Assembly: GCA_037444665.1 (NCBI GenBank)
Contig: JBBILZ010000049.1
Span: 1-17,207 of the forward strand
From: a candidate division WOR-3 bacterium
GTDB lineage: Bacteria > Hydrothermota > Tepidihabitantia > SM23-42 > JAOAFX01
Direction: 5' to 3'
DNA: 17,207 nucleotides
In this document: positions 1 through 17,207 of the stretch, piece by piece
Position numbering within the stretch: the first letter of the stretch is position 1
Layout: the number at the start of each line of letters is the position of its first letter
Position numbers and translations under genes: made by a program
Notes under the pieces: generated by a model
The model's database searches: none
What the model saw: the letters and a program-made list of their open reading frames with translations, nothing else
What the model was told of the DNA's origin: nothing

Positions 1-1
1 T

Positions 2-709
2 GCAGTAAAAATTTTGAGGTTCAAAAATAACCCTGATTATAAAGAATTAATAAAAAACTGTAATATTCTCCTATTTGCGACACCCGATGATAGAATATTG
101 GATGCCTTTAGTCAGGCAAAAAAATTTATTACCAATAAAAAATTTCTTTTCCATTTCAGTGGCTTGCTTTCTGCCGAGATATTTCCTACAAATAAGAATA
201 TTCATCGTGCTGCACTCCATCCCTTCGCAACATTTCCACGCATCAGCATTCCACCTTCAAGAAGAAGATATACCCTTTTTTTTCAGGGTGATAAACAGAG
301 TTATCACATCGCACGCAAGATATTCTCATCTGAGAATTTTCAAATTCGTTTGCTCAAAAAAGAACAAAAACCAGTTTACCACCTGGCGGGTGTATTTTCC
401 AGCAATCTTATTGTCGCATTGACTGAAGCAGTTTTGTGTCTAACAAAAAGATTGAAATGGCGGAAGGGCGATTTTGATGATTTGGTATTTCCGATGATGA
501 TAGAGACCATTACAAATGTCAAAAAATATGGGATAAAGAATGGATTGAGTGGACCTATTGTCAGAGGCGACATTGCATCAATAAAAAAACACCTGAAAAT
601 TTTAAAAAAGACTCCCGAACTTTATCGTGTCTATCGTGACCTTTCAAAAACAATAATAAAATATGCCCCATCTAATAAACAAAAACAACTCAAAAAAATT
701 TTAGGTTGA
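2..709 (+). CDS. DUF2520 domain / Rossmann-like oxidoreductase family protein (5'-truncated by window)
   Basis: The frame is open from position 2 to TGA 707-709. Motifs ATPDDRI, FHFSG, LHPFATF, YHLAGVFSSN and LSGPIVRGD..I.KHL..L are typical of Rossmann-like + DUF2520 proteins. Confidence 0.85.
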   Translation, partial: AVKILRFKNNPDYKELIKNCNILLFATPDDRILDAFSQAKKFITNKKFLFHFSGLLSAEIFPTNKNIHRAALHPFATFPRISIPPSRRRYTLFFQGDKQSYHIARKIFSSENFQIRLLKKEQKPVYHLAGVFSSNLIVALTEAVLCLTKRLKWRKGDFDDLVFPMMIETITNVKKYGIKNGLSGPIVRGDIASIKKHLKILKKTPELYRVYRDLSKTIIKYAPSNKQKQLKKILG

Positions 710-733
710 CTTTTCGCTAAAATAGAATAAAAT
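706..733 (+). promoter_or_regulatory. Putative sigma70 promoter (leaderless) for the 739 gene
   Basis: TTGACT (706-711), 16 nt spacer, TAAAAT (728-733). The ATG at 739 is only 5 nt downstream and has no Shine-Dalgarno. Confidence 0.6.
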
Positions 734-738
734 TTTTT

Positions 739-1668
739 ATGAGTAAAAAAATGGCTAAATATATCATATTGATCTTTATTGTCGTCTGTTTTTACTGCGC
801 GCATAAAGGACCTCCTTTGTATGTAGATAGAATTGACCCTAAAATAAAAAAGGTCGCACCTATTAACAACCATCAATTAATGCTCTTTTTTTCCGAAGAC
901 CTTGATACTTTAAGTTATAACTCAGAAAACTTTATTGTCCACACAGAACACGAGACCTTAAGAATCTTTGTCGTATGTCCGGGTAATACTCCAGACCAGC
1001 TCTTCCTCACCACAGAAAAAATGAATCAGATAAAATATAAAATAACTGGTAAGGTTTTTGATAAATCAGGAAGAATGGGTACCTTTACTACTCATTTTGT
1101 CGGTTCGCCGAAACCAGATACTATTGCACCCTGGGTAACTCATTACTCAAGAGGTTACCGTTTAAAAAAATTTGATTTAGAATTCTCTGAGCCTGTAGAT
1201 ACTTTATCTTTTAAATATTATGTGATGCCCAAAAAAAAGATGCAGGCAAAATGGCAATATTTAACAAAGGTATCGTTGATACCCATAAGCGAAGTTGAGT
1301 CACTCAATTATGATACAACATATTACCTGTATGTAAAAGATATCATTGACCTGAGTGGCAATCATATTCTACATTTTGCAACCAGTATAACACCTGATAC
1401 CACATATAATCCTTTATTTATCAAAGGCAAGGCATTACTCAATGATACTAGTATCAATAACGGCATCGCCATTATTGAGCGGAATAAGATTCTGGGAATC
1501 AGCCCAGTAAAACAGGGTGAATTCTCATTTGAAGTACGAGATAGTCTCAAATATCTTGTGCATATTATTATTCCTGATTTTTATGGTGCTGATTCTGTAT
1601 CAACATCACAGATAAATGAAATAAAATTAAAGCCTGGAGCAATAGATTTTGATTCCCTTATTAATTAG
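739..1668 (+). CDS. Lipoprotein with bacterial Ig-like (Big_5-type) domains
   Basis: Basic N-terminus and hydrophobic stretch, then Cys-AHKGPP..D..P. Two Ig-like repeats carry 'FSE.(L/V)DT.S' motifs and a 'DLSGN' turn. Confidence 0.7.
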   Translation: MSKKMAKYIILIFIVVCFYCAHKGPPLYVDRIDPKIKKVAPINNHQLMLFFSEDLDTLSYNSENFIVHTEHETLRIFVVCPGNTPDQLFLTTEKMNQIKYKITGKVFDKSGRMGTFTTHFVGSPKPDTIAPWVTHYSRGYRLKKFDLEFSEPVDTLSFKYYVMPKKKMQAKWQYLTKVSLIPISEVESLNYDTTYYLYVKDIIDLSGNHILHFATSITPDTTYNPLFIKGKALLNDTSINNGIAIIERNKILGISPVKQGEFSFEVRDSLKYLVHIIIPDFYGADSVSTSQINEIKLKPGAIDFDSLIN

Positions 1669-3562
1669 TCTCTGCGCCCTAATCTTGGCCATTCTTCTTT
1701 ATCATAACAGGAAAAAACAATTATTAATTAGAATTCTAATAATTATTTTTTTATACTTATTGATAACAAATTTTTCATTAAAAATAAAAACAAAGATAAC
1801 TCCTGGTCCACCCATATTGCTCATAGATTGTTCACCAAGTTTGAAAAACTATCTTTCAGAGATAACTCAAATTAGCAGTGCACTCAATTTCAAGTATCAA
1901 AACTTTTTTTTCAGCGACACAGTCTATGATAAACAGGGTCAGATAGCAGGTAGATTTACCAATATCACAAATGCCTTAAAAACCGCGCGCGACCTCTCTC
2001 CTTCAGCAATTATATTAATCTCTGACGGAAACCATAATTCAGGCTCGTCGCCTCTGGAACTGGTGGAAAATTTTAAAGTTCCTGTCTATTGCTTTGGTGT
2101 GGGCAATACTGAATTAAAAGACCAGGCAATAGTCAATCTGTTTTATCCCCATTACGCATTTCGTAATGACACAGTATCAGTCCAGGTAAATGTTGAAGTT
2201 GGGGGTATAGAAAAAATTGGTAAAATCATTTTAAGCGGAGAGAAAATATATCTGGAAAAAACCTTTAAATTGACAAAGCCTCTGAACCGGCATTCTTTTG
2301 AATTCTATTTTGTTCCCCAAAAAGCCGGCAATAATAGATATAAAATTTCACTTACACCTCAACCTGAAGAAATGGATTATAATAATAATAATTATAATTT
2401 CTCCATTGATGTATTTGAGCGTAAAATATCGTTGCTCTACTATACGGATCACCCATCTGCCAATACCTCTTTCATCACTAACTTCTTTAAAAATAATGTG
2501 AACCTTGAATTAACACAGGCTATTCGTATCTCAGAAGATAAATTCATTACTACAGGGAGAACGGTTAATCAAAGAGACATTGATTTAACAAAATTTGATA
2601 TCATCGTTTTTGACAATATAGACGGAGCCAGAATTCAGCAACACATCAAAGAACATATAATTAATGGAAAAGGTGTATTAATTAGTGGTATTATTAGCGG
2701 CGCAAGCGAAGTATTAAATGAAATCCTTCCTTTTCGCGTGGCGGGAACTCAATTAAACAAGGAATTATCCGTAAAAGTGTTATCACCATTTTCTGTTTTT
2801 TCTCCGCAAAGAGTATACGCACCAGTTTCAAAAATTAACCTTGTTACCGGGATAAATCCCCAAACAATTCTCATTGCACAGGCAGGAGATTATCCCCTTG
2901 TCGGTTATAGGCAGATAAATCGCGGTGTGATATTTCAGATTAATATTGCGGATATTGGTCTGTGGCATTTTGCCCAGTTGAATTTGAATAATCGTGACAT
3001 TTTAAAGCCCCTACTGGAAGAACTTATTAGATTTTTATCGCCCTATGGAAGAAACCAGAGATTGATTTTAGAAACGAAAAAACGGCAATATCATATCGGA
3101 GAAAAAATTTTGCTCACCTTACAGTGTTATAATAAAAATTTTACTCCCGGGTCAGGTGGTGATTTTTATTTAGATTTCGGACATAAAAAAATCCCTTTCT
3201 TTGAAGTTAAACCCGGTTTTTATGAAATGATATTTTCTGCCGACACAGCTGGAGAATTCACTATATTCGCACAGGGTTATGTAAATGATGATACACTTAT
3301 CAGCAATAAATTAACATTTAACATAATTGGCATTCCCTCAGAGCCTGAAGAAATATTGAATGAACATTTGCTGGAAGAGATTGCCCGAAGGACAGGTGGT
3401 GATTATTATCCCCTATCCCGGCTAAAGGAATTTCAACCACCACCACCAATTGAATATTACGAAACAAAAAGCATTCAATTTGACCAGCCAATTCTGTATA
3501 TCTTAATTTGTTGTCTGCTTATACTGGACTGGCTTATTAGAAAAAAAAGAGGAGAGATATGA
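1649..3562 (+). CDS. Membrane-anchored vWA-domain protein with Ig-like/CARDB and GATase-like domains
   Basis: Two N-terminal TM helices, vWA MIDAS-like LLIDCSPS, TNI..AL and IILISDGNHN. 'E.DYNNN' Ig-like motif, C-terminal 'LEEIARRTGGDY' and a final TM helix ending DWLIRKKRG. The TTG start overlaps the upstream gene and is uncertain. Confidence 0.7.
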   Translation: MIPLLISLCALILAILLYHNRKKQLLIRILIIIFLYLLITNFSLKIKTKITPGPPILLIDCSPSLKNYLSEITQISSALNFKYQNFFFSDTVYDKQGQIAGRFTNITNALKTARDLSPSAIILISDGNHNSGSSPLELVENFKVPVYCFGVGNTELKDQAIVNLFYPHYAFRNDTVSVQVNVEVGGIEKIGKIILSGEKIYLEKTFKLTKPLNRHSFEFYFVPQKAGNNRYKISLTPQPEEMDYNNNNYNFSIDVFERKISLLYYTDHPSANTSFITNFFKNNVNLELTQAIRISEDKFITTGRTVNQRDIDLTKFDIIVFDNIDGARIQQHIKEHIINGKGVLISGIISGASEVLNEILPFRVAGTQLNKELSVKVLSPFSVFSPQRVYAPVSKINLVTGINPQTILIAQAGDYPLVGYRQINRGVIFQINIADIGLWHFAQLNLNNRDILKPLLEELIRFLSPYGRNQRLILETKKRQYHIGEKILLTLQCYNKNFTPGSGGDFYLDFGHKKIPFFEVKPGFYEMIFSADTAGEFTIFAQGYVNDDTLISNKLTFNIIGIPSEPEEILNEHLLEEIARRTGGDYYPLSRLKEFQPPPPIEYYETKSIQFDQPILYILICCLLILDWLIRKKRGEI

Positions 3563-4092
3563 ATCCTCAGCAACTTGTAGCACACGGTATCGCACCGGAA
3601 TGGGCAGTATTTCTGACTTCAATGATTCCGGTCGTTGAATTACGTGGCGCATTACCCCTGGCTATTAATCTGTTCCACTTTCCCTGGTATAAGGCGTTCT
3701 TAATCTCCTTTATTGGTAATATTATACCTGTTCCATTTATACTAGTTTTTTTAAGACCCATTACCAACCTATTATGCAAAATTAATACTTTTAAAAAATT
3801 TTTTGACTGGTTATTCAAACGCACCAGGAAAAAAAGTTCAGTTATTGAAAAATATGAAGAACTTGGACTTATGATATTCGTTGCCATCCCTTTACCAGGC
3901 ACTGGTGCCTGGACCGGTGCCCTGCTTGCCTATCTTATGGATATTGATTTTAAGAAATCAATATTTTTTATAGGTCTTGGTGTATTTGTTGCTGGTATTA
4001 TTGTCACATCACTCTGTCTTATTGGTTGGCTCGGTGCAATTATTGCGGGCATTATCATAATAATTACAATTATCTTAAGATTCTTAACCTAA
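3559..4092 (+). CDS. Small multi-drug export protein (COG2426 family)
   Basis: Family motifs SMIPVVELRGALP, GNIIPVPFI and FVAIPLPGTGAWTGAL. ATGA overlap with the upstream stop and an AGAGGAG RBS. Confidence 0.9.
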   Translation: MNPQQLVAHGIAPEWAVFLTSMIPVVELRGALPLAINLFHFPWYKAFLISFIGNIIPVPFILVFLRPITNLLCKINTFKKFFDWLFKRTRKKSSVIEKYEELGLMIFVAIPLPGTGAWTGALLAYLMDIDFKKSIFFIGLGVFVAGIIVTSLCLIGWLGAIIAGIIIIITIILRFLT

Positions 4093-4099
4093 AATTATT

Positions 4100-4672
4100 C
4101 TACAAAAGTAAACTCATTCCAATACCCGTAAGTATTGGAACTGAGAAATTATCATCCCAGGGCAAGGGCAGTGCCTCAAAAATGGTAGACATCAAAGCAC
4201 CGGCAAAGAGAATCCAGAAAGGCACATTAAGCAGTGAATGGAGTATTACAACAACAATCACATTTGAACCAAAATAAGCAAGACTGCCAATCAGGGTTTT
4301 TTTAAATATTTTAGGACTTTTAATATTCTGCCCGAACATTGCTGCAAATGTATCACCAACAATTACAAATGAACAGGCAGATATAACGACCGGTCGGGAA
4401 AATAAAAATGCCGTGATCAAACAACCAAGCAATAAGAATGTAGCTCCGCTGAGATTAGTAAGTTCGCGCCGGCGTAAAAATGAACCAAAAAAAAGGATAA
4501 AACCTTCTTTTACACCATTAATATGTAATCTTATAAAATCTATAATAACAATACATGCAGTAACCAAAAGCAATAATGTCCGCGCCGATGCTTGAGGCAA
4601 AAGATAGTAGAGAACCGGAATAAATATTGCCCAGAGATTTAAAAGTTTACGAAAAACCTCTGCCTTAAGCAT
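4100..4672 (-). CDS. CTP-dependent polyprenol/phytol/diacylglycerol kinase family (SEC59/DGK1/VTE5) membrane protein
   Basis: Multi-TM protein with N-terminal E..RK, then LRRRE...SGAT, GDTFAA.FG, KT..GS and DDNFSVP motifs. Confidence 0.8.
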   Translation of the reverse strand: MLKAEVFRKLLNLWAIFIPVLYYLLPQASARTLLLLVTACIVIIDFIRLHINGVKEGFILFFGSFLRRRELTNLSGATFLLLGCLITAFLFSRPVVISACSFVIVGDTFAAMFGQNIKSPKIFKKTLIGSLAYFGSNVIVVVILHSLLNVPFWILFAGALMSTIFEALPLPWDDNFSVPILTGIGMSLLL

Positions 4673-4678
4673 TGCTGT

Positions 4679-5602
4679 TTAGAAAACGAGTCCGGCAGAA
4701 AATTTATTGGATAAACCCAAGTCTGAATGGGTAATTAAACCATAATCAAAGACCAATCTCTTATATCTCAATCCTGCGCCTGCTGTATATCTACCTCCAC
4801 TCTTACCCAGACGTCCATAGATTTTATTTTGGTACGCCAACTCTATACCGGTATCCAATCTTAATTCATCAAAAGAGAGGTCTTTGACAAGGTCAACTTC
4901 AATTGTTAATGTTGAATTAATACCAGTTAGAGGGATAAGTGGTGCTAATCCAAAAGTCATCTTTGGTGAGATATACTCTTTTGAATCGTTATCCCAGTAA
5001 ACTGGGGAAAGAATAAAATCACGAACTGTAAAACCTGCGTTCAAATTTTTTAGATTCAATCGCAATCCAATATCCATGCCACCGCCCAATCCGGATAGAA
5101 CTGCAAGGTCACGGTAGTATAATTTTAAATTTACACCGTAGGCAAAAAGATTTCTACTTTTTGCCGCATTGAAATAAAAAATCATATCTCGTGTAGAAAT
5201 TGTATCATAGGGAATTGGTTGGTTTCCATCTCCTGGTTGCTGGGCCGTATCAGGAAGGGTTGTCAATTTGATATTGCCAGCAGAAACCATTTGAAAACCA
5301 ATTCCATAGGCACTATTTATCTTAGGAATAACCAATGCACCAAATTCACTCTTTATGATGCCAGAAAAATTTTCCGCATGCATAAAATGGCAGGAACGGT
5401 CAATAAAAGGTGCATTTGCAGGATTTAAGAGCAATGCAGTAGGGTCAATGCCCTGGGCAACACCTGTGCAACCCATTCCACAGATTCTACCACCCACTAT
5501 CAATTCCTGGAATTCACCCGCGTATTTTGTAGCATTTGCTAAAGAAAAAATGACTACCAAAATTATAATGGGTAGTCTATTAAATTTTACGATGCAACAC
5601 AT
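4679..5602 (-). CDS. PorV/UPF0164-like outer-membrane beta-barrel protein
   Basis: Signal peptide, KYAGEF..L.VGGR..GMG...A...DPTA...NPA motif, amphipathic beta-strands and a terminal Phe. GAGGAG RBS upstream of ATG 5602. Confidence 0.75.
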   Translation of the reverse strand: MCCIVKFNRLPIIILVVIFSLANATKYAGEFQELIVGGRICGMGCTGVAQGIDPTALLLNPANAPFIDRSCHFMHAENFSGIIKSEFGALVIPKINSAYGIGFQMVSAGNIKLTTLPDTAQQPGDGNQPIPYDTISTRDMIFYFNAAKSRNLFAYGVNLKLYYRDLAVLSGLGGGMDIGLRLNLKNLNAGFTVRDFILSPVYWDNDSKEYISPKMTFGLAPLIPLTGINSTLTIEVDLVKDLSFDELRLDTGIELAYQNKIYGRLGKSGGRYTAGAGLRYKRLVFDYGLITHSDLGLSNKFSAGLVF

Positions 5603-6879
5603 TTTACAACTCCTCTCAAATATTTTTTTACTCTTGTGCCATGGCCATGTCGTGCCCTTACTGTAATCCTGAATTCATACTCTCCAGGCGGCACCACCTG
5701 ACCATCGCTATTCATACCATCCCAGACAATAAGAACTTCACCAGGGGGCCTTTTTAAACCATCTATTAAAGAAATTAATTTATTTCCTGATTGATTATAA
5801 ATATCAATATCTATTCGTGCCTCATCAGTGACATATAGTGCTAGTGTTGTACCTGGCTGGCGCGCAGAAAATACTGATGGAAAACAACCAACAAAAATTG
5901 CATCAATCGCAATCCAGAGGTACTGTCCACCCTCTTTTTCTGTAATAAAAACCTGACCATATCGCCTACCAATCGCAATCCCTCTTGGTGAATGGAATTC
6001 ACCTTTATCAGTTCCTGTTCTACCTTCAGATATTATGTAACTTAAATTCCGGTCAAATTTATGTATCTGGTCATTCTTGTCATCGGTAACATAAATATTA
6101 CCAAAATAATCTACTGCACAATATAGAAAATTTGCATCCGCAAGTCCAATTTCAAAACTATAAATTGAATTTAAGAATCTACCTGAAGTTGCAAACCGTG
6201 AAACCCTCTGTCCTTCGTTATCCACTACTACAATAAAATCATCATGGTAGTAGTTATTTCCTGCTTCCGCATCAATTACTTCAATTCCAAGTGGCTGGTA
6301 AATTTCACCATAAGACCTGCCCTCCCTTCCAAATGACCTCAAGAGTGAATCCTGTGGTGAATAAACATATATCTTGGAATTATCATAATCTGTGATATAA
6401 AGATTATTCTTTGAATCAAAACAAACATCAAATGGCTTACCCGGTAATTTTATCTCACTGACATATTCAAGCTTTCCTTTAGTATATTGTAATTTGACAA
6501 CTCGCCTGTTTCCGAAATCAGCGAGGGCAATCAAACCATCTTCATTTATTGTTATACCTTTGGGTTGAGAAAACATTTTATCATTACCATAGACCTTTAC
6601 CTCAGCCAGTCCAATATTATACACAATCTGCCCCCTTCCTGAATTTACTGCAAATACTGAAAGTTCATCATCATCTTTCTTTGTTTTAGGGTCATCCAGC
6701 TCCTTTAATTTAACGGCAGCAATGCCCTGGGGGTCATCATAATCAAAATTGGGTCCAATAAATAATCGTAAATAATATTTAGATGCCCGATAAAAACCAA
6801 AGGTATGCTCAAACGGTGGCACAGCCAGAGTTTGAGGCTGATATTGACTTATTAGAAAGAATATTAAATTGAGCACCAT
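5587..6879 (-). CDS. NHL-repeat beta-propeller protein with C-terminal FlgD Ig-like domain
   Basis: Repeats F..P.GI.....G.I.V.D.GN.RV and G.F..P.GI. The C-terminus IYNQSG....L....PG.....WDG.N..G..VPPG.Y is FlgD_ig-like. The start is more likely ATG 6879 or GTG 6876 than 6903, because a consensus promoter overlaps 6883-6910. Confidence 0.8.
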   Translation of the reverse strand: MVLNLIFFLISQYQPQTLAVPPFEHTFGFYRASKYYLRLFIGPNFDYDDPQGIAAVKLKELDDPKTKKDDDELSVFAVNSGRGQIVYNIGLAEVKVYGNDKMFSQPKGITINEDGLIALADFGNRRVVKLQYTKGKLEYVSEIKLPGKPFDVCFDSKNNLYITDYDNSKIYVYSPQDSLLRSFGREGRSYGEIYQPLGIEVIDAEAGNNYYHDDFIVVVDNEGQRVSRFATSGRFLNSIYSFEIGLADANFLYCAVDYFGNIYVTDDKNDQIHKFDRNLSYIISEGRTGTDKGEFHSPRGIAIGRRYGQVFITEKEGGQYLWIAIDAIFVGCFPSVFSARQPGTTLALYVTDEARIDIDIYNQSGNKLISLIDGLKRPPGEVLIVWDGMNSDGQVVPPGEYEFRITVRARHGHGTRVKKYLRGVVKCVAS

Positions 6880-6882
6880 ATA

Positions 6883-6910
6883 ATTATAAGTATTTTTACT
6901 CATTTGTCAA
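6883..6910 (-). promoter_or_regulatory. Sigma70 promoter for the NHL-PorV-kinase operon
   Basis: Minus strand TTGACA (6910-6905), 16 nt spacer, TATAAT (6888-6883), then an in-frame GTG 6 nt later. Confidence 0.75.
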
Positions 6911-6932
6911 TGGTAAATGGAAATAAAAACTG

Positions 6933-6960
6933 TTGACATAATAGCAAAAATTTATAAAAT
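6933..6960 (+). promoter_or_regulatory. Sigma70 promoter facing the diguanylate cyclase
   Basis: TTGACA (6933-6938), 16 nt spacer, TAAAAT (6955-6960), back-to-back with the divergent promoter. Confidence 0.65.
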
Positions 6961-6965
6961 ATTAT

Positions 6966-7133
6966 GTGCAAAATTTAGTTATATTTAATTTTTCAAAGGA
7001 ATTAACACTCAGACATAAATTCCATCTTCCTATCCTGCTTATAACCAAGAAAGTTCTAATGCATTCCATTACAAAACCTCCTGAAAATTATAAAGAATCC
7101 TTCAGTATCAACGATAAATTATTTTCTGATTAG
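6966..7133 (+). CDS. Possible leaderless small ORF (55 aa, MQNLVIFNFSKELTLRHKFHLPILL...DKLFSD)
   Basis: GTG 5 nt after the -10 box. The frame is open for 55 codons in AT-rich DNA and stops 6 nt before the DGC start. No recognisable homology. Confidence 0.3.
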   Translation: MQNLVIFNFSKELTLRHKFHLPILLITKKVLMHSITKPPENYKESFSINDKLFSD

Positions 7134-7139
7134 GATAAA

Positions 7140-9098
7140 ATGAAGTTCTTTTACATACTCGCTATTATTTACACACTAATTGCTGCTCGTGGTATATTTC
7201 AGTTCAATGTCAATACAAAATTAGGATATTTTTTACTCGGTATATTAATGTTATACTACATTTTTTACATATTAAAAAAGAAAATCCAATTTTATCATAC
7301 AGTTATTGCCGGAATATTTATTAATATTTTAGTCCAATTAACAGGCGGATTAAAATCTCCATTCTTTGTCTTTTATTTTCCGGTTTTACCCATTATTGGT
7401 TTCCGCGAGCACCAGAATAATTATTGGTTCTGCGCCGCTGCCATTGTTCTTATAGAATTAATTTCCAGCATTTTTAAACATCATTTTAATATACTCCCAC
7501 TGCTATGCCTCGCAGTGGCAATTATCATCACGGGCATCATTATCAATAAGATATCTCAGCGTGAAGACCGATTAAAAAAATCATTAGCCCGTTACGAAGC
7601 ACGGGATTATTTCTTTGGACCGGCTGATTTTGAAAGTAAAAATCTTATTACTTCAATTAAGGATATTGATAGACATCCGGGTATTGAAAGGCCATTGCTC
7701 TATTACATAAAGTTCATTCACAACATTTTTAATTGTCATACCACTGCCATCTTTTCTTATAATGAAGATAAACTTGTTCTTGTGCAGGGTTTTTCACGCT
7801 CCGAATTATTTAAACCTGATACAGTTTTAAATGTGGAGCGTGGATTATACCGCCAGGTTATTATGGAAAAAAAAACAGTGCTCATAAAAGAGTTTGTCCA
7901 GAGTTCTGATGAACTCGGTTTTTATAGAGGAGATGTCATCCTTTCATCTGTGATTATTGCACCAATCGTTATAATTGACCGTGTGGAAGGGATTTTTGTT
8001 ATTGACCGTAAAGAGAATCATTTTACTGAAGAGGACAAAACAAATTTTGACGAAGCAGCAAAAGGTGCAGGATTTCTGATTGCTATGCTCAGGTTATATG
8101 AAAAAGAAAGGTATGAATCTCAGTATTTATCTTCAATTGCCGAACTTGCACGCAGATTACAGCGTGGCCTTGAATTGAAAGCAATTGTTAATGATACAGT
8201 TAAATCATTTCGCTCTGTTTTAAATTGTGATGACCTATCAATTGCGGCAATTGATGAACTGAATAACCAGGGCACAATTATTGAATCTACTTATTTAAAA
8301 GAAAACATAAAATTCAGTTTGGATGAAGGACTTGTGGGGCTTGTGGTCAGGCATCAGAATTATATTATGAAGGAAGATATGAGTGAAGGCAATTTAATTG
8401 TTTTTAAAAAAGGAGAAAAGAAAAATCGTGGTTCCTTTCTTGGCGTTCCAGTAAAAGGTGACCACGAAGTTTTAGGTGTAATATGGCTTGAAGACCACCG
8501 TCGTAAAAGATTTGGTGACGAGGATATTGAAGCACTCAACATCCTTTCATCACAGCTAACACTTGCCTGGCAGAGGGCAATTCTCTATGAAAGGGTTAAA
8601 GAACTATCAATAAGAGATGGTTTGACTGGACTATACAATCACCGGCATTTTCAGGAAATTCTGGAACAGGAACTAAAAAAACAGCGAGAATTGATTTTAT
8701 TATTATTTGATATTGATTTTTTCAAAAAAATAAATGATACTTATGGACACCAAGCAGGTGATGAAGTTTTGAAATTCATTGGTAGGCTCATATCACAAAC
8801 TGGCATTTCTGGAAGGTATGGGGGCGAAGAATTTGCAATAATTCTACCTAACTGCAGTTTGAAAAAGAGTGCTGAAATTGCTGTCCGTTTAAAGGACCAC
8901 ATCAATAAGTCTGAAATACAGTTCAATCAACATAAAATAAAATTCACTATAAGCATTGGTATTGCCCATTATCCAAAGGATGCAAAAAATCGGGTTGAAT
9001 TAATAGAGCAGGCAGACCGCGCCCTTTATTCAGCAAAAGAAACTGGACGGAATAAAATTGTGATTGCCAAATCCCTGACTCCAGAACAAACATCGTAG
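7140..9098 (+). CDS. Membrane-bound diguanylate cyclase with two GAF domains
   Basis: About 5-6 N-terminal TM helices and two GAF domains (F...D...L motifs). GGDEF domain with DGLTGLYN, DIDFFKKINDTYGHQAGD, RYGGEEF, TISIG and ADRALYSAKETGRN. Confidence 0.93.
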   Translation: MKFFYILAIIYTLIAARGIFQFNVNTKLGYFLLGILMLYYIFYILKKKIQFYHTVIAGIFINILVQLTGGLKSPFFVFYFPVLPIIGFREHQNNYWFCAAAIVLIELISSIFKHHFNILPLLCLAVAIIITGIIINKISQREDRLKKSLARYEARDYFFGPADFESKNLITSIKDIDRHPGIERPLLYYIKFIHNIFNCHTTAIFSYNEDKLVLVQGFSRSELFKPDTVLNVERGLYRQVIMEKKTVLIKEFVQSSDELGFYRGDVILSSVIIAPIVIIDRVEGIFVIDRKENHFTEEDKTNFDEAAKGAGFLIAMLRLYEKERYESQYLSSIAELARRLQRGLELKAIVNDTVKSFRSVLNCDDLSIAAIDELNNQGTIIESTYLKENIKFSLDEGLVGLVVRHQNYIMKEDMSEGNLIVFKKGEKKNRGSFLGVPVKGDHEVLGVIWLEDHRRKRFGDEDIEALNILSSQLTLAWQRAILYERVKELSIRDGLTGLYNHRHFQEILEQELKKQRELILLLFDIDFFKKINDTYGHQAGDEVLKFIGRLISQTGISGRYGGEEFAIILPNCSLKKSAEIAVRLKDHINKSEIQFNQHKIKFTISIGIAHYPKDAKNRVELIEQADRALYSAKETGRNKIVIAKSLTPEQTS

Positions 9099-9164
9099 TT
9101 TACAATCTGTATCACTATCCATTTTTACTTTCCTAAATTTACTAATACCCTGCAAGTTGCATTA

Positions 9165-9260
9165 TTAAAAAACTGCCCCGGAATTCAGTTTGGTAGAAAT
9201 GTGGTAAAAATATCTTTAAAAATCATAAACAAAAAATCACTTCAACAATTAAATAATTAA
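9165..9260 (+). pseudogene. Vestigial HD-GYP C-terminal tail
   Basis: Translates LKNCPGIQFGRNVVKISLKIINKKSLQQLNN*, which aligns with LKSLSGIQFDRNVVKTFLKIIEENSSFKHLNN of the HD-GYP fragment at 16822-16932. Confidence 0.75.
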
Positions 9261-9369
9261 ACAATTGTTTAACTATTTAAACGTCCATTAAAGTATTTTT
9301 TAAAAATTTTCTTGTGGTTCAGTTTTGAAATATGCTACTAGCCAGGAATGTTTATACAGAACATACATC

Positions 9370-9405
9370 AATACGGCAATACGACAATTGTCGTATTGCC
9401 GTATT
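9370..9405. repeat. Perfect 36-bp palindrome
   Basis: AATACGGCAATACGACAA|TTGTCGTATTGCCGTATT, with no loop. Confidence 0.95.
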
Positions 9406-9446
9406 CTCAAATTGGGTTAGTTGAAAATAAAATTCAGAAAATATCT

Positions 9447-9503
9447 GTAGCGTTCGGCTTCAGCCGGACGAAAACGAATCGTCCATTTAAAAATGGACGC
9501 TAC
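9447..9503. repeat. GTAG-type REP doublet (REPIN-like)
   Basis: GTAG-CGTTCGGCT-TC-AGCCGGACG (9447-9470), a 9 nt spacer, and an inverted GTAG-CGTCCATTT-TT-AAATGGACG (9503-9480, minus strand). Confidence 0.7.
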
Positions 9504-9539
9504 AACCTCCTCTGAACATAAGACTATTACACTATACAA

Positions 9540-11777
9540 CTATCCACCCATCAAACCATCTAACAATTTCTGTATCTCCTCTGAATCCGGAATTATCTTC
9601 AGGACGTTTTGCAAAACCCTTCTGGCATCGGTTTTATTCCTATGCTCAAGGCAGCTTTTGGCAAAGTTTACTGCCTCGGTCTCAAGTTGAGACAAAATCT
9701 TAAATCGCATATTCACTGACCAATCATCAAAATTCTTCTTAAATGGCTCACCACGGAATAATCTAAATGCCCGCAAATACTCTTTTTTTGCAAATCCCCA
9801 TTCTCCTGCCCGCTCAAGTGCCTTTGCTTGTGCTAATGTTTGCTCAAATTCCTGTAAGTCCGTGGTAAAATAGATTCCTTCGTTTATTAAAACTGGCTCT
9901 CCATAACCCCAAGACACAATCAACAAATGGGTAGGTATCTTTAATGCCTTTTTAATTCTCACTAAAAGATGCGAAAAATTGCGGGATGCTGTTTCGCTTC
10001 CAGGCCAGAAATTCTTATAGACCTCCTCTAAATTTATCGCCTTTTTCGGCTCCATTGCCTTCTGGCTGAGATAGATTAAGAACGCAGCATCCTTTGGCCT
10101 CAATCTTACCTTTAAGTATTTTTGGTTCTTGTGGACCGCGAAATGTCCGAGAAGTTTGAGATTATATATCAGTGTTTTTTTATTAAATACCGGGAATCTT
10201 AATAAGCTTTTTGGTAGTCCCGTTGCTATGCCTTTTTCAATCAGGAGTTGTATTATTTCTGGGAATAGAATAGAAACACGATGTAGAATTCCCAGCAGTC
10301 CCGCCTTTTCGGCATATTTGTAGGCTTTTTTGTAATCACTTGTTTTCAAGGATAAACTGCTCTTTTTCAGTAAAAAAAGGAGATAGTTCTGGTGTATCTG
10401 CTTTATGTCTTCAGAAACTTTTGGATTGTTTATGATAGTTTCATATAAGAGCAAATCTTTCTTATTACCATATCTTTTGAGTAATGGTAAATATCTCTTT
10501 AATAAAATTATGGCCTTGTTTCTTTGACCCTGAGCAGAGTGGATAACTGCAAGAAAGAATGTTGCGAAACCCCAATAAATTCTGAGTTCCATTTTTTTTA
10601 CGATCTCTAAGAATAATTGCATCTGATTCATTGCCTTGAAGATATCTCCTTTTTGCACTAAAAAATACTGGGCTCTTTGAAGAACATACGAAGGATTTGT
10701 TTTTTCTTCTTTGTTTTTTAATCGCTGCATAAGAGTATTATATTTTTCATATTCCCCCTGGGTGATATACAATCGCGATTTTAAGAATAGTACATCATCC
10801 TCGTTAAATTTATTTTCATACACTTTCAGGATGCGATCGAACTTTTGGAAATAACCAAGATTATCACAAAAAATAAGAAAGTTTCGAACAAAGTTAGAAG
10901 TAGGATACTTTTTGATTAGATACTCACATTTTCGCAACAAATCTACCGCTTTTTGGACCTCAAGACTTCTTGCATAGGCAATGCCTTTAATACAATAGAT
11001 AGAGAACCTCACAGCAGGGTCTAAATTTTCCTCCGGACAAAGCTTCCTCATATGCCCCAATAAGACAAGCTCCCTTTTAATTTTACCGCTTCCAGCATAG
11101 CAAAGAGCCTCCAGAAGCCCTGTTCTAATTGCTGAATACACATATCCTCTACTTTCAAAATTCCTCCGTAGTTTCATTAATTTTTGTGATAGGAGATTAT
11201 ATGGAATTTTGCCAAAAAGGGAGTAGTATTTTTCCAGCCTTCGGCAAGGGGCAAGAAACTTATCCGGAATATTCGTCAAAATCTCATTTTTTGGACAAGA
11301 GGGCATCTCATTTAAGATCTTCCCGGCTTTTTGGAGATTATTCAATTCCACATATCTCCGTGCCTCTTCTAAAACATATTTTGCTTCGGGTGTCCCAGAG
11401 ATATAATCTGCAAACTCCAAAGAATAACTTTCTTTTTTTAAAGCGACATACCCATATCTCGACCAGACTCTCCATACTCCTTTGATAGAAATTTCTATAC
11501 CTTGTTTTTCAAGAATTTCTTTTGCCTTTCTGACTGTTAAGGCAGGTTCCCTTTCCTTAAGAAGAGCAATTCTTTCTTCTAATTCTCCTTCTGTTCTGCT
11601 TCGTGGCCTGGTATATATCCCAAGTAGACGCCTTTCACCTTCTTCCTTATACGCCTTTACCCATTTAAATACAGTTCGGTAGTTTACATGAAATTTTGAG
11701 GCGGTCTGCATCAATGTGGTATTATTCTTTAAATAATATTGAACAATAGCGAGACGAGTTTCTGGTCTTATGTACAT
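9540..11777 (-). CDS. Transcriptional regulator: transposase-like N-terminal HTH, TPR-like helical region, SARP-type winged HTH + partial BTAD
   Basis: The N-terminus TASKFHVNYRTVFKWVKAYKEEG...RP.SRT..ELEERI..L.E..P......L...GI.IS...VWRVW resembles IS481/IS630-type DNA-binding regions, with no DDE domain. The C-terminus L.LLG.F.V, FWP......N....L.RIKK.L, DL.EFE, A..L.RGEPF...DDW is SARP/BTAD-like. Start moved to ATG 11777 because of the promoter position. Confidence 0.75.
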   Translation of the reverse strand: MYIRPETRLAIVQYYLKNNTTLMQTASKFHVNYRTVFKWVKAYKEEGERRLLGIYTRPRSRTEGELEERIALLKEREPALTVRKAKEILEKQGIEISIKGVWRVWSRYGYVALKKESYSLEFADYISGTPEAKYVLEEARRYVELNNLQKAGKILNEMPSCPKNEILTNIPDKFLAPCRRLEKYYSLFGKIPYNLLSQKLMKLRRNFESRGYVYSAIRTGLLEALCYAGSGKIKRELVLLGHMRKLCPEENLDPAVRFSIYCIKGIAYARSLEVQKAVDLLRKCEYLIKKYPTSNFVRNFLIFCDNLGYFQKFDRILKVYENKFNEDDVLFLKSRLYITQGEYEKYNTLMQRLKNKEEKTNPSYVLQRAQYFLVQKGDIFKAMNQMQLFLEIVKKMELRIYWGFATFFLAVIHSAQGQRNKAIILLKRYLPLLKRYGNKKDLLLYETIINNPKVSEDIKQIHQNYLLFLLKKSSLSLKTSDYKKAYKYAEKAGLLGILHRVSILFPEIIQLLIEKGIATGLPKSLLRFPVFNKKTLIYNLKLLGHFAVHKNQKYLKVRLRPKDAAFLIYLSQKAMEPKKAINLEEVYKNFWPGSETASRNFSHLLVRIKKALKIPTHLLIVSWGYGEPVLINEGIYFTTDLQEFEQTLAQAKALERAGEWGFAKKEYLRAFRLFRGEPFKKNFDDWSVNMRFKILSQLETEAVNFAKSCLEHRNKTDARRVLQNVLKIIPDSEEIQKLLDGLMGG

Positions 11778-11787
11778 ATATGGAAAC

Positions 11788-11816
11788 ATTATACAAAATT
11801 TTATATGGTTTGTCAA
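11788..11816 (-). promoter_or_regulatory. Perfect-consensus sigma70 promoter of the regulator
   Basis: Minus strand TTGACA (11816-11811), 17 nt spacer, TATAAT (11793-11788). ATG at 11777 has no SD. Confidence 0.85.
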
Positions 11817-11929
11817 GAACGAAATTGGCTGCTTAAAAATGCCGTAATATCAACAATTTTCTCGCATCCCCCAGTAAAAAGCAGACATAGTTTTTATTAT
11901 ATCATTATATGAAAGGGGGTGCTATTATT

Positions 11930-13540
11930 ATGGGGAAAAATTTGACAGCTATTATGTTAAGTGCGTTTTGTCTGTTGCTCAATGCCCAGGTTCCTCTGGA
12001 GACGACTCCTTTCTGGATGTCAAATATAACTGCTGATACACGTGAAATCACGTTTGCTGATATTGATAGTGACGGCGACTTAGATATGGCGGTCAGTACC
12101 GAAGTTCCAAACGTGAATTCGACACATATCTATCTCAACCTTGGCAGTAGTCTTGAGTATTTCCCTTCAATGATACTGCCCACCGCAGGCTCTATGGGCA
12201 TAGCATTTGGTGATGTAGATAATGACGGAGATCCTGATGTTGCAGTCGGATACTCTATGTCCCTTTCCGGACAACCTGTGAAACTTTTCAAGAATAACGG
12301 CGGTATCTTTGATACGATCCCGGCCTGGACAGGTACTACCGGAGCATTATGGTGTGGATGGGGGGATGTTGACGGGGATGGTGACTTGGATCTTGCGACA
12401 GTTGACATATTGAGTGACGCAGCGGTCTACCTGAACAATAATGGAATTTTGGAATCAAGCCCATCTTGGCGTGCAGCCGACGGTTATCAATGGGATATAG
12501 TGGGCACCTGGTTTGATGTGGATGACGATGGTGACTTAGACTTGGCGATTGGGTTAGATTGCAGAATATATTTAAATAACAATGGTATTTTAGAAACCAT
12601 TGCCTCATGGCATCCGGATATATCTATTTTTAATAGTGCAGGGTTAACCGCTGGTGATATTAATCATGATAATCTACTTGACCTTGCAGTTGGCTGTGGG
12701 GCAAGTGGTAGTCATGCACCCAATCTTTTGTACTTTAATTCAGAATCTGGACTTGAAAGAACACCATCATGGCTCTCCGGAGATAGTTCTATGACCTGGC
12801 GTGTTGCTCTTGGCGATGTCAATGCAGATGGGTATCTGGACTTAGCGGCCGCTAATTTTATGGGTGCTGATGTTGTGTATTTGAACACCGGTGGAATTTT
12901 AGAAATAAACCCTTCCTGGAGTTCCGATGAATTAGAAGATAGTTATGGCATTGCCTGGGTTGATTTGGATAACGATGGTTTAGTGAATAGGATCGATACC
13001 CTAACTGGAGACGGGATACGAAGATTGTTTTACTTTTCACATGTTCCTATTCATAAGTTATACAGAGTATCTGTCGGCGGGGCGCCGTTACCCCTATCTG
13101 ATTATTGCCTTGACCCATTCGCCGGTTGGATTTCTTTAAAGGAAGCACCAGCAAATGGTAGTGAAATTTTCATACAATATTCTTACTCAATAGACATGGA
13201 ACTGGTGGTGGGAAGTCCATCTCCAGCGGCTTATCGGAATTCTATGATAGGTATTGAAGAAAAGACAAAAACCCCATGTCCAATATCATTGTTCAGAATT
13301 ACGCCTACCGTTTTAAAAAAAGGTTCTAATATTTCATTCATCTTGAATAGATCAATAATAGATGGAGATTTGTCTTTGTACGACATACTGGGCAAAGAGA
13401 TTAGCCACAAACATATAGGAACGATGCACATTGGCTTACATACTTGGACTGAAACAAATAAATTAGTTCCAGGAATTTACTTCCTGGCTATTAGCGTTAA
13501 TGGCGAACTTGAGGTTAAAAAGTTCCTTATTTGTGAATAA
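11930..13540 (+). CDS. Secreted FG-GAP/VCBS repeat beta-propeller protein with T9SS-type C-terminal sorting domain
   Basis: SD AAAGGGGGTG before ATG 11930 and a signal peptide ending LNA|Q. Seven D.D.DGD.DLAV repeats and a C-terminal GIEE...LYDILGK...PGIYF..KK motif. Confidence 0.85.
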   Translation: MGKNLTAIMLSAFCLLLNAQVPLETTPFWMSNITADTREITFADIDSDGDLDMAVSTEVPNVNSTHIYLNLGSSLEYFPSMILPTAGSMGIAFGDVDNDGDPDVAVGYSMSLSGQPVKLFKNNGGIFDTIPAWTGTTGALWCGWGDVDGDGDLDLATVDILSDAAVYLNNNGILESSPSWRAADGYQWDIVGTWFDVDDDGDLDLAIGLDCRIYLNNNGILETIASWHPDISIFNSAGLTAGDINHDNLLDLAVGCGASGSHAPNLLYFNSESGLERTPSWLSGDSSMTWRVALGDVNADGYLDLAAANFMGADVVYLNTGGILEINPSWSSDELEDSYGIAWVDLDNDGLVNRIDTLTGDGIRRLFYFSHVPIHKLYRVSVGGAPLPLSDYCLDPFAGWISLKEAPANGSEIFIQYSYSIDMELVVGSPSPAAYRNSMIGIEEKTKTPCPISLFRITPTVLKKGSNISFILNRSIIDGDLSLYDILGKEISHKHIGTMHIGLHTWTETNKLVPGIYFLAISVNGELEVKKFLICE

Positions 13541-13559
13541 CTTTTGAGGAGGTGTAAAA

Positions 13560-16214
13560 ATGAAAAAAATATTAATTTTTTGTGTACTGATGTGCAATCT
13601 TTTAGTTAATGCAGAAGAGCAGGTAAAAATGATTGAAAAGATTAAAGAAACAATAAAAATGGAAGTTTGTCCAGACGAAAATTATCTAGCCAAAATGCTC
13701 CTTCATTCACCAGAACAACCCAATCTTTCACCATTTACCCTGACTGAATTCTTAATTGATACAGCAATAATTCAACAACAGCTTCACGGCGGGCGCAATC
13801 CGGCTATTGCTTTTGATGGCACAAATTTTATGGCTGTTTGGAGGCAAGTTACCGTAGCCTATTCGGGATTATATGGCGTGAGAATTTCCTCCGAAGGCTC
13901 TATTATTGGTGATGTCTTTCGTATATCTACCATAGCACCAATTGACCAACCTGATATTATTTTTGATGGCACAAATTATTTTGTGGTATGGACCGGCAAT
14001 TATAATTGTGTCTATGGAGCGCGGATTAAACCTGATGGGACTGTGATTGATACAAATGGATTCTTAATTGCAACTAACAATTCTATTGCATATACCCCTG
14101 CGGTTGATTATGGTGTGGGCAGATATCTTGTAGTGTGGGAGGTGACTGCTGGGAATTTTGATGCCTATGCGGCTCTTGTTGATACGAACGGAACAGTTCT
14201 ACTCAATTTCCCGCTTGAAAATGATCCGGTTCTTGTTGGAGCCTTGCCGGATGTCTCTTTTAATGATACGGATACTATGTTTTTAACAGTATGGTACGGA
14301 ACCTACGTATTTGGGAGCAGAATTTTGCCCGACGGCACAAACCTGGACCCAGGTGGATTTAGAATAAGTAATCAAGGCTCCGTCTTATATCCAAGGGTAG
14401 ATTTTGATGGCACGAACTGGTATGTCGTCTGGTCATGGCTACTGAATGACTTTTCTGGAGCATGGGTGAGCCCTGATGGGATTCCATTCCACGAATTTAA
14501 CCATATGCCAGGTAGTTGGAGCATGTGGGTGCCGGCACTAGTGGTCGGAGATTCTGTTCACTGGTTACAGGCATTTAATGGAGGCGGAGCCAACCCCCCA
14601 GTGGATATCTATATTACTCGCATAGATTTTCGCGGAAATGTCATTGATACCCCCTGGATTCCTGTTGATACTTCTCCGGGCTGGCAAGCGTGGGGAAAAA
14701 ATACCTATGGCGACAGCACCTTTATCGCAATCTGGGAAGACCAAACAACCTGGGATATCTACGCCAGGCGGTATGCACCTGATGGAAGTCCTAAAGATTC
14801 AACGAGATTTCCTGTAAATCTATTCACTAACAACCAGAATTATCCTGGGGTCGCTTTTGACGGAACTAATTTTCTTGTAGTATATGAGGATACAAGAACA
14901 GGGAGTGGCGATATATATGGTGTAAGGATTACGCAGGATGGAATTATTATTGACCCTGTTGGATTTTTAATTTGTCAGAATGTTGGGAGTCAGTATTGGC
15001 CAAGGGTTGCATTTGGTGATTCCCTATACCTTGTAGTCTGGATATCAGATTCAGCTGTCTATGGTGCAAGAGTCTTACCAGATGGAACAATTCTCGATCC
15101 AAATGGGTTCCAAATTACCCCTACTAATAGCAGTATGCCTTCTGTTTCATATAACAATGGTGTTTTTCTTGTTGTATATAACCATGATTACAACGGCAGT
15201 GGCGTCTTCGGAATTTGGGCAACAAGGGTATCTCCTAATGGCACTGTGCTCGACCCATCTGGTGTTGAGATAGAACCCGTCCCAGGTATTAATCAACAGT
15301 TATGGTGGCCTGAGATTGCACCTCATAAAGATGGATTTTTTGTTACCTGGAATTACAGCGCTTATCCAGGAGATAGTTCAAGGATTGATGGTGCGATTGT
15401 TCAGGCTGATACTGGCTCAATAAATCCTGGTCCTACAATTCGTATCTCAACACCGGGGTTAGGTTATGATCCAGAAAATAGATGGCATGGAATAGCAGGA
15501 ACCCCAGAAAATACTTTTCTCGTCGTATGGGGGAAGAACTATAATCAAATTTACGGCACCCTTTTAGATTCTTCTGGAACAGTTCTTTCTCAGATACCAA
15601 TATGCACAGTCCAACCGAATATTGTGGAACAGCCGTCAGTTGTATTCAATGGGAAGGACTTTGTAGTTGTGTGGCAAGATTCGCGTCAGACGGCATGGCA
15701 ATACGACCTATATGGTGCCCGAGTATCGCCCAATGGAGTAGTCTTAGACACTAATGGTATTGAATTTGTGAATAGCGAATACTCAAGATTTTATGTAGAA
15801 CTTGCTTCAGCAACTCCGGATCCAGATACTGGTGCTAAAGTATTACTTGTATTTAATGGTTATGTCAGTGAACCGTACAATGGAAATCGGGCACTAGGCG
15901 CCATCTATCATCCACCAACCGGCATTAAAGAAAGTTATATTCAAAAAATTCCAACCGAGCACAGGATTACCATTTCACCAAACATATCGTATCAAAAACC
16001 TTATGTCTTGAGCTATTCGTTTCCTCGTCAAACTGAGATTAATGTGAATGTCTATGATATTACTGGACGGTTGGTGAAGAATGTCTATAACGGCGATATC
16101 AAAGAAACAGGCGAGATAAAATTTAGTTTACAAGAAATGCCTCAGGGTATCTATTTTGTCCGGGTGAAAACAGAGAATAAAATAAAGACAATGAAAATCA
16201 TTTGGCTTAAATGA
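13560..16214 (+). CDS. Secreted repeat (double beta-propeller-like) protein with T9SS-type C-terminal sorting domain
   Basis: GAGGAGGTG RBS and signal peptide. About 14 repeats of P.VAFDGTNFLVVW...IYGARV.PDGTVLD..GF.I. C-terminal GIKE..ISPN..VYDITGRLVK..QGIYFVRV..KII motif. Confidence 0.85.
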   Translation: MKKILIFCVLMCNLLVNAEEQVKMIEKIKETIKMEVCPDENYLAKMLLHSPEQPNLSPFTLTEFLIDTAIIQQQLHGGRNPAIAFDGTNFMAVWRQVTVAYSGLYGVRISSEGSIIGDVFRISTIAPIDQPDIIFDGTNYFVVWTGNYNCVYGARIKPDGTVIDTNGFLIATNNSIAYTPAVDYGVGRYLVVWEVTAGNFDAYAALVDTNGTVLLNFPLENDPVLVGALPDVSFNDTDTMFLTVWYGTYVFGSRILPDGTNLDPGGFRISNQGSVLYPRVDFDGTNWYVVWSWLLNDFSGAWVSPDGIPFHEFNHMPGSWSMWVPALVVGDSVHWLQAFNGGGANPPVDIYITRIDFRGNVIDTPWIPVDTSPGWQAWGKNTYGDSTFIAIWEDQTTWDIYARRYAPDGSPKDSTRFPVNLFTNNQNYPGVAFDGTNFLVVYEDTRTGSGDIYGVRITQDGIIIDPVGFLICQNVGSQYWPRVAFGDSLYLVVWISDSAVYGARVLPDGTILDPNGFQITPTNSSMPSVSYNNGVFLVVYNHDYNGSGVFGIWATRVSPNGTVLDPSGVEIEPVPGINQQLWWPEIAPHKDGFFVTWNYSAYPGDSSRIDGAIVQADTGSINPGPTIRISTPGLGYDPENRWHGIAGTPENTFLVVWGKNYNQIYGTLLDSSGTVLSQIPICTVQPNIVEQPSVVFNGKDFVVVWQDSRQTAWQYDLYGARVSPNGVVLDTNGIEFVNSEYSRFYVELASATPDPDTGAKVLLVFNGYVSEPYNGNRALGAIYHPPTGIKESYIQKIPTEHRITISPNISYQKPYVLSYSFPRQTEINVNVYDITGRLVKNVYNGDIKETGEIKFSLQEMPQGIYFVRVKTENKIKTMKIIWLK

Positions 16215-16268
16215 AGGTAGAAAGGCTATAGGCGTAAATAAATAATCAGGAATGAGTTAAAATAATAG

Positions 16269-16303
16269 AAGGCGGAGGTTATGTTCCCCACCTTCGCCTT
16301 TTT
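16269..16303 (+). terminator. Intrinsic terminator of the secreted-protein operon
   Basis: AAGGCGGAGGT / ACCTTCGCCTT stem (one G-U pair), 10 nt loop, T-run at the 3' end. Confidence 0.75.
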
Positions 16304-16336
16304 GATTAAAATTCTTAATTGAATTCAGAATAACAG

Positions 16337-16512
16337 ATGGATAAAATTAATTTTGATCGCTTACCAAAGGAGGCCTTTTGGAGCATCTTTATCTGGATGT
16401 GTTAATCGCCTGTTTAAAAGAGATTGTTAGGGCGTTGAAAAATGAGCCTGAGAAGGCACTGGTTGATTTGCGGGAGATTGGTAAGACACTTGATAGTATT
16501 GTGGTATCCTAA
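16337..16512 (+). pseudogene. Frameshifted ORF remnant, possibly the N-terminus of the broken HD-GYP gene
   Basis: ATG 16337 gives MDKINFDRLPKEAF. One frameshift at the TTTT run (~16376-16379) continues as LEHLYLDVLIACLKEIVRALKNEPEKALVDLREIGKTLDSIVVS*. Confidence 0.35.
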
Positions 16513-16590
16513 ATTCCAATTTTTTAAAGATTATTTGGATTTTGGGTTATTGTGATTTTTTCGGATTTAGAAATTCGGATTTCGGATTTA
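16506..16590. repeat. Degenerate 7-mer tandem/inverted repeat (TTCGGAT type)
   Basis: TTCGGAT TTAGAAA TTCGGAT TTCGGAT at 16560-16587, preceded by TTTGGAT TTTGGGT and a complementary remnant ATCCTAAATTCCAA at 16506-16519. Confidence 0.65.
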
Positions 16591-16932
16591 TCCGAGTTAT
16601 GGGGTTATCATATCCTATCAGGTTTTACTGATATTCCTGAGATTTTGAATGGTGTTAAAACCCATCATGAGTTCTATGACGGCTCGGGCTATCCTGAAGG
16701 CTTAGAAGATGGTGAGATTCCTTTGATTGGCAGAATCCTTGCGGTTGCTGATGCCTATGATGCGATGACCTCAAAAAGACCTTATCGCAAGGTTAAAACA
16801 AAAAAAGAGGCGATTGAGGAATTAAAAAGCCTTTCCGGGATTCAATTTGATAGGAATGTAGTAAAAACATTTTTGAAAATCATAGAAGAAAATAGTTCAT
16901 TTAAACACTTAAACAATTGTTTAATTATTTAA
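16591..16932 (+). pseudogene. HD-GYP c-di-GMP phosphodiesterase, C-terminal half only
   Basis: HHEFYDGSGYPEGL..EIPL.GRILAVADAYDAMTSKRPYR..GIQFD is present. The HD (HDIGK) motif and N-terminal half are missing, and the upstream 'ORF' sequence is just the 7-mer repeat. Confidence 0.85.
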
Positions 16933-17203
16933 CTGTTTAAATGTTCATTAAAGTATTTTTTAAGAGTTTTCATGCGGTTCAGTTTTGCAATATGATGCCA
17001 ACAGGAATGTTTATACAGAACATACATCAATACGGCAATACGACAATTGTCGTATTGCCGTATTCTCAAATTGGGTTAGTTGAAAATAAAATTCAGAAAA
17101 TATCTATAGCGTTCGGCTTCAGCCGGACGAAAACGAATCGTCCATTTGAAAATGGACGCTACAACCTTCCCTGACCATAAGACCATCAGACTATACAACT
17201 ATC
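16822..17203 (+). repeat. Direct repeat copy 2 (partner 9165-9544)
   Basis: Contains the identical 36-bp palindrome (17029-17064) and the REP doublet (17106-17162). Confidence 0.95.
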
Positions 17204-17207
17204 TCAA

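Follow-up and report, generated by a model that had tools for sequence, protein, structure and literature searches.

Homologous recombination at inter-module junctions probably reshapes an array of self-regulated secreted-protein modules in an uncultured bacterium

Unequal crossover and deletion between direct repeats are known, including REP-mediated tandem duplications in enterobacteria. The locus described here lies in a window of 17,207 nucleotides, the whole of contig C49 of the source genome (G000), and resembles those cases in that repeats of a few hundred base pairs bound a unit that is precisely absent in a relative with a hybrid junction, and in that REP hairpins lie within the shared core. 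Unlike in those cases, each repeat is a regular junction in an array whose modules are alike in function yet very divergent, so that recombination between junctions would alter the set of modules as well as their number. Rhs/CDI arrays contain orphan toxin-immunity units, and their conserved block is the toxin gene core; here too, orphan conserved-block fragments occur downstream of a full gene and can act as swapping homology (a 164-bp duplicate on contig C18), whereas the conserved block belongs to a regulator gene, of which it forms the 3' end, and it is the neighbouring gene set that is exchanged.

Chromosomal integron arrays share with this locus variable units, structured repeats between them, toxin-antitoxin pairs at junctions and units without a mobility gene. 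However, the units here carry their own regulator and promoter, and the junction consists of gene tails and REPs, not attC, with a palindrome that is perfect and lineage-specific. We rejected an integron gene cassette array, as no recombinase, IntI or attI was found at the Pfam-annotated regulator loci and the cassette has its own sigma-70 promoter.

The regulator of the block (REG_w) recalls cluster-situated SARP activators of the AfsR, EmbR and ActII-ORF4 type, in that its C-terminal 220 residues comprise an OmpR-type winged helix and BTAD, and its gene adjoins the genes that it presumably activates. In contrast to these activators, its SARP unit is C-terminal, following a transposase-type HTH and TPR, and its presumed targets are T9SS cargo genes of a non-actinobacterial, uncultured lineage. 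A full-text literature search found no paper on the pairing of a SARP regulator with T9SS cargo, and the architecture, HTH-TPR with a C-terminal SARP unit, appears to be undescribed in print.

The bracketed block and its genes

A sequence-only reading of this DNA had described two direct repeats of about 380 bp, 7659 bp apart, enclosing a minus-strand HTH-TPR-SARP regulator, a divergent two-gene operon, a terminator and an HD-GYP remnant, with no integrase or transposase inside, and this observation held. The repeats (9164-9544 and 16821-17203) align over 384 bp at 87.5% identity (E 4e-132), and their starts are 7659 bp apart. Between them, Pfam and fold searches recovered a regulator of the SARP type, two cargo genes of the T9SS type and an HD-GYP gene that is broken, and no further open reading frames of at least 120 aa were found there. 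Pfam detected neither an integrase nor a transposase domain inside the block, and a transposon- or IS-bounded unit was rejected because there is no transposase catalytic domain and the bracket is a 384-bp direct repeat.

REG_w (9540..11816, minus strand), which probably starts at the ATG at 11777, combines a paired transposase-type HTH, a TPR solenoid and a C-terminal SARP unit, as indicated by Pfam, AlphaFold and Foldseek. Its last 220 aa are predicted to adopt the SARP-unit fold, an OmpR-type winged helix with a BTAD bundle (pLDDT 91.1, pTM 0.85), and have AfsR as their best PDB match in Foldseek (8hvr_I; TMq 0.71, E 7.5e-7); all six PDB fold matches at E <= 0.001 are AfsR or EmbR chains (EmbR 2fez). 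The Pfam BTAD match (PF03704) scored 19.5 bits, below the gathering cut-off of 22.1, and neither a PDB sequence search with the whole regulator nor a profile search with its C-terminus returned a significant hit. The regulator promoter (TTGACA-17-TATAAT; 11788..11816, minus strand) matches the sigma-70 consensus at 12/12 positions. By eye, the TTGACA box (as its complement, GTCAA) lies in the same place upstream of 5/5 paralogues; four of these also show a box resembling TATAAT, which was not seen in the C18 stretch inspected. An ATTGG motif, also noted by eye, is common to the intergenic regions. SARP activators bind direct repeats at the -35 region of a neighbouring promoter; here, REG_w lies divergent to the T9SS cargo operon, which it presumably activates. 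No close orthologue of REG_w was found, the best match being 42% identical among nine genome-contig loci and 45% among 12 metagenome loci, which gave no lead to the origin of the cassette.

Cargo 1 (11909..13540, plus strand) is an FG-GAP repeat protein (FG-GAP_3, 6.1e-32) with a weak candidate C-terminal sorting domain, its Por_Secre_tail score of 18.9 bits lying below the 27-bit cut-off, and cargo 2 (13560..16214, plus strand) is an 884-aa repeat protein (internal repeats D2 and D4) whose T9SS C-terminal domain, at residues 823-881, reaches 35.4 bits against the same cut-off of 27. The genome contains 98 Por_Secre_tail matches and a T9SS translocon gene (SprA_N, 76.4 bits, C10:5349-6401). 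Behind the operon lie a GC-rich terminator-like hairpin (16268..16295; T run read on the plus strand) and the broken HD-GYP gene (16337..16932, plus strand), in which an open reading frame remnant (16552-16932) covers only positions 87-170 of the 170 in the HD_5 profile, the C-terminal half. Compared with a 219-aa HD-GYP gene (C7:4449-5108), the broken gene is 83-89% identical at the nucleotide level, and 93 nt replace 204 nt. These contents support the proposal that the block is a self-contained module, one that combines variable secreted cargo with an activator of its own. A foreign origin inferred from composition was rejected, since the cargo genes have a higher GC content (41-42%), yet their GC3 of 0.34-0.36 falls within the 0.26-0.41 of their neighbours.

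To the left, the array is flanked by a conserved GAF-GGDEF diguanylate cyclase gene (DGC; 7140..9098, plus strand; Pfam GGDEF 5.7e-46, GAF), which has a single orthologue in 11/11 other same-genus genomes (73-96% aa identity).

Composition of the junctions

The bracketing repeat is a junction between paralogous modules and is mosaic in structure: the tail of an HD-GYP gene and its hairpin are joined to a palindrome of 36 bp, a doublet of GTAG-REP hairpins, a tract with 8-nt periodicity and the conserved 3' end of a regulator gene. The left copy begins with a relic of 73 nt of an HD-GYP gene tail (9164..9236, plus strand), which aligns at 75.9% identity (60/79) with the 3' end of the right copy's HD-GYP remnant. 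It is followed by an AT-rich palindromic hairpin region of the TTAAACAATTGTTTAA type (9237..9342, plus strand; inverted repeats I1 and I3), 79.2% identical (84/106) between copies and likely to be the terminator of the HD-GYP gene; hairpins of this type also lie 3' of the HD-GYP tails at C7, C53, C18 and the right end of C49. The same relic is present in the closest relative (G008), where relic and hairpin together are 98.9% identical. The right copy (16821..17203, plus strand), with its palindrome at 17029-17064 and REP doublet at 17106-17162, forms the right end of C49, and the first 329 nt of contig C21 are 98.8% identical to positions 16879-17207 of C49.

The junction core (9343..9508) is nearly identical between left and right copies (98.8%, 164/166) and 97-98% identical to that of C21, whereas the 8-nt periodic tract that follows it (CYATNNAA; 9509..9544) is 83.3% identical (30/36) and varies in length between aligned copies, with period-8 arrays also present in the C18 and C21 junction copies. 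Since the core thus exceeds both its flanks (76-83%) and the synonymous sites of the adjacent coding block, which uses the same codon at 65% of identical residues, a recent and local process has acted on it, which could be gene conversion, but a small element that spread or a site-specific exchange would fit as well. An Rfam scan of the window and seven loci returned only three tRNAs, at locus L004; the junction gave no match, and the core is thus not accounted for by a known RNA family.

Within the core lies a perfect palindrome of 36 bp (I2; 9370..9405), of which there are six full copies and a partial one at the end of contig C16. Its pattern occurs at seven sites in G000, two in G008 and none in the ten other same-genus genomes. 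It is the only locus-specific part of the junction, and is confined to two of the 12 genomes. Compensatory changes have kept it perfect in G008 and at C7, so that it is under selection for some function. As a general recombination site of the array it was rejected, because the pattern is absent from array-bearing relatives. Sites of the dif type have two 11-bp arms around an asymmetric centre of 6-8 bp, with one dif per chromosome, and an Xer/dif-dependent element (IMEX) was discarded because the site here, a 36-bp palindrome, is perfect, has AATT as a symmetric centre and occurs in seven copies in the genome.

The GTAG-REP hairpin doublet (9447..9503), whose two hairpins are in opposite orientation, is a probable terminator of the regulator gene and contains a terminator-like match at 9499-9480. 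This doublet alone, among the junction parts, shows the features of REP/BIME elements, namely a GTAG box with a hairpin, intergenic copies (its 13-mer is found at 20 genome sites within one mismatch) and a RAYT-type Y1 transposase in the genome. Y1_Tnp has five matches there, one of which (C18:41629-41826) sits between REP copies at 41443-41504 and 42079-42227.

Paralogous modules and the empty site

G000 encodes five regulators of the REG_w family (on C49, C21, C7, C18 and C73), which are 31-48% identical overall and 86-95% identical over their last ~85 aa. The repeat is tied to these paralogues, with a junction copy at the 3' end of 5/5, and T9SS cargo genes lie opposite four of the five. 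The regulators of C49 and C21 are 39-41% identical and their cargo genes unrelated; the closest paralogue of REG_w is that of the C7 locus (46-48%). In eight genomes, 16 of 22 regulator copies examined have a divergent operon with a T9SS C-terminal-domain protein, while three lack a detected T9SS domain and three are cut by a contig or locus end. Arrays of this family are found order-wide: at least G001, G004, G007, G017, G025 and G030 have regulators in tandem on the same strand of a single contig, and the palindrome pattern was not found in those genomes.

On C18 we observed a second bracketed insert, a HEPN-MNT pair flanked on both sides by a direct copy of the regulator 3' block (164 bp; 87.8% identity between the two), and the same pair in G004 (83% and 78.5% aa identity) adjoins a non-orthologous regulator (41%). 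Orphan regulator 3' fragments (54-83% aa identity) adjoin toxin-antitoxin pairs in four of the six cases examined, the other two lying at contig ends. Neither the window nor the Pfam-annotated regulator loci of G000 and its relatives yielded a recombinase domain, and the sole transposase-like gene among them is an rve_3 gene (G025:C91).

The flank genes of G008 are 94-98% identical in amino acids to those of G000, and a single contig of this genome, C11, runs from the DGC through one hybrid junction into a C21-type regulator (89.8% aa) with its cargo operon. The left part of this junction is 98.9% identical (188/190) to our left copy against 74.6% to the right copy, and its right part is 89.8% identical (283/315) to C21 against 73.5% to the left copy; it is continuous and carries a MITE insertion of its own. 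From its sequence, this is an empty site from which the 7.7 kb block is exactly absent, as predicted by the sequence-only reading (the DGC followed by a single repeat), and the order of DGC, one junction and C21 module on one contig indicates that C49 joins C21, bearing out its idea of a tandem-array unit. Searches of the 11 other same-genus genomes with the DNA of the cassette interior gave no match beyond its first ~220-440 nt, which encode part of the SARP unit. Modules were also replaced between G000 and G008 at the C7/hisG and C73 loci.

Elsewhere in the genus, the DGC is followed in six genomes (G002, G004, G005, G007, G010 and G011) by genes that lie on C13 in G000, then in five of these by genes that lie on C18, and in G003 by a third regulator type. 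Since these genes are unrelated to those of the block, the genus does not polarise the change, which may be a gain in the G000 lineage or a loss in G008.

Recombination between junctions and its alternatives

The block belongs, as one unit, to an array of secreted-protein modules that are self-regulated, and we consider it probable that ordinary homologous recombination at the junctions changes which modules are present: the direct repeats are spaced by one unit, a close relative differs by the length of a unit, and its empty site carries a hybrid junction. Each module consists of a constitutively transcribed regulator and a divergent operon of T9SS-exported proteins, many modules terminating in an HD-GYP gene, and the repeats are two copies of the inter-module junction, each running into the conserved 3' end of the next regulator. 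Because all paralogues retain a near-identical BTAD-coding 3' block and the core has been homogenised, the junctions offer homology over several hundred base pairs, in direct orientation. Recombination of the general, RecA type between them could then delete, duplicate or insert a module as a whole, either through unequal crossover or through excision followed by Campbell-type re-entry, and would also change what adjoins a given flank. Dedicated cassette machinery is most likely not needed, as the junction is made of a gene tail with its terminator, a genome-wide, RAYT-linked REP doublet and a conserved gene 3' end. Points that weigh against this reading are the high identity of the core relative to its flanks, the compensatory changes in the palindrome, the draft state of G008 and the fact that the public contig runs showed no recombinant, circular or deleted molecule.

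The undescribed cassette system envisaged in the sequence-only reading fits less well with a bracket of such ordinary parts, with a palindrome found only in G000 and G008 and with the lack of a recombinase. It is doubtful that regulator-cargo modules and toxin-antitoxin units form a genuine cassette platform of this uncultured T9SS-bearing lineage, with circles excised by exchange within the conserved junction or the 3' block of a regulator and re-entering at any other junction. We regard as unlikely the stricter version, in which modules and small toxin-antitoxin units leave as circles and an unlinked recombinase, acting much as in integrons or IMEX, returns them to any junction via a specific site, be it the palindrome or the 3' block of the regulator. 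Direct repeats bounding a unit absent from the closest relative, the contrast between core and flanks, the compensatory changes in the palindrome, the toxin-antitoxin pairs beside orphan fragments and the HEPN-MNT pair beside non-orthologous regulators would all suit such a platform. However, no recombinase lies in or beside the cassette, the cassettes have their own promoters, the palindrome is perfectly symmetric and hence gives exchange no direction, and it is limited to two genomes while arrays are order-wide. Four public runs contained neither a deletion-type joint (about 9.4 kb to 17.1 kb) nor a circle joint, which is weak evidence given that these are contigs that stop at the repeats; some listed joints (9554/16555 on opposite strands; 10121 to 16377) have short sides of 21-42 nt and probably stem from paralogues. 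If the platform were real, it would amount to shuffling of self-regulated surface-protein modules within and between genomes, recombinase-free or by an unknown recombinase, and the toxin-antitoxin pairs would stabilise arrays, as in superintegrons.

That contigs from 4/4 runs break at the repeats also bears on an assembly artefact, in which the end of C49 is a mis-joined duplicate or the G008 contig skipped a cassette, leaving no real difference in presence. Both genomes are drafts of 90-120 contigs, an assembly path through the repeat could skip a cassette in G008, the right copy sits at a contig end, and its overlap with C21 is not 100%. Nevertheless, we judge this explanation very unlikely: the copies differ in their flanks, as expected of two loci, the regulator and cargo were found nowhere in G008 (97% complete), the G008 junction is continuous and has an insertion of its own, and the cassette recurs in another study (run X3) at ~96% identity (record 22, 10069-16394, 242 differences), beside the DGC flank (record 17, 79 differences). 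Recent tandem duplication of one module, after which the copies diverged and no modules were exchanged, would account for direct repeats at unit spacing and for paralogous regulators in tandem, but is highly improbable. The divergence of the REG_w and C21 regulators and their unrelated cargo contradict it, being mismatched with junction cores that are 97-99% identical, as does the position of the paralogue closest to REG_w at a different locus, C7.

Homologous recombination at junctions would let the secreted and surface proteome turn over rapidly by a simple and general route, in which every set of cargo genes moves together with a SARP-like activator of its own. As the common 3' block of the activators doubles as portable homology, regulated units could be gained, lost or swapped between near-identical strains. 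It also explains a practical difficulty: because assemblies of this lineage break at these genes, its variable surface repertoire is systematically under-assembled in MAGs. As a side observation, summed contig depth, which is not a copy number, rose over the bins of the regulator 3' end and the junction.

Modular organisation of the array and its junctions

The locus is a real, modular and hypervariable array of self-regulated T9SS cargo modules. By repeat search and BLAST, we confirmed the direct repeats that the sequence-only reading had described around a regulator and its cargo: positions 9164-9544 and 16821-17203 are 87.5% identical over 384 bp (E 4e-132) in direct orientation, with a start-to-start distance of 7659. 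Identity is uneven along the repeat, amounting to 75.9% (60/79) in the part encoding an HD-GYP tail, 79.2% (84/106) in an AT-rich hairpin region, 98.8% (164/166) in the core (9343-9508) and 83.3% (30/36) in an 8-nt periodic tract. The window is the entire contig C49, one of the 120 contigs of this genome (G000), and is terminated by the right repeat copy; three more copies lie at contig ends, on C21, C7 and C16. The non-coding core is 97-99% identical among C49-left, C49-right and C21, which points to recent homogenisation by gene conversion or to a recent spread of the core.

The repeat is a junction between modules, assembled from recognisable pieces: the last HD-GYP codons (in the left copy reduced to a 73-nt relic that immediately follows the diguanylate cyclase gene) with their AT-rich hairpin, a perfect 36-bp palindrome, two GTAG-REP hairpins in opposite orientation, the 8-nt periodic tract, whose length varies between copies, and finally the 3' end of the regulator gene. 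Folding of the core as RNA is strong (z = -6.1), and its hairpins are predicted to be terminator-like for the regulator transcript. With up to one mismatch allowed, a 13-mer of the REP family recurs at 20 sites in G000, which also has five Y1_Tnp (RAYT-type) matches, one of them among REP copies on contig C18.

The period-8 tract, CYATNNAA on the plus strand, lies directly 3' of the regulator stop codon at 9509-9544 of the window and in two extracted loci (L001:295-541 and L003:11717-11875), with about 6 units in the window versus over 20 at C18. C21 also has a period-7 AAATCCG tract, the complement of which is seen at window 16560-16600. A MITE-like element of about 155 bp with 17-bp terminal inverted repeats (GTAATAG[T/G]TTAGCCATC) and an apparently structured interior is inserted in junctions of G000 (C7:20-174 and C18:19934-20088) and of its closest relative, G008 (contig C11; L016 about 5300-5450). 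Besides the query site, BLAST gave 33 further matches to it in G000, at 71-97%, and 12 in G008. A junction fragment outside any module, with no regulator nearby, consists of an HD-GYP tail relic, the AT-rich hairpin and one REP, and lies between DUF1844 and SppA-type peptidase genes (C53:12815-13082).

The regulator, its paralogues and their cargo

The cassette regulator, REG_w (9540-11816, minus strand), combines transposase-type helix-turn-helix domains (Pfam HTH_28, HTH_32 and HTH_23) with TPRs, and its BTAD Pfam score of 19.5 bits falls under the cut-off of 22.1. A structure model of its last 220 residues, built from a 16-sequence alignment, is predicted confidently (pLDDT 91.1), and all six PDB fold matches with E <= 0.001 are AfsR or EmbR chains, led by 8hvr_I (TMq 0.71, E 7.5e-7); because of these matches we use the SARP label, and a SARP unit at the C-terminus is supported by the model. 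From the fold and the gene order, we infer that REG_w acts as an activator. Given a predicted sigma-70 promoter at 11816-11788 (minus strand, 12/12 consensus matches), REG_w probably starts at the ATG at 11777. Within the stretch 11775-11816 (minus strand), this perfect TTGACA-17-TATAAT element nearly abuts the first plausible ATG, which would give the regulator mRNA little or no leader; by eye, all five paralogues share the position of the TTGACA box, and four of them show a TATAAT-like box.

Divergent from REG_w runs an operon for two repeat proteins, one of the FG-GAP type whose sorting domain is weak (18.9 bits) and one of 884 aa whose Por_Secre_tail domain is clear (35.4 bits). It is followed by a GC-rich hairpin at 16268-16295 and, 3' of this, by a broken HD-GYP gene of which the C-terminal half of HD_5 alone remains, with 93 nt in place of 204 nt of the 219-aa copy at C7. 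An ORF and Pfam scan of the cassette revealed no other ORF of at least 120 aa and no recombinase domain. The genome encodes SprA and has 98 Por_Secre_tail matches. Short stand-alone HD-GYP genes recur as the terminal module gene (C7:4449-5108, window 16337-16932, L028:6916-7596 and L082:2-478). With HD-GYP genes closing modules and a GAF-GGDEF cyclase gene (7140-9098, plus strand) immediately before the array, there are hints that the modules may be linked to c-di-GMP signalling.

G000 has four further full-length paralogues, on C7 (46-48% aa identity), C18 (41-43%), C21 (39-41%) and C73 (31-32%), as well as an orphan 71-aa regulator C-terminal fragment at C18, and a junction copy is found at the 3' end of all five full regulator genes. 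Cargo differs between modules: C21 has S8 peptidases and a propeller, C7 a 552-aa protein, and C18 Omp28 and FG-GAP proteins. Across eight genomes, a divergent operon with a sorting-domain protein accompanies 16 of 22 regulator copies; no such protein was detected beside three, and the other three are truncated where a contig or locus ends. Of 31 genomes searched across the order, 30 have matches to the regulator family (1-13 per genome), and same-strand tandem arrays on single contigs are frequent, such as the four copies on G001:C10. In the text reached by a full-text literature search, we found no paper on the pairing of SARP-type regulators with T9SS cargo or on such arrays.

The last ~85 residues of the five paralogues, corresponding to the BTAD helices, are 86-95% identical, compared to 16-53% elsewhere. 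Identical residues use the same codon in 65.4% of cases (448/685) within this 3' block versus 47.4% (947/1996) outside it, so that protein-level constraint accounts for most of the conservation, with some DNA-level similarity in addition. By analogy with AfsR, contact with the same RNA polymerase is a plausible source of this constraint. The sorting-domain-coding DNA of one cargo gene at C73 (L004:2738-3068) has about 27 matches in G008 at 68-87%, making the sorting-domain ends of cargo genes a second dispersed homology.

Presence and absence of the cassette in relatives

The diguanylate cyclase gene has one orthologue in each of the 11 other same-genus genomes. In G008, the nearest of these (flank proteins 94-98% identical), a single contig holds the genes of 4100-9098, one junction, a regulator of the C21 type (89.8% aa) and the cargo operon of C21. 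This order shows that C21 is the continuation of C49; the end of C49 matches the first 329 bp of C21 at 98.8%. The G008 junction is a hybrid: its left side shares 98.9% identity with the C49-left type versus 74.6% with the right type, and its right side 89.8% with C21 versus 73.5% with C49-left. The empty site that the sequence-only reading had proposed looking for, a cyclase gene followed by a single repeat, is thus present in a relative, and a unit-length presence/absence difference is documented between G000 and G008, both of which are draft genomes.

Apart from its first ~220-440 nt, where part of the regulator SARP unit is encoded, the cassette interior matches no DNA of the 11 same-genus genomes, and searches of two large collections gave no close orthologue of REG_w. 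In a public run from another study (X3; public runs were used as contigs only), contigs match the cassette over 10069-16394 (242 differences) and the cyclase flank over 6500-9227 (79 differences), showing that the cassette is real and common to a related population. The hisG/C7 and C73 loci likewise hold differing regulator and cargo sets in G000 and G008 beside orthologous flanks.

In six genus members (G002, G004, G005, G007, G010 and G011), the cyclase gene is followed directly by genes of G000 C13, with C18 genes next in five of the six and, in G005 and G011, C46 genes and then hisG further along; this synteny does not polarise gain versus loss of the cassette. The corresponding blocks of these loci (L020-L025) lie on five G000 contigs (C49, C13, C18, C46 and C7), and on several of these contigs regulator modules lie at the breaks or close to them.

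Probable recombination at paralogous junctions

The best explanation for the variation of the array is that paralogous junctions recombine in the ordinary way. Homologous recombination between directly oriented copies is the simplest sufficient mechanism; it could proceed by unequal crossover, or by excision with re-entry of the Campbell type. The C18 locus offers a second, supporting example, in which two direct copies of the regulator 3' block (164 bp, 87.8%) flank a HEPN-MNT pair. Among the contigs of the public runs, no recombinant molecule was observed. The interpretation given in the sequence-only reading is partly supported. As a general explanation, a dedicated recombination site finds no support: the palindrome is lineage-restricted, perfectly symmetric and without a linked recombinase. 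G000 has its pattern at 7 sites and G008 at 2; the other 10 genus members, some of which have arrays, lack it. Compensatory changes have kept the palindrome perfect in G008 and at C7, indicating some function, for example as a candidate terminator or binding site.

The HEPN-MNT pair is also found in G004 (83% and 78.5% aa), beside a non-orthologous regulator (41%), and AbiEii/DUF6922 pairs adjoin orphan regulator 3' fragments in G007 and G005. These toxin-antitoxin pairs at regulator 3' ends (C18:18544-19700, equivalent to L003 about 10545-11700; L028:8571-9428; L027:5747-6886; L032:3367-4506) are enclosed by a full regulator's stop codon on one side and an orphan copy of its last ~70 codons on the other.

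Follow-up and report, generated by a model that had tools for sequence, protein, structure and literature searches.

SARPs, the textbook activators of antibiotic clusters, share an OmpR-type winged helix packed on a helical BTAD (AfsR, ActII-ORF4, RedD and DnrI; EmbR of M. tuberculosis). As far as the available text of PMC10972967 extends, the SARP unit is N-terminal in all described classes, and SARPs are called exclusive to actinobacteria. For AfsR, the available part of PMC10936776 places the afs box at -40 to -19 and the downstream AfsR protomer at -29 to -19; it describes a BTA domain of seven helices that extends to residue 270, with the last two helices touching region 4 of sigma and the alpha-CTD. 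Two other groups of proteins are relevant here. The STAND/MalT-LAL and RRNPP proteins (NprR, Rap, AimR) carry a TPR/SUPR-like sensor solenoid and DNA-binding domains in one chain, and the N-terminal end-binding domains of the IS481/IS630/IS3 transposases, like those of Tc3, Mos1 and TnsB and the Pax paired domain, are paired-like bipartite HTHs in which a linker connects two bundles of three helices each.

The window, by which we mean the whole 17,207-nucleotide stretch of DNA from a candidate division WOR-3 bacterium analysed here, contains a gene whose product consists of three parts: a helix-turn-helix (HTH) region (residues 1-107), a TPR solenoid (residues 122-526) and a winged helix followed by a BTAD (residues 536-745). 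The open reading frame spans 9540..11816 on the minus strand; we take the ATG at 11777 as the true start because the starts of homologs agree with it. The 745-residue product is a 100% match to cluster P0002, and its structure model has a pLDDT of 94.6 and a pTM of 0.87. A first-pass annotation, made from the letters alone, had proposed this reading frame and domain layout, in which a single chain carries two DNA-binding folds, a bipartite HTH of transposase type and, at the C-terminus, a SARP winged helix with a short BTAD. Pfam and NCBIfam profiles, the structure model and fold comparison confirmed both proposals, and the coordinates were accurate (position 10166, its boundary for the SARP part, is residue 538). 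The annotation had also seen no P-loop; indeed, no ATPase family was matched in Pfam or NCBIfam, and residues 122-526 are entirely helical.

Table 1. Features of the regulator locus in the window, with what each assignment is based on.
Feature	Position	Strand	Basis or remark
Regulator gene	9540..11777	-	745 aa + stop codon (9540-9542); ATG 11777 agrees with homolog starts
Bipartite transposase-type HTH, residues 1-107	11457..11777	-	Pfam; IS481/IS630 N-terminal matches; model
Presumed sensor (residues 122-526), an all-helical TPR-like solenoid	10200..11414	-	Secondary structure of model
OmpR-type winged helix (residues 536-639) with its recognition helix at 597-612	9861..10172	-	Fold match
Shortened BTAD, residues 640-745, five helices	9543..9860	-	Pfam BTAD at cut-off; fold match
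Predicted promoter of regulator, TTGACA-17 nt-TATAAT, then GTTTCC	11788..11816	-	12/12 consensus matches
Predicted divergent operon promoter: box AAAAGCAGACATAGT (11877-11891), 6 nt, -10-like TATATC (11898-11903)	11877..11903	+	Gibbs motif
Divergent operon, putative target	11909..16214	+	Pfam
FG-GAP repeat protein, first operon gene	11909-13540	+	Pfam
884-aa protein with T9SS C-terminal sorting domain	13560-16214	+	Pfam
3' flanking repeat	9164..9539		Holds palindrome and REP-like units; outside the conserved system
36-nt perfect palindrome in 3' repeat	9370-9405		
Two inverted GTAG+hairpin REP-like units in 3' repeat	9447-9470 and 9480-9503		
Second repeat copy	16821-17198		

The C-terminal unit was recognized by its fold. 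In the model, strands at residues 536-555 are followed by helices at 561-612, a wing at 619-639 and five helices at 640-744. Residues 535-745 match the SARP domain of AfsR (8k60_J) with a Z of 17.7 and an rmsd of 3.1 over 199 residues, with further matches to AfsR 8hvr_I (Z 17.3), EmbR 2ff4_A (Z 16.5) and 2fez (Z 15.9). This comparison was needed because PDB sequence searches, with the single protein and with the family profile, returned TPR proteins only and no SARP. Likewise, Pfam Trans_reg_C was absent at E<=10 in all five C-terminal segments, and the winged-helix assignment therefore rests on fold. On the isolated C-terminus, Pfam BTAD scored exactly at its cut-off (22.1 bits, cut-off 22.1; model positions 1-98 of 146), and it was matched at E<=0.1 in 6 of 11 family members (best 3.4e-5). 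The shortened BTAD of the earlier reading also held up, alongside the winged helix (fold Z 16-18): the AfsR and EmbR fold alignments end at about chain residue 225, well before the end of the AfsR BTA domain, and five of the seven helices are present. Because the last two helices are missing, RNA polymerase contacts may differ from those of AfsR. Paralogs share 56-86% identity in the SARP unit, the part of the protein that is best conserved between them, and the recognition helix of this unit is nearly invariant among 24 family members. Unlike the unit in known SARPs, it lies at the C-terminus (536-745 of 745), behind an HTH and TPRs and with no NB-ARC/NOD ATPase; its hosts are uncultured, non-actinobacterial phyla rather than actinobacteria, and its putative targets are genes for secreted proteins rather than antibiotic clusters.

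At the other end of the chain, the first 110 or so residues had been likened to the bipartite end-binding region of IS481/IS630/IS3-type transposases, and profile matches confined to the N-terminal part of the IS481 and IS630 models bear this out. HTH_28 (5e-10), HTH_32 (4e-8) and HTH_23 (1.6e-7) were matched above the Pfam cut-offs; the NCBIfam IS481 model was matched at positions 2-112 of 284 only (E 1e-13; 51.4 bits, cut-off 224) and the IS630 model at positions 2-121 of 299 only (E 2.6e-12; 46.8 bits, cut-off 100), so the likeness is limited to the first 110-120 model positions. The model shows two three-helix bundles, HTH1 (helices 5-46) and HTH2 (helices 64-107). The best whole-domain fold matches were to Pax5/6, TnsB and Tc3, all of middling strength (Z 7.0-7.5, all below 8), and Foldseek on the N-terminal model returned nothing at E<=0.001 (best 3.7e-3). 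In contrast to the transposases, the protein has no DDE catalytic domain in Pfam, NCBIfam or the model, the remainder of the chain being TPR and SARP; it also lacks terminal inverted repeats and scores far below the family cut-offs. The N-terminal HTH is kept in 5 of 7 divergent family members scanned, and among the 24 members compared the recognition helix of HTH2 is as invariant as that of the winged helix. An origin of this head from a domesticated transposase domain is a reasonable inference.

The middle of the protein is helical and TPR-like, as had been proposed, and contains no beta strand in the model. A family-profile search of the PDB matched the TPRs of kinesin light chain and LapB; fold matches were to MalT domain III (Z 18.6) and Rap/NprR/AimR (Z 16-17), although helical-repeat matches of this kind are unspecific. 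The solenoid is the least conserved portion of the protein. The expectation that the termini would be better conserved than the middle was correct, but "hypervariable" proved too strong a word, since the middle is divergent (10-35% identity between paralogs) yet alignable. The order of parts recalls MalT, in which the effector DNA-binding domain also follows the sensor, and the RRNPP proteins, in which an HTH also precedes the TPRs. However, in the STAND/MalT-LAL proteins a NOD (P-loop) ATPase precedes the sensor repeats and the C-terminal DNA-binding domain is of the LuxR type, and the RRNPP quorum-sensing receptors combine an HTH of the XRE type with TPRs that bind a secreted oligopeptide.

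This protein belongs to a conserved, unnamed family that counts 181 representatives at E<=1e-30, of which about 100 are full length, and that is present in 15 of 151 genomes of the source phylum at 1-7 copies each. The nearest ESM Atlas clusters (score 0.87-0.89) are BTAD/TPR proteins of other phyla and serve as leads only. In the literature, we found no description of the HTH-TPR-SARP architecture, no published regulator of T9SS cargo in these phyla, nothing on WOR-3 together with type IX secretion and, judging by titles and the opening parts of abstracts, no domesticated transposase serving as a bacterial transcription regulator.

Family members have in common a 130-bp control region of fixed layout, which is described here for the first time. 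On the regulator side, it holds a predicted sigma-70 consensus promoter with a family-specific TTTCC element: a -10 followed by TTTCY occurs at 25 of 31 family loci, compared with 26 of 1767 (1.5%) promoter-like sites of this genome. In the window, the regulator ATG lies 10 nt after the -10; the predicted leader is about 4 nt, and transcription is predicted to start near 11780 (-) and near 11910 (+). The perfect consensus itself is not special to the regulator, as the genome contains 242 perfect TTGACA-N16-18-TATAAT sites. On the divergent side, a conserved box with the consensus AAAAnGAGACACAAT sits 6 nt ahead of the -10, where a -35 would be. The motif was recovered by Gibbs sampling from 27 loci with an information content of 15.5 bits (9.1-9.5 in 10 shuffles), starts 99-113 nt from the regulator ATG in 21 of the 27 and is separated from the -10 by 6 nt in 24 of 25. 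Matches to the -35 average 3.08 of 6 in the divergent promoters and 5.64 of 6 in the regulators' own promoters; the promoter at 11877..11903 has no -35 consensus. If the -10 hexamers, from which the start sites were inferred, span -12 to -7, the box covers about -33 to -19. Like the afs box, it overlaps the -35/spacer region in a promoter whose -35 is poor. Canonical SARPs place two protomers on two or three repeats, whereas no tandem direct repeat was evident in the aligned boxes and their flanks on reading. The two winged-helix recognition helices that deviate most (C21 and L024) go together with the two boxes that deviate most.

A second, AAGGGT-like motif between the promoters barely exceeded shuffles (6.6 bits against 5.7-6.2), and we make no claim for it. 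Genome-wide, the strict box plus -10 was found at 12 sites (3-5 in shuffles), and looser box patterns were not enriched. Only one of the strict sites lies at a paralog, so the box is not a general promoter element of cargo genes. No Rfam family was found in the window.

The head-to-head arrangement is conserved. At 23 of 25 foreign loci the closest ORF upstream of the regulator is encoded on the other strand, and at 17 of 24 the product of the first divergent gene ends in a Por_Secre_tail or FlgD_ig C-terminal domain (18 of 24 when the second gene is counted). A Por_Secre_tail gene is present in the divergent operon of all four testable paralogs of the same genome, which carries about 98 such domains in 2.54 Mb, and in the window a weak Por_Secre_tail also ends the first operon gene (13331-13531, E 2.8e-4). 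The earlier reading had asked whether homologs always sit divergent to T9SS cargo; the association is conserved, and at 6 of 24 foreign loci neither of the first two divergent genes encodes a recognizable T9SS domain. Cargo genes are also frequent downstream of these regulators, and part of the association therefore reflects cargo-rich islands.

Taken together, these observations make it probable that the protein is a one-component, signal-responsive transcription activator of the divergent T9SS-protein operon. The C-terminal SARP unit would bind the box AAAAnGAGACACAAT and, as in AfsR, replace -35 recognition through contact with RNA polymerase ("sigma adaptation"). The TPR solenoid would act as the sensor, with activity gated by a ligand that is probably a peptide or protein and varies from paralog to paralog. 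The N-terminal HTH would bind elsewhere in the 130-bp control region, most likely at the TATAAT-GTTTCC-ATG element at the promoter and 5' end of the regulator; this would produce autoregulation, as by IS transposases at their terminal repeats. Both DNA-binding heads are conserved, and the assignment of the box to a domain is putative. Several observations count against this model: the window's own box is degenerate (GACATAGT) with a weak -10, the boxes show no tandem direct repeat, the BTAD lacks two helices, the N-terminal fold matches are middling, and some foreign loci have no T9SS domain, as noted above.

The assignment could also be reversed, although we think this doubtful: the N-terminal HTH would then be the main sequence reader, and the SARP unit would serve chiefly as an RNA polymerase contact or activation module, or would read a second, less conserved site between the promoters. 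Bipartite domains of the paired/Tc3 type cover single asymmetric sites with their linker in the minor groove, and the conserved block is such a site, about 15 nt long with an A-tract and no direct repeat; the invariance of the HTH2 recognition helix points the same way. However, the box replaces the -35 at a distance of 6 nt from the -10 and in this is placed like the downstream AfsR protomer site described in the available part of PMC10936776, the SARP unit is the part best conserved between paralogs, and the inter-promoter motif that a second reader would use is the marginal one above.

Less probable again is that the protein represses or dually regulates the two divergent units, for instance by covering their promoters and leaving only on binding a ligand. 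A protein bound at the box, within the core promoter, can also obstruct RNA polymerase, and the BTAD is truncated. The available text of PMC10972967 also mentions one SARP, Atr32, whose effect is negative. On the other hand, the target promoters lack a -35 in an organism with hundreds of perfect consensus promoters. A missing -35 is typical of activator-dependent promoters, and the SARP fold and box position fit a known activation mechanism.

A bolder and tentative version of the activator model derives the whole gene from a domesticated IS481/IS630-like element. The N-terminal domain would still read TATAAT-GTTTCC-ATG as the relic of a terminal repeat that also carries the promoter, and the transposase core would have given way to the sensor and SARP unit, placing two unrelated heads on one 130-bp region, one autoregulatory and the other a lone SARP protomer performing "sigma adaptation". 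If true, this would be a new way of building an activator and would provide the first dedicated T9SS cargo regulators outside Bacteroidota. Independently of that origin, a SARP unit occurs here in uncultured sediment and subsurface phyla, at the opposite end of the protein, joined to a transposase-type head and paired with genes that encode secreted surface proteins and proteases. With its box and fixed promoter geometry, the control region offers a directly testable model of how T9SS cargo is switched locally and of whether one SARP unit, its BTAD shortened, is able to stand in for -35 recognition. Since the paralogs combine near-identical output domains with divergent sensors, they may form a natural set of modular switches with orthogonal inputs.

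The first-pass annotation had further suggested that the protein might bind the palindromes of the flanking repeat. Its two folds, missing ATPase and divergent context stood, but the repeat as a conserved target was not supported: it is confined to this genome, is REP-like and coincides with a gene-conversion tract marked by raised third-codon identity. Copies lie 3' of paralogs on contigs C21, C73, C18 and C7. That the unit is instead a mobile or recombining cassette, in which two repeats enclose the regulator and cargo operon and the transposase-like head reads the repeat or its palindromes, is very improbable. Direct 380-bp copies, 87% identical, do flank a 7.6-kb unit at 9164-9544 and 16821-17198, the repeat follows 4-5 paralogs and holds a perfect palindrome, and a C-terminal gene fragment plus repeat occurs at C18:19522-20312. 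However, a catalytic domain is missing from the protein, and related genomes lack the repeat (at 11 of 21 foreign loci, the regulator is followed by another ORF after less than 100 nt). The pieces of the repeat are REP-like and recur at other places in the genome, and the simplest reading of the right-hand copy is as the 3' flank of the next paralog (the end of this contig matches the start of C21 at 98.8% over 329 nt). The raised third-codon identity indicates gene conversion, not transposition. Alongside the activator model, the 3' repeat would thus be REP-like intergenic DNA whose homology allows the SARP-coding ends of paralogs to be homogenized, and sequence comparison points to gene conversion of these 3' ends in five paralogs. 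Among contigs from four sequencing runs, none spans 9372-10010; they are fragmented there and their summed depth, which is not a copy number, is higher, as fits a repeat.

The window is one entire 17.2-kb contig (C49) of a WOR-3 genome (G000) comprising 2.54 Mb in 120 contigs. The regulator is encoded by the minus-strand ORF 9540..11816; with ATG 11777 taken as the start, from comparison with homologs, the product is 745 aa long. Residues 4-105 matched the Pfam families HTH_28 (5e-10), HTH_32 (4e-8) and HTH_23 (1.6e-7), all above the curated cut-offs. Matches to the NCBIfam transposase models were limited to the first 112 positions for IS481 (E 1e-13) and the first 121 for IS630 (E 2.6e-12), with scores far under the family cut-offs and no match to their DDE parts anywhere in the regulator. 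These data confirm the transposase-type N-terminus without a DDE domain that the first-pass annotation had described. A very confident model (pLDDT 94.6, pTM 0.87) was obtained with AlphaFold2 from 93 full-length family members; the N-terminal 135 residues folded alone reached a pLDDT of 88. The best fold matches of this N-terminal model, spanning both bundles, were the Pax5/Pax6 paired domains (Z 7.5) and TnsB of a type V-K CAST (Z 7.2), with further matches to the Tc3 bipartite domain (Z 7.0), CENP-B and IstA; since these Z values are middling, they carry weight only in combination with the sequence profiles.

Coordinates of the repeat and its copies and of the structural units of the regulator (window positions unless a contig or residues are named)
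Feature	Location	Remark
~380-bp repeat	9164-9544	immediately after regulator stop codon
repeat copy	16821-17198	87% identical
repeat copy	C21:1-329 (contig start)	98.8% identical to window's end
repeat copy	C73:2519-2713	after C73 paralog
repeat copy	C18:19856-20312	after C-terminal fragment on C18
partial repeat copy		after C7 paralog
36-nt perfect palindrome of four AATACGRC units	9370-9405	within repeat
inverted GTAG+hairpin units	9447-9470 (+) and 9480-9503 (-)	within repeat; BIME-like
two three-helix bundles	residues 5-46 and 64-107	AlphaFold2 model
uninterrupted helical solenoid	residues 122-526	AlphaFold2 model
beta/alpha/wing unit	residues 536-639	AlphaFold2 model
five helices after wing	residues 640-744	AlphaFold2 model

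When Foldseek candidates were re-aligned with VIA-align, residues 535-745 superposed on the SARP domain of AfsR (8k60_J, Z 17.7, rmsd 3.1, 199 residues; 8hvr_I, Z 17.3) and also aligned to EmbR (2ff4_A, Z 16.5; 2fez, Z 15.9). The SARP-domain alignments stop near chain residue 225, and in the description of AfsR (PMC10936776) its BTA domain occupies residues 120-270 and has seven helices; relative to that description, the BTAD of the regulator lacks the two final helices. Pfam BTAD scored 22.1 bits, exactly the cut-off, on the isolated C-terminus, over model positions 1-98 of 146, and Trans_reg_C was not detected. A C-terminal SARP wHTH/BTAD, and its shortening, had both been proposed from the sequence and are borne out by the fold alignments, as is the proposed helical TPR-like middle with no P-loop by the unbroken solenoid of the model. 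Fold matches of that middle part, which are unspecific for helical repeats, were to MalT domain III (Z 18.6), to APC subunits and to the Rap/NprR/AimR receptors (Z 16-17). The regulator would function most like a SARP, yet it lies outside the SARP architectural definition; it is set apart from transposases by having no DDE domain and from STAND regulators by having no NOD. Literature searches for this architecture found no description.

A word-indexed search returned 10 relatives, one of them labelled 'DNA-binding SARP family transcriptional activator/transposase' by one source and others labelled WOR-3. Of the 181 cluster representatives that an exhaustive profile search returned at E<=1e-30, about 100 span the entire 743-position profile (length 700-800 aa). 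Among seven scanned divergent members with poorly matching N-termini, five keep transposase-type HTH families. Within the phylum the family is present in 15 of 151 sampled genomes and 10 of 76 genera, at 1-7 copies each, and is concentrated in four families. G000 itself has five full-length paralogs and one C-terminal fragment. In the comparison that the first-pass annotation had proposed, the termini are more conserved than the middle: across 93 members the majority-residue fraction is 0.5-0.6 at the termini versus 0.27-0.42 in the TPR part. The contrast sharpens between same-genome paralogs: in two other genomes, leaving out the closely related pair L014/L017, residues 510-710 are 52-86% identical versus 10-36% for the TPR part. 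In G000, identity of the regulator to the paralogs is 81, 84, 64 and 48% over the C-terminal 212 aa and 38-50% over the N-terminal 120 aa. This pattern fits paralogs that share their output, with one box and one set of RNAP contacts, combined with paralog-specific sensing.

Divergent to the regulator lie an FG-GAP protein gene, which itself ends in a weak Por_Secre_tail match, and a gene whose product has a type IX secretion (T9SS) C-terminal sorting domain. The divergent operons of the C7, C18 and C21 paralogs likewise include Por_Secre_tail genes; the C73 paralog is at the end of its contig. We extended the comparison to 29 foreign loci from genomes labelled WOR-3/Stahlbacteria, TA06, Cloacimonadota, Gemmatimonadota and others. 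On the question whether homologs always sit divergent to T9SS cargo, the nearest upstream ORF is on the opposite strand in 23 of the 25 loci with one called (exceptions: L012, with a 104-aa same-strand ORF overlapping the intergenic region, and L027, with only 790 nt available). The first divergent gene encodes a T9SS-type C-terminal domain in 17 of 24 scorable loci (Por_Secre_tail in 13, a C-terminal FlgD_ig match only in 4), or 18 of 24 when the second gene is included; neither domain was found in six (L013, L019, L026, L035, L037 and L038), four of which encode beta-propeller repeats. Across G000, the base rate of Por_Secre_tail matches is 98 in 2.54 Mb. Cargo genes are frequent downstream of the regulators too, so the association partly reflects cargo-rich islands. 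At L023, two family genes (905-3160 and 5986-8250) lie on the same strand 2.8 kb apart with one cargo gene between, which indicates that local tandem arrays of regulator-cargo units exist in other genomes too.

A Gibbs sampler applied to 27 divergent intergenic regions, each trimmed of its first 45 nt, recovered a 26-nt motif, AAAAnGAGACACAAT-N6-TATAA, at 15.5 bits; ten shuffled sets gave 9.1-9.5. In 21 of 27 loci its start is 99-113 nt from the regulator ATG, however far away the divergent start codon is (2-423 nt). By regular expression, the core is present in 25 of 29 loci, with exactly 6 nt between core and -10 in 24 of these 25. The best -35 match averages 3.08/6 at box promoters versus 5.64/6 at the regulators' own promoters, and the box falls at about -33 to -19 when the -10 hexamers are taken as -12 to -7. 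For comparison, the AfsR study places the 22-bp afs box at -40 to -19, with the downstream AfsR protomer on -29 to -19, and describes a mechanism that bypasses a poor -35 (PMC10936776). This conserved control region between regulator and divergent operon is new here. The recognition helix of the winged helix is nearly invariant (consensus SRNLSHLLVRIKKAL), and the two most deviant helices (C21 and L024) pair with the two most deviant boxes, a co-deviation that is suggestive, though at small n. A SARP-like mode of action for the regulator is our inference from its fold, from the position of the box and from conservation. In the window itself, the box is degenerate (GACATAGT, 11884-11891). The listed ATG of the FG-GAP gene, 11909, is only 5 nt past the predicted -10, and the in-frame ATG 11930 is preceded by AAAGGGGG (11912-11919); ATG 11930 is the more likely start.

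The regulator's own promoter, at 11816-11788, is a perfect TTGACA-17-TATAAT with the ATG 10 nt after the -10, so the mRNA leader is presumably only a few bases long. Such sites are common in G000 (242 TTGACA-N16-18-TATAAT sites in 2.54 Mb), and the WOR-3 host, unlike Bacteroidota, appears to use canonical sigma-70 promoters. The sequence after the regulator's -10 is family-specific: TTTCY follows within 0-3 nt in 25 of 31 family loci versus 26 of 1767 promoter-like sites genome-wide.

The repeat and palindromes flanking the 3′ end had been considered a possible binding target. Repeat copies, which also contain AT-rich palindromes, are 87-99% identical, and their conservation at the DNA level far exceeds that of the preceding genes; short GTAG+hairpin copies occur on C18, C53, C61, C70, C94 and C104. 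Third-codon identity between the G000 paralogs rises from 20-50% to 57-79% over the last 75-175 codons and stays modest in other genomes. The break point depends on the paralog, lying near aa 522-571 in C7 and C18, and in C21 and C73 near aa 669. The mosaic stretch in the window covers 9543-10067, and in each of the four runs examined the public DNA contigs are fragmented, and pile up, over 9228-10083. We therefore read the repeat as a marker of recent gene conversion of paralog 3′ ends rather than as a conserved operator. The next ORF begins less than 100 nt downstream of the regulator in 11 of 21 foreign loci. The free-standing fragment C18:19522-19731, the last 71 regulator residues at 74% identity followed by the 3′ repeat, is a remnant of recombination between paralogs. 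The near-identity of the window's end to the C21 start makes it probable that C21, with the next paralog, is the continuation of C49.

Genes of c-di-GMP-type signalling, GAF-GGDEF and HD-type, flank the regulator-cargo units. A GAF-GGDEF diguanylate cyclase gene (7140-9098) is convergent with the regulator, and an HD-domain (HD_5) copy at 16378-16896 is 81-93% identical to the intact 219-aa gene C7:4449-5108; in the copy, 93 nt take the place of residues 50-117 of the intact gene, which makes it probable that the copy is a paralog in decay. Locus L036 likewise has an HD_5 gene in its divergent operon. Directly downstream of the C18 paralog is a HEPN/nucleotidyltransferase pair of the toxin-antitoxin type (C18:18779-19464; L008 10780-11465).
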